Source of the DNA: a virus
Taxonomy: Duplodnaviria; Caudoviricetes
IMG/VR virus record: IMGVR_UViG_3300030330_004405
Span: 28,525 to 92,524 of that record
Length of the DNA stretch: 64,000 nucleotides
Direction: 5' to 3' (one strand)
Shown here: positions 1 to 64,000 of the stretch, piece by piece
How the letters are laid out: the number at the start of each line of letters is the position of its first letter
How positions within the stretch are numbered: position 1 is the stretch's first letter
The notes under the pieces: model-generated
Database searches by the model: none
What the model was told of the DNA's origin: nothing
The model's input: only the letters and a program-made list of their open reading frames with translations
Position numbers and translations under genes: made by a program

Positions 1-2
1 AC

Positions 3-2123
3 TTAGATAGCGTCTCCACCAACCTTGTGGGTATAATGCTCCCCCTCGCTTCGGGTTCCGGATATGATTCTGGTCCATCCAGAATGAAAGGTGTTGCGTC
101 ACAAGAAGCGAAAGCCGGTTGGTTCATCGCACAAGACACCGGTCCTGCAGCTGCGTTCGAACCCTACAACGCTCAGAAGCTTTTCCGACTTAAAGGTCGC
201 GGACATGGCGAGTGGTTAAACAAGAACGCTAAGGTTCAAATTGACAGAATTAGAGGACCAGCTTCGCTTGACGAAGAATACGGCTCATTCTCGGTTATTA
301 TCCGATCTCTCAATGATACCGATGCGGCTCCGCAAATTCTTGAAAGATTTGATAACTTGAACTTAGATCCAACCTCTCCAAACTTTATCTCCAAGAAAAT
401 TGGTGATGTTTACCACGCTTGGGACGAAGGAAACCAAAGATTACGCAGATATGGTAACTACGAGAATGTTTCGCGCTATGTTTACGTTGAACTTAACGAT
501 GATGTTGAAGCCGGCGCCGCAAACCCTGCTCTTGTTCCGTTTGGTTACTTTGGTCCACCAAGTTATCTCGATATTCAAGTGAGTTCTTCTAATGACGTTG
601 CCAACGGTGATCGTCTGGCGATCGGTCTGGGTCGAGGTATCGTGACCCTCCCTCCCGCAGCTTCGATATATGGAGGTGTTAACAACGCCCAGCGCGCTGT
701 TACCGGCGGTATTGATGGTAACATGAGAGCAAACCTCAAATTCCCAGGTGCACCGCTTGTTGGCAATGCTACCGACGCTGGTCTGACTAACATAACAGAC
801 ACTGTTTTCGGTATGAGAACAACAAGAGCAGCTACTTCTCAACTTGCCGCTCATGGTATTGGAGACATGCACAGAATGTTGGCTGGTGGACAAGTAGATG
901 ATCCAACTGTAGTGGTAGATCCACTTCACAATGGTGGATTCAACGGTTTTGGTTATGTGTTCTCAATGGATGACATTATCTCAGGTTCTCTCGCTACCGG
1001 TGGTACTGGTCAGTTCACCTACACCTCTGGTTCTCGAAAGGCTGGAACAAGCTTAACTGCTACCGCCAGCAACGACTACCGCACGCTGCTTGATTTTGGT
1101 ATTGACTCTTTCGCAGCGCCATTCTTCGGCGGCTTCGATGGGTTAGATATCACTAAGCCAGACCCACTGGCTAACAGCCAAATTGGGGCGTCAAAGCAAG
1201 CAAGCTACACGCACGCTACGATTAGGCAGGCGCTTGAGACTGTTGCTGATCCTGAACTTCTGGACTTCAACATCTTGGCTGTTCCTGGTTTAACCAACGA
1301 AGCATTGACTAACTACCAAATGGAAGTCTGTCAAGAAAGACGCGATGCTCTTGCTGTTGTCGACTTGCCAAATGTTTATACTCCATTCGCGGAATCATAT
1401 GTTTCGGACAAAACACAAAGAGCCAACAGAAACGTCCTTGGTACTGTCCAAGCGTTAAGAGCTAGAAGACTTGATAACTCTTATGCATGCACGTTCTACC
1501 CCTGGGTACAGACCCGTGACGCTAAAACTGGTCAAACTCTTTGGATTCCGCCAAGTGTCGCGATGATGGGTGTTCTTGGTTCTTCGCAAGCTAAATCAGA
1601 TGTTTGGTTCGCTCCTGCCGGCTTTAACCGCGGCGGACTTTCGGACGGCGCCGCAGGAATTCCGATCCTGAACGCATCCTCTAGACTTTCTTCGAAGGAA
1701 AGAGATATGCTTTATGATGTCAACATCAACCCAATCGCATCTTTCCCGTCGACTGGAATCGTCGTCTTCGGTCAGAAGACACTCCAAGCGAGAAAGTCAG
1801 CACTCGACAGAATCAACGTCCGCAGACTTGTTATCTTCTTGAAGAAGCAAATCTCGGTTCTTTCGACTCAGGTTCTCTTCGAACAAAACGTTCAAGCAAC
1901 TTGGGATAGATTCAAGGGTCTTATTGAGCCGTTCTTGGCTAACGTTAAGACCAGATACGGACTCACAGAGTACAAGCTTGTTCTCGACGAGACCACAACC
2001 ACTCCTGATCTCATTGATCAGAACATTCTTTACGCTAAGATTATGATTAAGCCAGCACGCGCAATCGAATTCATTGCAATTGACTTCATTATTGCTAACA
2101 CCGGCGCATCATTTGACGACTAA
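3..2123 (+). CDS. Contractile tail sheath protein (5'-truncated by the window)
   Basis: The frame is open to the window start. C-terminal sheath motifs are present: YPWV, PPS, WFAPAGFNRG, INPI, GQKTLQ...LDRINVRRL, KPARAIEFI. Confidence 0.95.
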   Translation, partial: LDSVSTNLVGIMLPLASGSGYDSGPSRMKGVASQEAKAGWFIAQDTGPAAAFEPYNAQKLFRLKGRGHGEWLNKNAKVQIDRIRGPASLDEEYGSFSVIIRSLNDTDAAPQILERFDNLNLDPTSPNFISKKIGDVYHAWDEGNQRLRRYGNYENVSRYVYVELNDDVEAGAANPALVPFGYFGPPSYLDIQVSSSNDVANGDRLAIGLGRGIVTLPPAASIYGGVNNAQRAVTGGIDGNMRANLKFPGAPLVGNATDAGLTNITDTVFGMRTTRAATSQLAAHGIGDMHRMLAGGQVDDPTVVVDPLHNGGFNGFGYVFSMDDIISGSLATGGTGQFTYTSGSRKAGTSLTATASNDYRTLLDFGIDSFAAPFFGGFDGLDITKPDPLANSQIGASKQASYTHATIRQALETVADPELLDFNILAVPGLTNEALTNYQMEVCQERRDALAVVDLPNVYTPFAESYVSDKTQRANRNVLGTVQALRARRLDNSYACTFYPWVQTRDAKTGQTLWIPPSVAMMGVLGSSQAKSDVWFAPAGFNRGGLSDGAAGIPILNASSRLSSKERDMLYDVNINPIASFPSTGIVVFGQKTLQARKSALDRINVRRLVIFLKKQISVLSTQVLFEQNVQATWDRFKGLIEPFLANVKTRYGLTEYKLVLDETTTTPDLIDQNILYAKIMIKPARAIEFIAIDFIIANTGASFDD

Positions 2124-2136
2124 AAATACTAAGCAT

Positions 2137-2144
2137 ACTAGTTA
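2137..2144 (+). promoter_or_regulatory. Putative phage late-promoter element ACTAnTTA (tail tube)
   Basis: ACTAGTTA. The same motif precedes starts at 3909, 16333, 31132, 37850, 45998, 50784, 52567 and 55874. Confidence 0.6.
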
Positions 2145-2166
2145 AATTAAAGGGAGAAAACTTATA

Positions 2167-2775
2167 ATGCCATTCTGGTCAACTACTTTTCAAAACACTG
2201 AAGAAGTCCTTAAAGATCCAAAAAGAAACTTTAGGTTCTTCGTTACTATCACCGGTATCAACACTGATAACGGAGGTTCTATGGTCTGGTACGCCAAGGA
2301 GATCCAAAAGCCTACTTTCACGATGGCTGAGGCTACCCACGAGTACTTAAACCACACTTATTACTATCCTGGTAAGGTTACCTGGAACCCTGTCGAGCTT
2401 AAGATGGTTGATCCAAGTGGCGACCCCGATGTCGCTGCGACAATGGCAGGTATCATGGTTGGTGCCGGCTACAAGTTGCCTGTTACTCCCGACAGCAACA
2501 ACCTTACTAGCATGTCTAAGCAAAAGGCTGCTGGTTCAATCGGCACTGTAAAGATTACTCAAGTTGATTCCGAAGGTAAACCAATCGAGACTTGGACACT
2601 TTGGAATGCATTCGCCACAGAAGTACAATTTGGTGGTTCGCTTGCTTACGGTAATGACGAGTTAACAGAGTACGTCCTGAAGATTCGTTATGACTGGGCT
2701 CAGCTTGAGACTGCTGCTGGTAGCAACGCATTGGCTACCCCCGGCGAAGATTTATTCTTCGACATTTCAAGATAA
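2167..2775 (+). CDS. Tail tube protein (T4 gp19-like)
   Basis: Follows the sheath; motifs DPKRNFRF, YYPGKVTWNPV, ETWTLWNAF, IRYDWA; RBS GGGAG. Confidence 0.9.
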   Translation: MPFWSTTFQNTEEVLKDPKRNFRFFVTITGINTDNGGSMVWYAKEIQKPTFTMAEATHEYLNHTYYYPGKVTWNPVELKMVDPSGDPDVAATMAGIMVGAGYKLPVTPDSNNLTSMSKQKAAGSIGTVKITQVDSEGKPIETWTLWNAFATEVQFGGSLAYGNDELTEYVLKIRYDWAQLETAAGSNALATPGEDLFFDISR

Positions 2776-2797
2776 CATAACATAATAGAGGTGAAAT

Positions 2798-3658
2798 TTG
2801 TCACGAAATAAAGACCGACTTGGCACGGGGGATTCTACCCCCCAAGCTGCAAGTCCACCGGTCGCTGCAATGGACTCTGGTATTTTTTCATTTGTAGCAC
2901 CCACCGAGTTTGTTAGTCTGCCGTCTCAGGGGCGGCACTACTCTTCTGATCATCCGCTTTTCAATCAGGAGACTATAGAGATTAAGCAAATGACCGCAAA
3001 AGAGGAAGATATTTTAACTTCCATGACCCTTTTGCAGAACGGAGTAGCCTTAGAGAGGCTGCTTGAAAGCATTATTGTGGATAAATCAATTAATCCAAAG
3101 AGCCTTCTTGTAGGAGATAGGAACGCAATTGTTATATCTGCCAGAGTATCGGGATACGGCAACGTTTACCGAACACAAATTACATGTCCCCAATGTATTA
3201 CTGAGCAAAAGCATGCTTTTAATTTAAATGATGCTAAGTTGCGCAGCGCGTCAGAGATCATTAATGATTTGCCTGAAGGTGTATCTATAAATGATAACGG
3301 ACACTTTTCAGTTGTATTACCTAAATCTCAACTTAATGTTGTGCTCAGGCTCTTGACTGGAACAGATGAAGATAAATTAACAAGCCGAATTGAGAAAAAT
3401 AGAAAACAAAATACTGAAAGGCTTGTCACAACCCAACTTGAGCATATGATTGCCTCTGTCAACGGTAACAGCACGCAAGAGGCGATTGAATATGTCTCTC
3501 ATAATCTACCATCTTCAGATTCATCTTTCTTAAGAAAGGTATATAAAGCCATTGTTCCGAATATTGACCTGACGCTTAAATTTAACTGCGAAAACTGTTC
3601 ACATTCAGAGGACATGGAGGTGCCGCTCACTGCGGAGTTTTTTTGGCCTGAGCAGTAA
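2798..3658 (+). CDS. Tail/baseplate assembly chaperone (gp26-like)
   Basis: LPSQG...MTAKEEDIL, LLVGDRNAI, two CxxC pairs, ends FFWP; lies between tube and tape measure. Confidence 0.75.
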   Translation: MSRNKDRLGTGDSTPQAASPPVAAMDSGIFSFVAPTEFVSLPSQGRHYSSDHPLFNQETIEIKQMTAKEEDILTSMTLLQNGVALERLLESIIVDKSINPKSLLVGDRNAIVISARVSGYGNVYRTQITCPQCITEQKHAFNLNDAKLRSASEIINDLPEGVSINDNGHFSVVLPKSQLNVVLRLLTGTDEDKLTSRIEKNRKQNTERLVTTQLEHMIASVNGNSTQEAIEYVSHNLPSSDSSFLRKVYKAIVPNIDLTLKFNCENCSHSEDMEVPLTAEFFWPEQ

Positions 3659-3662
3659 CTAT

Positions 3663-3890
3663 ATGGAAAGTGTTTACGAACACTTTTTCTTCTTAAAACA
3701 TTACGGTGGCTGGTCCTTTACGGAAGCCTATAATTTACCTATTGGGCTTAGGGAGTGGTTTGTCGATCGATTGGTAAAACACATGGAAGAAGAGAGAGCT
3801 GCCATGAGTTCGTCATCGAGTTCTGGCAACACTCACACCTTAAGTGCGAATAATCAGCCGTCCCCGCCCCCTGGATACAATGTTAAATAA
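3663..3890 (+). CDS. Small tail-assembly ORF; probable frameshifted extension of the upstream chaperone
   Basis: YGGWSFTEAYNLPIGLREWF; frame open from 3573 across the T7 run at 3638-3644; no clear RBS. Confidence 0.65.
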   Translation: MESVYEHFFFLKHYGGWSFTEAYNLPIGLREWFVDRLVKHMEEERAAMSSSSSSGNTHTLSANNQPSPPPGYNVK

Positions 3891-3936
3891 ATTAAAAAAT
3901 TGTATTTAACTAATTAATTTATAGGGCATTTATAAT

Positions 3937-6402
3937 ATGGCTGCTGAAGACGAATTAAAAGACATAAAACGGATATTAGGTCAGATCCGTGATCAAAGTA
4001 AAACCAGCACTGATGCTGTTGGTACCGCAAGTTCACGAGATATGACTCAATATACCTCTGAGCTTAAGATGGCACGCCAGGAGCTTGAATTATTAGACAA
4101 AGGTTCCGGTGAATACAATCGAAAACTAAGAGAAGTAGAAAAACTTACCGCACAGGCACGTAACGCCATGAAAGATCAGCGTCGGGAAACTGATTTGCTT
4201 GCTTTGTCCATGCAAGGCGTAACCGGCGCCATGGATATGCTTGGTAATGCCGTAGACAAGGTAATTGTAAAGTTTGGCGAATTAGTAGCATCTGTGATGG
4301 CAGAGGCAAAACAGCTTGACAACTTAACAGTACAATTTCAAGCGGCTACCGGTGCCTCAGCCCAGATGGCTGGTAATATTGGTGCTTTAACTGACCGATT
4401 ACGCTTGTTTGGTGTAAGCAGCGAAGAAGCCTCTGAGGCAATAGGCAGCTTATATGGGGGCTTTAATCTTTTCACTCAATTAAACGAAGATCAGCAGCAA
4501 CAGCTCGGAGCGACAGTAGCGGTCTTAGGTGAATTAGGAGTCTCAGCACAAACATCGGCTAAAATATTAGAAACATCAATGATGGCTATGGGTATGTCTG
4601 TTGAGCAATCAACGGGTCTTCTAATGGATATGAGGGGCACCGCCCAAGCATTACAGGTTCCGATTGAGCAGTTATCATCAGACTTCCTGGCAGCTGAAAA
4701 TCGAATTGTACAGCTGGGCGCGCGTGGACCTGATGCATTTAAAAAATTATCCGCTCAAGCAAAGGCTACTGGTGTTGAAGTTACTACTCTGTTGGGAGTG
4801 GTAGAGCAGTTCGATACATTTGAAGGAGCCGCAAATGCCGCGGCTCAACTGGGTGCTGTTTTGGGCACGTCGGTGCTTGATCCACTAACTTTAATGAGTA
4901 TGGAAAGCCCCGCCGATCAGATTGAATACCTGAGAGACTCATTGATTAACGCAGGGATAACAGCCGAAAACTTCGGTCAACAAAACAGGTTTATACAAAA
5001 AGCGATTGCGAACGCAATGGGTACCGACACCACAACTGCGGTTAAAATATTACGTGGTGAGTTTGATGAATTAAACGAAGCGGCTCAAGAAGCAACAATG
5101 ACCTTTGAAGAAATGCGAAAAGAAGCATTCGGGCTTAAAGGCTTTGATGAAGTTGTTAACAACATGATGGGTGCATTAAAGAGACCCATATCGGACATTC
5201 AAAAAGCTACGCGCGCCACGTTCGAAGGACTTACGCCCTTAATCAGCAGATTCGAAAAATTCAACGCTGACTTAATTGAACAAACAACTAGCTTCGTAGA
5301 AAAAAATTCACAACTAGTTGGTGCAGTGGGCATTTTGTACAATATGGCTAATATCGATGGTGTACAGCAAGGCTACGAGATTTTCAAAGGCATTGCTAGT
5401 TTTACCGGCAGTGTGATGAGCAACTTGTTTAGCATAAAGGGCGTTTTAGCAGTTATGGCTGGTGGTGCTATCTACCTAATACGTGAAAGATTGGGAGAGA
5501 TTTATGATATTTTCAAGGATCCAAAAAAGGGTCCAATAGAGGCAATTAAAGCAGTTGGAGCAGCGCTAACCGATGTGTTTAACGAGTATAAGAAAAAAGC
5601 CATCGAGATGGGATTCGATAAAGCGTTTTTCAGCGCACTGAAAGAAAAATTTAAGACCTCCGCGGTAACAACGTATCATACATTCAGAGATGAATTCTTA
5701 AAGCCGATGTTCAAGACCCTACAGGTCGAACTTATTTATCAATTCGAACAAATGAAGGCTAACGGCACGTTCTCGAAGATTGGCGGTATGGTAGCTGATG
5801 TGTTTACTACATCGATAAAGGGTGCTGTAGCAGGTGTTATGTTGACATTTGAATCTATCATGGCTTCCATACCAGGTCTCAGCACCATGACCAAGGGGTA
5901 CCGAGCACTTCTCCGCTCTGGCGCCGCAGGATTGACCGCCGATGATTCGGGCGGCCCGAGATCACGCGCCGAAATACGTAAAGATTTATCTGCTATGACC
6001 CCCGAGCAACACAAAAGAGCACTGGAGGCAAGACAAGCAGTTATAAGTGCTAGAATAGACGATAAAATTGCGACTCTGCAGCTTCAAAACACCAAAGGTA
6101 AGCAAACTATTGATGCTGGAATTGTCAAAGCAAGAGAAAAAGTTAACCAAAAGCTTGAGGCTATGGAACCACATATAGCGAACATGAAAAGAGAAGCTAC
6201 GAAGGCTATCAACGCCACAGCTAGACAAGCACAAAAAAGCTATGAAGATATCTCGAAACTTGGTCAGGAAATGGCTGCAGCATCAACCGAAAGGCATAAT
6301 CAAGTTTTTCACATCGATATGCATGTTGACAAACAGAAGTTTGGTACAGCGGTGGCCGATGCTTCAAACAGAGCACTTAACAAGAAGTTAGTAGGTAGAT
6401 AA
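3937..6402 (+). CDS. Tape measure protein
   Basis: 821 aa, Ala/Met/Gln-rich helical composition, in the canonical position after the chaperones. Confidence 0.8.
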   Translation: MAAEDELKDIKRILGQIRDQSKTSTDAVGTASSRDMTQYTSELKMARQELELLDKGSGEYNRKLREVEKLTAQARNAMKDQRRETDLLALSMQGVTGAMDMLGNAVDKVIVKFGELVASVMAEAKQLDNLTVQFQAATGASAQMAGNIGALTDRLRLFGVSSEEASEAIGSLYGGFNLFTQLNEDQQQQLGATVAVLGELGVSAQTSAKILETSMMAMGMSVEQSTGLLMDMRGTAQALQVPIEQLSSDFLAAENRIVQLGARGPDAFKKLSAQAKATGVEVTTLLGVVEQFDTFEGAANAAAQLGAVLGTSVLDPLTLMSMESPADQIEYLRDSLINAGITAENFGQQNRFIQKAIANAMGTDTTTAVKILRGEFDELNEAAQEATMTFEEMRKEAFGLKGFDEVVNNMMGALKRPISDIQKATRATFEGLTPLISRFEKFNADLIEQTTSFVEKNSQLVGAVGILYNMANIDGVQQGYEIFKGIASFTGSVMSNLFSIKGVLAVMAGGAIYLIRERLGEIYDIFKDPKKGPIEAIKAVGAALTDVFNEYKKKAIEMGFDKAFFSALKEKFKTSAVTTYHTFRDEFLKPMFKTLQVELIYQFEQMKANGTFSKIGGMVADVFTTSIKGAVAGVMLTFESIMASIPGLSTMTKGYRALLRSGAAGLTADDSGGPRSRAEIRKDLSAMTPEQHKRALEARQAVISARIDDKIATLQLQNTKGKQTIDAGIVKAREKVNQKLEAMEPHIANMKREATKAINATARQAQKSYEDISKLGQEMAAASTERHNQVFHIDMHVDKQKFGTAVADASNRALNKKLVGR

Positions 6403-6417
6403 TAAGGGAATTATAAG

Positions 6418-7407
6418 ATGGCGGACAAGAAAGATCCAAGAGACGATACAAATTACTTCAGTAACTTAAAATACGGTCGCGATGAGGGTGTTGCCCAAGA
6501 CGTATACGTTGATACCAGCGATGCATACGCCAATTATAAACAATACGTAATCTCCTTTTTACACGTGCCATCAAATTCTACGGTATTTTTTAAAGCATAT
6601 GTAACCGAGTACAACGAAACCTTTAATTGTTCTTGGAGCCCAACAGAAGTTTATGGTCGCACGGATCCAATTCAAACATATAGAGGAACCAAAAGAAGTA
6701 TTTCTCTCGGCTTTGATGTCCCAGCAGCATCGATGAGTGAAGCATATGAAAACCTAGGGAGAGTATCGAAACTAGTTCAAATGCTTTATCCCACATATGT
6801 ACCAAATGAACTGGGTAATGGCAGAATAATAGGACAAGCCCCCTTGGTTCGTGTTAAAATGATGAACTTAATAACAAAAGAGCGCGCAACACCAGATCAC
6901 ATCCAACAAGCACTCGGCGGGGATAACGACTCACTATCACAAGTTTTAGGTGCCTACCAGACATCTCCTATGCCTGAAAATGGTGTATTAGCTGCTATTG
7001 GTAGCGTTAGTTACCGTTCAGATTTACAAAAAATTCAAATGTTTGAAAAAGCAGCAAACACGGTCTTACCACAGTCGTTAAGTGTTACCTTGGGCTTTGA
7101 TGTAATTCATGAAGAAACGCTTGGTTGGGGACCTGATGGAAAGCCGCTAGCTTCTAGTTTTCCCCATAAGGTTAGATTGAAAACGCCTCCGGGTGACGCT
7201 ACTTCGGTTGGAGGAGACCAAAACCCAGCGGACATCTCCGCTAGAATTGCGGAGGAAAGACGAAACCAAGCAGAACTGGATATGCAAGCAGCACAAAAGA
7301 ATAGATTCCTTGAAAGAATTGGTGTAAAGACGCTTGGTCGAGGTTTAGACCTGATCGGCGGTGGAACTGGAGTGGGACCAACCACGATACCAGAAGAGGA
7401 TTACTAG
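6418..7407 (+). CDS. Baseplate tube-initiator-like protein
   Basis: WSPTEVYGRTDPIQTYRGTKRSISLGFDV motif typical of tube-fold baseplate proteins after the TMP. Confidence 0.55.
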   Translation: MADKKDPRDDTNYFSNLKYGRDEGVAQDVYVDTSDAYANYKQYVISFLHVPSNSTVFFKAYVTEYNETFNCSWSPTEVYGRTDPIQTYRGTKRSISLGFDVPAASMSEAYENLGRVSKLVQMLYPTYVPNELGNGRIIGQAPLVRVKMMNLITKERATPDHIQQALGGDNDSLSQVLGAYQTSPMPENGVLAAIGSVSYRSDLQKIQMFEKAANTVLPQSLSVTLGFDVIHEETLGWGPDGKPLASSFPHKVRLKTPPGDATSVGGDQNPADISARIAEERRNQAELDMQAAQKNRFLERIGVKTLGRGLDLIGGGTGVGPTTIPEEDY

Positions 7408-7417
7408 GAGATTTAAA

Positions 7418-7759
7418 ATGGGAAGATACTCATCGACTAAAAAGTTTAGAAATAACTTAGAATATTATGAATACCTCAGAGGTAAACGTAAGCTGAAAAT
7501 TGCCAATCATTACGCGACTCCTATACTTAAGAATCCCACCGTAGAAGAGAGAACCCGAATAGCGTCAGATTCTCACATATGGGTTCTTGGTGACCGTTAT
7601 TACAAGCTAGCCGACAAGTATTATGGAGACTCAAGTTTTTGGTGGGTTATTGCATGGTACAATGCGGTACCAGTAGAAGCTGATTTATCGCTTGGCGATA
7701 TGATTGAGATTCCGATTAGCTTAAATGCAGTTTTAGATGTGTTAAACTTGGATTATTAG
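7418..7759 (+). CDS. LysM-like baseplate wedge protein (gp53/tail X-like)
   Basis: GDRYYKLADKYYGDSSFWWVIAWYN...GDMIEIP; ATG 7418 after RBS AGGAG. Confidence 0.75.
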   Translation: MGRYSSTKKFRNNLEYYEYLRGKRKLKIANHYATPILKNPTVEERTRIASDSHIWVLGDRYYKLADKYYGDSSFWWVIAWYNAVPVEADLSLGDMIEIPISLNAVLDVLNLDY

Positions 7760-7772
7760 GTAAACTTATATT

Positions 7773-10700
7773 ATGTCTAGTACTTTAGATCTTCTCGGCG
7801 GACCATTCAGTCCCCAAAGTCTTGTTGGAGAAATTGTTGAGACAACCACACCTACTGTAGTCGATGGTACGGTGTTTCCCTTTGATCCGGACAAAATGCC
7901 TGGCGTTAATCCTGTGACTGGTGTGCCTGATCTAATAGCAGCACCGCCCCCTATGCCAACACCGCCGTCTGCAGCGGCTCCAGACGACTCCCAAGGTGGT
8001 TCTGTCGCAACAGATCCGACCGAAGAGGTACAGGCAGCTAAAGATGCTTTAGAAAAAGAGCCCATGAGCGCTGCCGAGTTCTTCGAATCCAATGGAGCAG
8101 ACCTTCCGGAATATCGAGGTTTTGATGATCAGACGTTTATCTTAATGCATGCATACAACTTGATAAATTTAAGAAATGAAAAAATGAATTTTGATCTTGA
8201 TGAGCCTCCTCCTGATAAGCTCGATGATGTGGATGGTGACAAAAAACCAGATGACGTCATGTCTAATACTATAAGATCAATCAAATCTGGCTTACCATAT
8301 GCTTACATAGAGGGCGAAGACAGCCCAGAAACCAATGCCGTGATACAATGTGTAGGAGATCCTGGTGGTTTTGTAAATTACTTGACTGCAGCCCCTAATC
8401 TTCAACGCTACCTTGACTCATACCCGGAGGATTTATCCAATCTAGCATCAAGAATTAGATTTTATAAAATTTTTCATAAAGATGGCAAAGAAGAAATAGT
8501 GGAGTTTGCGTTTGAAACTGCCGGCATGGGAGAATCTGAGCTTGAGGCGATGATGTCGTCAAGAGGTCGACAGCGAGGCTACGGAGTTGGAATTAAAACG
8601 TTTAATATGTCCTTTCTAAGCACTGACAGCTCTACAGCGAAAACTTTAGTAAGCGGCGACTTAATCTTATATGGATCTTCTATGGAGTCTTTTTTGAGTG
8701 TTAGAAATGGTGTTGGGGAATCCAAAGATCTTGAATATCGATTTATGGATTTAGCCTACAAAACAACTTCCCCTAAAGGTTTAAGCAATAATATACCGAA
8801 GGGGCACACTGACGATTTAGGTTTTGAAATTGTGGCTGACGTCGGATTGGCCACCTCCGCCGGCATACCCGGCTTGACAGCAGATACAACTGCACTTACT
8901 GTTAAATTGAAACCGCACGGACACAATTTTGAATTTCAACAAGATGGGTCTGTCACGCTGACTATTGAGTTTAAAGGTTATCTAGATACAACTCTTTCTA
9001 GCCCTGTTCAATTTGATGTGTTTATGCAGACAGACGACGTGTTGCGCGATCTTCGTGTTGAATTAGCTGCAAATGCTATCACAAAGGATTGCGGGGCAAA
9101 AGAAGCTACAAAATTCAAAGAATCGCAGGTTGCGAAGGGAAACAAAGTATATCGTAAGAGGATAACAAACATAAACAAAGAATTACGCAAAAGAGGTAAG
9201 ATATACTATATTAATATCGCACCAGAGGTAATGACCGCTTTTAATGATGTTTTCAATTCTTATACAATAGAGGAAGACGATGGCGACCCGGCCCGGAACA
9301 TTCCATCCTCCGCCGAAGTTCGTGTTCTTGCAGGAAAAGGGATCATGCAGGCAGCCTTGGGCACTCGCATTCCGCTCACATCCTTCATCGAGGAACACCT
9401 CGGATTCAAAGCCGGCGCACTGGGCTCAGCATACACAAATATTTCAAATCCGAATAAACAAGCCAAGTCAATGCAAAACGATATGGAGGAAAAAGCACCA
9501 CCTCAAAGCACGATTAGAGACTGTGCTGTTGACCCTAACTCAAATCAAATACCATATTTTTACGTAGGTGACTTAATTAACATAATTTTAGACAATTTAA
9601 CGACAATATATCGAAAAGAAAATATAGCGCCTCACATAGAGGAGATGTTAAATGTGTTTGGCTCAGAAGAAGGCTCTGAAGTAACATCAGAATTCCTGGG
9701 TATTAGCCAAGATACCGCGCGTGATATTCCCACACAAATTGAAACCAACAGCGTTATTAACAATATCATGATTAATGCTGATAAACTAAAAAAATTCAGA
9801 GTCGTTCTCGGACCAACCACCGTAAAAGATTTCTTTTCTGAAAACGAAATCGTTTGCAGCCTAGGCGATATCCCTGTGCCCTTAAGACACTTTAATGAGT
9901 GGCTTGTAGGTGAAATGGAAGGATCAAAAAGACTAAGATACCCGTTGGCTGAATTTATCACTGATTTTATAAAAGACTATGTTAAAGTTTTTTTGCGCGG
10001 CAATACAAAATATAATGATGTTGGGAATCTTGGTATGAATAAAATATATGACCGTACGAGTCTGTTTGGTTATAAATCGAGCCATAGTGAGTATGATACT
10101 GATCCTTTGACACTTTTAAGGCACTCGGACACTAAAGCAGCAGGTCGCAAATCCCTGGTATATCAGCTTGTAGGTAATGAATATAGACCACTAATCAAAA
10201 CTAGTTCTAATAAAATATTAAATAAAAGCAAAAAAGAGGGATTTGATTACCTAATTTTTCATGAACCAAGATCGCCATTTGCAATACCAAAAACCACAGA
10301 TCAATTAGCCAACATGGGTATTGGAGTTTATCAGCTTGGAAAAGATCGAGGAGTCTTAAAAGAAATAAGCTTTACCAGATTAGAAAATAAAGACATGCAA
10401 GCAGGCTTCATGTCAGGTGTAAATGGCTCGCAAGACGGTCTGGCACAATTAACGCAAATTTTTGATGCGACATTAACCATGTACCTTAACTTAAATGTAC
10501 ATGTTGGACAATATATCTACATCGACCCAAACAGCGTAACTAGCTATTTAAGTGCGGAGACCAGATCCAGAATGTCAAAACTTACACAGGATATGCTGGG
10601 CGTTGGTGGTTTCTTTTTTGTAAATGCGGTTCATCATTCGTTTGAGCAGGGTAGGTTCGAAACAACGCTCAATACTCAGTGGCAGCCAACAGCTAACAAA

Positions 10701-11048
10701 TATACAGATGAAGAAATGAGAAAGAAGCCAGAGACAGAAGAGCAACCAACCGCCGCTCCTAACGAATCAAATAACGACAGATATAGCGGATGTAAGTCTG
10801 CAGAAGAGGGTCCAGATAACAATGGTGAAAACTCCACAGTACAGCAGGCGCGCACAGTATCAGAATCGTTATTCGGCGGTATTGTAGACAGTGCTGTTGG
10901 TTTATTCAAAGCCATATTTGATAACTCCGAAGCTGAGATTACTGTAGAAGAAGTTGAGAATATTACGGGTAAAATTAACTCCAAAGCTGTCTCTAACCCT
11001 AATCAGGGGAATCAAGGCTCAGCCAACAACGGACCAAAAGGGGCATAG
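7773..11048 (+). CDS. Large virion protein, probable baseplate hub
   Basis: 1091 aa in the tail module. The C-terminal GQYIYIDP...LGVGGFFFVNAVHHSFEQGRFETTL resembles hub (gp27/gpD-like) ends; Pro-rich N-terminus. Confidence 0.5.
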   Translation: MSSTLDLLGGPFSPQSLVGEIVETTTPTVVDGTVFPFDPDKMPGVNPVTGVPDLIAAPPPMPTPPSAAAPDDSQGGSVATDPTEEVQAAKDALEKEPMSAAEFFESNGADLPEYRGFDDQTFILMHAYNLINLRNEKMNFDLDEPPPDKLDDVDGDKKPDDVMSNTIRSIKSGLPYAYIEGEDSPETNAVIQCVGDPGGFVNYLTAAPNLQRYLDSYPEDLSNLASRIRFYKIFHKDGKEEIVEFAFETAGMGESELEAMMSSRGRQRGYGVGIKTFNMSFLSTDSSTAKTLVSGDLILYGSSMESFLSVRNGVGESKDLEYRFMDLAYKTTSPKGLSNNIPKGHTDDLGFEIVADVGLATSAGIPGLTADTTALTVKLKPHGHNFEFQQDGSVTLTIEFKGYLDTTLSSPVQFDVFMQTDDVLRDLRVELAANAITKDCGAKEATKFKESQVAKGNKVYRKRITNINKELRKRGKIYYINIAPEVMTAFNDVFNSYTIEEDDGDPARNIPSSAEVRVLAGKGIMQAALGTRIPLTSFIEEHLGFKAGALGSAYTNISNPNKQAKSMQNDMEEKAPPQSTIRDCAVDPNSNQIPYFYVGDLINIILDNLTTIYRKENIAPHIEEMLNVFGSEEGSEVTSEFLGISQDTARDIPTQIETNSVINNIMINADKLKKFRVVLGPTTVKDFFSENEIVCSLGDIPVPLRHFNEWLVGEMEGSKRLRYPLAEFITDFIKDYVKVFLRGNTKYNDVGNLGMNKIYDRTSLFGYKSSHSEYDTDPLTLLRHSDTKAAGRKSLVYQLVGNEYRPLIKTSSNKILNKSKKEGFDYLIFHEPRSPFAIPKTTDQLANMGIGVYQLGKDRGVLKEISFTRLENKDMQAGFMSGVNGSQDGLAQLTQIFDATLTMYLNLNVHVGQYIYIDPNSVTSYLSAETRSRMSKLTQDMLGVGGFFFVNAVHHSFEQGRFETTLNTQWQPTANKYTDEEMRKKPETEEQPTAAPNESNNDRYSGCKSAEEGPDNNGENSTVQQARTVSESLFGGIVDSAVGLFKAIFDNSEAEITVEEVENITGKINSKAVSNPNQGNQGSANNGPKGA

Positions 11049-11057
11049 GAATAAACA

Positions 11058-12251
11058 ATGAGTAGATTTTTTATTGAAGATGATAAAGAAAACCCAAAAG
11101 ATCTTTTTAAGAAAAAACAGATGTTTAAGACTGTTTCTAGGTCCAAGCTTGGCAATTTAATTGATTTTAATTATGGCGAGAAGCGACTCTATGGTCGCGT
11201 TGATCGATACTTCCAGCCTATTGTGCCAAACAGCCAATATCTTGAAATAGTGAACCTTAAAACAAGCACGCCTAATCCTAATCGTGTGTTTAATTTTGTT
11301 GCTGATGCCTTCGCGGAGCTTGAAAACAAATTCAAATTAAAACTTGCCACTGGAGAAATAAGCGCCGATGAAGACTTTCTAAGCACCTTAGTCCCAACAG
11401 CAGCATACTTGGATCCAAAAGAGATATTCTACAACTATACTCAATCATTTTCAATCGCAGTCGGCAATGTTATATCAGACAATAATTTAAAGTTTCATAA
11501 CTTTACTGAATTTGTGAATGTTATAATGCCTTACATAAAAAGTTATCTAAAAAATAAAGTCATAACGTATCCAGCTTTTGTCAAAAGTAGACAATGCCCA
11601 ATGAGCATCAATGGACTCGTCATTGAATTAGCAGAGTTAGACCCTAATGATGATAAAACCAAATACGATAAGTTTTACAAAAGTAAAAATTGGGATTTCT
11701 TTTTAAATGCTTGTAACACATACGGGTTTATGGTAGACTGTAATATGCCGAACAGAATTATTGCAGATATCAACTCAGTAAACATGGTTGAAAAAATGAA
11801 GGCGTACAGCCCGGCAATAAGCTCGGGAGAGCTTTTTATAGCGAATTGTTACGATTCGGTTGCAGATTCGTACTTCAACACGTTTAAACTGTTCCTATAC
11901 AACATATATTCAGATAACAAACCCAAGACGATCGTTACAACAACCCAAAATCACTATAATGGCACAAGGGCGGTCATCAATAAGGTTAAAAGCTACAAAT
12001 ATAATGATTTTGTCGCTGAGATCGGAGATGACTACCTGTTGGAGTTGTACCTAACAATTAGATTCTTAGAAGAAGAGAGCAAATTTACTAAATACGAAAG
12101 GAATATACTAATACGGGACACCATAGCTTTGTCAAAAATCGAGGGAACGGTATCGGCGATTACCATTTTTGAAAAATTGTTAAACAAAACATTTGACTAT
12201 TCCGGCTCTTTGGGGTATATTCAAAAAAGGCGAGATGATTTGAGGAAATAG
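11058..12251 (+). CDS. Hypothetical protein (possibly structural)
   Basis: 397 aa ORF coupled to its neighbours; no recognised motif. Confidence 0.6.
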   Translation: MSRFFIEDDKENPKDLFKKKQMFKTVSRSKLGNLIDFNYGEKRLYGRVDRYFQPIVPNSQYLEIVNLKTSTPNPNRVFNFVADAFAELENKFKLKLATGEISADEDFLSTLVPTAAYLDPKEIFYNYTQSFSIAVGNVISDNNLKFHNFTEFVNVIMPYIKSYLKNKVITYPAFVKSRQCPMSINGLVIELAELDPNDDKTKYDKFYKSKNWDFFLNACNTYGFMVDCNMPNRIIADINSVNMVEKMKAYSPAISSGELFIANCYDSVADSYFNTFKLFLYNIYSDNKPKTIVTTTQNHYNGTRAVINKVKSYKYNDFVAEIGDDYLLELYLTIRFLEEESKFTKYERNILIRDTIALSKIEGTVSAITIFEKLLNKTFDYSGSLGYIQKRRDDLRK

Positions 12252-13453
12252 TGTATTTTCAAGCGTTAGATGATAAAAAAGAGTGTGTCGGCATCTATCA
12301 CGATGGCCGGCTAAATTTTGATGAGGGCACTTTTCCGGATTCGTTAGCAAATATGAGGACTTGGAGATATTCGGGGTTTTTACAAGACGAGTCTATTGAA
12401 TATGGGTGGTTTCGCGCTGTAGGCAAGACATTAAAAGAGTGTTGCCCTGAACACCTTATCGAAGAACTGACTAGATTCGAAAAGAAGATGAATGCTTACA
12501 AGAAATCATTTGAGATAGCAAAAATTAACTTTCGAGACCACTGTTTCTTTGACTTGGTGCCACATGATTTTCTTGTTTCGTTCTTGGAGATGAAAAACCA
12601 AATTACCCAACACGTATTTGAAAACTACGAAAAGCCTGTAATCTACGATCATCTTGTAGCAGTGGAAAAACTGCTTTATAAGATGAGATATCAGAACCTT
12701 AATCTAAACACCCAAGATGCCCGCGGACTGTTTACTTCGTCAAGAAGCCGCCAAGCAGCACAAAAGCTACTTAATGGACCCAAGCATATTGATTACAACA
12801 TCTTTGGAACTAGAACAGGGCGCTTGTCGACATATCCAGGCTCTTTCCCTATTCTTACGATGCAAAAGGACTTACGTGCACTAGTCAAACCACAAAACGA
12901 TTGGTTTATTTCACTTGATTACAATGGAGCCGAGGCTCGCACTGTATTGTCTCTTCTAGGCGAAAAGCAGCCTCCTGGCGACGTGCACGAATGGAATGTT
13001 ATGAACGTGTTTAAAGACAAAGGAGTAGAATCCCGAGAATCCGCAAAGACGTTCTTTTTCTCATGGCTGTACAACCCAGATTCCAATAAGATTGAAGAAT
13101 CGCTTTACGACCGCGATGCGCTTTTAGACAAATATTACAGCGATGGACATATTGAAACTGTATTTGGTCGAAAGATTGAGGTGGATGCGTACAAGGCAGT
13201 CAATTACATTGTACAAAGCACAACTGCCGATTTGGTCAATGATCGAGCCGTTGCTATTGACAAATTTTTAGAAGATAAACGCTCATTCGTATCACATATC
13301 GTACATGATGAAATTGTGCTTGACATTCCCGATGAAGAGAGATATCTTATTCCTGAGATTAAAGACATCTTCTCAAACAACAAACTTGACAAGTTTGTCA
13401 CAAATCTTAAGGCTGGTAAAGACTATATGGATATTGGAGTATTAAATCTATGA
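12251..13453 (+). CDS. Minimal family-A DNA polymerase domain protein
   Basis: TRTGRLS; motif A LDYNGAEAR; motif B RESAK...LY; NYIVQSTTAD; motif C IVHDEIVL. No exonuclease domain recognised. Confidence 0.8.
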   Translation: MYFQALDDKKECVGIYHDGRLNFDEGTFPDSLANMRTWRYSGFLQDESIEYGWFRAVGKTLKECCPEHLIEELTRFEKKMNAYKKSFEIAKINFRDHCFFDLVPHDFLVSFLEMKNQITQHVFENYEKPVIYDHLVAVEKLLYKMRYQNLNLNTQDARGLFTSSRSRQAAQKLLNGPKHIDYNIFGTRTGRLSTYPGSFPILTMQKDLRALVKPQNDWFISLDYNGAEARTVLSLLGEKQPPGDVHEWNVMNVFKDKGVESRESAKTFFFSWLYNPDSNKIEESLYDRDALLDKYYSDGHIETVFGRKIEVDAYKAVNYIVQSTTADLVNDRAVAIDKFLEDKRSFVSHIVHDEIVLDIPDEERYLIPEIKDIFSNNKLDKFVTNLKAGKDYMDIGVLNL

Positions 13454-14310
13454 TTTCAATTGTAGGAATAGGCAATGCTGCATCTGCAATCGCAGAGAAC
13501 TTCAAGTCGCAGAATAATAACTATAAAGTGTATCAACTTGGCAGCAACTACAAGAACACGAAATATACACGCGTCCTTAAGAGCTATGATAGCCCAGAAA
13601 AGTACGAAGAAAATATTCCTGATTTGTCCAAGTTTTTCAAAGAGCTAAATGACAAGGTACAAGTGTTCATAGTGGGCTCTTCACACAGCTCAAGTTACAC
13701 GCTTGGCATTCTAGAGCAGATGAAAGACAAAAACTTGGAAATCTTTTATATTAAGCCAGATGTAGAACTACTCACGGGCGTTCCAAAGCTGCTAGAAAAC
13801 TTGCTATTTGGCGTATTGCAAGAATATGCCCGATCGGGACTGTTCAAATCTCTGACTATTTTGTCGAATTTGGAAATCGAAAATAGTATCACCGGTCTAT
13901 CTATAAAGAACTATTATGAGAAGTTAAATCACACTATCTTTTCATGCGTGCATTACCTTAATTTTTTCAATCACACCGAGCCGGAAATTGGTCAAATGGC
14001 TAAGCCATCGGACATTAACAGAATCCGTACCATCGGTATTCTCAATGCGGAAACTTTGTCAGAAAAGTGGCTTTTCAGCCTTGACATCCCGCGAGAGACG
14101 TGTTATTATATATGCATAAATCAAGACAGATTAGAGAAGGAAAGCGGACTACATAAGCGAATCGTCGATCTCCTAAAAGAGAAGCCAAGAAATGCATATC
14201 GCAAGGTTTCATACGGGATTTGGGAGACACACTTACAAGACTTTGGGTTCTGCGTTGCCCACACAAACGCAATTCAACAAAATACTCTTGACAAGCTAGA
14301 GCAAGAGTGA
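13450..14310 (+). CDS. Divergent tubulin/FtsZ-like protein
   Basis: N-terminal IVGIGNAASAIA. The signature loop is degenerate (VGSSHSSS); later IKP, LSN and YEKLN elements occur in FtsZ-like order. Confidence 0.5.
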   Translation: MISIVGIGNAASAIAENFKSQNNNYKVYQLGSNYKNTKYTRVLKSYDSPEKYEENIPDLSKFFKELNDKVQVFIVGSSHSSSYTLGILEQMKDKNLEIFYIKPDVELLTGVPKLLENLLFGVLQEYARSGLFKSLTILSNLEIENSITGLSIKNYYEKLNHTIFSCVHYLNFFNHTEPEIGQMAKPSDINRIRTIGILNAETLSEKWLFSLDIPRETCYYICINQDRLEKESGLHKRIVDLLKEKPRNAYRKVSYGIWETHLQDFGFCVAHTNAIQQNTLDKLEQE

Positions 14311-14338
14311 TACATTAGGTATCGAGGAAAGCTCGATA
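14288..14338 (+). promoter_or_regulatory. Sigma70-type promoter plus 5' hairpin of the SSB mRNA
   Basis: TTGACA(14288)-17 nt-TACATT(14311); hairpin TATCGAG-GAAAG-CTCGATA at 14320-14338. Confidence 0.65.
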
Positions 14339-14370
14339 TACTTTACACAAACAAATAGGAGAAAAAACTA

Positions 14371-15147
14371 ATGTCAATCAACATGGAACTAATGAGAAAG
14401 AAACTTGCCCAACTTCGTGGCGAGGATAAGGGGGATGGTAACTCCGTATGGTTTAAGCCTGATGAGGGCGACCAAACTATTCGGATTGTACCAACCGCAG
14501 ACGGAGACCCCCTTAAGGAAATGTATTTCCACTATAACGTTGGAGATCACAAGGGCGGTATTCCATGTCCTAAGCGCAACTATGGTGAGCGCTGTCCGAT
14601 TTGTGACTTTGCTTCTCAGCTTTGGCGAGAAGGAAGTGATCAAAATGACGAAGAATCCAAAAAGCTTGCAAAGTCTCTCTTTGTACGTGCACGTTACTTC
14701 TCACCAGTAGTCGTCCGAGGACGCGAAGCTGAGGGAGTAAAGGTTTATGGCTACGGTAAGAGAGCTTATGAGTTGCTTCTCGGATACATCTTGGACCCAG
14801 AATACGGGGACATCACTGATACTCTTGAAGGAACTGACATTTCGTTGGTTTACACAAAGCCAACAACGCCGGGTGCATACCCACAAACAAGCCTTAAGAT
14901 GCGTCGAAACACATCTGCTCTACTGGAGGACACTGAGGCCATCCCCGCCCTCCTAGACGGCATCCCCGATATTGACTCACTCTTCGAGCGTCTAACCCCC
15001 GAACAAATTGACGCCATCCTAGATGAGCAATTGGCGAGTGGTGCCTCCGCTGAGTCTCGCTCCACCGAGACGAGCAAATATAATAACACAGAGCCCACTG
15101 TCAATCCCGTAGATGCGGCTTTTGATGAATTGATGGCAACTAAGTAG
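14371..15147 (+). CDS. Single-stranded DNA-binding protein (T4 gp32-like)
   Basis: WFKP...IRIVP, Zn-ligand-like HY...CP...CPIC, YGDITD...GTD, acidic tail DAAFDELM. Confidence 0.85.
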   Translation: MSINMELMRKKLAQLRGEDKGDGNSVWFKPDEGDQTIRIVPTADGDPLKEMYFHYNVGDHKGGIPCPKRNYGERCPICDFASQLWREGSDQNDEESKKLAKSLFVRARYFSPVVVRGREAEGVKVYGYGKRAYELLLGYILDPEYGDITDTLEGTDISLVYTKPTTPGAYPQTSLKMRRNTSALLEDTEAIPALLDGIPDIDSLFERLTPEQIDAILDEQLASGASAESRSTETSKYNNTEPTVNPVDAAFDELMATK

Positions 15148-15157
15148 CTTGTTAGAT

Positions 15158-15192
15158 AGCCGCTGGCACCCCGGCTTAGGAATAGGGTGCCG
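15158..15192 (+). ncRNA. H-type RNA pseudoknot, copy 1
   Basis: S1 AGCCG(15158-62)/CGGCT(15172-76); S2 (T)GGCACCC(15164/5-71)/GGGTGCC(G)(15185-91/2). Confidence 0.6.
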
Positions 15193-15221
15193 CATTATTC
15201 TATAAAGAAGGAGATTATATT

Positions 15222-15500
15222 ATGGAATGGTTGAAGTCAATGTTAGCACGCTGGAAGGTGCAAGTTAGTTTTGTGGCTGGAGCGCTTGTCGTTGCCACCA
15301 CTTACGGACAATGCAGTTTTGAGCTGCCAGCAGCAGAGGAAGTAAGTGAAAACACGCCTGCTGCCGAAACAGTGGAGGCGACCACCACAGTCGAGGTTTC
15401 CGCTACCACTTCTACCGAGGAAGCCACAACTTCCACAGTAGAGGAAAATACCCCCACACCCACAACGGAAACCACAGCTACCGACGCTGTAACAGAGTAG
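15222..15500 (+). CDS. Small membrane-anchored Thr/Glu-rich protein
   Basis: RBS AAGGAG; hydrophobic N-terminal segment followed by a T/E/A low-complexity tail. Confidence 0.7.
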   Translation: MEWLKSMLARWKVQVSFVAGALVVATTYGQCSFELPAAEEVSENTPAAETVEATTTVEVSATTSTEEATTSTVEENTPTPTTETTATDAVTE

Positions 15501-15504
15501 CTGC

Positions 15505-15534
15505 AGCCGCTGGCACACCGGTTAATGTGTGCCA
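15505..15534 (+). ncRNA. H-type RNA pseudoknot, copy 2 (S2 followed by a U-tract)
   Basis: S1 AGCCG/CGGTT; S2 TGGCACAC/GTGTGCCA, with a compensatory change relative to copy 1; followed by T7. Confidence 0.6.
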
Positions 15535-15550
15535 TTTTTTTGAGGGCTTG

Positions 15551-16348
15551 ATGAAAACACCATTGCGATATCCTGGCGGTAAATCGCGCGCCATTAAGCA
15601 TATCCTACCTCATATCCCCGAAAGTGTCGAGCGTGTTTGCTCTCCATTCTTCGGGGGTGGTTCGGTAGAGCTTGCTTTAGCTAACCGTGGCACTGAAGTG
15701 TTTGGTTACGACAAGATGAAACAGCTTGTATGGTTCTGGATGGCTCTGTGTGAAAATAATACACGCTTAGCTGACGAAGTAGAGAGCCTGCGAGAACAGT
15801 ATATAATTAGAAGCGGTGAAACGGTTACCGGCTGTTCTAAGGAGTCGTTCCGCCAGTATCGTCAAGACCTGATGACTGATACATTTATGTTCTCTTACGA
15901 AAGAGCAGCAAAGTATTACGCTATTAATAGAGCAAGTTTCTCTGGCGCTACTTTTAGCGGGGGGTGGTCTGAGAGAGCCTCATACGCGAGATTCACTGAT
16001 TCGTCTGTCCAAAGACTTAGAGATTTTAAGCGTAAAAACTTTAGAGTAGATTACGCTGACTTTGGTGATGCCATCGAGTATCACCCAAGGGCTTTTTTAT
16101 ATCTTGATCCTCCTTATATGCTTGAGGGTTCACAAAACTCGCTATATGGTGTTGATGGCAATCTACACAACTCGTTTGATCATGAAAGATTACATTCACT
16201 CTTGACAAACCGCGGTCAATGGCTTATGTCGTATAATGACTGCCCGGAGATAAGAGAAATGTATAAAGATTACGAAATTATCGAAGCTCAGTGGACTTAT
16301 GGTATGAACAAGAGTAAACAGTCATCTGAGATACTAATTAAGGGGTAA
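15551..16348 (+). CDS. dam: Dam-like N6-adenine DNA methyltransferase
   Basis: MKTPLRYPGGKS, PFFGGGSVE, YYAINRASFSG, YLDPPY, MSYND. Confidence 0.9.
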   Translation: MKTPLRYPGGKSRAIKHILPHIPESVERVCSPFFGGGSVELALANRGTEVFGYDKMKQLVWFWMALCENNTRLADEVESLREQYIIRSGETVTGCSKESFRQYRQDLMTDTFMFSYERAAKYYAINRASFSGATFSGGWSERASYARFTDSSVQRLRDFKRKNFRVDYADFGDAIEYHPRAFLYLDPPYMLEGSQNSLYGVDGNLHNSFDHERLHSLLTNRGQWLMSYNDCPEIREMYKDYEIIEAQWTYGMNKSKQSSEILIKG

Positions 16349-17490
16349 TGCAAATGAAAAAGATTATAGAGAGTTGGGATTTATACCTGACAGAACAAAA
16401 ATGCAAGTTACCAAATCGAGGCGATATTGCCGAAGGTGTGGTGGCTGCTGCCATCGCTGCTAAACTTTCAAAGAGAGTAAACGGTAAAATAGAAATGATA
16501 AGCGTGTCTGATGTTGTCGCTCAGGTGGCAAGTATTCAGGATATGAATACCGTTGTCAGCAACGTGGTTCCTGACTTCAGTGATGAACACGAAGATACTG
16601 TTAGTTTCTCTATTTCAATGCCCAAGCGCCCTTTTGAAGCTCTTGTGGACAGGAATCTTTTAGCTTGTTTGCAGGGTGAGTATGAAGGAGCCGTGAGCTA
16701 TGTGAATAGCCCCCCGATGCACAAGTTTGCAACACGTCTCGCATCGAACAAAAAATCAAACAACATACTGGTAAAAGCAGCGGGAACAGAGGATCAAAAA
16801 GGAACCAAGGTAGACATATCGATAATCGTAGATGGCAACAAATTAAGAAACCAACTGTCGTTGAAAGTAAAGGGCGGCGAACAATTTGCTCAAAAGACCG
16901 GGAAAGCTTTTGAGGTTCAAAAAGCCTTTTGGGAGCCTCTTGGTATTGACGTATCAAGCGCCGAGCAAGAATACAACAGTATCGTTGACGGTATACCAGC
17001 CGGCAAGCCCTTTTCCTCACGCGAAGAGATCAATACTGGAGGCTACCTGCAAATGGCTTCTAATGCGACAAGCCTGATATACCAGCAAGCGTACAAAACT
17101 CTAGAATCGAAGCTACGAGATGATAAATTTGAGGCTGAATTTGTCAAGCTATTAGCGGACTACATAAAGACTGGCGCTGTTGGACCAGAATCAGAGTTTG
17201 TTGAGTTGGTGAAAATTTTACCCGGTGGCTTTAAGAGAGCGAGATTTGGTAAAAAGTTTTACTCCGAGATGGAAAAAGCAAACCTATACCCCATTATCAA
17301 CACTTCCGGCTCTTATCCCAAGATTCAAATCATATACGAGGACGCGGCGGGAAATAAAAGCGTCCTTGTGCAAATGAGGGCAAAAGTGGAAAGGGCTTCA
17401 GGGAAGTCCGGGGGTTCAAAAAAGTATGGTGTTCTAATGAGGAACTACCTTGAAACAGGTCCAGCTTTATATAAATTAGCTGGCGTATAA
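16348..17490 (+). CDS. Hypothetical protein, possible PD-(D/E)xK-type nuclease with a W-x-x-Y-L-x-E N-terminal tag
   Basis: NRGDIAEG...KVDI...LSLK; N-terminus MKKIIESWDLYLTE; stop/start overlap with dam. Confidence 0.4.
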   Translation: MQMKKIIESWDLYLTEQKCKLPNRGDIAEGVVAAAIAAKLSKRVNGKIEMISVSDVVAQVASIQDMNTVVSNVVPDFSDEHEDTVSFSISMPKRPFEALVDRNLLACLQGEYEGAVSYVNSPPMHKFATRLASNKKSNNILVKAAGTEDQKGTKVDISIIVDGNKLRNQLSLKVKGGEQFAQKTGKAFEVQKAFWEPLGIDVSSAEQEYNSIVDGIPAGKPFSSREEINTGGYLQMASNATSLIYQQAYKTLESKLRDDKFEAEFVKLLADYIKTGAVGPESEFVELVKILPGGFKRARFGKKFYSEMEKANLYPIINTSGSYPKIQIIYEDAAGNKSVLVQMRAKVERASGKSGGSKKYGVLMRNYLETGPALYKLAGV

Positions 17491-17550
17491 ATAATACTTG
17501 ACTCCACTAATATACAGTGGTATTATAACAAACAACTAAGAGGAGCCAAA

Positions 17551-18696
17551 ATGGCTAAAGCGAAAGCAAAGGCAGGTCGTGTAAATATGCAAGACCTAAT
17601 GAAACTAGTAAATAAGAAAGCGGGTCAGAATGTGGCTCACGACTTAACAGGAGACAACCCGACTTCTGTTAAGGAATGGATTCCAACGGGATCACGTTGG
17701 TTGGATTCTATTATTTGTAAGGGTAAAGTTGCCGGTATTCCGGTTGGCAAGATCACCGAGATTGCCGGACTTGAAGCAACTGGTAAATCATACATGGCTG
17801 TGCAGATTGCAGCAAACGCCCAGAAAGCGGGCAAGATGGTCGTTTACTTCGATTCGGAGTCTGCCATCGACCCGATGTTCTTGGAGCGAGCAGGATGCGA
17901 CCTAGAGCGTTTAATGTACGTTCAAGCGTCTTCTGTGGAGTTTGTCCTTGAGACTATTGAAGAACTTCTTGGAGCAACCGACGAACAGCTTGTATTTATC
18001 TGGGATTCTTTGGCATTTACACCATCAATTTCAGATGTTGAAGGAGACTTCAACCCGCAGTCTTCAATGGCAGTGAAGGCTCGTATTTTAGCAAAGGGTA
18101 TGTCCAAGTTGGTTATTCCCATTGCTGATAAGCGCGCAACTTTCATTGTATTGAACCAATTGAAGACAAACATCCCACAAGGTCCGATGGCGCGACAAAT
18201 CGCTATGACTACACCTTATATCACCCCTGGTGGTAAGGCAATGCATTATGCTTATTCACTTCGTATTTGGTTGACCGGTCGAAAGGCTAAGTCAGCATTT
18301 ATCGAAGATGAAAAGGGTTTCCGTATTGGCTCCGAAGTTAAGGTAAAGCTTGAGAAATCCCGTTTTGGCACTCAAGGCAGGTCGTGTGCTTTCCGTATCA
18401 TGTGGGGGACTGAAGATGTTGGAATTCGTGATGAAGAATCGTGGTTCGATGCTATTAAGGGCTGCGAACACCTTTCATCAGCAGGAGCTTGGTATACACT
18501 GTCAATGCCCGACGGATATACTAAGAAGTTCCAACCTTCAAAATGGACGAGCCTTGTAACTTCAGACGAAGAGTTCAAGAACAGAGTAATTCAGATTATG
18601 GATGAAGAGATTGTGCAGAAGTTTGATAAGCGACAAGGCGATGCTAGCACTTATTACGAGGATCCGGAAGACATTTCGGTGCCAGTAAAAGAATAA
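17551..18696 (+). CDS. recA: RecA/UvsX recombinase
   Basis: IPTGSRWLD, Walker A GLEATGKS, FDSE, WDS, LNQL, TPGGKAM; upstream TTGACT promoter. Confidence 0.95.
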   Translation: MAKAKAKAGRVNMQDLMKLVNKKAGQNVAHDLTGDNPTSVKEWIPTGSRWLDSIICKGKVAGIPVGKITEIAGLEATGKSYMAVQIAANAQKAGKMVVYFDSESAIDPMFLERAGCDLERLMYVQASSVEFVLETIEELLGATDEQLVFIWDSLAFTPSISDVEGDFNPQSSMAVKARILAKGMSKLVIPIADKRATFIVLNQLKTNIPQGPMARQIAMTTPYITPGGKAMHYAYSLRIWLTGRKAKSAFIEDEKGFRIGSEVKVKLEKSRFGTQGRSCAFRIMWGTEDVGIRDEESWFDAIKGCEHLSSAGAWYTLSMPDGYTKKFQPSKWTSLVTSDEEFKNRVIQIMDEEIVQKFDKRQGDASTYYEDPEDISVPVKE

Positions 18697-18715
18697 ATAA
18701 AAGTGCTTGACTTTG

Positions 18716-18758
18716 ACCCTCCGGTTGGTTATAATACAATCAATCGGAGGGTTTTTTT
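18716..18758 (+). terminator. Intrinsic terminator enclosing a sigma70 -10 box and the next gene's RBS
   Basis: Stem ACCCTCCGGTTGGTT/AATCAATCGGAGGGT plus T-tract; TTGACT(18707)-17-TATAAT(18730). Confidence 0.75.
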
Positions 18759-19727
18759 ATGAGTACTGAAAGAAAGCGCGTCATAATCATTGACGCATTA
18801 AACATGTTTATTCGAGCGTATATTGTGGATCCTTCTTTGTCAACGAATGGAGATCCAATCGGCGGCATCAAGGGCACGATTAAGATTATGCAAAAGCTAG
18901 TGCGGATGACACAACCAGATGAAATCTTAGTAGTCTGGGATGGTCCAAATGGTTCGGCTAAGCGGAAGAGCATCGATAAGAGCTACAAAGAAGGCAGAAA
19001 GCCCTTGAGACTAAACAGGTCAGTACACAACCTTACAGACGACCAGATCGTAATGAATAAAATATGGCAACAATCTCGCGTTGTCGATTACTTCAACGAG
19101 ATGCCAATCATTCAGCTTATGTTACCTGAAATTGAGGCGGACGATGTGATCTCGTTTACGTCTAGAATGAAGCGTTACGATGGCTGGCAAAAGGTCATTA
19201 TATCCAATGATAAGGACTTCCTACAGCTATGTGATGACGAGACTGTTGTGTACCGTCCGACAAGCGATCAGCTGATGAACAAGAAGCGTATTATTGAGGA
19301 ATATGGCGTCCATCCAACGAACATGGCTTTAGCAAGAGCGATTGTTGGTGATGCCTCAGACAATCTACCAGGGATCAAAGGTGCCGGACTGGTTTCGGTC
19401 AAAAAAAGGTTGTCTTTTCTCGCTTCGGAAAAAGACTATACTATCAACGAGTTAGTAGATTTCTGTGAAAAAGCGGACAGCAAATTGAAGTTTTTTAGCA
19501 ACATCATCGAGGGGAAAGAGGTTATCTCGCATAATTATAAAATGATGCAGCTATACGCACCTCTACTCTCAGTTCAGGCTAAAAAGTTTGTACGTGAGTC
19601 CATTGAAAACTTTGACTGCACATTTAACAAAACTAAGATACTCTCACTTATGACCGAGGATGGTTTCGGTGAACTTAACTGGGAAGATCTCAAAACACAC
19701 CTCAATAAAATTTTATTGTCGTGTTGA
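18759..19727 (+). CDS. 5'-3' exonuclease/flap endonuclease (PolI N-terminal/T4 RNase H family)
   Basis: IIDALN, VWDG, YKEGR, EADDVI, SNDKDFLQL, GDASDNLPGIKGAG. Confidence 0.92.
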   Translation: MSTERKRVIIIDALNMFIRAYIVDPSLSTNGDPIGGIKGTIKIMQKLVRMTQPDEILVVWDGPNGSAKRKSIDKSYKEGRKPLRLNRSVHNLTDDQIVMNKIWQQSRVVDYFNEMPIIQLMLPEIEADDVISFTSRMKRYDGWQKVIISNDKDFLQLCDDETVVYRPTSDQLMNKKRIIEEYGVHPTNMALARAIVGDASDNLPGIKGAGLVSVKKRLSFLASEKDYTINELVDFCEKADSKLKFFSNIIEGKEVISHNYKMMQLYAPLLSVQAKKFVRESIENFDCTFNKTKILSLMTEDGFGELNWEDLKTHLNKILLSC

Positions 19728-19773
19728 CTTGCATTATTGCGAATAACCAGTTATAATCACCGGGAGGGTACAA

Positions 19774-21159
19774 TTGTCTAACAAACCAAGTTTCAGCAAA
19801 TACGGTAAAAGTTTCCAAGAGGATCTAGTACATCTTATCCTGGATGACCGACCGTTTGCAGACCAGATACTAGAAGTTCTAGATACTAACTTTTTGGAGC
19901 TTGAATACCTTAGACTGTTTACTTCTAAGATCGTTGATTACAGGGACCGGTACGCTAAACACCCATCACAACAAATCATCGACACAATTCTGCAGACCGA
20001 GCTTGAGAAAGAAGATAAAGTCCTTTCCCAGCAGATAACAGAATATTTTACCAAGATCCGCAATACTGAGGTCGATGGTTCTGAATACATCAAGGAGCAG
20101 TCTCTTGAATTCTGTCGAAAGCAGAACTTAAAAGAGGCTATGCTTAAATCAGTTGACCTTCTGCAGAATTGTTCTTTTGACGAGATCTCGAAGGTTATCA
20201 ACGAGTCCCTTAAGCTTGGTTCAGAGTCCAATTTTGGTCACGATTTCCTGGCAGATTTCGAAGAAAGATATAAGCCAAAGTTTCGTGGTCCTGTGACGAC
20301 CGGGTGGAAGCAGATTGATGATATGACTGGTGGGGGCTTAGGCAAATCTGAGCTTGGAGTGGTCGTTGCACCGACAGGTGCCGGCAAGTCAATGGTTTTA
20401 GTTCATCTCGGATCCAACGCAGTTATGGAAGGCAAGACTGTTGTTCATTACACTCTAGAACTTCAAGATACCGTTATTGGAAAGCGATATGATAGCTGTA
20501 TCACAGAATATCCCCTCTCTGAACTCTCAGTTTTTAAGGAAGAGATTTACGAAAAGATTAAAGATTTAGACGGTAGATTAATTGTTAAAGAATATCCTAC
20601 AAAATCAGCCTCAACTGGTACAATCAGAAATCACTTAAACAAGCTAATCAAAAGAGGTATCGAGCCAGGTATGATTATTGTGGATTATGCAGATCTTCTC
20701 AAACCACTGGTAGTGCGCAAAGAGAAGCGAAATGAGCTTGAATCTATCTACGAAGAATTACGCGCCATCTCGCAAGAGTTTGGTTGCCCTATATGGACTG
20801 CATCACAGACTAACCGCTCCGGTTTGAATGCAGAGGTGATCACAATGGAGCAAATTTCTGAAGCATTTAATAAATGCTTTGTTGCAGACTTCATCTTCTC
20901 TGTCTCACGAACAATCGACGACAAGCAGAATAACACTGGGAAAATTTTCATAGCCAAGAACAGAAATGGACCCGATGGGATGGTCTATGATATATTTATG
21001 GATACCTCTAACGTTAAGATTAGAGTATTGCCAAAAACAAACGCAGTCACAGCCACAGCAGCCAATGCAGTGGTAACAAGTCCGGTGGCGTTAACACCGA
21101 AAATGCAGAGAACTTACTTACAATCGAAGTATCAAAAATTTAAAGGAACATCAAAATGA
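19774..21159 (+). CDS. Replicative DnaB-like helicase (gp41-like)
   Basis: Walker A APTGAGKS, YTLEL, IIVDYADL, TASQTNR, KNRNG. Confidence 0.92.
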   Translation: MSNKPSFSKYGKSFQEDLVHLILDDRPFADQILEVLDTNFLELEYLRLFTSKIVDYRDRYAKHPSQQIIDTILQTELEKEDKVLSQQITEYFTKIRNTEVDGSEYIKEQSLEFCRKQNLKEAMLKSVDLLQNCSFDEISKVINESLKLGSESNFGHDFLADFEERYKPKFRGPVTTGWKQIDDMTGGGLGKSELGVVVAPTGAGKSMVLVHLGSNAVMEGKTVVHYTLELQDTVIGKRYDSCITEYPLSELSVFKEEIYEKIKDLDGRLIVKEYPTKSASTGTIRNHLNKLIKRGIEPGMIIVDYADLLKPLVVRKEKRNELESIYEELRAISQEFGCPIWTASQTNRSGLNAEVITMEQISEAFNKCFVADFIFSVSRTIDDKQNNTGKIFIAKNRNGPDGMVYDIFMDTSNVKIRVLPKTNAVTATAANAVVTSPVALTPKMQRTYLQSKYQKFKGTSK

Positions 21160-23123
21160 AAACTATCGAAAACATCCGCAGATTCAGATTATCTGATTCT
21201 TTTATTGAGCCATATACAACCGCAGAAGTCCCATGGGGTCCACTCGGCTACGTAACTTTTAAACGCACATACGCTCGCCGTCTTAGCGAGTTTGATCCAG
21301 AGGCAAAGGGGTCCGAAGAATGGTGGCAAACTTGCCGTCGTGTTATTGAAGGCATGTTCAACATGCAAAAACAGCATGTTGTTAGACTTGGTCTGGAGTG
21401 GAATGACAATAAAGCACAAAAAACTGCCAAGGATGCATTTGATAGATTATTCAATCTTAAGTGGACACCGCCCGGTCGTGGACTGTGGATGATGGGGACT
21501 AAATTTGTTGAAGAGCGCACAGGAGCAGCCCTGTTTAACTGCGCTTTCAGATCAACTCAAGATCTCTCCACTAAGGGCGGATATATCTTCAGCTGGATTA
21601 TGGATGCTCTAATGGTTGGTGTTGGTGTCGGTTTTGACACGAAGGGTGCTGGCACGATTACGTTCGAAGAGCCAGAATATACAAACGACGTGCTTGTGAT
21701 TGATGACTCACGAGAAGGGTGGGTTAATTCCGTACAAACACTTCTTAATGGTTTCTTTTTCGGACACAAGGTTCCTAAGTTTGACTACTCTGCTATTCGA
21801 CCATTGGGCGCTTTAATTAGCGGCTTTGGCGGCACCTCAAGCGGTCCCGGTCCACTCATCGAGCTTCATGAAAACTTAACGCAACTTTTCTCAGACAAGA
21901 TTGGTGAAGCCATCACTTCTGTGGATATTGTTGATATTGAGAACTTGATTGGTCGCTGTGTGGTGTCCGGAAATGTACGCCGCTCTGCTGCACTCGCTCT
22001 CGGTGATGCAGACGATTTCCGCTATCTTGAAATGAAGAATGATCAAGAAAAGTTGTACCATCATCGCTGGGGCTCTAACAACTCCTACAACGCTACTGTT
22101 GGTATGGATTACACTTGGCATGCTGAACAATCTCAAGAAAACGGTGAGCCTGGTACGATCTGGCTTGAGAATGCGAGAGCATATGGGCGATTTAAGGACG
22201 GTGTTAATTACGATGATGCGGAGGTCGTTGGCTTTAACCCTTGTGTTGAGCAAAGTCTTCACAACGCTGAGATGTGCTGCCTCGTCGAAACGTTTCCAGC
22301 CAAGCATGATGATTATGAAGACTATGTAAAGACGCTTAAGTGTGCGTACCTATACGGCAAGACTGTTACACTTGTTAATACACACTGGCCAGAAACTAAC
22401 GCTAAGATGCTCAAGAACCGACGCATCGGATTGTCACAGTCTGGTATCATTCAGGCATTCAACAAACATGGTCGTAGAACGATGCTTGATTGGTGTGACA
22501 ATGCATACGGCTACGTTAAGGAACTAGACACCGAGTATTCAAATTGGCTTTGTGTTCCAAAGTCCATTAAGATGACCTCGATTAAGCCATCAGGCACGGT
22601 CTCTCTCTTGAATGGTTCTACTCCAGGAATTCACTTTCCAGAAGACGAGTATTACATTAGACGAATTAGATTCTCTAATACTTCAAAAGTTCTTAAAAGT
22701 TTAATTAAAGCAGGTTATAATGTTGAAGATGATCAATACTCTCCGAACACTTCTGTTGTTGAGTTCCCTGTCAAGGAACCACACTTTGAAAAGGGAAAAC
22801 GAGATGTTTCAATGTGGGAGCAGCTTGAGATTGCAGCCCAGTATCAAAATTATTGGGCGGATAACGCAGTGTCTGTTACGGTCTCGTTTAAGGGAAGCGA
22901 GGCGAATCAGATTCGGAGCGCGTTAGAAATGTATGAGACAAGACTTAAGGCTGTATCTTTCCTGAAGTACGAAGAGACGGGATATGTGCAAGCTCCGTAC
23001 GAATCTATTACAAAAGAGAAGTACGAAGAGATGTCATCCAAGATTAGCCCCATCACTCGAATCGACGACGAAGAGGGTGGTTCGGGTACAAAATTCTGTA
23101 CAAACGACACTTGTGAAATTTAG
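21156..23123 (+). CDS. nrdJ: Class II (adenosylcobalamin-dependent) ribonucleotide reductase
   Basis: PPGRGLW, FNC, GNVRRSA, NPCVEQ, CCLVE, TSIKPSGTVS, C-terminal CTNDTC; no small subunit gene nearby. Confidence 0.9.
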   Translation: MKTIENIRRFRLSDSFIEPYTTAEVPWGPLGYVTFKRTYARRLSEFDPEAKGSEEWWQTCRRVIEGMFNMQKQHVVRLGLEWNDNKAQKTAKDAFDRLFNLKWTPPGRGLWMMGTKFVEERTGAALFNCAFRSTQDLSTKGGYIFSWIMDALMVGVGVGFDTKGAGTITFEEPEYTNDVLVIDDSREGWVNSVQTLLNGFFFGHKVPKFDYSAIRPLGALISGFGGTSSGPGPLIELHENLTQLFSDKIGEAITSVDIVDIENLIGRCVVSGNVRRSAALALGDADDFRYLEMKNDQEKLYHHRWGSNNSYNATVGMDYTWHAEQSQENGEPGTIWLENARAYGRFKDGVNYDDAEVVGFNPCVEQSLHNAEMCCLVETFPAKHDDYEDYVKTLKCAYLYGKTVTLVNTHWPETNAKMLKNRRIGLSQSGIIQAFNKHGRRTMLDWCDNAYGYVKELDTEYSNWLCVPKSIKMTSIKPSGTVSLLNGSTPGIHFPEDEYYIRRIRFSNTSKVLKSLIKAGYNVEDDQYSPNTSVVEFPVKEPHFEKGKRDVSMWEQLEIAAQYQNYWADNAVSVTVSFKGSEANQIRSALEMYETRLKAVSFLKYEETGYVQAPYESITKEKYEEMSSKISPITRIDDEEGGSGTKFCTNDTCEI

Positions 23124-23131
23124 GAGGAACA

Positions 23132-23398
23132 ATGTTTAAACCAGTAAACCGACACATTTTAGTTGATTTAGATCAGCGAACAGATGAACAGAAGTCGCTA
23201 ATTGTTTTACCGGAAGATTATCAGCCGGAACAACAAAAGCACTCCGTTGTCCGTGTTTTGGAGAAATCTGATGATGTAAAATTCGACTTGCTAGTAGGTA
23301 GTAAAATCGTTGTCGATTCATCGATGATCGAAGAAATTGTAATAAATAACACTACTTATAATATAATATTAGAAAACTATGTCGTGGGGGTACTGTAG
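23132..23398 (+). CDS. groES: GroES-like co-chaperonin
   Basis: MFKPVNRHILV...IVLP...ILENYVVGVL, 88 aa. Confidence 0.65.
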   Translation: MFKPVNRHILVDLDQRTDEQKSLIVLPEDYQPEQQKHSVVRVLEKSDDVKFDLLVGSKIVVDSSMIEEIVINNTTYNIILENYVVGVL

Positions 23399-23416
23399 CC
23401 CTAGAGGTTTAATTAA

Positions 23417-24331
23417 ATGGACAAAAATTTCTACAATGAGGCTTCCGCCAAAAAACTTGGTTGGGAGCCCTCTTGGTTTGGCGAAAGATATTTTGATGAT
23501 AAGCTTGTTAGGGCTATTAAAAAATGGCAAAAGAAAAAAGGCATACCAGCTGACGGTCTCTGCGGTCCCACAACATTCCGTAGATTGTGGACTGAAAGAC
23601 AAGAGCCACACGTAGTTGGTGAATATTGCAAGAACACTGGTAGTTCATATTCCAAGTCTATAGTATATAATGGAGTCTACTACCCGATAAACTGGGATAA
23701 GTTTGTTTTATGGAGTGACGATGGTGGTATGCAGACAACTAGCGGTAAATACTACGATTACTCCGCGCGTCCCACAAGACCGATAAGGTATTTCGTAAAT
23801 CATTGGGATGTATGCCTGAGTTCAGAATCTTGTCATAATATTCTAGAAAAGCGTGGCATATCGGTCCATTTCTTAATTGACAACGACGGAACAATATACC
23901 AGACTATGGATATGCAACACGCAGCTTGGCACGCAGGCACAGAGCGCACTAATAGAGCTTCTGTTGGTGTCGAGATCACCAATGCTTACTATCCAAGATA
24001 TCAAAATTGGTACAAGAAGAATGGTTTTGGTGAAAGACCGATTGTGGAGGATGCCTGGGTTCATGGTGAAAAGTTGGATCCATTTACCGGGTTCTACCCA
24101 CAACAAATTGAAGCGCTTAAGGCATTGTGGGAAGCTGTACATTCTGCGACTGGCATCCCATACGAAACTCCAGTTAATCAATTTGGAAACACATCAACTA
24201 AATACGAACAAGAAGTTGCTTACGGCAAATTTTCTGGGTTCGTTAGTCATTACCACATAAGTAAACGAAAAATAGATTGTGCTGGGCTTGACATTAAGCA
24301 ATTACTCGACGAAATTACTGAGGAAGAATGA
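23417..24331 (+). CDS. Endolysin: peptidoglycan-binding domain plus amidase_2
   Basis: WQKKKGIPADGLCGPTT; HW...SVHFLIDNDG...AWHAG...SVGVE...SHY...KIDC. Confidence 0.88.
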   Translation: MDKNFYNEASAKKLGWEPSWFGERYFDDKLVRAIKKWQKKKGIPADGLCGPTTFRRLWTERQEPHVVGEYCKNTGSSYSKSIVYNGVYYPINWDKFVLWSDDGGMQTTSGKYYDYSARPTRPIRYFVNHWDVCLSSESCHNILEKRGISVHFLIDNDGTIYQTMDMQHAAWHAGTERTNRASVGVEITNAYYPRYQNWYKKNGFGERPIVEDAWVHGEKLDPFTGFYPQQIEALKALWEAVHSATGIPYETPVNQFGNTSTKYEQEVAYGKFSGFVSHYHISKRKIDCAGLDIKQLLDEITEEE

Positions 24332-24729
24332 GACCAGAATGGGATGAGATATGGATGGACTTTTGCCACACAATTGCAAAAAGATCTTACGATCCAAGAT
24401 TTCAAGTTGGTGCAGTTATAGTATCTGAAGATAACTGTCAAGTTTTAGCGATTGGGTATAATGGCAATTATGCCGGTGGTCCAAATGAGGTGGAGTCAAG
24501 CAATCCGGGGGAATCCGGGATGATCCACGCAGAAATCAATGCGCTTATTAAGCTAGATTATAACAATCCGAAGAAAAAGAAACTATATTTAACGCTTTCT
24601 CCCTGTAGAACATGTGCGAAAGCCATTGTGAACGCCGGCATTGATGAAGTAATCTACAGAGAAGCATATAGAGACACTTCAGGTGTGGATATATTAAAGA
24701 AAAGTGGCATCAAAGTTAGATCCTTCTGA
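24328..24729 (+). CDS. dCMP deaminase
   Basis: VGAVI, GYNG, HAEINA, LSPCRTC. Confidence 0.9.
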   Translation: MRPEWDEIWMDFCHTIAKRSYDPRFQVGAVIVSEDNCQVLAIGYNGNYAGGPNEVESSNPGESGMIHAEINALIKLDYNNPKKKKLYLTLSPCRTCAKAIVNAGIDEVIYREAYRDTSGVDILKKSGIKVRSF

Positions 24730-24759
24730 AAAGGTAGCCCGCACAACACTATATACTGT

Positions 24760-25317
24760 GTGGGGTTTCTTTTACTGTTCTTGTTGAGCTGTATTTCTAG
24801 TACAGAATTGCAAAATATAATCTATGTCTCGGAGCAAAAGCCGATTGATGCGTTTGTTATTGGTAAGCCGACTAGGAAAGCTGAATGGGAAACGCCACCC
24901 AAAGTAAGGGTCTGTGCCAACACACAATTAACAATGTACCGGGTTGAAAACGCTGTAAAATATTGGGAGCGCCTCGGCTATAAATTTGAATATACGTATA
25001 AAGACTTTGTTATAGATTGTATGAACCCCAGATATGGCGAAATCATAATAACTTTGCCAGAGGGGGGATTTTCAGCAAACCACATGGCAGCAACAAGGTT
25101 ATATACTAGCAACAGAACGGGTAAGATTGTGATGGCTAAAATATTCATATTACCCAAGAATGGTAGAAAAGAGAGAGTATTAGAACACGAACTAGGACAT
25201 GCTTTAGGTTGGCGCCACTATAGCGAGAGACAACACATAATGCACCCAAATTGGAAAGATGGCGGCTTCAATTCGAAGGGTCTTCGAAAAAGAGACTTGA
25301 CAAGCGATAAAAAGTAA
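24760..25317 (+). CDS. Exported matrixin-like (metzincin) zinc protease
   Basis: Hydrophobic N-terminus with LLSC; HELGHALGWRH and Met-turn HIMHP. Confidence 0.75.
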   Translation: MGFLLLFLLSCISSTELQNIIYVSEQKPIDAFVIGKPTRKAEWETPPKVRVCANTQLTMYRVENAVKYWERLGYKFEYTYKDFVIDCMNPRYGEIIITLPEGGFSANHMAATRLYTSNRTGKIVMAKIFILPKNGRKERVLEHELGHALGWRHYSERQHIMHPNWKDGGFNSKGLRKRDLTSDKK

Positions 25318-25331
25318 GCCATAATATACAA

Positions 25332-26222
25332 ATGGCTTTTGAATACGAGAAGATCGTTATCGGCAGTTCGTTATCGGCGCTAATCTTTGCTTATGTAAAT
25401 GATTGCCCGGTATTTTTTACGGAACCTGACATACCTTTCCGATTTGATTTTTTATCTCCTAGTCACACACCAATCGGTATACCGTGTGAGGCAAAAACAC
25501 TATTGTCATTTGACGACGAGATGGAGGTCGGCACACGCAAGCAAGTTTTATGGGATCGGCTGTATTTTCTCTTGTCTTTAAAGGGACTTACGCCGCTTTC
25601 AAATTTGTGTAAAACGATTAGATGCAATGAAGAATCTATAGTTTGTTTAAATGAATATTCAAAGATATTTGAAGCGTCGTTCGACAAGTGTTATTATTTT
25701 GGAGATCCTAACGCCAGCGGCTTTGTTCGTAAAAACAAGCTTGACGAACATAGTTACATATGTTATGATTATATTGCGTTCAATAGTGGAGGCAAGCATG
25801 AAGTCGACTTTATACACACAAGCGATGATTTTATCAGCGAGATATGGTTTTATAGTTCCGACCGTATTGATGGAAATACTCCTGTTAGAGATGCTTGTGC
25901 GGTATCAAAATTAACTGAATCGCAACTAATAGATTTTGATTACTCAGAAACGATGGCTCGCTTCAAGGTGCTCAAAATTATGAAAGACAACGGAATGAGA
26001 GGGAAATTAAGTGGATACACAAAGAAAGGTACGGCTAGGCACTATGATTTTAGAACAACTAGCATCAGACGCGAAACGCACCGCTGTCGAGATGGACTCA
26101 CAACAGAGAACCATAATATCAAGATTAACACCGACAGCGAAGAGAGCATGCTCCGGCTTCTATCGAATGTTCAGGGTTCACCCGATAGATTTTTAGAGTT
26201 ACTGAATGTCACTTCACCTTAG
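25332..26222 (+). CDS. Hypothetical protein with a degenerate Rossmann-like N-terminus
   Basis: KIVIGSSLSAL resembles a decayed GxGxxG; preceded by a TTGACA promoter at 25298. Confidence 0.45.
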   Translation: MAFEYEKIVIGSSLSALIFAYVNDCPVFFTEPDIPFRFDFLSPSHTPIGIPCEAKTLLSFDDEMEVGTRKQVLWDRLYFLLSLKGLTPLSNLCKTIRCNEESIVCLNEYSKIFEASFDKCYYFGDPNASGFVRKNKLDEHSYICYDYIAFNSGGKHEVDFIHTSDDFISEIWFYSSDRIDGNTPVRDACAVSKLTESQLIDFDYSETMARFKVLKIMKDNGMRGKLSGYTKKGTARHYDFRTTSIRRETHRCRDGLTTENHNIKINTDSEESMLRLLSNVQGSPDRFLELLNVTSP

Positions 26223-27090
26223 CGGCATAATACCAGTTGCCAATTGTCAAGTAGATCTGGAAGTATCATTTCCAGAGTTGCTCTTACCTGTCAATGACGG
26301 GTTTAATTTGATACAGAAGTCGGTGCATGAGTGTGCTATGGCTGGTTGTAATACAATATGGATTGTGGCTAACGATGACCTCGCACCAATCATAAGAAAG
26401 ACAGTTGGCGACTGGGTGTATGACCCCGTGTATTACAAAAGAGACCTAGAGTCTAAATTTTACTCACAATTAAGGAAAGAGGTACCTATTTATTACGTCG
26501 GAATCAAACCCAAGGATCAAAATAAAAGAGATAGTTACGGCTGGTCAATAATAGAAGGCATCCATGCTGCCTATATGACTTCTCACAAAATCTCCAAATG
26601 GCTAACACCGGAAAAATACTACATTTCTTTTCCGTTTGGGGTTTTTGATATCTACTTTATAAGACAACACCGGAAATTGATTCGCGATAAAACCAAGAAT
26701 TTATTTTTTACTCATAATGGACAGAGTGTGGTAAACAACCAATATCTGCCATTCACTATGACAGGAGAAGACTTTAAACAATGCCGAAGAGCAATAAACA
26801 AAAAGACAACAAGGGAGTATTTACCCCCTTTACCAAACCAGCAGTATCCATCCCAGAAGCTCCCGCTTCACGAGAGGTGGTCCGCTCGTCACTTTACTTT
26901 AAGTGATATATACGAGCCTTTAGGCTCACAACAAAGAACAGAAATTGAATTAGAGTGGTATTTTGACGTATCGCACTGGGATGGCTACACCAAATATATT
27001 TCTTCAGAGTATTTGATAAATAAGCCCCTGGATGAGTTGACAAGACCCCGACAGCATGTTACAATACCATATACTAATTCGGAGGGTTAA
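26206..27090 (+). CDS. Sugar-nucleotidyltransferase-like protein (divergent)
   Basis: GIIPVA...LLLPV...IQKSVHECAMAGCNTIWIV matches the NTP_transferase N-terminal pattern; GxGTR is missing. Confidence 0.5.
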   Translation: MSLHLSGIIPVANCQVDLEVSFPELLLPVNDGFNLIQKSVHECAMAGCNTIWIVANDDLAPIIRKTVGDWVYDPVYYKRDLESKFYSQLRKEVPIYYVGIKPKDQNKRDSYGWSIIEGIHAAYMTSHKISKWLTPEKYYISFPFGVFDIYFIRQHRKLIRDKTKNLFFTHNGQSVVNNQYLPFTMTGEDFKQCRRAINKKTTREYLPPLPNQQYPSQKLPLHERWSARHFTLSDIYEPLGSQQRTEIELEWYFDVSHWDGYTKYISSEYLINKPLDELTRPRQHVTIPYTNSEG

Positions 27091-30000
27091 ATGAATCGTA
27101 TTGATTCTAAAATTAAGTTTGTTGGTCTGCACGCCCACTCGGTAGCAGGCTCTATTTTTGACGCCATTGGGTATCCACAAGATCATATGGATTTTGCATA
27201 TGAAAATGGTTGTGATGCCTTGGCGCTGACAGACCACGGCAACATGAACGGTCTGGCATATCAAGTGCTTCACGCTAAGAAGATGCAAGAAGCCGGCAAG
27301 GACTTCAAGCCTATTTTTGGTTGCGAGGCATACTTTACGCCTTCTATTGCTGAATGGCATGAAGCCTACAATCAGGCGATGGAAGATAAGAAGAAGGCAC
27401 GTGCAATCAAGAAGGATGCACAGTCAGGTGCCACTGTTGAGGATGAGGGTGATAGCAAAAAGACCCAGGGCATCCTCAAGCGCCGTCGTCACCTTGTTCT
27501 GTTGGCTCAAAACCAAACAGGGCTGAACAATCTATTTAAGTTGGTATCTGAGTCATACCAGCCGGAGAACTTCTATCGCTACCCACGTATCGACTATGCA
27601 CTACTCAAGAAGTACAATGAGGGCATCATTGCTTCTTCTGCTTGTCTTGGTGGGGTGTATGCCGGAAACTACTGGGAGAACCGAGAAGACGGCGACGAAG
27701 CCGTGCTCGATGCTATGCGTGAAACAACAGCACGTATGGTTGACATTTTCGGTGATCGCTGGTATGCCGAAGTGCAGTGGAACAATATTAAAGAGCAACA
27801 TGAGCTGAATCAATATGTTATTCAGGTTGCTAAAGAGTTTGGCGTTGGACTGGTCACGACAGCCGATAGCCATTACCCCAACCCTGATGCTTGGAAGGAC
27901 CGTGAACTTTACAAGCGTCTTGGTTGGCTTGGTAAGGGCACACCTTCTTGGGCAGAGGGAGAGTCAGAACTCCCTGATGGAGTTGAGGAGATTGGATACG
28001 AGTTGTATCCCAAGAATGGTGACCAGATCTGGGAAAGCTACAAGCAATACTCTAAATCCACGGGGTTTGAGTATGACGACGATGTGGTCTTGAAAAGTAT
28101 TGAGGAAACACACAGAATTGCCTTTGAGCGAATTGAATCGTTCCTGCCCGACAATACAGTCCGCCTCCCCGAATTCGTTGTTCCCGCAGGGTTTACAGCC
28201 ACACAGGCACTAGTAAACTATGCGCTAGAGGGTTTGAAAGACAAGGGTCTCCACACCAACAAGGAATATACAGATCGATTGCGTCTTGAATTGAATGTCA
28301 TTGATGACCGAGGTTTCTCAAAGTACTTCTTGACAATGAAGTCTATCGTGGACGTGGCAACTGGCATGATGCTCACAGGTCCCGGACGCGGATCGGCTGC
28401 GGGCTCTCTGGTAGCATATGCGCTAAACATTACCCAGGTAGATCCAATCAAGCACGGACTTCTATTCTCTCGATTCTTGCGCTCAGACGCAACAGACTAC
28501 CCAGATATCGACTATGATGTGTCTGACTCAATGTCTCTGAAAGAGAAGCTGGTCGAGATGTGGGGTGAGGATTGTGTTGCACCAATTTCTAACTGGAACA
28601 CATTACAGCTCAAGTCTCTAATCAAGGACATTTCCAAGCTGTATAATATTCCTTTTACAGAAGTCAATACAGTAACATCAATTATGATTCGTGAAGCAAC
28701 TCCGCTTGCTAAGCAAAAGCACGGCATCAAAGCCGGCGTATACGCACCGACGTGGCAGGAGGTCATGGAGTTCTCACCAACGCTTAGGCAATATCTCGCC
28801 AAGCACCCGGCAGTCAAGACACACGTTGAGGGTCTTGTTGGTCAAGTTCGCTCATGTTCCCGGCACGCCGGAGGTGTTGTGATTGCTGAGAATCTTGATA
28901 AGAATATGCCGCTGATTAATTCTGGCGGTGTTCGTCAGGCTCCGTGGGCAGAGGGTCAGAACGTCCGACACCTTGAACCAATGGGATTCATTAAGTTCGA
29001 TCTGCTTGGGCTGTCCACACTCAAGATGATGGAGGGTGCTATCTATCATATCCTCAAGCGCCATCACGGTGTCGAAGAGCCTACGTTCGCACAGATCCGA
29101 GACTACTACGAAGAATACCTGCATCCTGACATACTAGATCTAAATGATCAAGAGGTATATCGCAACGTGTTTCATCCCGGTAAGTGGGCAGGCATCTTCC
29201 AGTTCACAGAGCACGGAGCCCAGCAGTTCTGCACCAAGGTAAAGCCAAACAACATTATTGACTTGTCTGCTATTACCTCTATCTTCCGACCCGGTCCTCT
29301 GTCCGCTGGTGTTGATGCTGACTATGTGGAAGCAAAGGAAAGCCCCCACTACATCAAGTACCTATCCGAAGAAGCACGAGAGATTACCGAAGAGACCTTT
29401 GGCTTCCTGATTTTCCAGGAACAGATTGCACTGTTGGCTCACAAACTTGGTGGCTTGACGCTCGACGAGGGCAACATGCTTCGTAAGGTGCTGACCAAGA
29501 AGGGAACAGGTAAGAACAGTTACAAGGCAAAGCTTCACGAGAAGTTCATTAAGGGCTGCGTAGCTAAGAAGATTAATAGAGATGAAGCACAATCACTTTG
29601 GGATAAGTTTGAGTTCTTCTCCGGTTACGGCTTCAACAAGTCGCACGCTGTTTCATACTCTATCATTTCTTATCAATGTGCGTGGTTGTGGAACTACTAC
29701 CCAGCAGAATGGATGGCTGCGTTCTTGGATAAGGAGCCTGAGACACGTAAGGAAAAGGCGATTAATATCGCAAAGAAGTTTGGATTTGATATCGCCCCTC
29801 TTGATGTTAACAAGTCTGGTACTGTGTGGGAGATTAGTGAGGATGGCAAAACTCTAATCCAACCCCTCACCTCTATTAAAGGTCTGGGCATGTCAGCTAT
29901 CGAGCAGATTCTAGACAATCGCCCGTTCATGAACGCAGAGGATCTACTGTTCCGTGAGGAAGTATCATACTCTAAGCTAAACAAGAAAGCTTTAGATGCT

Positions 30001-30522
30001 CTCTGTCGAGGTGGTGCGCTGGACAATATTGTTGATGACCGCTTCTCAGGTCGTAAGCACTTTTGGTCTGCCTGTGTGGTGGAACGACCAAAGAACCTCA
30101 AGAAGTTTTCCGAAAACATTGAATTGTTCAGACCAGAAGGCGACTTCAGCGAGGAAGAGGTAATTCAGTTTAAAACTGATCTGACCGGTGTCTTCCCAAT
30201 CAACTTGGTTATCAGCACAGAGACAGTAGAGAAGCTACAAGAAAAGTATATCCCGCCTATCTCTGAGTTTGATGAAGAGTTGCAGGTATGCTGGTTCATC
30301 CCTCGCAAGATTACACCGAAGAAAACCAAGAATGGTAAAGATTATTGGATTGTTGAAGTTATTGATTCAAACAACGAATTGACTCGAATCCGATGCTGGG
30401 GCATTAAGCCCCATAGAGATGTTGTTCATCTCAACCGCCCATATATGGCTCGTCTTAAGTATGACGAGAACTGGGGCTTCTCGACTTATGCAGTCGGCAA
30501 AACATTTAAACTATTAGGATAA
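27091..30522 (+). CDS. dnaE: DNA polymerase III alpha subunit
   Basis: PHP domain LHAHS/TDHG; GPGRGSAAGSL; PDIDYD; KFDLLGL; GYGFNKSHA. Confidence 0.97.
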   Translation: MNRIDSKIKFVGLHAHSVAGSIFDAIGYPQDHMDFAYENGCDALALTDHGNMNGLAYQVLHAKKMQEAGKDFKPIFGCEAYFTPSIAEWHEAYNQAMEDKKKARAIKKDAQSGATVEDEGDSKKTQGILKRRRHLVLLAQNQTGLNNLFKLVSESYQPENFYRYPRIDYALLKKYNEGIIASSACLGGVYAGNYWENREDGDEAVLDAMRETTARMVDIFGDRWYAEVQWNNIKEQHELNQYVIQVAKEFGVGLVTTADSHYPNPDAWKDRELYKRLGWLGKGTPSWAEGESELPDGVEEIGYELYPKNGDQIWESYKQYSKSTGFEYDDDVVLKSIEETHRIAFERIESFLPDNTVRLPEFVVPAGFTATQALVNYALEGLKDKGLHTNKEYTDRLRLELNVIDDRGFSKYFLTMKSIVDVATGMMLTGPGRGSAAGSLVAYALNITQVDPIKHGLLFSRFLRSDATDYPDIDYDVSDSMSLKEKLVEMWGEDCVAPISNWNTLQLKSLIKDISKLYNIPFTEVNTVTSIMIREATPLAKQKHGIKAGVYAPTWQEVMEFSPTLRQYLAKHPAVKTHVEGLVGQVRSCSRHAGGVVIAENLDKNMPLINSGGVRQAPWAEGQNVRHLEPMGFIKFDLLGLSTLKMMEGAIYHILKRHHGVEEPTFAQIRDYYEEYLHPDILDLNDQEVYRNVFHPGKWAGIFQFTEHGAQQFCTKVKPNNIIDLSAITSIFRPGPLSAGVDADYVEAKESPHYIKYLSEEAREITEETFGFLIFQEQIALLAHKLGGLTLDEGNMLRKVLTKKGTGKNSYKAKLHEKFIKGCVAKKINRDEAQSLWDKFEFFSGYGFNKSHAVSYSIISYQCAWLWNYYPAEWMAAFLDKEPETRKEKAINIAKKFGFDIAPLDVNKSGTVWEISEDGKTLIQPLTSIKGLGMSAIEQILDNRPFMNAEDLLFREEVSYSKLNKKALDALCRGGALDNIVDDRFSGRKHFWSACVVERPKNLKKFSENIELFRPEGDFSEEEVIQFKTDLTGVFPINLVISTETVEKLQEKYIPPISEFDEELQVCWFIPRKITPKKTKNGKDYWIVEVIDSNNELTRIRCWGIKPHRDVVHLNRPYMARLKYDENWGFSTYAVGKTFKLLG

Positions 30523-30524
30523 AC

Positions 30525-31130
30525 ATGAAAGTAATTAAAAAATTTAGTCCGCTCTTAAAAGAGCCAAAGTTCGTCGATGACTTGCCTGTTATTATTAGGG
30601 TAAACAAGTTTGATGAAGCGTCCGCAAAAAGCTTCTCTGCATTAATGAGAAAAGCACACAACAGCGGACAAACGGTTATTCCCATTATAATTGACAGCTA
30701 TGGTGGACAAGTTTACAGCTTGATGTCTATGATTTCTGATATTAAACACAGCACCCTTCCCGTTGCTACTATTGTACAAGGCAAAGCGATGTCCTGTGGT
30801 GCTATCTTGTTTAGTTTTGGTGCCGAAGGCAAGAGATACATGGATCCTGATGCAACTGTTATGATTCATGACGTTAGTTCGATGGACCGTGGGAAAGTGG
30901 AAGAGATAAAGGCATCTGCCGAAGAAACTGAGCGACTTAACAAGAAGATTTACCACATGATGGCAGAGAACTGCGGACAGGATGAGGATTATTTCCTTGA
31001 TATTGTGCACGACAAGGGTCACGCAGACTGGTTTTTGGACGCAAAAGAGTGCAAGAAGCACAAATTAGCCAATCATTTGCGTGTGCCGAGCCTTAAAATT
31101 GACGCTACAGTTAAAATGACCTTTAAGTAA
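30525..31130 (+). CDS. clpP: ClpP-like protease 1
   Basis: IDSYGG, GKAMSCG, VMIH, WFLDAKE. Confidence 0.85.
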   Translation: MKVIKKFSPLLKEPKFVDDLPVIIRVNKFDEASAKSFSALMRKAHNSGQTVIPIIIDSYGGQVYSLMSMISDIKHSTLPVATIVQGKAMSCGAILFSFGAEGKRYMDPDATVMIHDVSSMDRGKVEEIKASAEETERLNKKIYHMMAENCGQDEDYFLDIVHDKGHADWFLDAKECKKHKLANHLRVPSLKIDATVKMTFK

Positions 31131-31145
31131 AACTACTTATGGTAC

Positions 31146-31850
31146 ATGATTAAGACTAAGAAAATCAAGTACCGCAGGCTCATGAATGAGCTAGAATACT
31201 TATACGAAGAGATGGACTTGCTGGATGACATCGTAAAGACTGCAGCCGGCGAGTTTGAGGTATACTATAGAGAGTTTTGCGTTAGAAACAACATAGACCT
31301 GAATAAACTAAACGAAGATAACAAAGAGCGAATAGCAGATCTGTACGGCGTAAAACCAGAAGAAGTGCAAGAAACCCCGGTTAGCGAATACACTGGCTCA
31401 GCTGAGATTGTGAAAGTAGATACACCAGAGGAAGAGCCGCTTTTTGAAGAAACGCAAGACGAAGTTGGTATGTTTAAAGAGCTTCACGAGTATTATCACA
31501 AGATGTTCAAAAAGCTGGCAATGCAATTACACCCAGACAGGATCGAAAACTTTACGGCTAACGATGAGTTTAAAAAGCAAATGTCTTGGGACTTTTCCAA
31601 GGCTAAGAGTGCGTTGGACAATAAGAAGTACTTCAAGCTAATTCAAATAGCTAAGAAATATAACATATACGTTACGGAACACTTCTCCTTGCAAATCAAG
31701 TGGTTTAAAAAAGAGAGAGATGTTATTATGGGCGCCCTACAACAAGTTAAGACAACATACAACTATAAGTTTGCCGAGTGTGAAACTGACGAACAAAAAG
31801 ATGATGTTGTCAGAAAATTTATTTGGCACCTTTTTAGAGTTAAAGCTTGA
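31146..31850 (+). CDS. Protein containing a J-domain-like segment
   Basis: MFKKLAMQLHPDR (HPD motif) in a helical context; ACTACTTA upstream. Confidence 0.55.
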   Translation: MIKTKKIKYRRLMNELEYLYEEMDLLDDIVKTAAGEFEVYYREFCVRNNIDLNKLNEDNKERIADLYGVKPEEVQETPVSEYTGSAEIVKVDTPEEEPLFEETQDEVGMFKELHEYYHKMFKKLAMQLHPDRIENFTANDEFKKQMSWDFSKAKSALDNKKYFKLIQIAKKYNIYVTEHFSLQIKWFKKERDVIMGALQQVKTTYNYKFAECETDEQKDDVVRKFIWHLFRVKA

Positions 31851-31898
31851 CTCCCCCCTCCCATAGTGTTATACTTTAAGAGTAGTCACTAGGAGGTT

Positions 31899-32147
31899 TT
31901 GATGACTGACAAACAAAAGCAACAATACGTAAAAGAATATATCCGCTCTTTGAAGGCAATCGAAGATGCGATGGAGCCATACAAGGAGCAACGCCGTGAG
32001 CTGCGTACCGAGTTTAAGGAAAACGGATGGCTGAACACTGATGAGATTCGTGCTGCTGTTAAAGCATATCGGCTGCATACTGGAAAGATTGATATTGACA
32101 CTATTCTTGATAACCTAAACATTATTCAGGATAACAACAGTGAATAG
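31899..32147 (+). CDS. Small DsbA/GapR-like dsDNA-binding protein
   Basis: Coiled coil EYIRSLKAIEDAM...KENG..DEIRAAVK; promoter TTGACT..TATACT and RBS AGGAGG. Confidence 0.45.
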   Translation: MMTDKQKQQYVKEYIRSLKAIEDAMEPYKEQRRELRTEFKENGWLNTDEIRAAVKAYRLHTGKIDIDTILDNLNIIQDNNSE

Positions 32148-32988
32148 TGTAATCGATTACAGTATCTGTTGCGATAGCGCAGATCTATATGCTTGGGTTC
32201 TTAAAAATACTAATTATGAATATGTTAGAAATCTGGACTACACACGTTCAATTAGCCTACAGTTAGATGGCACCGATGTGCGTATTAATTTTGTACATCG
32301 TGTGTCTAATAAAAAAATGTACGATCAGTTAACTAATCGTTTTCTCTCTAATACTGCCGGCACACCTGATTATGTGTTGTTCAAGAAAACAACCCCAATA
32401 GTGTGTATTGAAGACTCAAAAACAGCACCAGTAGGCAATGCAGTCATACAACGTTTGGATAAGCTGTGGCCACTTTTGTTAGATGATAATATTGAGTGTC
32501 CAATTATCTATATCGGTCCCAGAGAGGGCTTAGATGTTAGCCAAAATAAAATGAGAGGCTGGCCACAAAGCTGGTTTTATAAGAATTTTGCCAAGGACAG
32601 ACCGGACGCCTTCTTGTTGCTTGATAATGAAGCATCAATTTGTGAAAGAGTGTTTAGTGAAATTATCTCGGTAATCAAAAGTGATATTAAAGGTGAGCGC
32701 ATAGCAAAACAAAAGGTAACTACAAACGAGCTAAAAAGATTGCATAGCGCGATGAGCAAAAACATTAGAACTTACTCTAACGGAATCTTCAGAGGCAAAC
32801 TGTTCAAGCCAGACGGTACAGATGCCCACCCTGTACAATCAACACTTATGGTAATTTCAGAAACTAGAGCAGCGTTAAAATTGTCGCCAATTAAAATAAA
32901 ACTTAACAATGCCCATAGGCAAAAGCTTTTGAATTCTAAATCTAAAAGAGTCGTAAGAGTTATGAAACAAGGACCGGTGCTATCATGA
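32140..32988 (+). CDS. Putative restriction endonuclease (PD-(D/E)xK)
   Basis: GTPDYVL...CIEDSK...GNAVIQR; sits next to methyltransferases in an AT-rich block. Confidence 0.55.
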   Translation: MNSVIDYSICCDSADLYAWVLKNTNYEYVRNLDYTRSISLQLDGTDVRINFVHRVSNKKMYDQLTNRFLSNTAGTPDYVLFKKTTPIVCIEDSKTAPVGNAVIQRLDKLWPLLLDDNIECPIIYIGPREGLDVSQNKMRGWPQSWFYKNFAKDRPDAFLLLDNEASICERVFSEIISVIKSDIKGERIAKQKVTTNELKRLHSAMSKNIRTYSNGIFRGKLFKPDGTDAHPVQSTLMVISETRAALKLSPIKIKLNNAHRQKLLNSKSKRVVRVMKQGPVLS

Positions 32989-33389
32989 AAAACACTATAT
33001 CTGAAACAGATGTGATTTTAAATTTTATGGAAGACATGAAATCCCATATTATGAAAGACCCCGAGCTTAACTTTGAGTTTCCTGCTGGTTCTTGGACAGG
33101 TAGCAAAAACAGAAATATAGCTGATATCCATGGCGGTGCCATCTCTGGGATCGAAGCGAAACCAACCTTTGCTTCCGCAAAAGCAGATTACTTGAACCCT
33201 AATAAAAATGCTGGAATTACGCATTACATTTATTCTTGTAAAGAGGTCGAGGTATACCAAGTTTCTTTCTGGAAAAACAACAATATTTCTGCATGTGCTT
33301 ATTTGACAGACACCAACAGATGGGTTATAATTAATGATATTGACAATCTTTTTCAAAGATTGCTTCCGTTATCAAAACAAGAAAAATGA
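32985..33389 (+). CDS. Small PD-(D/E)xK-like protein
   Basis: IADI...GIEAK motif; ATGA overlaps on both sides. Confidence 0.4.
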   Translation: MKNTISETDVILNFMEDMKSHIMKDPELNFEFPAGSWTGSKNRNIADIHGGAISGIEAKPTFASAKADYLNPNKNAGITHYIYSCKEVEVYQVSFWKNNNISACAYLTDTNRWVIINDIDNLFQRLLPLSKQEK

Positions 33390-34372
33390 AGTATTTAGGT
33401 AATAAAAATAGGTTAAGTGATTTTTTAAGTCACAACATGGGTCTTAAATCTAGAGGTAACGCCAGAGCACTTGACCTGTTTTGTGGCACCGGTGCCGTTT
33501 CTCTGTTATTTAAGAGTCACGGAATCAATACCGTGTCAAATGATTTTTTGAGTTTTTCTGCTCATCGCACAAGATCAATTTTGCTCGATCGAGCGCCATC
33601 GAGACAACATGCTATAGAACATAACATATCACACGGGTTTATAACCAAGAATTACTCAGAAAGTTCTGGCGTCAATATTTTTAAAACGGATATCGCTAAG
33701 CATATCGATGGTGCCCGTCTTTGGATAGATAAGATGTCAAAACAACTCACACCACAAGAGTTTTCTTACTATTTGGCTCAAATCATAGAAGCGGCCGATT
33801 TTAGATCAAATATTATGGGCTCCTACGAGAGTTATTATAAAGCCGGCTGGAGAAGGCAATGTGAAAAGCCTTGGCAAGTGAAGGATTTTGAATTGGTCGA
33901 CATGCATAACTCAACCAAACACATTGTACATAATGATGATGCCTATCAGTTTCTACAGAATAACGTAGACAGCTATGATTTGATTTACCTTGATCCTCCT
34001 TACAACTCCAGACAATATTCATCAGTGTTTCATGTGTTGGAAACAATTTCTAAATACAACAACCCTGCTGTTAAAGGTGTGGTCAGGAAAAGTATTGAGA
34101 CAAGTGATAAAAAATCTAAACTATCATCTAAAAGAAACTGTCACTCGGAAATGACAAGAATCATTGATCTGTGTAGTGAAAAAACAAACGAATTGTTTGT
34201 CTCATATTCCAATGAAGGTATAATGCAGCCCTCTGAATTGGAAGAAATGATTGGGCTAAAATTTAAAAATACTATGGTGCATGAACTTGATTATAGAAGA
34301 TTCAAAACCAACAGTAGAAAACAAAACGGAAACAACAAAGTAAAGGAGTATTTGTTTCATGGAATTAAATAA
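33386..34372 (+). CDS. Adenine DNA methyltransferase (alpha class, FokI/NlaIII-like)
   Basis: MKYLGNK, DLFCGTGAVS, YLDPPYNSRQY, SYSNEG. Confidence 0.9.
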   Translation: MKYLGNKNRLSDFLSHNMGLKSRGNARALDLFCGTGAVSLLFKSHGINTVSNDFLSFSAHRTRSILLDRAPSRQHAIEHNISHGFITKNYSESSGVNIFKTDIAKHIDGARLWIDKMSKQLTPQEFSYYLAQIIEAADFRSNIMGSYESYYKAGWRRQCEKPWQVKDFELVDMHNSTKHIVHNDDAYQFLQNNVDSYDLIYLDPPYNSRQYSSVFHVLETISKYNNPAVKGVVRKSIETSDKKSKLSSKRNCHSEMTRIIDLCSEKTNELFVSYSNEGIMQPSELEEMIGLKFKNTMVHELDYRRFKTNSRKQNGNNKVKEYLFHGIK

Positions 34373-35141
34373 AGTATATAACGCTGATTTGTTCGACATT
34401 ATCGATGACGTCGTAGAAGACAAATCAATTGATTTGGGTATATTCGATCCACCATATAATATATCATCGACAACCACAGACGTTTTAAAGTATGAAAAAT
34501 CACTTGGTCAGAAAAAAGGCATCGTAGGCTTTAATGAAGAGTGGGATAAATTTGATAGCATAGAGCAATATATTACTTGGACTGATTTGTGGCTACAAAA
34601 AGCCTTTTCAAAGTTAAAAGATGATGGCAGTCTTTTTATATTTGGCTCATACCATAATATTGGGCTTGTTAATTATGTACTGCAAAAACAAAACCGCATG
34701 ATTATCAATGACGTCGCATGGTACAAGAGAAATGCAGTACCAAATATTGCATGCAGAAGGTTACAGGCATCATATGAAAGTTTATTGTGGGTCGCAAAAG
34801 ATAAAAAATATAGGTTTAATTATAAAGATGTAAAATCAAAAGCCTATGATGGCGATTCTATTAAAAAAGAAGGTAAGCAATTGCGTAATATTTGGGATAT
34901 CCCAACAAAGGCTGAGAAGAATTTTAAACACCCATCGAAGAAACCGGTTGCAGTAATAGAGCGATGCATTGACGTTGCCGGCATCAAAGGCGGAACAGTT
35001 CTTGATTTTTTTGGTGGCTCTGGCACAACCGCGGTCGGCGCGCTAAACAGAGATATGAATTATATTCTGATTGAAAAAGAGCAGGAGTACTATGATATGT
35101 GTCTCAGAAGAATTCAAGAACAAGGAGTAAATAATGAATAA
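34359..35141 (+). CDS. N4/N6 DNA methyltransferase (beta class, DpnA-like)
   Basis: DPPY precedes GSYHNI, HPSKKP and DFFGGSGTT. Confidence 0.9.
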   Translation: MELNKVYNADLFDIIDDVVEDKSIDLGIFDPPYNISSTTTDVLKYEKSLGQKKGIVGFNEEWDKFDSIEQYITWTDLWLQKAFSKLKDDGSLFIFGSYHNIGLVNYVLQKQNRMIINDVAWYKRNAVPNIACRRLQASYESLLWVAKDKKYRFNYKDVKSKAYDGDSIKKEGKQLRNIWDIPTKAEKNFKHPSKKPVAVIERCIDVAGIKGGTVLDFFGGSGTTAVGALNRDMNYILIEKEQEYYDMCLRRIQEQGVNNE

Positions 35142-35607
35142 ACAAACACAAGTGGTAATGTTCTCGTCAAAAACGGGACAGTGGGCAACACCGCAAGATT
35201 TCTTCAATAAGCTGAATTGGCGCTTCGGTCCATTTGACTTGGATCCCTGCGCAGACGCAGAAAACGCAAAGTGCACTAAGTTCTTTAGCGAAGCAGATGA
35301 CGGACTGTCACACAGTTGGGCAGGATACACAAGTTTTATCAACCCTCCATATGGGCGCGGCATTGACAAGTGGATCAAAAAAGCATACGAGGAATCTCGC
35401 AACGAAGATACTAAGGTGGTGATGCTGATTCCTGCCAGAACTGATACAAAGTATTGGCACCAATATGTTATGAAGGCTGACGAGGTCCACTTTGTCAAGG
35501 GGCGTCTTAAATTTGGCGACAGTGCCAACTCTGCACCATTCCCGTCTGCGGTGGTGGTCTTCGATGGCTCAAACCAAAGACAGATCTTTGGAGCCATGAA
35601 CCGATGA
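35134..35607 (+). CDS. Phage-type N6-adenine methyltransferase
   Basis: WATPQ, LDPCA, NPPYG, LIPARTDT, GRLKF. Confidence 0.88.
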   Translation: MNKQTQVVMFSSKTGQWATPQDFFNKLNWRFGPFDLDPCADAENAKCTKFFSEADDGLSHSWAGYTSFINPPYGRGIDKWIKKAYEESRNEDTKVVMLIPARTDTKYWHQYVMKADEVHFVKGRLKFGDSANSAPFPSAVVVFDGSNQRQIFGAMNR

Positions 35608-35849
35608 ACCGGAAACAACGAAGAGCTGTTAAAAAGCAAGTTGGTGCAGAAGCCTCAGATAAGATGGCTAACCAAGTAGCGCAGTTCGGCAAAATGCCAG
35701 AAATGTGTGGGATTTGTCAAAAAGAGTTTGACAAGAAGAACAAAGAGATGGTAGAATCGTGGTCAGTAGTGGTCAAGCAAGATGTGGTAAGACTTTTTTG
35801 CCCTGATTGCATGAATAAAGCCAAGGAGGTATTAAATGGCAGTAACTAG
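35604..35849 (+). CDS. Small zinc-finger protein
   Basis: MNRKQRR; CGIC...CPDC. Confidence 0.6.
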   Translation: MNRKQRRAVKKQVGAEASDKMANQVAQFGKMPEMCGICQKEFDKKNKEMVESWSVVVKQDVVRLFCPDCMNKAKEVLNGSN

Positions 35850-36210
35850 AATTTCGCGTGATGCATTGGATAATGTATTGCGAGGTGACATCAAAGAAAA
35901 TTCGACATTTGTATTAAAGTTTTACTCTAACAATTGTCACCTTTGTCACAATCTAAAGGACTATTTCGTAGATGTCTCAAATAAAGAAGAGTATAAAGAC
36001 ATGCACTTCTTTGCATACAATATCGACGACTATCCTGAGCTGGAAGACAAGCTAAGATTTAAGGGTGTGCCGACTATTTTTGTTGTGAACACGCACATCT
36101 CGGACAGACGACCAAAGTTACACTTGCTCCCTGAGCCAGAGGATCCAAACGATAAAACCTGGTACCGAGTCAGCGACATTTGCAATTTTTTAAACAGGGT
36201 GGCATTATGA
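35836..36210 (+). CDS. Thioredoxin-like protein
   Basis: KFYSNNCHLC...GVPT. Confidence 0.75.
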   Translation: MAVTRISRDALDNVLRGDIKENSTFVLKFYSNNCHLCHNLKDYFVDVSNKEEYKDMHFFAYNIDDYPELEDKLRFKGVPTIFVVNTHISDRRPKLHLLPEPEDPNDKTWYRVSDICNFLNRVAL

Positions 36211-37247
36211 AAAAATCATTATCATACGACGACGTATTGCTGGTACCACAATATTCCGACATTCGATCGCGATCTGAAGTATCAACGGAAGTTGATTTAG
36301 GTAACGGTCTTTCGTTAAAAGTTCCAATTTTGGCTTCTCCCATGGACACTATTTCTGAAGCCGCCATGGCTGTCTCGGTTGGCGTCTATGGTGGTGCCGC
36401 CATTGTACACAGATACAACACCATCCAAGAACAAGCTGACATCATCACCATGGCTAAGAATATCGCTAAGGACAACCACAATACAGATATCGTTGTGGGA
36501 GCTGCCATTGGTGTGACCGATGATTACCTTAACCGTGCTGCTGTCATGAACGCTCTAGGTGTCGACTTCTTGTGTGTTGACGTTGCTCACGGGCACCATA
36601 TCTTAATGAAAGATGCTCTTCGTAGACTAAGAAACGCCTTCGGTGATAACCTGCACATTATGGCTGGTAACATCGCCACGCTTGAGGGTATTAATGATCT
36701 TGCTGATTGGGGTGCGGATTCGGTACGCTGTAACATTGGTGGCGGCTCTATTTGCTCAACAAGAATCGAAACCGGGCATGGTGTTGCTGGTCTACAGACA
36801 GTCTTAGACTGCGCCGAAACCGATCGTGACGTTACTATTATTGCCGATGGCGGAATAAGAAACTCCGGCGATATGGTTAAAGCTCTGGCTGCTGGTGCAG
36901 ATTGTATCATGTGTGGTTCAATGCTGTCCGGCACAGATGAAACACCGGGTAGTGTCTTTGAAGAAACTGACGGTACTCGATGGAAGACCTATCGAGGGAT
37001 GGCAAGTAAAGAGGCACAAATTAGCTGGCGTGGCAAGTATTCTTCTCACGAAGGAGTTTCTGCACGTGTGCCGTACCGAGGCTCTGTCACCAAGATTCTA
37101 GAGAGCTTAGAGAGAGGTTTACGCTCGGGCTTGTCCTACAGTGGTGCTCGCAGTATTCCTGAGTTACATGCTAGTTCTGAGTTTATCGTGCAGACTAGCG
37201 CTGGCTTGGGAGAGAGTAGAACACACATTCTCAATAGGGCTTGGTGA
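36207..37247 (+). CDS. guaB: IMP dehydrogenase/GMP reductase family protein (no CBS domains)
   Basis: SYDDVLLVP, SPMDT, DVAHGH, GGSICSTR, ADGGI, YRGMAS. Confidence 0.9.
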   Translation: MKKSLSYDDVLLVPQYSDIRSRSEVSTEVDLGNGLSLKVPILASPMDTISEAAMAVSVGVYGGAAIVHRYNTIQEQADIITMAKNIAKDNHNTDIVVGAAIGVTDDYLNRAAVMNALGVDFLCVDVAHGHHILMKDALRRLRNAFGDNLHIMAGNIATLEGINDLADWGADSVRCNIGGGSICSTRIETGHGVAGLQTVLDCAETDRDVTIIADGGIRNSGDMVKALAAGADCIMCGSMLSGTDETPGSVFEETDGTRWKTYRGMASKEAQISWRGKYSSHEGVSARVPYRGSVTKILESLERGLRSGLSYSGARSIPELHASSEFIVQTSAGLGESRTHILNRAW

Positions 37248-37576
37248 AGATGTCCGAAGACAACAACTATGGTAAAAACAACAAAAGAATAATCTTTACC
37301 GACACAGATCACAGACACGCCCAGTTATCACTCAAGCTAAAGAACGACGGAATGACACAAGCCAAGTTTTTCCGTTCGCTAATCTCTGGTTACTTATCAG
37401 ACGATGAGAGAATCAGAAGCTACGTGGTCGAGAATGGTGATCTATCAAAAGAAAAGAAACTAAGAAACACCAAAGCTAGAAACGCGGGTAAAGCCCTGGT
37501 ACACAATCTTGGCTTATCAGAGGAACAGGTGGAAGACATCTTTGATTTAATTTCAGAGGAGCATCCAGACTTATGA
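37241..37576 (+). CDS. Hypothetical protein (possibly DNA-binding)
   Basis: 111 aa with overlapping starts and stops. Confidence 0.55.
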   Translation: MVKMSEDNNYGKNNKRIIFTDTDHRHAQLSLKLKNDGMTQAKFFRSLISGYLSDDERIRSYVVENGDLSKEKKLRNTKARNAGKALVHNLGLSEEQVEDIFDLISEEHPDL

Positions 37577-37836
37577 GAGGCGATGGTTTATTACAATGCA
37601 GTCGCGAGTGTCTCAGGTCTCAGAAGAGATGTGTAAAACTAGACTGCAAATACTTTATCGACTACAGAGATGAATATAACTGTAGTCTAATATCAATTCA
37701 TAAAAACGGTCGCATGACTTTAAGAGAAATAGGCGATAGACTAAAGATTTCGTTTGCCCGCGTTAAACAAATAGAATCCGGCGCGCTCAAAAAAATCAAA
37801 AACTCAGAACTTTTTTCTTTTAAAGATATGGGCTAA
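37573..37836 (+). CDS. Stand-alone sigma70 region-4 HTH protein with a Cys-rich N-terminus
   Basis: MTLREIGDRLKISFARVKQIESGALKKI. Confidence 0.75.
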   Translation: MRGDGLLQCSRECLRSQKRCVKLDCKYFIDYRDEYNCSLISIHKNGRMTLREIGDRLKISFARVKQIESGALKKIKNSELFSFKDMG

Positions 37837-37897
37837 TGACAAAAACAATACTATTTATACTAGAATTTAATTTCATTAATTAAGGAGAGAAATTTAA

Positions 37898-38587
37898 ATG
37901 TCCCGTAAAACTTTACTTACTGAAGCTGAAGTACGTCAGTTTCTTAAACTTGCAAACATTGGCCCAGTAGGTGATGCCAAGGTCGAAGAAATGTATCACG
38001 CTAAGCGCGATGATGAAGAGATGGATGAGGGTGGAATGCGCCCCGGTATGCGTGATGAGCCGCCTGGCATGCGCGACGATCCTCCCGGCATGCGCGATGA
38101 TGAGGACGAAGATCCTCCCGGTATGCGTGACATGAGAGAAGAAGACGACGAGATGGACGCCATGGATATGGGCGATGCCGCAGATGATATGGAAGATGCT
38201 GCTGACGACATGGCTGATGACGCTATGGACATGGGTGATGCCCCCGCCGCCGGCAAGATGGTCGCAATTGAGGACTTCATGGGCGCACTTGAGCGCGCAC
38301 TTGAGGATGTCCTTGGTGACGAGGTCGAGGTCGATATGGACGACGAAGACGCCGCCGACGACATGGAAGACGCCGCTGATGATATGGGTGATGCAGCCAT
38401 GGACTTGGGTGGTGATGACGAGGAGCCAATGATGGAAGCTGATGATGTGGAAGAGTCCTTGGATGAAGACGCTATTGTCAACGAGGTTGCACGCCGCGTA
38501 GCTGCTCGACTTCAAGAGAAGAACCAAAAAGAGAACATGGTTGAAGAACTTGCCGAGAAGATTTTAAACAGAATCACCTCCAAGTAG
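37898..38587 (+). CDS. Acidic low-complexity protein, probable prohead core/scaffold-like
   Basis: ACTATTTA upstream; KTLLTE N-terminus; D/M-rich with PPGMRD repeats. Confidence 0.5.
   Translation: MSRKTLLTEAEVRQFLKLANIGPVGDAKVEEMYHAKRDDEEMDEGGMRPGMRDEPPGMRDDPPGMRDDEDEDPPGMRDMREEDDEMDAMDMGDAADDMEDAADDMADDAMDMGDAPAAGKMVAIEDFMGALERALEDVLGDEVEVDMDDEDAADDMEDAADDMGDAAMDLGGDDEEPMMEADDVEESLDEDAIVNEVARRVAARLQEKNQKENMVEELAEKILNRITSK
38035..38405 (+). repeat. Coding repeats: four (P)PGMRD units and duplicated DAADDMEDAADDM
   Basis: Visible in both the translation and the DNA, with synonymous differences between copies. Confidence 0.8.
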
Positions 38588-38647
38588 TTGACAAACCACA
38601 TAATCTATATTATAATTAAATAACCACCCAGCGTGGTTATTTTTTTT
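38588..38647 (+). terminator. Sigma70 promoter overlapping an intrinsic terminator
   Basis: TTGACA(38588)-17-TATAAT(38611); stem AATAACCAC/GTGGTTATT plus T-tract. Confidence 0.7.
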
Positions 38648-38656
38648 GGAGAAACA

Positions 38657-39046
38657 ATGGATCCTTGGTGGCTTTACTTACTAGTTTTTGTATTTGGGCA
38701 TGTTACTTGTAGGACATTCTACTTCTTTAGGGCTAGTCGGATCAGCCTATCTTTGATCAGGTATTCTCAAATAATTTATTTATCTTGCGTACAAAAAGCA
38801 TTGGAAAGTTTGGATACAACAATGGAGCTTGTAAGCGAAGCGGACTCCGATGAGAGTCGCCTGCTACAACAAAACATTAATGAGCAAATATCTATTTTAA
38901 AGAATAATTCAATAAATTATCTAATTAATATGCACCCTAAATTTTACAGAGATAGTATAGTGTTTGATGATTGGGAATCTTCATCAAACTTTCTCGAAGA
39001 AAGGAAGGAAGAAGCATTTAACTTTTGGAAGCATAACCGTGATTGA
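38657..39046 (+). CDS. Hypothetical membrane protein
   Basis: RBS GGAG; N-terminal hydrophobic WWLYLLVFVF. Confidence 0.6.
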   Translation: MDPWWLYLLVFVFGHVTCRTFYFFRASRISLSLIRYSQIIYLSCVQKALESLDTTMELVSEADSDESRLLQQNINEQISILKNNSINYLINMHPKFYRDSIVFDDWESSSNFLEERKEEAFNFWKHNRD

Positions 39047-39698
39047 TAAAATAAAAAAACTGGTTGATTCTTTATCGAACGACCAAAACAAACAACAACA
39101 AGCGCCTGTGACCCTGTCGCTAGAAGAGCAAGAAGAATTAGTTAACCAATTACTTGGAGCCCCAGCTAAGGAGCCCGACTTAAGGCTCATGGGGCTGTTT
39201 AGCGATGTCTCTGATGAGAAAGTTGCTGAGTTAGTTCATGCTTTATTATATTTGGATGAGCTGAACAAGGTCAGAAAAGAGAATAAGCCTGTAGAATTTT
39301 ATATCTGTACTTATGGTGGTTCCGCTGATGACATGTTCGCACTTTACGATGTCATGCGTCAGGTGCGCCAGAACACCGAGGTTCACACAATTGGAATGGG
39401 CAAGGTCATGTCAGCCGGCGTATTAATTTTGGCTGCGGGAACAAAGGGCAAGCGCAAAATTGGAAAGTATTGCCGCGTGATGATTCATTCTGTTATAGGT
39501 GGTAGCCATGGCTCACTGCCAAACTTGGCTAATGAGATGGAAGCAATGCAGCAGATTCAAAAAGATTACATCGAAGCCTTAGTAAATGAAACCAGCATGA
39601 CGAAGAAAGATCTTAAGAAACTTCTTGAGCGCAAGGTTAATGTATACTTGTCGGCAGAAGAAGCGGTTGAATTGGGAATCGCGGACATAATTATTTAA
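39039..39698 (+). CDS. clpP: ClpP-like protease 2
   Basis: ICTYGGS, GKVMSAG, VMIH, YLSAEEAVELGIAD. Confidence 0.88.
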   Translation: MIDKIKKLVDSLSNDQNKQQQAPVTLSLEEQEELVNQLLGAPAKEPDLRLMGLFSDVSDEKVAELVHALLYLDELNKVRKENKPVEFYICTYGGSADDMFALYDVMRQVRQNTEVHTIGMGKVMSAGVLILAAGTKGKRKIGKYCRVMIHSVIGGSHGSLPNLANEMEAMQQIQKDYIEALVNETSMTKKDLKKLLERKVNVYLSAEEAVELGIADIII

Positions 39699-39709
39699 GG
39701 AGATTGTAG

Positions 39710-41347
39710 GTGTCTGATTATATTAAAGATATGTTTATTGAAGTGAGAGAGAAAGATGAAACGATCTCGCCGCTCACTGAATTAGAACAAATGATTGAAG
39801 AGGTTAGCAAAGTGCTCGATGGAGCTACGATGCTTAACGAGGGTGAAACGCTTGAAGAGGGAGAGAGATTTAGTATGTCAATCCCCATCCCCAAACTCAA
39901 CCCTAGCGAGGCATGGGGAAACCCCGACAGCCAATCAAGAAAAGACATTGACAGAATCTTTGCATCCATTACCAGAAAAGGTGGTATCAAAGAAAGAATC
40001 CAGCACGTTAACAGTTTTGTTGATCCAAAGACAGCAGAAAGAAAAGGGCGCGGTCAGAGATTTAATTCCATCCTTAATATGATGATGATTATTGAAGCCC
40101 TCCAAGCCTGTCTAAATGATTATAGTGAGTCATCTGCCGGGTTTGTGTTCGAAGGATTTATGGCGGCACTTACCGGCGGCTCGCAGCAGGCAGACCGCGT
40201 CGGTGGCACACTACCCATTGAGGACTTTGTCACTGGCGATAACGAGAATGTGAGTCTTAAATTGCTGAGTCCAAACACAGGTATTCATGGGAGTTTCACC
40301 AACCTCGTTGATTATCTGTTTTTACGAGGTGGTTCCGGTGAGCCTGAAATTAAATACTTAATCGGACGTAAAAATTCAGAGGGAGACGACGTATCGCAAT
40401 TAGCCATTTTTGATTTTGTCATCAGTCGCGACAACTTTATGACTATTATGGAATCATCTAAGAAGAACAGTTCGTTGCTTGGGGATGAAGAAACTAAAAA
40501 TCGTCTAAAGATACAAATTCAAAATTTTAGCGATTCATCAAAATGGAAAGTAGGAATGCAAGAAATTCTAGAAAATGTTCCTGGATATACCGGCGGTATG
40601 TTCAGCAAGAATGTTGATGCATCTGGACAATTTGAGCCAGACCAAGAAAGTGATCTTGCTGACAAGAAGAAGTATCAATACCACAAAGTAAAGGTAAAGG
40701 CATACAAAATGGATGCTGAAAACTCGGCTGAACAAGCTGCAAAAGCAGGTCAGCAACCGAGCTTTGAGAAATGGGCTAAGGCGCATGATTTAAAAGATCT
40801 TATGCCGCCCGTCCAAAATCCAGAGGATGAAGCAGAAGTCGCCAAAGCACAAAAGGCGCAACAAAGAAACTTGGCTAACCTACAAAAAGCCTACAACGCA
40901 GCCTATACCGATGCTGCCGAGGAAGCTCGACAGGTAGCCGAATCACACTTCGGTGCTTTCCACGTAAGAGAGAAGCGCATGATGCAAGAAGAAAGAGCGT
41001 TGATGGAGGGCGGCGGTAGAGATGGTGGTAGCCAGTGGGAGATCACCCAAGCACTGATGGATAAACTTAGAAAGGTAGCGAAATCACAGTACTATGGTGA
41101 GTTAAACATGTCAGATGAGAACATCAAAGCATGCGCCGAGATTTACATCGAGAAATTGAAAGGCGATATGATGACTCTCTTAGAGACAACAAAAAGTTTT
41201 ACTGAAAATGTCGGTATGTACTTTAGTGCTGATCGTCGCTCAACCGCTATGAACGCAAATGAAAGAGCGCAAGACGAAGGTAAGGCTATCGTTAAAACAC
41301 TAGCGGATGCAAAGGCTTCCGCCGAGAAAGACCCCGATCTTGAATAA
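39710..41347 (+). CDS. Hypothetical protein with a nuclease-like motif and LxE sites
   Basis: AGFVFEGF...PIEDF...VSLK; MLNE/TLEE near the N-terminus. Confidence 0.4.
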   Translation: MSDYIKDMFIEVREKDETISPLTELEQMIEEVSKVLDGATMLNEGETLEEGERFSMSIPIPKLNPSEAWGNPDSQSRKDIDRIFASITRKGGIKERIQHVNSFVDPKTAERKGRGQRFNSILNMMMIIEALQACLNDYSESSAGFVFEGFMAALTGGSQQADRVGGTLPIEDFVTGDNENVSLKLLSPNTGIHGSFTNLVDYLFLRGGSGEPEIKYLIGRKNSEGDDVSQLAIFDFVISRDNFMTIMESSKKNSSLLGDEETKNRLKIQIQNFSDSSKWKVGMQEILENVPGYTGGMFSKNVDASGQFEPDQESDLADKKKYQYHKVKVKAYKMDAENSAEQAAKAGQQPSFEKWAKAHDLKDLMPPVQNPEDEAEVAKAQKAQQRNLANLQKAYNAAYTDAAEEARQVAESHFGAFHVREKRMMQEERALMEGGGRDGGSQWEITQALMDKLRKVAKSQYYGELNMSDENIKACAEIYIEKLKGDMMTLLETTKSFTENVGMYFSADRRSTAMNANERAQDEGKAIVKTLADAKASAEKDPDLE

Positions 41348-41403
41348 AAACATTTGACATTTCATACAAAATTGATTATAATAAACACAACATAGAGGTG
41401 TAA

Positions 41404-42987
41404 ATGAGTCGCGAATACGACAACAATCAATCGCTACAACAAAAGATTATGAATGGCGTGAATGTCCTAGCTGATAATGTGGCATCCACGCTTGGACCCC
41501 GCGGTAGAAATGTTCTGCTGCAAGAGAAAGGAAAGGCACCTTTCGTTACGAAAGACGGAGTGACTGTAGCACACTTCGTAGCCTTGGAAGATCCAATCGA
41601 GAATGCTGCTGTGCAAGTGGCTAGACAAGCTGCTATCGAAACCAACGAGACCGCTGGTGATGGCACAACCACGTCAACTATTCTTGCGAGAGCAATCTTA
41701 CAAGAATCACAAAAGCACATTGCTGCTGGTGCTGCGCCTATTGAACTTCAACGAGGCATCGCCAATACGGTCAAGGAGATATGCAACAAGCTATCAGAGC
41801 AATCAACACCGGTTACGAGCATCGAAGATATTAAGCACATTGCAACTATCTCAGCTAATAACGACTCGACCATCGGTGACTTGGTAGCCATGGCTATCGA
41901 CAAGGTTGGGCAAGATGGCTCAATCACCATCGAAGAATCTCGTTCGCTGGACACGTCTATTGATATTGAGGAAGGGTTTAAGGTGCCGTCTGGTGTCGCT
42001 GCCTCTGCCTTTATCACAGATGAGCGGCGCTCAGTTATGTCGTATGATGAACCGCTTATCCTTGTGACAGATCACAAGATTGATGCTGTTGAGCCTATCT
42101 TACCGATTCTGGAAATGATTGCGAGAGAGGGTCGTCCTTTGATTATCGTAGCCGAAGAGGTTGAAGGACAAGCGCTGGCTGCTCTCATCATGAATGCTAT
42201 GCGTGGCACGCTCAAGGTCGCTGCCATCAAGGCTCCGTTCTACGGTAATGAGCGCCGAGACACACTAAATGACTTGGCTGCTTCTGTTGGCGCTACCTTT
42301 GTCACAAGAGAGTCCGGAGTCAAGCTAAATGATGTGCAACTTAAGCACTTGGGCTCTGCCAAGAGCGTAGAAGGCAACAAGTATGTCACTACCTTCGTGG
42401 GCGGTAATGCGGACTTCGAAGAGATTGAAAAAAGAATTGAATCCCTCAAGAGTGACATTAAAAGCTGCGATGATATGCAGGCAGCCGAACTTATGCAAGG
42501 TAGAATTGTCAGACTGGTTTCCGGTGTTGCAGTCATTAAGGTTGGCGGCGCTACACAAGTCGAAATGATCGAAAAGAAACACAGAGTAGAGGATGCGCTT
42601 GAGGCTGTTCGCTCTGCTCAAGATGAAGGCATTGTAGGTGGAGGGGGCACAGCGCTTCTTAGAGCATCGCAAAACCTCGTGGTATCAACAACAGATCCAC
42701 ATGGCGATCAAGCCTATGGCGTGTCAATTGTAGTAAATGCTTGCAAAGCACCCATCACACAGATGGCACTTAACGCTGGTTTGTCACCTGACATTATTAT
42801 TGACAGAGTGTTGGGTGCTGCTAGCGGTAAAGGTTGGGATTTCAGAAATGATTGCTTGACCAACATGATAGAAAGTGGTATTATTGATCCTGTGAAGGTT
42901 ACCAAAACAGCATTGCAAAATGCGTCGAGCTGTGCCGGCACTTTGATCACCACTAATTATGGCATCATACAAACGGAGGCAGAATGA
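41404..42987 (+). CDS. groEL: Chaperonin GroEL
   Basis: TLGPRGRNV, TKDGVTVA, AGDGTTT, GGGTALL, GIIDPVKV; TTGACA-17-TATAAT upstream. Confidence 0.97.
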   Translation: MSREYDNNQSLQQKIMNGVNVLADNVASTLGPRGRNVLLQEKGKAPFVTKDGVTVAHFVALEDPIENAAVQVARQAAIETNETAGDGTTTSTILARAILQESQKHIAAGAAPIELQRGIANTVKEICNKLSEQSTPVTSIEDIKHIATISANNDSTIGDLVAMAIDKVGQDGSITIEESRSLDTSIDIEEGFKVPSGVAASAFITDERRSVMSYDEPLILVTDHKIDAVEPILPILEMIAREGRPLIIVAEEVEGQALAALIMNAMRGTLKVAAIKAPFYGNERRDTLNDLAASVGATFVTRESGVKLNDVQLKHLGSAKSVEGNKYVTTFVGGNADFEEIEKRIESLKSDIKSCDDMQAAELMQGRIVRLVSGVAVIKVGGATQVEMIEKKHRVEDALEAVRSAQDEGIVGGGGTALLRASQNLVVSTTDPHGDQAYGVSIVVNACKAPITQMALNAGLSPDIIIDRVLGAASGKGWDFRNDCLTNMIESGIIDPVKVTKTALQNASSCAGTLITTNYGIIQTEAE

Positions 42988-43190
42988 TGAACCAAGGAGA
43001 TCTAGTACATATCCCACAAGGCGTTGAACTTTGGTGCAAAAGAGACGGGAGGATGAAATTACGAATGACAGAAAAACCAACCGTGGGTGTTTATTTGAGT
43101 GGTACCAATCGCATTTATCAAGTTTATGCCAATGGTCATGAATGGAATCTTAAAAGAAGAGACGTATATCCAATGGAGGCAGTATGCTAG
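42984..43190 (+). CDS. Small hypothetical protein (GDLV-type N-terminus)
   Basis: NQGDLVHIP. Confidence 0.55.
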   Translation: MMNQGDLVHIPQGVELWCKRDGRMKLRMTEKPTVGVYLSGTNRIYQVYANGHEWNLKRRDVYPMEAVC

Positions 43191-43477
43191 TACGATTAAC
43201 TGAAATTTGTGAAAACAATATGTTGACAAGCAAGAAAAATAACTATACATTAAGAGAAGTGTTTGTCAATCCAGAACACGTGGTTATGATTAGGGAGGAA
43301 GCCAGAATGCAAGACTTAAATGAGCAGGGGCACCTTCCAGACGATCTAAACACGGGACATAGGTTTACAAAACTTACAATCAATCGTGGTCAAACTGGAA
43401 CTGAGATTGTAGTTGTTGGTGCACCTGACCTGATTGAACGATCACTAAATCAAAACAAGAAATTAATAAGAGGTTAA
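43184..43477 (+). CDS. Hypothetical protein
   Basis: RBS GGAGG; VFVNPEHVVMI (weak FlbD-like resemblance). Confidence 0.55.
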   Translation: MLVRLTEICENNMLTSKKNNYTLREVFVNPEHVVMIREEARMQDLNEQGHLPDDLNTGHRFTKLTINRGQTGTEIVVVGAPDLIERSLNQNKKLIRG

Positions 43478-43478
43478 A

Positions 43479-43805
43479 ATGTCAAAAAGAGTTAATATAC
43501 AATATTCCATCGACTTGGATGAACTGCCAAGAGAGGTAGATAGAATTTATGTAAACGCCAAGAATATCTTCAGCAGCTTGTCGCTGCCTGACGAGGCTGG
43601 AGAAGATATTCTGACTGCTGATATGCTAAAGAAAATAGATGACACTCGTCGAGAGTTGACGAACTTAGATCACATCCTTAGCGACGTGACTGGTATTGTA
43701 AGCTCATATGTTCAATATGAACTTAGTCTTAGAGATGACGAATACCAGCAAACCCTACCGGAGCCACAACACAGTGTTGAACACGTTGTTGAAATGCCCG
43801 AATAA
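43479..43805 (+). CDS. Hypothetical protein
   Basis: RBS GAGG; 108 aa. Confidence 0.6.
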   Translation: MSKRVNIQYSIDLDELPREVDRIYVNAKNIFSSLSLPDEAGEDILTADMLKKIDDTRRELTNLDHILSDVTGIVSSYVQYELSLRDDEYQQTLPEPQHSVEHVVEMPE

Positions 43806-44547
43806 GTTTGTATCTTCAGCTTTTCTAAAAGATTATTTAGATCCTGAAACCAAGATAAAGACCTTTGGCTTAAAAGCTGGTCATATAGAAACTGATTTGC
43901 ACACTGCGGGCTTCGATGTAACGATGACTACCAACAGATATTTTGTATGGGAGTTTTGGAACTGCCTCATAAAGAGCCCATGGGGTCTACGCAACTCCAT
44001 AGAATATTATCACAGAGAAACCAATACTGGTGAGTTATCCTATTTTAGAGAAAATTGGTTCACGCTGTTCGATAACCCAGAGGACCGAGCGGCATTTTTC
44101 TATTTGTTAAATAGATATTCAAAAAAAGGCAACTTTGAATGCAAAGAACTTAGTCGGCATAATTATTCAAAATTTAATTTGGTATCATTTGAAAACTCTA
44201 TCCCCCTGGTGAAAGATTTAAAGTTATCGTTTACATCACACGAAAATTTAATCTTAGCGTTTGACAAAGTCCAAGCCGATTCGACAATTCTAATTCCCGT
44301 TGGTGCGATGAAGCAAAGCCACATTTTAAAAAAAGAAGTTGTTACACTCGACACAGCCAGTTATGATTTTGATAAGATAAAAGATTATATGAACAAAGAT
44401 GAGAACAAAATGGTTTTGGTATTCAAGTATGACAAATACACAGACCGCTTTTTCGACAACAAGATATACATTAATAAATTTGGAGTAGTAACAGAGAACC
44501 CAGATCTCGCGGAAGATTTGATTGTTACAAATATAAATCATGAATAA
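43786..44547 (+). CDS. Degenerate (probably inactive) Dam-like protein
   Basis: RAAFFYLLNRYS resembles the Dam TRD; FxGxG and DPPY are replaced; start uncertain. Confidence 0.45.
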   Translation: MLKCPNKFVSSAFLKDYLDPETKIKTFGLKAGHIETDLHTAGFDVTMTTNRYFVWEFWNCLIKSPWGLRNSIEYYHRETNTGELSYFRENWFTLFDNPEDRAAFFYLLNRYSKKGNFECKELSRHNYSKFNLVSFENSIPLVKDLKLSFTSHENLILAFDKVQADSTILIPVGAMKQSHILKKEVVTLDTASYDFDKIKDYMNKDENKMVLVFKYDKYTDRFFDNKIYINKFGVVTENPDLAEDLIVTNINHE

Positions 44548-44884
44548 AGTATTAATTGCATGCATACTCTTCGCTATCGGACAAACTCTCGGCTGGTTCC
44601 AGCTCAATGCTCAGTTCGTTTGGGATTGGTGGAAAGATAAGCCGATACTTTCGGCTGCCCTGTTTTCCATTCCAACAGGTATTTGTTTCTGGTATGGCAT
44701 TAAACTTTGCTATGAAGAATGGGGCGAAGTCTGGGGACCCCGGTTCTTGATCTTCACAATGTCCTATCTAACATTCCCGCTGTTAACTTGGTGGTTTCTC
44801 AATGAATCCATGTTTACAGCAAAGACAATGATATGTGTCTTGCTTTCTTTCGTCATTGTTGGCGTACAACTATTTTGGAGATAA
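44540..44884 (+). CDS. Four-helix membrane protein (DMT/SMR-like)
   Basis: Four hydrophobic segments; FLNESM loop. Confidence 0.6.
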   Translation: MNKVLIACILFAIGQTLGWFQLNAQFVWDWWKDKPILSAALFSIPTGICFWYGIKLCYEEWGEVWGPRFLIFTMSYLTFPLLTWWFLNESMFTAKTMICVLLSFVIVGVQLFWR

Positions 44885-44885
44885 T

Positions 44886-45227
44886 ATGAATAGAAGAATC
44901 GTAGAGAAGCCATGGGGCTTTGAACATATTTGGGCTGAGACCGAAGATTATGTAGCCAAGATGCTGCACATCGAACCTAAACAAAGGTTATCGCTTCAGT
45001 ATCACGAGAAGAAAGAAGAGACAGTTTATGTTCTTGAGGGCACATTGTTAAATTGGACCGATGACGACGAGAGCCCGCCGCAAAGATTTAATGTCAATCA
45101 AGTGCTACACATCAAACCGAATCAGGTACACAGATTTGGAGCCGGCAAAGACATGGTAAGACTTATGGAAGTATCGACACCTCACCTGGATGATGTGGTC
45201 CGACTCGCGGATGACTACGATCGATGA
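44886..45227 (+). CDS. Cupin, type II mannose-6-phosphate isomerase C-terminal-like
   Basis: KPWG, RLSLQYHEKKEET, HRF, EVSTP...DVVRLADDY. Confidence 0.85.
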   Translation: MNRRIVEKPWGFEHIWAETEDYVAKMLHIEPKQRLSLQYHEKKEETVYVLEGTLLNWTDDDESPPQRFNVNQVLHIKPNQVHRFGAGKDMVRLMEVSTPHLDDVVRLADDYDR

Positions 45228-45982
45228 GCAATATTTATCTTTTCGATGTTGACGGCACACTGACGCCAGCCAAGTCTAAAATCACACCGGTGTTCAAAAA
45301 ACAATTTAGCCGCTGGATGAAAGACAAAGAAGTATACATTGTGTCAGGTGGTACGTTTGTCAGAATAGTGGACCAGCTTGGTCTGGAGATTATGAATATG
45401 GTTGATGGGGTGTTCTCTTGTATGGGGAATGTCTTTTACCAACGTCGCGACCAAATCAACGAAAACGGATATAGTGAATGGGACGAGGTCTATGAAAATA
45501 AGTTTACTGGAGCCAAGAATCTTACACGTTCGTTAAACTCTTACGCTGCTAAATCAGATTTTCCAATCAAGACCGGTACACACTGGGAGGAGCGTCCGGG
45601 CATGATGAACTTCTCTATCGTTGGCGTTGATGCTACACCAGAGCAGCGCCAAAAGTTTAAGGAATGGGAAGGCGACTTCGGTGAGCGAAAGAGAATCGTT
45701 AAAAAGCTAAGCGAAAAGTATCCTGAACTTGACTTTGTCATCGGAGGTGCGGTCAGTATCGATATCTTCGACAAAGGCAATGACAAATCGCAGGTTATAC
45801 CTCGCTATTTCGCCGAAGCCTTAGAGCATAACCAGATTCACTTTGTAGGCGATAGAATCCCTGCACCGGGTAATGACCATACCTTAGCACTAGCTCTCCG
45901 TCAGCATCCAAATGGAGCCGCTTACGAGGTAGAGACCTGGGAAGATACGGCTGAGTTATTAAAGACTGAGCCTTTTGCGTAG
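45224..45982 (+). CDS. HAD-family (eukaryotic-type) phosphomannomutase-like protein
   Basis: FDVDGTLT, EERPGMMNFS, GGAVSIDI..GNDK, FVGDR...GND. Confidence 0.8.
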   Translation: MSNIYLFDVDGTLTPAKSKITPVFKKQFSRWMKDKEVYIVSGGTFVRIVDQLGLEIMNMVDGVFSCMGNVFYQRRDQINENGYSEWDEVYENKFTGAKNLTRSLNSYAAKSDFPIKTGTHWEERPGMMNFSIVGVDATPEQRQKFKEWEGDFGERKRIVKKLSEKYPELDFVIGGAVSIDIFDKGNDKSQVIPRYFAEALEHNQIHFVGDRIPAPGNDHTLALALRQHPNGAAYEVETWEDTAELLKTEPFA

Positions 45983-46025
45983 ATACTGATAAAAACAACT
46001 ATTTATAGTGTTGGAGTTTAAATAA

Positions 46026-49000
46026 ATGGACATTTCTACTGGTAATTGGTTTGAGTACCTTCGCGAAGAGGTTTTAACGGAGGGCTTGCGCGACATCGGT
46101 CTTCCTGAGTTTGTCATCGACTACTTGGAAGACGCGATGCCGGACACATCTGAGAAGGCGCGCATGTACATCGCGAATAACTGGAAGAAATCTATAGGTC
46201 GTATGGCTGGTGCTTACACTATCCCATCCCTTCAGTACGAAGTGGTCACCTTTCTCATGGGAGATATGTTTAGAGACTACGTTATTTCTAACCAGCCCGA
46301 CCAACGCGAAAGGCTGGATCCCGTAGCGCGTGTTGCGCCGCCGTTCTCAACTAACGATCCCGCTCGCAAGCGCGAAGCATACGACGAGGAAAGGATGGAG
46401 CAAAACCAGAAGGTTGCGTTTGTCGTTACGAACATCCGCAATGCACTGGACAAGCCCCAAGGCACATGGCGTAAGGCGTTCATGAAGGCAGTTAAGGCAC
46501 TGAGCAAGGCTGGACTTCCAAGCGAGAAGGTAGAGAGCTTCAAAGAGTATCTACGCAGTCTTGCCGGTAAAAACTTTCACTTCTGGATGAATCAATACTC
46601 TGAGCTTGTTGACTTTCTCAATGATGATCCTACCAACTATGAGCTTATTAAAGACGAATATAGTATTCAGGACGCTCACACAAAAGCCGTTGAGTATCTT
46701 GAGAACAAAGAAGATCCAGAGAATATCCTGCACACATTTGATGACGGATCATACTGGTATAACCTGAACGTATCTTCTTGCGATGTTGAAGCGTCACGAA
46801 TGGGACACTGCGGTTCTGACAGTCGCGGTGTGCTTGTGTCTCTCCGCAAGAAGCAAGGCAAGCGCCGAGAATCATCATCGTATGTTACCATGACATACAG
46901 CGAGTTTGAGAATACGATCTATCAAATCAAGGGTCGTTCAAACGATGCACCGCCCGAAGAGACTTGGGATTATATCGCTTGGTTCATTAACAACTATAAT
47001 GTCAAGAATGTAGAAGAGACAGGTGAGCACTCAGGTGATCAGGAAACTATACAAGAGATGATCGAGTATCTCAGCCAAGAAACCAACGCAAACTTCCAAG
47101 GTTCTATTGAGGACCGCATGGAAAGAGCAGAGGAATATTGCGAGGGTGTTATGGAGCGTTACGCTGACAACCGTGACGAGCTTGAATATGGCGACGTTGG
47201 CTATACTCTTGAAGAAGAGATGAATGATGTTTACTGCCTTGCCAGCGCAGAATACGAAGTTGAAATCAACCTTGGATGGCCAGGATACAGCGCTACAGAC
47301 AACGGCTTCAAGCCTGACGAGGGAGACTTCAAAGAGATCCCAAGAGAATTCGGTGCGATGCGCCAGTTTGTTGACGACGTTGGGATCGACGACATGTTGT
47401 ATGAGATGCCGGGTGACGATGGCGACTGGGACATCAGCCTAAGAAACCTCGTTGGTGTTCAGCCCGATGACGTTCCCGCTGGCTCTGAAAGACCAACGAC
47501 CCACCTAGTCATCAGGCTCAACAGCTTTCAAAACTTTACAGCCGACGACGATGGCGAGGTGCCAGATTTTGACGAATTTGTTGACAACATGCTGGCGTTC
47601 GAGGAAGACGATGCGCCGGCACATATAGAGACCGTCAGACAGAATCTAGCTGCTGAGGGTTATATGCCCAAGAGTGCTTACGACCGCTCAAAAGAAGAGC
47701 TTATGAAACTCACTGACCTCGACAAGTGGCACGTCAAAGAAGACAGAGGTGGTCTTGAGTTTGACTGGACTGCTGACGACGGACAGCCACTCCACCCGTA
47801 CACGGGCGACGTAAAGTGGGACGACATGCGCGCACAAATGTATGGGACTGGTACAGGCAACATAATGGGCGTAAATCCCGATGCTGTGAGAAGAAGTCTG
47901 CTTGGCTTCGGAAGAAGGTACAATTTTGCTAACATGCAAGGCACCGACGAATATACAATCCAGTTCACGAGAGAACTGTCTCGTGCAATCACAGCACACT
48001 TAAAGTCAAAAGCTAAAGCACCAGGACAACAGGAACTAGACTTCGGAGACGAGCACAAAGGCACTGACCCCATTAAGGTCTTGGCTGATGATACCGACTT
48101 TGCTGTGTTCACTGACGTAAACTATCGCCCCAGTGGAAGCCGCGAAAGATTCCCTGTCATGGCAATCAAGTGGTTGTACCGCATGCGTGTTGGTGCAAAG
48201 TCAGCACCCGGAGAGACGGAGATCATCCAAGAGATTGCTCGGTTCTTAAACGACAACCCGCAACTTGTGCAAGCTGCTGCTAACAAAGTTATTTCCGATA
48301 TTGTAGGAGAAGATAACAAGCGTACTCAGCGCAATATCGCTGCGGTTATGGATAACCAAAAAACACAAGACGCAATCAACCAAGCCAAAGAGAAATACGG
48401 TAGAGTTATGGATGACTACGGCGACCAAGAAGGATACTCCCAGACAATCGAAGCAGCAAAGAGAGTATACAGCATCGTCAACTGGTTTGAGCAAAACTAC
48501 GCAGATATGGACGAAGCTCAGAGATATGTCATGTCAAAGAAGTTCCTCATCCCGATGGCGAGAAACACCTTCCGTTCGACTATGGATATTGCCGATGTCG
48601 AGGAAGATGGCAAGCCAAAAATGTTTGATGAGCTTGTGGCTAGACAAGTAGCGATGATGGGTGGGCAGCCCGTCAATATGAAGACTTACAATGAGAATGC
48701 AGAAGACTTGTTATTGAGAATCGACGACTTACTAAAAGAAAAAGATGAGTCATATGATCTTAGAATCTATAGTATGAAAGTAGATATTGCTATCTCTAAA
48801 GATCTTGGTGGCGAAGCCCAAGAAGTCCAGACGGAAATTAGAGGAATAGAAGGTGTGACTACGGTGCGAACTGTGGGGGATACTCAGGACGTTGGCGCAT
48901 CTAACGTCGCGACATACGAGATCAAGTTTGAGCTTCTCGGCAATATCGGTCGCGTTAAATATCGTGATAAGATTTTAATTCCCGGCTTGATGAAGATTAA

Positions 49001-49508
49001 GGGCTTAAGAATTTTAAGAGTTAGCCCAATGCACAGAACGAATGTCCGCGGTACAATTAGAACTGTTCGAGAAACACTGCAAGAATATGGCGGTATCGCT
49101 AACTTTGGCGGCGGTGTTGGTAACCTTGGAGCGATGGGTGGTCGTGCCTCAATGGGCACGAAGATGCGCACACCGCGTATGTCAATCGAAGATATTATGA
49201 TGGATTGGGCTGAAGGTGGCGTTAAAATGTACGACGAGATAGCGCCTAATAACTTGATGGGCTATCATGTTATGTATCCTGTCGAGGAATTGCTTGACTA
49301 TTGCAGCCGTGAGTTCCGCGCACCGATGGATGCGTTTGATGGAATGTATCAACAGTTTATTAAGAACGGACCAACAGCGCCGGTATACGTGGCACTGGGC
49401 AAGAACAAGAGAGCGAAGATCACAGGCGGCGAGGATATAGTTTGGTTCGCTAAGAGGGCTGGTCTCAAAGAGGTGCCAGTATTTTTTAGCTACCAGAGGC
49501 AAGTGTGA
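46026..49508 (+). CDS. Large multidomain protein (PcfJ-like segment; C-terminal ParB-like segment)
   Basis: EASRMGHCG...SLR...IYQIKGRSN; C-terminal GPTAPVYV...AGLKEVPV; ACTATTTA upstream; WFEYLRE..LTE N-terminus. Confidence 0.5.
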   Translation: MDISTGNWFEYLREEVLTEGLRDIGLPEFVIDYLEDAMPDTSEKARMYIANNWKKSIGRMAGAYTIPSLQYEVVTFLMGDMFRDYVISNQPDQRERLDPVARVAPPFSTNDPARKREAYDEERMEQNQKVAFVVTNIRNALDKPQGTWRKAFMKAVKALSKAGLPSEKVESFKEYLRSLAGKNFHFWMNQYSELVDFLNDDPTNYELIKDEYSIQDAHTKAVEYLENKEDPENILHTFDDGSYWYNLNVSSCDVEASRMGHCGSDSRGVLVSLRKKQGKRRESSSYVTMTYSEFENTIYQIKGRSNDAPPEETWDYIAWFINNYNVKNVEETGEHSGDQETIQEMIEYLSQETNANFQGSIEDRMERAEEYCEGVMERYADNRDELEYGDVGYTLEEEMNDVYCLASAEYEVEINLGWPGYSATDNGFKPDEGDFKEIPREFGAMRQFVDDVGIDDMLYEMPGDDGDWDISLRNLVGVQPDDVPAGSERPTTHLVIRLNSFQNFTADDDGEVPDFDEFVDNMLAFEEDDAPAHIETVRQNLAAEGYMPKSAYDRSKEELMKLTDLDKWHVKEDRGGLEFDWTADDGQPLHPYTGDVKWDDMRAQMYGTGTGNIMGVNPDAVRRSLLGFGRRYNFANMQGTDEYTIQFTRELSRAITAHLKSKAKAPGQQELDFGDEHKGTDPIKVLADDTDFAVFTDVNYRPSGSRERFPVMAIKWLYRMRVGAKSAPGETEIIQEIARFLNDNPQLVQAAANKVISDIVGEDNKRTQRNIAAVMDNQKTQDAINQAKEKYGRVMDDYGDQEGYSQTIEAAKRVYSIVNWFEQNYADMDEAQRYVMSKKFLIPMARNTFRSTMDIADVEEDGKPKMFDELVARQVAMMGGQPVNMKTYNENAEDLLLRIDDLLKEKDESYDLRIYSMKVDIAISKDLGGEAQEVQTEIRGIEGVTTVRTVGDTQDVGASNVATYEIKFELLGNIGRVKYRDKILIPGLMKIKGLRILRVSPMHRTNVRGTIRTVRETLQEYGGIANFGGGVGNLGAMGGRASMGTKMRTPRMSIEDIMMDWAEGGVKMYDEIAPNNLMGYHVMYPVEELLDYCSREFRAPMDAFDGMYQQFIKNGPTAPVYVALGKNKRAKITGGEDIVWFAKRAGLKEVPVFFSYQRQV

Positions 49509-50291
49509 ATGATTCGTTTTCTAGAATTTTTAAAAAAGTTTTCCTACAAAGCAATTAAATGGTCCTTAACTTTTTCGATTATTGCGCTCGCTGCGTACAG
49601 TTCTTTTGTTGACAACAGCTTACGGACCACAGAAGCTACCATAGAGCAGAATATATCTGATTTCCATTCTGCTTCGCACAAGAAAGCAATAAAAAAGTCC
49701 AGAGACAGCGCAGTAAGATTGATTTCAATAGATATACCCAGTGGTGGTGTCTCTACGTTCTCTGGCACATATATTAAGTCCTACGGCAGCTATTTTGTAG
49801 TCACCGTTGCTCACGGAATGGTCGGAGATTGCGACAGCACAAAAGTAGTACATGACCAGCGGCTATATGACTGTATAAAAATCATAGACATTAGCATCGA
49901 AAATGATTACGCAATAATCCAAGTTGAGGAGATACACGCGCGCGATGCTGTTGACATAGAACGCGATTTACCAAAAAGAAAACAATGGGAAAAAGTATAC
50001 TCTCTACTTAATAAAGTAGTTTACACTGGATTTCCAAATAGCCTAGGTCCACTCTCCATTGGTGGAAGTGTAGCTGGCAGTAGCGGAAACCAGTTTATCT
50101 ATCTACATTCTTATGCATGGGAAGGCTCTTCGGGGTCTGGTGTCTTTGATTATAAAGGAAAATATATTGGACACGTTGTCGCTATTGATGTAGGGCATAC
50201 TGAATTTGGTGTTCAGGTGCTAAATAATGTAGTGTTGGTTGTCCCGTCTTTTAAAGTTGATTGGACAAAAACTATCACGGAGGCTGAATAA
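49509..50291 (+). CDS. Membrane-anchored trypsin-like serine protease
   Basis: N-terminal TM; TVAHG, NDYAI, GSSGSG. Confidence 0.8.
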   Translation: MIRFLEFLKKFSYKAIKWSLTFSIIALAAYSSFVDNSLRTTEATIEQNISDFHSASHKKAIKKSRDSAVRLISIDIPSGGVSTFSGTYIKSYGSYFVVTVAHGMVGDCDSTKVVHDQRLYDCIKIIDISIENDYAIIQVEEIHARDAVDIERDLPKRKQWEKVYSLLNKVVYTGFPNSLGPLSIGGSVAGSSGNQFIYLHSYAWEGSSGSGVFDYKGKYIGHVVAIDVGHTEFGVQVLNNVVLVVPSFKVDWTKTITEAE

Positions 50292-50464
50292 TGAAAACTA
50301 AAATAAACAAAGTGTCTTTTGATTTGCTGCTTGAAAAATTAGGCAAATTAGAGGAACAAGTAAAACTATTAAAAACAGAGCTTAAAAATGTTGGCGCTTT
50401 GTGCAATACTCTCTCTGAGGCACAACAAAATGATACCGACGTCGAGATTAAAGCTGATGACTGA
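50291..50464 (+). CDS. Small coiled-coil protein (57 aa, not in ORF track)
   Basis: TAATG coupling; MKTKINKVSFDLLLEKLGKLEEQVK... Confidence 0.55.
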   Translation: MKTKINKVSFDLLLEKLGKLEEQVKLLKTELKNVGALCNTLSEAQQNDTDVEIKADD

Positions 50465-50804
50465 TGTAGATGATAATATAGAGATAGCCGAGCTAGTGAC
50501 AACTGATTTGGCTGATTTAAAACCAAAAAAGCCAACTAATCGAGCACCACAAGGAATTAGAACCTTTACCGTTTGCAGACAACACGACGAGTCCGGTGTT
50601 TCAGGCGAGGGTGTTGTCATTGAAGGTGCTACGTTCGCTACAGGTCACACCGTCATACACTGGCTAACACCTGCTCCAAGAGGCTCAATTGCTTTTTTTG
50701 ATGCCTTTGATGATTTCTTAAAAATACACATCAAGCCGCACCCAACAAATAAGACAATTATTACGTTTGAAGACGGCGAGCAGACTATTTATGATGGAGG
50801 ATAA
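50457..50804 (+). CDS. Conserved phage hypothetical protein
   Basis: RQHDESGVSGEGVVIEG..F..G..VIHW. Confidence 0.6.
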   Translation: MTDVDDNIEIAELVTTDLADLKPKKPTNRAPQGIRTFTVCRQHDESGVSGEGVVIEGATFATGHTVIHWLTPAPRGSIAFFDAFDDFLKIHIKPHPTNKTIITFEDGEQTIYDGG

Positions 50805-50807
50805 GCT

Positions 50808-51875
50808 ATGACTTATAAATTTATGGTTCGCGGATATAACCCGCCCGCGGGAGCCGATTATTGGGTCGTCGGTTTCGATGCAGGTCCGGGTGACATCGGA
50901 TACGCCGCAGATGGCGATAGAACATCGTGGACAATGTACGATAGAGTATCTGGAAACGGTAACGTCTGGGATCTGGCGTATGGTAAGGATGGTAGCGGAA
51001 ATGGAATTTATGTGTCCAGTAACGGCTCCAGTAGCGGAGAGCTTACAGTTAGTTCTGATGACATTACAGACGGCGCCTTATGGACTAAAAAGAACCTTCC
51101 AGGGTCTCTCAGCGATGGCAACAGATTCCATGCAATTTGCTGGGGTAATGATTCAAGTAGTTCCACGTCGGGAGTTTGGTTGGCCGGTGCACAGAACGGT
51201 AAAGTATTCCGTAGCACCAATGGGGCATCTTCATTCAGCCAAGTTACCATACCAAATCAAAGCAATGATGTTATTTACTCAATTGCCGGAAACGGAAGCG
51301 GCAAGTTTGTGACCGGACAAGAGAACAGATTACTAGTAAGCACAGATGACGGAGCAAACTGGTCGTCCTCTACGCCATTCACTGCTGAGACTATAAACGG
51401 TGTTGCATATACAAATTCTACGTGGATTGTAACATATACCAAGAGCGGCGAAAGCAATCTGTTTGCCAGAACTGCTGCTGACTCAGATTTAACAACGTGG
51501 AGTAGTGAGGTTGATCTCGGGATTGCGAAGCCCGATAGCAATGACGGCTCGCATGATCCAAGAGCGCGCGCTAACATTGCTGCATCAGAAGGGAGAGTTG
51601 TGATAGTTCCAAACAAAAGAGCTGCAATTGCGAGACTTGATATTAATGGAACGACAACAAGTAACTTGGCCAACCCAACGTACAGCGGACCCCTTATACG
51701 CGATATTACCACCGATGGTTCTACATGGATGATCGTCACTAATGGCGGCGACATTTATGAGAGCACGAACAATGGCGGGACATTTACTGAAACAGTTGAT
51801 GACATCTTTGCTGGCACTGGGAACAGCGGCACAGACATACACGCTGTTGCTGCCAGTATGCATTTACCTTTGTAG
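50808..51875 (+). CDS. BNR/Asp-box beta-propeller protein, probably virion-associated
   Basis: Repeats RSTNGASSF, STDDGANW, STNNGGTF; ACTATTTA upstream. Confidence 0.65.
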   Translation: MTYKFMVRGYNPPAGADYWVVGFDAGPGDIGYAADGDRTSWTMYDRVSGNGNVWDLAYGKDGSGNGIYVSSNGSSSGELTVSSDDITDGALWTKKNLPGSLSDGNRFHAICWGNDSSSSTSGVWLAGAQNGKVFRSTNGASSFSQVTIPNQSNDVIYSIAGNGSGKFVTGQENRLLVSTDDGANWSSSTPFTAETINGVAYTNSTWIVTYTKSGESNLFARTAADSDLTTWSSEVDLGIAKPDSNDGSHDPRARANIAASEGRVVIVPNKRAAIARLDINGTTTSNLANPTYSGPLIRDITTDGSTWMIVTNGGDIYESTNNGGTFTETVDDIFAGTGNSGTDIHAVAASMHLPL

Positions 51876-51885
51876 GAGTCAAATT

Positions 51886-52566
51886 ATGAGTTATAAATTT
51901 TCATTAGGCGAAAGAACTTTCGACGATATAACCGCCGAAGTTGACGCGCAAGCAAACACCAAAATTGATTTTGAAGAAGACTACATTGGCTTAGTTACAG
52001 GCGGCAGCAGCACGCTAGTGGTTTCTGGTTCAAGGGTAGGCATTGGAACCGATAGCCCAGACGCTCATTTGAGTATCGACGGCACGCAGCCTAAAATTAA
52101 GTTTACTGAGAGCGGACAAAACAGAGCAGAGATCTTCATCAATGACTCAGACAACTTAAAGATTGTAAACCGCGCAAGCAATAAACATATGGTTTTTGAG
52201 ATTAGTGATGCTGGAACACTAAGAGAAGGTATCAGGCTGCGCGCTGTGTCCAATATCCAAGGTTCCTCTGGACCAGAGGTAGTTATCAACGATGGTTCAA
52301 CATCACTGATGGACTTCCGAGTGGAGTCTGATAACAGCACGCATATGATTTATGTAGATGGTGCCAACGATAAGGTCGGGATCAACAATAAAGATCCCCA
52401 AACGGCTCTTGATGTTGACGCCGATGCAATCAGGCTCAGAATCGACAACACTCCATCCAGCGCCACCGACTTCGGACACAAGGGCGAAATCAGATGGGAC
52501 GCAAACTATATCTACATTTGTGTAGCAACCGACACTTGGAAGAGAGTGGCATTATCCTCTTGGTAG
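51886..52566 (+). CDS. Tail fibre/decoration-like protein
   Basis: VGIGTDSP and VGINNKDP repeats; C-terminal GEIRWDANYIYICVATDTWKRVAL. Confidence 0.65.
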   Translation: MSYKFSLGERTFDDITAEVDAQANTKIDFEEDYIGLVTGGSSTLVVSGSRVGIGTDSPDAHLSIDGTQPKIKFTESGQNRAEIFINDSDNLKIVNRASNKHMVFEISDAGTLREGIRLRAVSNIQGSSGPEVVINDGSTSLMDFRVESDNSTHMIYVDGANDKVGINNKDPQTALDVDADAIRLRIDNTPSSATDFGHKGEIRWDANYIYICVATDTWKRVALSSW

Positions 52567-52578
52567 ACTAATTATAAT

Positions 52579-53526
52579 ATGGATAAATGGTTTAGATTTT
52601 TAAATGAAACTCGCTCGTCTCCCGCGGGCATTAGGCGCTCTATCAAAACTTTAACAGATATGGGTGGCAATACTGGCGGTAACCCGACTGGCTACAAGCG
52701 TATGGATGATCCGCTTCAAGGCAAGAAAAAGAAGAGTGACATATCTGCACCTCCCGGCGCTCCAGGCGGTGGCATTGGTCCCGCGCTTGAAGAAGAGGTG
52801 GGAGCAGACAGTTTCAGAATCAACGACGAATTAGAGCCGCGTATCTGGGATGGCATGAAAATGAAGGAAGAAATCCGCGAGCCTATGTTAAAGATCGCGA
52901 GGAACTTCATCGAAGGTTTGCCGATTGACGTTAAAGTTGAGGATATTACATTAACCGGCTCACTAGCGAACTACAACTGGTCTAGCTACTCAGACGTGGA
53001 CCTTCACATTATTGTTGACTTCTCTAAGATTGATGAGAACTATGATTTGGTTAAGGGCTTCTTTGACAACGCTCGCGCCCGCTGGAACGATAAGCACAAT
53101 ATTACACTAAAAGGCTATGATGTTGAGATCTATGTCGAGAACGTGGGCGAGGGTCATAAGTCATCGGGCGTATACTCGGTGATGGACGATAGGTGGAACA
53201 TTGAACCCGATAAGTATGACGACTCAATTGACTTTGAGTCTGCGAGAAGAAAGGCAGATGAGATTGAAGGTCGCGTAAACCGCACGAACAATCTTTTGTT
53301 GGCTGGTGATTATCAAAAAGCCTTGAGAGCAATTGACAAACTTAAAAGAAAGATTCGCAACATGCGTCGTGCTGGACTGGAAAGCAAAAAACAAGAGTTC
53401 TCAGTTGAAAATATAGCCTTTAAAATCTTAAGAAGGAATGGTATATTAGACAGGCTCGATGACCTAAAGACCGACGCTTATGACTTTATGGTTGGAATCG
53501 ACGAGGTGAACAATGAAATTTACTGA
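52579..53526 (+). CDS. Pol-beta-superfamily nucleotidyltransferase
   Basis: LTGSLANYNWSSYSDVDLH...VEIYVE; ACTAATTA 5 nt upstream; WFRFLNE N-terminus. Confidence 0.75.
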   Translation: MDKWFRFLNETRSSPAGIRRSIKTLTDMGGNTGGNPTGYKRMDDPLQGKKKKSDISAPPGAPGGGIGPALEEEVGADSFRINDELEPRIWDGMKMKEEIREPMLKIARNFIEGLPIDVKVEDITLTGSLANYNWSSYSDVDLHIIVDFSKIDENYDLVKGFFDNARARWNDKHNITLKGYDVEIYVENVGEGHKSSGVYSVMDDRWNIEPDKYDDSIDFESARRKADEIEGRVNRTNNLLLAGDYQKALRAIDKLKRKIRNMRRAGLESKKQEFSVENIAFKILRRNGILDRLDDLKTDAYDFMVGIDEVNNEIY

Positions 53527-53758
53527 CATCACAGAAGAAAGCAAAGTGTATCCCGGCGAATACGTCCTACACACCCCTACTTCTGCAATTGTTATGGTCG
53601 GTGCATTTAATAGAGATAACGACGTTATCCGTGCTTTTAGAGATGGACGACTTTTTGAAGACAAAATCAGTAACTTTAGTAAAATTGGTCTCGACACAAA
53701 AGAACAGAAGATCTTTCGGGATAAGACCTGTAAGAAGTGTAAGGGTGCACACAGATGA
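53513..53758 (+). CDS. Hypothetical protein
   Basis: RBS GAGG; C-terminal CKKC. Confidence 0.55.
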   Translation: MKFTDITEESKVYPGEYVLHTPTSAIVMVGAFNRDNDVIRAFRDGRLFEDKISNFSKIGLDTKEQKIFRDKTCKKCKGAHR

Positions 53759-54015
53759 TGGGGAAACTCCCTACGTGTGGACCGTTTCTTAGCGCGAGTG
53801 TGGCTATTGAACAATTTGGACAAAACCTATACCAAGCCAGTTTACTAGAAGAAGCGATTGATATGTACGCCGAGTATGAAAACAAGCTCAAGACCGCCTT
53901 AGATGATGACATGGACGAGACATACATCGAGTCTCTGAGGGCAGAGTCAGACTATTACGAACAGCTGTTTAAGTTTTCGCTGGCCAGTGTTTTACCGACC
54001 GGCGAAGTGTCATGA
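53755..54015 (+). CDS. Hypothetical protein
   Basis: ATGA overlaps. Confidence 0.5.
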   Translation: MMGKLPTCGPFLSASVAIEQFGQNLYQASLLEEAIDMYAEYENKLKTALDDDMDETYIESLRAESDYYEQLFKFSLASVLPTGEVS

Positions 54016-54275
54016 CAAAGATATATATCTATTGTTTGTTTGAGCGCGATGGCGCTTTGCAGGGTGTTTACTCATCTCTCAAAGCTGCCCATAGGGATGC
54101 CCTGAAGTTAGCTAATGTTGGCGGTCGTGGCGTCTATATTAATCACGATGATAAAATGGTCGCACCCAACTTGAGATTAATGAGAAAGATATTTGCTGGC
54201 GAGTTTGATGTCAAGGTTAGTTACTTCTCAGAAAACAGCGTTGTCAATGTTCTCAAGACGAAGTTAAAGGAATAA
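54012..54275 (+). CDS. Hypothetical protein
   Basis: GVYSSLKAA motif common in phage small proteins. Confidence 0.55.
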   Translation: MTKIYIYCLFERDGALQGVYSSLKAAHRDALKLANVGGRGVYINHDDKMVAPNLRLMRKIFAGEFDVKVSYFSENSVVNVLKTKLKE

Positions 54276-54276
54276 A

Positions 54277-54588
54277 ATGAGCGACTCGCGAGCTTTTGTT
54301 ATTTATGGTGTCTCCGATTGTCCCTCTTGCTTGATGGCATGTGCGGCTGCCATGGACTATTATCCGAAATGTGAGTATGTCTTCATTAACATGGACTTTG
54401 GGGAGTCATATCGGAACCAGATCAAACAAAAATATAATCACTACACGTACCCAATCATTATTTTTGCAGAAAATGGTTGCGAAACTCTCGTGGGAGGTTA
54501 TGATGAACTTGTAAGTTTTATAACCAACCACAGAAAATACGGGGATATTTCAGCTCCAATAGCCGATAAAAAGAAAGAGCCTGTCTGA
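54277..54588 (+). CDS. Glutaredoxin-like protein
   Basis: IYGVSDCPSC...TYPII...VGGYDEL. Confidence 0.8.
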   Translation: MSDSRAFVIYGVSDCPSCLMACAAAMDYYPKCEYVFINMDFGESYRNQIKQKYNHYTYPIIIFAENGCETLVGGYDELVSFITNHRKYGDISAPIADKKKEPV

Positions 54589-54625
54589 GCCATATAGATT
54601 GCACGTCGGTCGGCGTATATACTAT

Positions 54626-54859
54626 ATGGAGTATAAAAAAGGCACTTTGATCAAGTGGGTAGAATCTCACAGATCTTATGAGGCGAATGGAGATGTGCTT
54701 GTTGGTTTGGAGCCTATTTACAAATGTGGAATAGTGATGGAAATATCTAAACAAGATCCAAAATACATAGCAGTTGCCTCTTGTACCGACGGGCGCTGGT
54801 ATGTCGTAAACATTCTCCATGATAGCATTGAAGTATTAAGTGAGGTAAGAAATGGCTAA
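54626..54859 (+). CDS. MKVGDLV-related mini-protein
   Basis: KKGTLIKW...GIVME...IEVLSE. Confidence 0.55.
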   Translation: MEYKKGTLIKWVESHRSYEANGDVLVGLEPIYKCGIVMEISKQDPKYIAVASCTDGRWYVVNILHDSIEVLSEVRNG

Positions 54860-55157
54860 CATATTTTTTAACGGTGAGAAAATGGACAAACAGACTGCCA
54901 TTAACTCACTTACAGTGGAGATTTCAAACTACTATGATGGTAGATATGAAGTTAAGACTGGGTCGGATGACGGGGGCTCTGTGCTTGAGGTGTTTGTGGA
55001 GGTTCCAACTCCCTCTCTTTCTGTGTTGGATCAGTGCCCTGATTTCCCGTTGTTTGAGATTATTCCAAAGTGGGGTGGCTGGCGCTGTCAGGTTGTTAAG
55101 GTGCCTCCAGGCTATATTGACGCTATCGTGCTAGCAGCCGAGATTCCAGACTACTGA
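54852..55157 (+). CDS. Hypothetical protein
   Basis: RBS GAGG; overlaps the previous gene. Confidence 0.55.
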   Translation: MANIFFNGEKMDKQTAINSLTVEISNYYDGRYEVKTGSDDGGSVLEVFVEVPTPSLSVLDQCPDFPLFEIIPKWGGWRCQVVKVPPGYIDAIVLAAEIPDY

Positions 55158-55207
55158 CATTTAGCTGACATTTGTGGCTTGACTTCTAATAGCGTAGAGT
55201 ATATATT
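55155..55207 (+). promoter_or_regulatory. Sigma70 promoter with tandem 11-bp-spaced TGACA boxes
   Basis: TGACA 55155 and 55166; TTGACT 55179-17-TATATT. Same layout at 61830 and 63322; variants at 59969 and 60327. Confidence 0.7.
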
Positions 55208-55226
55208 ATAAGCATAGGAGGCAGCT

Positions 55227-55874
55227 ATGGAAAGCGAAATCAAAGAAGCTCTTTCAAGGTCGGTTTGTGGAGGATGGGATCGTGGATTCCTTGAATCTAT
55301 TCTTGAGCAAGTTGGTCGCGGTCGTAAGCTGTCCACGAAGCAAATCGAAACCGTCAACAAGGTGCTGGCACGTAACGATGAGTCATCTCAAGTTGTACAC
55401 GACCAGTGGGCTGATACATATGCTCTTGAGCACGCTGACAATGCCAAGTGTCTCGCTGTTTATTATGCGCGCACTGGATACTTCCGCGAGTTGTCCAGAG
55501 ATATTCTTGCGGGTGAGGTTCCCGATTATCGTGCCTACACCAAGATGAGCGGTAACAAGTATGCACAAAGAGTTTTGGAGACTCACAACGCTGCTCCTAA
55601 GTATGAGGTAGGCGCGCTTGTTGTTGCCAGAGCTAACTTCCAAAGTTCTAACGCTTATTTTGATCGTGAAGACACCACTCGCCTCCCGTGGGTCACTGTC
55701 AACGACGTGCTTAACAAGTTTAAGACGCGCGGAGGTTTCATTCTTGAGGTCACTAATATCGTCCGCTCCGCAGCCAAGGGTGCTAAAACATACAAGATTC
55801 TGCCGATCGGCGCAAGTAATCCCATTTTTGTTGAGGAGCGCCACTTCAAGTTACAAAAGAGAGTGCGCCGCTAA
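55227..55874 (+). CDS. Hypothetical early protein
   Basis: RBS AGGAGG; WDRGFLESI...LSTKQ; C-terminal KYEVGALV SH3-like segment. Confidence 0.65.
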   Translation: MESEIKEALSRSVCGGWDRGFLESILEQVGRGRKLSTKQIETVNKVLARNDESSQVVHDQWADTYALEHADNAKCLAVYYARTGYFRELSRDILAGEVPDYRAYTKMSGNKYAQRVLETHNAAPKYEVGALVVARANFQSSNAYFDREDTTRLPWVTVNDVLNKFKTRGGFILEVTNIVRSAAKGAKTYKILPIGASNPIFVEERHFKLQKRVRR

Positions 55875-55885
55875 CTATTTAATAT

Positions 55886-56122
55886 GTGCGGACTTTCGAC
55901 CCATATTTTAAGATAGGTGACTTTGTTAAGTGTTCTTATGATCGCTTCCCATATTTGTATGACTGGTATGAGGATGAAGAGATAGAATATGAGATTTATT
56001 ATGGTGTCGTTGTTTATGTTGATTCCGCACATCATGAATACTTGGACGACTATATTTATGAGGTTCTGTGTTTGGACGGACAGAAAAGATACTTCATCGA
56101 GCCCGAACTTTCTCGAATGTAA
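55886..56122 (+). CDS. MKVGDLV-related mini-protein
   Basis: FKIGDFVK...GVVV; ACTATTTA upstream. Confidence 0.55.
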   Translation: MRTFDPYFKIGDFVKCSYDRFPYLYDWYEDEEIEYEIYYGVVVYVDSAHHEYLDDYIYEVLCLDGQKRYFIEPELSRM

Positions 56123-56174
56123 TCATTGACAAATGACACCATTGTGTTATACTACTAGAAACATTAGGAGAAAC

Positions 56175-57350
56175 ATGTTTACTAGCTTACTACTTTCGCT
56201 GTGCCTTTCCGGCACTGCACACGCCGGATCGCTGAGTGCTTCGGACACATCTTATACAGGAGCGTCAATCTTGACGGGCGACATCGACGTGACGTTCGAG
56301 GACGTGATTGACATTAACGGAGAGGAAGGCACGTACCCGTATGCTTTCTTTGAGGGTAATACTCTGTACCTTGGTAACTCTGACATCCTTGACAACAGCA
56401 TTGATGCTATCGTCGAGTTCTTTTGGTTTGAGTCGTCCATCGACCGCGGCACCGATTTTTATGTTGCTGTGATTAAGACGCGCTCGACACCCGGAGACAA
56501 CTGCTACTATGCACCGTGGGATTGGGCACGGGGTTCAAACTGTAAGCTGTGGGCAGACGAGTGGAGTGACTTTGGTGAACATCCTGTTATCAGTGTTGAG
56601 GCGATGACCGATATTGAGCGAGAGCAAGGTGCTTTCCGATGGGACTGGTCCGTACCTTTTGAATCTTATGGGATCGATGCGTACAGCCAAGTCACGTTTG
56701 AGAACAAGTATGGCATTGGCTCCGACTCAGAAGGCGCAGCTATGATCCACGGAGAATACAAGCTGGACGAAGAAGGTTACGAAGTTGAAACAGAGGGAGA
56801 ACTTCAAGTCAAGGGCTATCACTCGTCAGAATATTCAGTTAACACACAGTACGAAGTCACGCTGTACGAGTGGGATGTGTATGTTGATGGTCGCGCAGAT
56901 TTGATGGCTTGGGATATGTACCTAAACCTGGGCGAGCGTGAGCGCCAGTCAGCATACCAAGAATATTTCCTGAGTATTCAAGTTGAAGAGGGCATGCCGT
57001 TTCGCATCGACAACTTAAACTTTCTCGCTAACTACGATATTGGTTGGTACGATCCGTTCCACTACGAACTTGGCGTGATGCTTAACGACGTTACGATTTC
57101 GCAGCCACTCTTTTTGCCACCTGAAGAAGAACCAGAGGGAGAGGAAGAGCGGGAAGAGAGAATCGTGCTTGAACAAGAGGACACGGGTGTTGAACATGAT
57201 ACTGGTGACGGAGATGAATCTGATACAGGTAAGATCAAGGCTACGTCCCCGAGCCCGAAGAATAGTGGATGCAACACCGTCGCTCGCGGGGGATTGTCGG
57301 CTGCGTTCTTGGCTGCTCTTTTGTTGGGTTTTCGCAGAAAAAACTCTTGA
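56175..57350 (+). CDS. Secreted acidic protein with a MYXO-CTERM-like C-terminal sorting signal
   Basis: Signal peptide ending TAHA; DTG-rich linker; SGCNTVARGGLSAAFLAALLLGFRRK; promoter TTGACA(56126)..TATACT. Confidence 0.7.
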   Translation: MFTSLLLSLCLSGTAHAGSLSASDTSYTGASILTGDIDVTFEDVIDINGEEGTYPYAFFEGNTLYLGNSDILDNSIDAIVEFFWFESSIDRGTDFYVAVIKTRSTPGDNCYYAPWDWARGSNCKLWADEWSDFGEHPVISVEAMTDIEREQGAFRWDWSVPFESYGIDAYSQVTFENKYGIGSDSEGAAMIHGEYKLDEEGYEVETEGELQVKGYHSSEYSVNTQYEVTLYEWDVYVDGRADLMAWDMYLNLGERERQSAYQEYFLSIQVEEGMPFRIDNLNFLANYDIGWYDPFHYELGVMLNDVTISQPLFLPPEEEPEGEEEREERIVLEQEDTGVEHDTGDGDESDTGKIKATSPSPKNSGCNTVARGGLSAAFLAALLLGFRRKNS

Positions 57351-57383
57351 CAGCCCACGCTGTAGCGGTTATAATCTAAGTAT

Positions 57384-57469
57384 GGCTGAATGGTGGAATT
57401 GGTATACACATCAGACTTAAAATCTGACGCCCTTTGGGCTTGCGGGTTCGAGTCCCGCTTCAGCTACCA
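57384..57469 (+). tRNA. tRNA-Leu(TAA)
   Basis: Acceptor GGCTGAA/TTCAGCT; TCAGA-CTTAAAA-TCTGA; variable arm; encoded CCA; TTGACA-17-TATAAT upstream. Confidence 0.95.
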
Positions 57470-57484
57470 TCTTTTACTTTTTGC

Positions 57485-57559
57485 GGGTTGTTAGCTCAAC
57501 GGTAGAGCACTTGGCTTTTAACCAATAGGTTCTGGGTTCGAATCCCAGACGACCCACCA
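57485..57559 (+). tRNA. tRNA-Lys(TTT)
   Basis: TTGG-CTTTTAA-CCAA; GGTTCGAATCC; CCA. Confidence 0.95.
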
Positions 57560-57564
57560 TTTCC

Positions 57565-57641
57565 GGGCTCTTAGCTCAGTTGGTCAGAGCACCCGGCTCA
57601 TAACCGGATGGTCCTGGGTTCGAGCCCCAGAGAGCCCACCA
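57565..57641 (+). tRNA. tRNA with CAT anticodon (probably Ile2; Met possible)
   Basis: CCGG-CTCATAA-CCGG; paired 1:72 and no GGG/CCC initiator stem; CCA. Confidence 0.9.
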
Positions 57642-57642
57642 C

Positions 57643-57719
57643 GGTCCCATCGTCTAGTCAGGTCAGGACACCGGGTTTTCATCCCGGCAACACGGGTTCG
57701 AATCCCGTTGGGACTACCA
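57643..57719 (+). tRNA. tRNA-Glu(TTC)
   Basis: CCGGG-TTTTCAT-CCCGG; CCA. Confidence 0.95.
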
Positions 57720-57734
57720 TTTACAGGAGGCACA

Positions 57735-57923
57735 ATGATTTACACAATCATCTATAAACTAAACAATCAGTTCAATACATTTACGTTTGCTACAAAGCAC
57801 GACAAGAAGGTTGCTTGGCGAGATTATGTTGAGAACTATGCGGAGAGTGGTGCAGAGCCAGTCGCCATGTATCCAGGCAATAACGTCATTTATTTTCAGA
57901 GAGATATTGATGAAACAAGCTAA
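57735..57923 (+). CDS. Hypothetical protein
   Basis: RBS AGGAGG after the tRNA cluster. Confidence 0.55.
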   Translation: MIYTIIYKLNNQFNTFTFATKHDKKVAWRDYVENYAESGAEPVAMYPGNNVIYFQRDIDETS

Positions 57924-58299
57924 GGTCAGAAGGCACACCGTTGGGTTCTTCCGCAATGACGCAGAGGTTCCGTTTATTAATCTTGAGATGTTTGAGACAA
58001 TCACAGCAGCTACCAGTATTCCACACTACTGGCGTGATAGTGAGGGCAAAGTATCTCAGTTCTGGCACAGCGGCGTTATCCCAAAAGGCACTGGCGTTGT
58101 GTGTACTCACCGCGAACGTGGAATGAAGCATACTTTCTGGACCGTCACTGATCCTGAAAGCGAACATATCGGCAAGGTGTTCATTGTCGGACATACGTTT
58201 AAGGATCGCAAGGAAGATGAGTTTGAGAAGTTTGAGTATTCCAACATCTCACCTACGCTAAAATATTCGATTTTGGCTGAAAAGCCATTGACAAAGTAA
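57910..58299 (+). CDS. Hypothetical protein
   Basis: Overlapping start; 129 aa. Confidence 0.55.
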   Translation: MKQAKVRRHTVGFFRNDAEVPFINLEMFETITAATSIPHYWRDSEGKVSQFWHSGVIPKGTGVVCTHRERGMKHTFWTVTDPESEHIGKVFIVGHTFKDRKEDEFEKFEYSNISPTLKYSILAEKPLTK

Positions 58300-58324
58300 T
58301 CGAGAGCGATTATAATATCTATAT

Positions 58325-58401
58325 GCGCCAGTAGCTCAGTTGGATAGAGCATCGGCCTTCTAAGCCGAGGGTCATAGGTTCGAGTCCTATCTGGCGTGCC
58401 A
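58325..58401 (+). tRNA. tRNA-Arg(TCT)
   Basis: TCGGC-CTTCTAA-GCCGA; CCA; promoter TTGACA(58288)-17-TATAAT. Confidence 0.95.
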
Positions 58402-58404
58402 TAT

Positions 58405-58480
58405 GCGGGCGTAACTCAGTGGTAAGAGTAGTCGTCTTATATGCGATTGGTCGCTGGTTCAAATCCAGCCGCCCGTACCA
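58405..58480 (+). tRNA. tRNA-Ile(TAT)
   Basis: GTCGT-CTTATAT-GCGAT; acceptor GCGGGCG/CGCCCGT; GGTTCAAATCC; CCA. Confidence 0.85.
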
Positions 58481-58504
58481 TTCACAACTAACAAAGGAAA
58501 CAAA

Positions 58505-58690
58505 ATGTCATATCACGATGGAATACCCCCGCAATACAGCACCACTGGAATAGGAGTTGTTAACCCACTCAGGCAGATCGAGAGAAAGCTAAAAAAGATT
58601 CAAGACGTTCTTGATGATATTTCAGAAGGCTCTGCTCTTTCGGCTAATGAACTTAAAGCACAGTTGTTGAAAGTGATTGACGATGGTTAA
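58505..58690 (+). CDS. Hypothetical protein
   Basis: RBS AAGGA. Confidence 0.5.
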   Translation: MSYHDGIPPQYSTTGIGVVNPLRQIERKLKKIQDVLDDISEGSALSANELKAQLLKVIDDG

Positions 58691-58892
58691 GGTTGGCTCG
58701 CTTGTGAGATATATCCCCAGTGCGTCAGCAACATTCAAGTGGGAAGAGTATGTCAAGACTGAGGGGCGCGATCCGGGCATTGTTTTGCGAGAGATTGATG
58801 AAAAGGGCACGACCACCAGACGGTTTGAAGTCAGGTGGCAGAATGGTAAAGTAACAGAAGAATGGATTTCATTTTTGGAGGTTTTTGAATGA
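58683..58892 (+). CDS. MKVGDLV-family mini-protein
   Basis: VKVGSLVRY...GIVL...VRW...FLEV. Confidence 0.65.
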   Translation: MVKVGSLVRYIPSASATFKWEEYVKTEGRDPGIVLREIDEKGTTTRRFEVRWQNGKVTEEWISFLEVFE

Positions 58893-59155
58893 ACATGTTA
58901 ACCACATTTGTTTTGATGGGAGTTATTGACTCGCACGACGGAGTTTTTGCTACGGTTGAACTAAATACTAATCCAGCATCCAACGGAGGACCGGCAACAG
59001 CAGTTATGCCGGTGACAGCTTTTCCGTGTGAGATCAGAGAAGGTAAAGTATTTTTTGTAGTAAAGATGCACGAAGATCAGGATGCTGAGATCATTTGCCA
59101 AGAGGAAGAAAAGAATGAAAACCAACCAGACCCCCCTGACTCGTGCATGCATTGA
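58889..59155 (+). CDS. Hypothetical protein
   Basis: ATGA overlap; SD GGAGG lies inside the previous gene's LEV codons. Confidence 0.55.
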   Translation: MNMLTTFVLMGVIDSHDGVFATVELNTNPASNGGPATAVMPVTAFPCEIREGKVFFVVKMHEDQDAEIICQEEEKNENQPDPPDSCMH

Positions 59156-59294
59156 ATCTCACTTGAGAATGATAGCATATCATAGAAGGCAAATCATTGA
59201 ACTATCACGACGAGATATTGATGAGTCTGATGTTTGTATGGAGTGTTTTGATTTTGAGATTATAAATGAAAGTGGGCGATCTCGTAAGGATTAG
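59115..59294 (+). CDS. Hypothetical protein
   Basis: Short ORF with RBS GAGG. Confidence 0.4.
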   Translation: MKTNQTPLTRACIESHLRMIAYHRRQIIELSRRDIDESDVCMECFDFEIINESGRSRKD

Positions 59295-59451
59295 GCACGA
59301 TGAGCATCTTTGGCTTGGTCACGGTATCATTCTAGAACTACGTGGCAGAGACAGACCCCATTATGCAAAAGTTAGATGGTTTGATCAGTGGGATGAGCAA
59401 GAGTTTGAGTGGGAAGTTATTTCTGCGTTGGAGGTTATAAGTGAATCATAA
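59266..59451 (+). CDS. MKVGDLV-family mini-protein
   Basis: MKVGDLVR...GIIL...VRW...LEVISES. Confidence 0.7.
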   Translation: MKVGDLVRIRHDEHLWLGHGIILELRGRDRPHYAKVRWFDQWDEQEFEWEVISALEVISES

Positions 59452-59465
59452 GGAGAGACAACATT

Positions 59466-59810
59466 ATGGCGGATAAAGTATATTATGATGAAAGTTGCTA
59501 CGTCTGTTCACTAGAGATTAATGCTGTGCGACGACGCGGAGAAGCCTGCGGTATCGAGTTCGTTGATATTAGTGCTGATGACTTTGATGGCAATGTAAAA
59601 GATTTCGAGAAAGAAATGATTGGCTGGTTCGATCAGAAAGCTACCAAAGGACCAGAGACTTTTAGGCTCATGTATGATAAGATGGGTTTTCATAAGTCTG
59701 TTTGGTTTTCTCGATTGCCTGTTATTCGCACGGTGTTCAACGCGGGCTATTATATTTTTGCTTATGGTATCCGCCCATGTCTACCGAGGAAAAAGAATGA
59801 AGGTAGGTGA
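59466..59810 (+). CDS. DCC1/DUF393-like thiol-disulfide oxidoreductase
   Basis: VYYDESCYVC (DxxCxxC), IEFVDIS, Y..FA..R. Confidence 0.75.
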   Translation: MADKVYYDESCYVCSLEINAVRRRGEACGIEFVDISADDFDGNVKDFEKEMIGWFDQKATKGPETFRLMYDKMGFHKSVWFSRLPVIRTVFNAGYYIFAYGIRPCLPRKKNEGR

Positions 59811-59982
59811 TCTAATATCATTCAAGCCGATTAACTTTGGATTAGAGGACTGGTCGAATCCGTCTATTGTTATGCACGAATACGAAAGCCCCAACGAAGG
59901 ACTATGGACTATTTGGTGTGATGGGGTGTTTTGCGTTATAGACGATGAAAACTATGAGATTGTGTACTTGACAAGTTCTTGA
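59797..59982 (+). CDS. MKVGDLV-family mini-protein
   Basis: MKVGDLISF. Confidence 0.6.
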   Translation: MKVGDLISFKPINFGLEDWSNPSIVMHEYESPNEGLWTIWCDGVFCVIDDENYEIVYLTSS

Positions 59983-60030
59983 CTTGACGGCGATTCTCAG
60001 CGGTGCTATATTATATTCATAGGAGCAAGC

Positions 60031-60123
60031 ATGGGTTTTGTAGTTGACACGTTGATGAAAGCAGTATTCATCTATATTGGTTATTATGGCTTTAGAGCAC
60101 TTGCTTGGATCGTGCTTCAATGA
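60031..60123 (+). CDS. 30-aa hydrophobic peptide
   Basis: First ORF after a promoter; RBS AGGAG; MGFVVDTLMKAVFIYIGYYGFRALAWIVLQ; ATGA overlap with the next gene. Confidence 0.55.
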   Translation: MGFVVDTLMKAVFIYIGYYGFRALAWIVLQ

Positions 60124-60329
60124 AGATTGGTGATTTGGTAAAATGGGAAAACGTCGACGTTTTCGAAAACGTCTTGAATGATAGTATGGATCACTATCGC
60201 ACGGACTATGGGGTTGTTATCAAGATGTCAAGAACAGGACACACAACACATTCGGCACAAGTTCTGTTCAACGATGGTGAGCTGGCTTGGTTCGACACAC
60301 AGCAACTTAGAGTTGTCAGCTCCCGTTGA
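60120..60329 (+). CDS. MKVGDLV-family mini-protein
   Basis: MKIGDLVKW...GVVI...LRVVS. Confidence 0.7.
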   Translation: MKIGDLVKWENVDVFENVLNDSMDHYRTDYGVVIKMSRTGHTTHSAQVLFNDGELAWFDTQQLRVVSSR

Positions 60330-60390
60330 CATTTCCTTGACTTGACTCTTGGTCCGGTCAGTGTTATCTTATAAATGTAAGGAGGAAGAA

Positions 60391-60594
60391 ATGGATTGGC
60401 CACAATGTTTTGAGTGCGGTGAAGAGTTCAACCCTAAGCGCAAGGCGCTGGGCTATGAGTATTGTTTGGAGTGTGGTGAGAACCACGCGCACGAAGTATC
60501 TGAGCGTATGAAGAAATGCACAGCACCACTTTATAACAAGGGTGCTTATCAATATGTAGGAAGCGTGCAAGATGCACGATGGGCAGGTAGATAA
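60391..60594 (+). CDS. C4 zinc-finger protein (DksA/TraR-like finger)
   Basis: CFECGEEFNPKRKALGYEYCLEC; RBS AGGAGG. Confidence 0.55.
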   Translation: MDWPQCFECGEEFNPKRKALGYEYCLECGENHAHEVSERMKKCTAPLYNKGAYQYVGSVQDARWAGR

Positions 60595-60935
60595 TGATGA
60601 AAGTTTGGGCTATGCAAGGAAACTATCAGGGTGAAATGTTTTCGTCGGTTCATCTTACACAGAAGGGTTGTGCGCTGGCGTGTATCGCTGATGTGTTAGA
60701 GTTCTTGGAAGTTGGCGATAAGGAAACCGCGCTTGACGCTATGAACAGCTATTACGCTTACACTGAGACTGATGGAGAGCAAACTGAACCATTTGAGTGG
60801 GACTTGGAAAAGATGAAGAGTATGAGCAGTGATGATCTTTGGAAGATTTTTTCTGACTGGACTAATCACTGTTGGGAGATGATGGCTGACCAAAGTTATA
60901 ACATTTACGGACGCCCAATGGAGGTTCAAGCATGA
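60594..60935 (+). CDS. Hypothetical protein
   Basis: TAATG coupling. Confidence 0.6.
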   Translation: MMKVWAMQGNYQGEMFSSVHLTQKGCALACIADVLEFLEVGDKETALDAMNSYYAYTETDGEQTEPFEWDLEKMKSMSSDDLWKIFSDWTNHCWEMMADQSYNIYGRPMEVQA

Positions 60936-61114
60936 AGAGAGGTAGTTTGGTCAGAAACCGACACGACGGACATCGAGGCATTGTGATGGAGGTTGGTCCG
61001 AAAGAGACACAAACCGATCATGGTAAACAATGCGCGCGTATCCAGTGGTTTGACGGATACGAAACTATTGAGTTCATTAAAGTATTGGAGGTGATTAGTG
61101 AATCTACAAGTTAA
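60932..61114 (+). CDS. MKVGDLV-family mini-protein
   Basis: MKRGSLVR...GIVM...IQW...LEVISE. Confidence 0.7.
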   Translation: MKRGSLVRNRHDGHRGIVMEVGPKETQTDHGKQCARIQWFDGYETIEFIKVLEVISESTS

Positions 61115-61201
61115 AGCTATGGAGTGTTTTATTGTTACAACGAGCACTTTTGGTATTATAGCTACGATCGCATATCTTTTGGCGACCGCTGGGGGTCTGA
61201 C

Positions 61202-61495
61202 GTGAAGGTTGGTGATCTGGTTACGCTTTCATCATACTGTCTGCAACGAGCAGACATGTATACATGGAGACAAAAGATTTGGTTTGATAAGAAGCCGTTA
61301 GTTGGTTTGGTTGTGAGGGTTGAGGACAACCCTTGGCAGAGTAAAAGAAAAGTTTCGGCTAACGAGAAAACATTTTACTATGTTAAGTGGGTACAAGAAG
61401 GTCCAGGCAGCCGCTACGGCAGAACTTATCACAAGACCGACGGCTATTTTCTCAGGAATGACTTAAAGTTTGTAAAGAAAGGAGATTTCAAATGA
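61202..61495 (+). CDS. MKVGDLV-family protein (longer variant)
   Basis: GTG start (M)KVGDLVTL...GLVV...VKW. Confidence 0.65.
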   Translation: MKVGDLVTLSSYCLQRADMYTWRQKIWFDKKPLVGLVVRVEDNPWQSKRKVSANEKTFYYVKWVQEGPGSRYGRTYHKTDGYFLRNDLKFVKKGDFK

Positions 61496-61839
61496 GTAAT
61501 GTAAATGAGTTTTTTAACGAAGTTGGGAGCCGCCGAAACAAGATGGTGGTTTGCGCATCCGGCTTCAAGATGAGTGTACAAGCTCACAATGGCGCGTACT
61601 GTTCGCCGGGTATAGACAACGCAGAAAAGTACACCCACGTTGAGATTGGTTTCCCAAGCCAAAAAGAAGAGTTGCTAATGGAATGGTGTGAGGAAGTTAA
61701 CAATCCGACTGAAACGGTCTACGGTTACGTTCCTGTACACGTTGTTAATACGGTGTTGGCAAAGCACGGCGGTATTGTCGAAGGTGAAGTGCCGCGCGGA
61801 GTTGCTCCGATTCCAGCAAAGTTTACCGCTGACATTTAG
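61492..61839 (+). CDS. Conserved phage hypothetical protein
   Basis: VCASGFKMSVQA...YCSP...VEIGFPS...VYGYVP. Confidence 0.65.
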   Translation: MSNVNEFFNEVGSRRNKMVVCASGFKMSVQAHNGAYCSPGIDNAEKYTHVEIGFPSQKEELLMEWCEEVNNPTETVYGYVPVHVVNTVLAKHGGIVEGEVPRGVAPIPAKFTADI

Positions 61840-61908
61840 TTGACAACTTTGGGTTGCATTATGTATCAGAAAGGGGTATATTATAAGAGTAGAGAGGAGT
61901 TCATACAC

Positions 61909-62283
61909 ATGGGTTATCGTTCAGAAGTTATCTTGGCAGTCGGACCAGAGGTTATGCCTCAGTTTATGGTCACAATGGCAAAGTCGCCACAAGCACGTGA
62001 GTTGTGTTGGGCAGACCACGATGAGATGATTAGAGACTACAACGACGAGAAGGGAGCGTTCCTATTCCGTTGGAGTGGTATCAAGTGGTACGATAGTTAC
62101 GAATGTGTAGCCGCCCTCCAAGATTTTTTGGATTGGTGTGAGAGCGAGCGGATTGAAGTCGAGGGCGAGGAAGTTGATGCGTGTGAGTTTTATCGCTTTA
62201 TCCGCATCGGTGAAGAGATGGACGACAATGAGGTCCAAGGGTGGGGATTTGATATTCACATCGAGAGAAACATAACGTATTAA
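61909..62283 (+). CDS. Conserved phage hypothetical protein
   Basis: MGYRSEV...KWY...FIRIGEE; RBS AGGAG. Confidence 0.65.
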   Translation: MGYRSEVILAVGPEVMPQFMVTMAKSPQARELCWADHDEMIRDYNDEKGAFLFRWSGIKWYDSYECVAALQDFLDWCESERIEVEGEEVDACEFYRFIRIGEEMDDNEVQGWGFDIHIERNITY

Positions 62284-62361
62284 CACCAGCCCGATCGCGC
62301 GATTTTTTCGCGCCATTTTTTCTCGACCTAAAAATCTTTTTAAGCAAACAAGGAAAGCACA

Positions 62362-62640
62362 ATGAAAATGACAATCGTTTTAGACTCGGAGGACCGTGAA
62401 GGCATCAACGACGCACTAAAGATGGTGCGTATCATGCATGAAAAGTATTCGGGAAACGTCACGTATCACAAAGAATCGTTCGGCAAGATTGAGTTCATCA
62501 AGCTGCTTCGCAAGTACATGCGTGAGTCCATCGAACACATGAAGAACGAAGACTCTGGACAAGTGCAAGACATTGATGACTTGCCAAACCTTCGCAACGC
62601 AAAGCGATTTGCTGACCGCATCTTTTCGGGTGAGCGATGA
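62362..62640 (+). CDS. Hypothetical protein
   Basis: RBS AAGGA; KIEFIKLLR...LRNAK. Confidence 0.55.
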   Translation: MKMTIVLDSEDREGINDALKMVRIMHEKYSGNVTYHKESFGKIEFIKLLRKYMRESIEHMKNEDSGQVQDIDDLPNLRNAKRFADRIFSGER

Positions 62641-62831
62641 GTACCCGACCAAAAATAGGCGATCTGGTGAAGATGCGAACCCATGAAACGGGATTGGTCG
62701 GCATAGTTGTCGATAAGCATCCGAAAATCCCAAGTGCGTCACCCTTACAGTTTGGTATTATGTGGACCGGAGGTTCAGGGAAGCTGGACTGGGAGCCGGA
62801 GGCTTGGCTGGAGGTAGTGAGCAGTGTTTAA
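62637..62831 (+). CDS. MKVGDLV-family mini-protein
   Basis: PKIGDLVK...GIVV...W...WLEVVS. Confidence 0.7.
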   Translation: MSTRPKIGDLVKMRTHETGLVGIVVDKHPKIPSASPLQFGIMWTGGSGKLDWEPEAWLEVVSSV

Positions 62832-63012
62832 GTTTATCACAAATCTACTAGTTAAGAGCAGGCAATCAAAGATTCGCAAACTCATAAGCCAGAAGCAAAC
62901 ACAAGCCGTACAACTGCAAAGAAACGGCAAACTGAGAGAATATGCCGAGGTTATGAAAGAGATTGATGACCTTGAAGATGAATACGAGGGTATAACTAAT
63001 GAGACTGTATAG
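62824..63012 (+). CDS. Small helical protein
   Basis: AVQLQRNGKLREYA. Confidence 0.5.
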   Translation: MFKFITNLLVKSRQSKIRKLISQKQTQAVQLQRNGKLREYAEVMKEIDDLEDEYEGITNETV

Positions 63013-63316
63013 ATGGGCTAAAGATAGGATAAGCCATAAGCTATCACACCTCAAGCTCGAAAACATCAAGCGCACACTCCGCGAGAATGGGCTCGCGCTC
63101 GTCGTTATCATTGTAGGCTGGGAAATCATCGAGGACGTTCTATTTCCGGCGCTCTTCGCGCTGCTCGGCAAGTACGTACACCCGGCTTTCTTTGCCGGTA
63201 TACCTGCGGCATGGCTTATCTGCCTTCACTGGTTAGCGGTTCCGATTCTATGGGGCTTGTGGGTAAAGATCAAAGGCACCGATGAAAAGATCGAGCATAG
63301 CTGCGACCATCATTGA
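62999..63316 (+). CDS. Membrane protein
   Basis: Two to three hydrophobic segments. Confidence 0.6.
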   Translation: MRLYRWAKDRISHKLSHLKLENIKRTLRENGLALVVIIVGWEIIEDVLFPALFALLGKYVHPAFFAGIPAAWLICLHWLAVPILWGLWVKIKGTDEKIEHSCDHH

Positions 63317-63396
63317 GCACTTGACACCTACTTGACAAGAAAAAACTTGCCGTAACCGCTTCGCGGTGTTATCTTATATGTATAAGGAGAAAAAAT

Positions 63397-63561
63397 ATGA
63401 CTAAAGTTGGAGATTTGGTTAGAGTTCGCACAAAACACCACGGCGACAAGCTGGGTGTTGTTGTCGAGGTGACGAAGGATGGCGTTTACGTCAAGCCACA
63501 AAAGCATCCGAACAACATCCTCGCGCTTCATCAAGATGTCAAAGTGTTGGTAAGTGTATGA
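63397..63561 (+). CDS. MKVGDLV-family mini-protein (54 aa, not in ORF track)
   Basis: MTKVGDLVRVR...GVVVEV; RBS AAGGAG. Confidence 0.7.
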   Translation: MTKVGDLVRVRTKHHGDKLGVVVEVTKDGVYVKPQKHPNNILALHQDVKVLVSV

Positions 63562-63719
63562 AAGTCGGTGATTTGGTACGACACAGGTTCTCTGAGTCTG
63601 GTATGCTTGGGATCGTGATCAAGAAGGGAGTTAGCGACAAGTGGTATATCTCTTGGAATGATGGGCGAAATAGCTGGACTGTTCGATCGTTGTTTGAGGC
63701 TGTTGATGAAGGTGGGTGA
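63558..63719 (+). CDS. MKVGDLV-family mini-protein (53 aa, not in ORF track)
   Basis: MKVGDLVRHR...GIVI...ISW. Confidence 0.7.
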   Translation: MKVGDLVRHRFSESGMLGIVIKKGVSDKWYISWNDGRNSWTVRSLFEAVDEGG

Positions 63720-63882
63720 TCTGGTGACGATGCCGGGTTGTCTTGGCTTCGGAACGCCAACCGGCATCATCGTCGAGACTAACCGGGGCAGACCCAATCG
63801 TGTTCAAGTTTATTGGTTTCGAGAGGCAGAGACATCATGGGAGCCAAAGAAATGGCTGGAGGTAGCTAGTGCAAGTAGGTGA
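63706..63882 (+). CDS. MKVGDLV-family mini-protein
   Basis: MKVGDLVTM...GIIV...VYW...WLEVAS. Confidence 0.7.
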   Translation: MKVGDLVTMPGCLGFGTPTGIIVETNRGRPNRVQVYWFREAETSWEPKKWLEVASASR

Positions 63883-64000
63883 CATTGTAAAACACAAGTA
63901 TGGAACACTGATGGGTTCCGGTATTATACTGTACCTGAGAGATTTGGGTCCGTCGAGAGGCTGGGCACGTATAGCGTGGACCGCCCATAATCAGACAAAG
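63869..64000 (+). CDS. MKVGDLV-family mini-protein (3'-truncated by the window)
   Basis: GTG start (M)QVGDIVKH...GIIL...IAW. Confidence 0.6.
   Translation, partial: MQVGDIVKHKYGTLMGSGIILYLRDLGPSRGWARIAWTAHNQTK

Follow-up and report, generated by a model that had tools for sequence, protein, structure and literature searches.

The window, which is the whole stretch of 64,000 nucleotides analysed here, belongs to a 92.5-kb viral contig that terminates within an array of mini-genes. Thirteen open reading frames (ORFs) of 53-97 aa form one protein family, all of them on the + strand in the final 9.4 kb of the contig. Eleven lie in 58683-64000, and two more start at 54626 and 55886. Their alignment runs from an MKVGDLV start through GIV and VxW to a terminal LEV. 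A profile built from the 11 and compared with all 1507 ORFs, delimited stop to stop, of the 92.5-kb contig recovered the 13 and no others, with the next best ORF at E 0.64. In leave-one-out profile searches (Z = 1507), nine of the 13 members were found at E = 1e-13 to 3e-3. The remaining four were weaker, namely 59797 (0.15), 61202 (0.028), 54626 (0.015), and 55886 (0.02), and each of them is detected at E <= 0.01 by a 138-sequence profile. The weak member at 59797 also has clear orthologues and an SH3-like model.

An earlier note on this DNA had listed 11 ORFs in the array and three outliers, and had proposed a family profile as a check. All 11 were found on the + strand at the starts it assigned, with the shared pattern aligning, and the search returned one family that takes in the outliers at 54626 and 55886, which match both the contig profile and the 138-sequence profile. 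The likeness it saw among the start regions is borne out as well, with six starts belonging to a single 21-nt repeat family (D2). The third outlier, at 42984, was not recovered by the family profile (E 8.4) despite its GDLV motif. The members and the features between them are as follows, with leave-one-out E values.

54626..54859, + strand: member Fa, outlying, 77 aa (E 0.015; 138-sequence profile match); syntenic orthologues in the related loci L062, L063, and L068 at 42-58% identity
55886..56122, + strand: member Fb, outlying, 78 aa, net charge -11 (E 0.02; profile match); orthologues in L062 and L068
58683..58892, + strand: member F1, 69 aa (E 1e-4); its LEV codons supply GGAGG ahead of the next gene's ATG at 58889, with an ATGA overlap
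59266..59451, + strand: member F2, 61 aa, AlphaFold-modelled (E 1e-13)
59428..59445, + strand: left half of a split coupling joint at the F2 end, GGAGG plus a relic GTG start (sequence reading)
59466..59810, + strand: DCC1-like thiol-disulfide oxidoreductase gene within the F2-F3 joint (Pfam PF04134, E 2e-12)
59797..59982, + strand: member F3, 61 aa (orthogroup alignment; model pLDDT 82.4); begins with a 14-nt overlap, and its YLTSS tail overlaps the -35 boxes of a predicted promoter
59968..60012, + strand: promoter connector after F3, repeated TTGAC boxes and then TATATT (promoter scan 10/12; repeats D15 and D8)
60120..60329, + strand: member F4, 69 aa (E 3e-10); ATGA overlap with an upstream 30-aa ORF
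60326..60390, + strand: promoter connector after F4 (promoter scan; repeats D10 and D15); second copy at 63366-63395
60932..61114, + strand: member F5, 60 aa (E 6e-8); its tail is a standard joint to the GTG at 61098
61098..61205, + strand: putative 35-aa hydrophobic ORF, non-family, starting at the start codon of the F5 joint
61202..61495, + strand: member F6, 97 aa, with long loop insertions and net charge +10 (E 0.028); GTGA overlap; orthologues in related loci at 44-69% identity
62637..62831, + strand: member F7, 64 aa (E 2e-8); LEV-codon GGAGG before the GTG at 62824
63310..63396, + strand: promoter connector and AAGGAG ribosome site ahead of the tandem F8-F11 (sequence reading; repeat D10)
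63397..63561, + strand: member F8, 54 aa, the most KOW-like sequence (E 1e-4; KOW6 E 0.027, below cut-off)
63558..63719, + strand: member F9, 53 aa (E 2e-7); ATGA overlap with F8
63695..63726, + strand: F9-F10 coupling joint, 14-nt overlap, with the stop TGA inside the F10 Gly-Asp codons
63706..63882, + strand: member F10, 58 aa (E 3e-7)
63856..63889, + strand: standard coupling joint between F10 and F11; alignment to the close relative L093 runs out at 63864
63869..64000, + strand: member F11, truncated by the contig end (E 3e-3); orthologue in L065 at 93% identity

Fold, distribution, and selection

A search of 1.8 billion representatives gave 698 clusters of relatives at E <= 1e-3, which with few exceptions are 52-75 aa long, from marine metagenomes, and unnamed. 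Related loci carry 3-29 copies each, every copy on the + strand, and related phages of ~190-200 kb hold up to 29 copies within 15 kb. Across these loci, 534 distinct members were gathered, with a median length of 63 aa. They fall into 298 orthogroups, of which 220 are singletons and some are common to up to 13 loci, while only seven recent within-locus duplicates were seen.

The earlier note proposed an SH3/KOW-like scaffold, and the AlphaFold models of two members, F2 and F3, support such a small beta-barrel, both being five-stranded and SH3-like (KOW/Tudor/chromo-like). The F2 model (pLDDT 89.8) matches the Spt5 KOW domain best, with Z 8.4 and an rmsd of 2.4 over 57 residues. Next in rank come PsaE, NdhS, NusG-KOW, and the Tudor and chromo-barrel domains. 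For models of this kind a Z of 7-8 is the usual best-match level, and the assignment holds at the superfold level only. The model of F3, the most divergent member, matches these folds too, of SH3/Tudor type, with Z no higher than 5.5. A Foldseek search with the F2 model gave zero matches at E < 1e-3, and a Pfam search of the family gave none at threshold. Matches to KOW, PcrA_UvrD_tudor, and CarD_TRCF_RID all stayed below the Pfam cut-off, those to PHROG were weak, and weak profile matches pointed to a chromodomain (E 0.008), a designed SH3 (0.037), and NusG KOW (0.2). Only the barrel core is conserved between paralogues, with GDLV in the first strand followed by GIV, VxW, DG, and LEV. Variation in the loops and at exposed positions is almost unrestricted (entropy ~4 bits outside the core), loop insertions reach 21 aa, and net charge spans -11 to +10, with 32% of members at <= -3.

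Judging from substitution rates, each paralogue is under purifying selection (dN/dS ~0.1-0.2), so that the cores diverge between paralogues but do not evolve fast. Against L093, dN/dS is 0.09, compared to 0.11 for the neighbouring genes; pooled clade-wide it is 0.22, and no pair exceeds 1. The “hypervariable cores” of the earlier note are thus a fair description of differences between paralogues and a wrong one if taken to mean fast evolution, the orthologues being conserved. The low dN/dS and the orthogroups common to up to 13 loci are unlike an arms race.

A dual-coding joint and the exchange of cassettes

The conserved ends of these genes amount to one dual-coding joint of ~35 nt. The upstream gene ends in L-E-V-I-S/N-E-S-R-stop, the L-E-V codons read TGGAGG and form a ribosome-binding site 6 nt ahead of the next start, and the M-K-V-G-D codons of the next gene share 14 nt with the upstream tail, which places the TGA stop inside GGT-GAT. 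That 5' end also contains a TGA in the other frame, as ATGA, and whichever of the two alternative frames an upstream gene uses, it therefore stops over the next start. The 14-nt overlap precedes the upstream stop in 274 of the 534 members, and in 214 of these the upstream gene is itself a family member; a further 105 members have a 4-nt overlap. In the window, the full 14-nt form is seen in 3 of 13 members and ATGA in 5 of 13, which makes this array more interleaved with unrelated genes than several relatives. The claim that TGGAGGT acts as a Shine-Dalgarno site was right, by direct reading, at all four places named: the spacing from GGAGG is 7 nt to ATG 58889, 6 to GTG 61098, 9 to GTG 62824, and 6 to GTG 63869.

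Synonymous codons in the joint are strongly biased. GGT encodes the conserved Gly in 93% of members and in 222 of 222 of the 14-nt class, against a background of 30%. Near the start codon, GTC reaches 64% (background 19%) and AAA 81% (background 50%), and the Glu of LEV is GAG 226 times and GAA 26 times (p ~1e-48). When a tail contains GGAGG, a start lies downstream in 151 of 155 cases, with a spacer of 6 in 133. The preference for GAG and GGT and the pairing of GGAGG with a start show selection on the joint at the nucleotide level. The GGT/GTC/AAA bias is also present in members that overlap nothing (GGT 69-89% vs 30% background). These patterns support the earlier view of the genes as self-coupling cassettes whose ends likely act as a translational-coupling joint. 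Ribosomes would re-initiate at every joint, allowing the whole chain to be translated from one early transcript.

A close relative is L093, which is collinear with 57626-63864 at 88-93% nucleotide identity and differs by only three changes. It lacks the 352-nt DCC gene insert, which sits exactly inside the F2-F3 joint of the window; the alignment breaks precisely at 59445, the joint is intact in L062 and L093, and the DCC1-like gene is absent from L093 and from 12 related loci. It has an additional 48-aa cassette between F8 and F9 with the start motif on either side, and in place of the joint after F10 it has a promoter connector and other cassettes. All three differences are cassette-level and located at joints. 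Across the clade, 66% of similarity-block ends fall <=15 nt from a cassette boundary versus 25% expected (p 7e-14), although these breakpoints are not fully independent of one another. Gene order is shuffled among relatives, and 13 islands of one or two cassettes at 85-99% identity occur in otherwise dissimilar arrays. These comparisons of relatives, on which joint recombination rests, support the gain, loss, or swapping of whole genes at the joints, much as the earlier note had supposed when it held that the conserved ends permit shuffling, and such a comparison among related phages was a check that the note itself had suggested. Selection alone would favour whole-gene insertions and deletions, and similarity tends to end at gene boundaries if the neighbours are non-orthologous.

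The best explanation as a whole, to which a probability of about 0.65 is given, combines diverged SH3-like cassettes, dual-coding joints, and cassette exchange. The array region would be part of a variable, host-promoter-driven gene block in an uncultured marine myovirus-like phage of ~190-200 kb, and the family would consist of old, strongly diverged paralogues of free-standing small SH3-like barrel proteins. The repeated joints and promoter connectors (D8, D10, and D15 in the window) would serve as short homologies for general recombination, through which whole genes would be added, removed, or exchanged while expression stays intact. As for function, the predicted sigma70-like promoters of the region (two match the consensus 12/12), the small size, and the variable loops and charges tentatively suggest early-expressed proteins that may bind different host or phage partners, a reading judged less likely than not. 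This context is also all that speaks for the binder library of the earlier note, with its speculative role in anti-defence or host takeover.

Alternative readings

It is somewhat unlikely that the joint is kept only for dual coding and translation coupling, and is not a preferred recombination site, with illegitimate or random recombination striking anywhere and selection sparing only the gain or loss of whole genes. The overlaps of 14 and 4 nt leave no intergenic DNA, so any viable insertion or deletion ends near a boundary; overlap coding and the ribosome site fully account for the codon bias; and the joint homology is short (~20-35 nt) and degenerate. However, the extra L093 cassette lies between two copies of the 18-nt start motif and the DCC insert is bounded by matching half-joints, the pattern that exchange between repeats leaves behind. 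Single cassettes at 90-99% nucleotide identity also occupy different array positions in diverged phages, the codon bias stays in the non-overlapping members, and the phage has its own UvsX-like recombinase (17551-18693). That the cassettes are mainly selfish hitch-hikers, spreading between co-infecting phages via the joint with little benefit to the phage, appears improbable. Their patchy distribution (220 of 298 orthogroups are singletons), the high-identity islands between diverged arrays, and the copy number of 3-29 per locus would fit, but purifying selection is as strong as on the neighbouring genes, many orthogroups are retained in 9-13 related loci, and the cassettes encode no nuclease or other mobility function.

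The proteins could instead be regulators of the KOW, Tudor, or CarD-RID type directed at nucleic acids, RNA polymerase, or the ribosome. The top structural matches (Spt5/NusG KOW, UvrD/PcrA Tudor, and CarD) all dock on RNA polymerase or the ribosome, the weak Pfam matches name the same domains, and the genes have an early-promoter context. This is nonetheless unlikely, with zero Pfam matches at cut-off and with an unconserved non-core surface and a wide range of charge that misfit one shared nucleic-acid or polymerase surface; the presence of 13-29 stable paralogues in each genome speaks for many partners. It is very improbable that the diversity comes from a dedicated machine, whether a diversity-generating retroelement or an integron-type integrase working on the conserved ends. 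The likeness is superficial only, in that small cassettes with constant ends and differing cores stand in arrays. Paralogues differ at nearly all positions rather than in a template-defined subset, and orthologues are stable. Neither a reverse transcriptase (RVT_1) nor a tyrosine integrase was found in the contig or in four complete relatives, where positive controls were detected.

Comparison with known systems

Small barrels of the SH3 fold (KOW, Tudor, chromo-barrel, PsaE/NdhS) resemble the family in having ~55-60 residues, five strands, and a GD-x-V first strand, with structural matches at Z 6-8.4. Unlike the curated SH3-fold families, whose thresholds it does not reach, this family is free-standing, phage-encoded, and massively paralogous. 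The SH3-fold small beta-barrels have been surveyed (bioRxiv 10.1101/140376), and a paper on chromo-like domains (PMC5906684) is silent on any phage family.

In the hyperplastic regions of T4-type phages, the promoter-early stem-loop (PeSL) cassettes recombine between repeats, so that close relatives come to differ by the insertion, deletion, or replacement of whole genes (Arbiol et al. 2010, PMC2839356; Comeau et al. 2014, PMC4122927). Both systems place short repeated regulatory sequences around small, mostly uncharacterised early genes in a variable region, and repeated promoter connectors are also present in the window. PeSL is a non-coding promoter and terminator and links unrelated ORFans, whereas the main repeat of the window is coding sequence that acts in translation, with a stop, a ribosome site, and a start across two overlapping reading frames, and it links paralogues of one protein family. 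The phage is also not a standard T4-type phage because it has a DnaE-type polymerase.

Integron arrays share with the window small promoterless cassettes arranged head-to-tail, an upstream promoter, and cassette gain, loss, and reordering. Integrons require a tyrosine integrase and attC sites; searches of the contig and the four complete relatives turned up no integrase, and the joint is without attC-like structure. Exchange in the window presumably proceeds by general homologous recombination. Stop-start overlaps that couple translation (ATGA, TGATG) are known in bacterial and phage operons, and the joint is like them in that termination occurs at or beside the next start and the ribosome site lies inside the upstream gene. 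Unlike ordinary overlaps of this kind, one 14-nt overlap recurs hundreds of times in the clade with its spacing unchanged, and it dictates five residues at the end of one protein and five at the beginning of the next.

The family and its fold

The window covers the final 64 kb of an IMG/VR contig of 92.5 kb, whose completeness is estimated at 49%, and every gene of the contig lies on the plus strand. The gene content includes a tail sheath, a class II ribonucleotide reductase, a DnaE-type polymerase and GroEL. The closest cultured relatives are distant (GroEL at most 44% identical, DnaE at most 31%), and a megablast search of positions 56000-64000 matched only a tRNA. The phage is predicted to encode its own machinery for homologous recombination, namely a UvsX-like recombinase and a DnaB-like helicase.

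Features of the window
17551-18693, plus strand: UvsX-like (RecA-family) recombinase (phrog_97, E 3e-60)
19774-21159, plus strand: DnaB-like helicase
54626 and 55886 (starts), plus strand: two upstream members of the mini-gene family
57384-58480: six tRNAs in two clusters (Leu-TAA, Lys-TTT, Met/Ile2-CAT, Glu-TTC, Arg-TCT, Ile-TAT)
58683, 59266, 59797, 60120, 60932, 61202, 62637, 63397, 63558, 63706, 63869 (starts), plus strand: mini-genes F1 to F11
59968, 60326, 63310: repeated promoter connectors

A sigma70 promoter matching the consensus at 12 of 12 positions stands ahead of each tRNA cluster (57347, 58288). In marine runs, the read depth spikes at the tRNAs, since tRNA-like sequence is common to other organisms.

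Downstream of the tRNAs, the eleven small ORFs listed by the earlier note are all present, as are the two upstream. Their alignment bears out the shared pattern of MKVGDLV, GIV, VxW and LEV, together with one invariant Gly. When a profile of the 13 members was run against the 1507 ORFs of the whole contig, exactly these 13 were recovered, and the next match had an E value of 0.64. The ORF at 42984, which the note had counted as an outlying member, scored E 8.4 in this search and is therefore not a demonstrable member. This 68-aa ORF (42984-43187) directly follows GroEL, carries a GDLV motif and is possibly a small barrel too. With leave-one-out profiles, nine members were significant and four (59797, 61202, 54626 and 55886) borderline, and all four were found by a larger profile. 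Unrelated small genes are interleaved with the family, including a glutaredoxin-like gene, a DCC1-like oxidoreductase, a zinc-ribbon and several orphans. The only pure tandem run is F8 to F11, from 63397 to the contig end, which falls inside F11.

Upstream of the tRNAs, at 56133-57350, lies a gene whose 405-aa product has a signal peptide, an acidic domain rich in aromatic residues and a Glu-rich stalk. Its C-terminal Gly-Gly/hydrophobic/RRK tail resembles a sorting signal of the GlyGly-CTERM or MYXO-CTERM type; searches of NCBIfam (sorting-signal models) and Pfam gave no match.

The family is widespread in marine viral sequence. Searched with a family profile, 1.8 billion representative proteins yielded 698 clusters at E ≤ 1e-3, nearly all of them unnamed proteins of 52-75 aa from marine metagenomes. 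The large proteins among the profile matches (titin-like Ig repeats, a MopE-repeat protein and a 517-aa low-complexity repeat) were set aside as spurious multi-repeat hits. On related IMG/VR contigs, a locus of up to 20 kb holds 3-29 copies, always on the gene strand, and the arrays are clustered in four complete relatives (187-204 kb). Two of these relatives, G003 and G004, are represented by contigs cut inside the cassette array, with 19 and 27 copies. Their “direct terminal repeats,” which would place the array at the genome ends, are identical 119-bp overlaps that look like circular-assembly artefacts, so nothing is concluded about genome ends. Among cultured phages the family was not found (50,697 phage records, tblastn with F2 and F4 as queries). 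Three family copies each occur in a Halobacteriovorax MAG (PBIO01000025.1, 4684-5522) and a Micrococcales MAG; these are probably binned phage DNA rather than bacterial homologues and are not usable as a host clue. A few metagenomic proteins, such as P0045 (177 aa) and P0036 (143 aa), are true in-frame fusions of two family domains, which means that a cassette can also evolve into a tandem-domain protein.

Named families are approached only from a distance. No Pfam model reached its cut-off for any family member. The best KOW match was KOW6_SPT5 to F8, scoring 14.4 bits where the cut-off is 27, and the KOW models, SPT5 variants included, were matched by only one or two of 138 members, all under cut-off. 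The Pfam Chromo model matched one of the 138 (E 0.018), and the family profile met the cpSRP43 chromodomains at E 0.008; at the sequence level, the W-x-(D)G and WEP-like motifs look like those of the chromo core. DUF2158 and DUF1918 matched just three to four of 138 members, under cut-off (E ≥ 0.002), and DUF2158 had no match in the contig at E ≤ 10. Two PHROG families with no annotated function, phrog_2827 and phrog_1690, were matched by seven and five of the 138 members with E down to 1e-5 to 8e-7 (1e-4 and 6e-3 for window members), and may be distant kin at best. Nearest in the ESM Atlas are clusters of unnamed viral proteins; the named leads, DsrB, DfrB, SH3-C_UBE2O, Tsr0524-like, DUF4314 and NifZ, all score below 0.9 and are leads only, to other small SH3-like families. 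A literature search on the motif and on small-barrel families found no description of this one.

The fold is better defined than the sequence kinship. F2 was modelled with AlphaFold2 from a 138-sequence alignment, giving five strands at a pLDDT of 89.8, and models were compared with known structures by Foldseek and VIA-align. The best match was an Spt5 KOW domain (Z 8.4, rmsd 2.4, 57 residues), followed at Z 6-7.4 by PsaE, NdhS, NusG-KOW, UBE2O-SH3, Tudor and chromo-barrel. There were 125 chains at Z ≥ 5, and the top matches all belong to the SH3-like small beta-barrel superfold, taken here as five antiparallel strands that close into a small barrel some 55-70 residues long. F3, whose sequence fits the family least well, was modelled with an alignment of its own orthogroup (pLDDT 82.4) and gave the same fold list at Z ≤ 5.5, which argues that the members share a fold. 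The SH3/KOW-like scaffold proposed earlier thus agrees with both models, and the family is predicted to be an SH3-like small beta-barrel (KOW/Tudor/chromo-like), at the level of the superfold only. A fold search of BFVD returned only uncharacterised phage proteins. Across 534 members, column entropy is near its maximum except at the core motifs and the tail, and insertions concentrate in the loops between strands 1-2, 2-3 and 3-4 (up to 21, 15 and 13 aa, respectively). The net charge of the window members ranges from -11 to +10.

A joint read in two frames

At the sequence level, the conserved ends of the family are one dual-coding joint. Joint statistics were taken over 534 distinct members. 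In 274 of them, the start precedes the stop of the upstream ORF by exactly 14 nt, and that ORF is itself a family member in 214 cases; another 105 start in a 4-nt ATGA overlap. The consensus joint is TGGAGGTnATnA(A/G)TGAAAGTCGGTGATTTGGTA. Its upstream frame reads L-E-V-I-S/N-E-S-R-stop and its downstream frame M-K-V-G-D-L-V, with the upstream stop TGA lying within GGT-GAT. The 5' end of the downstream gene holds a TGA in the other frame as well (ATGA), and because both alternative frames are closed in this way, just two overlap classes dominate. In the window, three joints are of the 14-nt type (F3, F10, F11) and five of the ATGA type (F4, F5, F6, F7, F9).

Codon choice follows the joint. Synonymous choice at codons 2-7 is strongly biased (AAA 81%; GTC 64% against a background of 19%; GGT 93% against 30%) because the start overlaps the upstream ORF. 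The bias is weaker yet kept in members without any overlap, with GGT at 89% and 69% in the two other classes. On the upstream side, the Glu codon of LEV is GAG in 226 cases and GAA in 26 (background 46% GAG), and the Leu codon is YTG in 80%. GGAGG tails are followed by a start codon in 151 of 155 cases, with a 6-nt spacer in 133. The GGAGG within the LEV codons is thus a predicted ribosome site backed by codon choice, and all four instances of TGGAGGT that the earlier note had read in this way were found directly in the window. Since the ISESR tail lies outside the barrel, its conservation is ascribed to the joint rather than to the protein. Programmed frameshifting there seems unlikely: the consensus holds no slippery heptamer and has a ribosome site and a start codon instead.

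A second type of connector is a repeated promoter, made of doubled TTGAC boxes, then TATATT or TATCTTATA, then AAGGAG. Doubled or tripled TTGAC/CTGACA boxes lie upstream of the -10 in the predicted early promoters at 59968-59988, 60326-60346, 63310-63335, 55154-55181 and 61829-61856. In the F3 orthogroup, the -35 boxes are encoded within a conserved C-terminal YLTSS-stop.

Turnover of cassettes

Orthologues of window paralogues occur in relatives (F3 at 74-87% identity, F7 at 60-73%, F8 at about 70%, F11 at 93%), in a different order. The closest comparison is with the metagenome contig L093, which aligns collinearly with 57626-63864 (88-93% nucleotide identity) and has exactly three differences. 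The DCC1-like insert (59446-59797) is absent from L093, where an intact standard joint links F2 to F3; the same intact joint is seen in the related locus L062, and the window retains both half-joints flanking the insert. This gene, a thiol-disulfide oxidoreductase (59466-59810; Pfam E 2e-12), is found in this phage only, among the loci compared. Between F8 and F9, L093 has an extra 48-aa family cassette with the start motif on both sides. After F10, it has a promoter connector instead of a coupling joint, then two other cassettes, and a cassette sharing only its first nine residues with F11. All three differences are changes of whole cassettes and are bounded by joints or connectors; breakpoints at the conserved ends were what the earlier note proposed to look for among related phages.

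The same is seen across the clade. Using HSPs of at least 85% identity and with duplicate contigs removed, 76 block ends fell within family-gene stretches. Of these, 66% lay within 15 nt of a cassette boundary compared to 25% expected (p 7e-14), with the caveats that the ends partly depend on one another and that selection prefers changes of whole genes. Thirteen blocks consist of one or two cassettes, 85-99% identical, within otherwise dissimilar arrays, some at different array positions.

Pieces of the stretch are also seen, short and at 99-100% identity, in contigs from four marine runs. Logan contigs from three independent marine runs share breaks at 59251-59280 (F2 start), 61466-61471 (F6 end) and 63338-63357 (promoter connector), consistent with assembly-graph branching at repeated joints or with strain variants. 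Candidate junctions in contigs of the four runs have only 21-39 matching letters per side, probably represent repeated motifs or other phages, and were rejected.

Neither a reverse transcriptase (RVT_1) nor a tyrosine integrase (PF00589; control positive in 14 of 14 genomes) was found in this contig or the four complete relatives. The likely agent of cassette exchange is therefore general homologous recombination, and the phage has a UvsX-like enzyme.

The proteins are under purifying selection. With the first seven and last eight codons left out, the family cores compared to L093 give pS 0.34, pN 0.04 and dN/dS 0.09, and the interleaved non-family genes give dN/dS 0.11. Clade-wide, 54 ungapped orthologue pairs have a pooled dN/dS of 0.22 (median 0.17, none above 1). 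Only seven pairs within a locus are more than 50% identical, and 220 of the 298 orthogroups have a single member, so the family is old and diverse. Each paralogue is a stable protein, with the repertoire changing via cassette turnover and not by rapid point mutation.

Possible roles and known systems

Consensus sigma70-like promoters, small genes and a variable region fit early expression that would depend on the host RNA polymerase. The conserved scaffold, the variable loops and charges, and the many stable paralogues suggest a putative set of binders with different partners, a reading given a chance of about one in three. Two other readings are weaker: that the proteins are KOW/Tudor-like regulators, in keeping with the top structural matches and with KOW models that stay under cut-off, or that the cassettes are selfish.

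Most small early phage genes are orphans and hard to study. Here, about 700 marine viral protein clusters reduce to one scaffold, and the genetic grammar is clear. If the joint both couples translation and serves as a handle for recombination, phages could reshuffle modules the size of a gene with no need for promoters, terminators or site-specific enzymes, and this dual role would tell how to recognise such arrays elsewhere. Being small, with confident predicted barrel models and naturally diversified loops, the proteins are attractive for binding screens, including those against defence systems. If they are binders, the family illustrates how binders evolve on one scaffold in nature. For now, the architecture and its testable predictions are what make the array valuable.

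At its broadest, the array could be a recombinase-independent viral counterpart of the integron. The joint of about 35 nt (stop, ribosome site, start and the first strand of the next protein) would have been selected as a universal connector, by which a clade of marine phages exchanges, inserts and deletes single genes while translation is kept. Each phage would assemble its own SH3-like putative mini-binders, each directed against a different host protein in early infection for takeover or counter-defence. This scenario is speculative and, taken whole, unlikely.

An integron cassette array has a tyrosine integrase (IntI) adjoining it and attC recombination sites; with no such integrase in this contig or the four complete relatives, an integron mechanism was rejected. 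A diversity-generating retroelement combines a reverse transcriptase with a template repeat and limits variation to template adenines, whereas here variation extends over nearly all non-core columns; with RVT_1 also missing from the same five sequences, this mechanism was rejected as well. The nearest described mechanism is the PeSL-mediated modular shuffling of T4-type phages, in which, according to two reports, the repeat is a sigma70-like promoter with a stem-loop terminator in non-coding DNA (PMC2839356; PMC4122927). As with PeSL, repeats delimit the insertions, deletions and replacements that distinguish close relatives (three of three against L093), and some of the repeats are promoters (59968, 60326, 63310). 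Unlike PeSL, the dominant repeat is a coding overlap of stop, ribosome site and start, and terminator-like sites are not above shuffle expectation (8 versus 7.8 expected). The cassette array would work like PeSL but is not a member of that class, because its main repeat is a coding translational joint.
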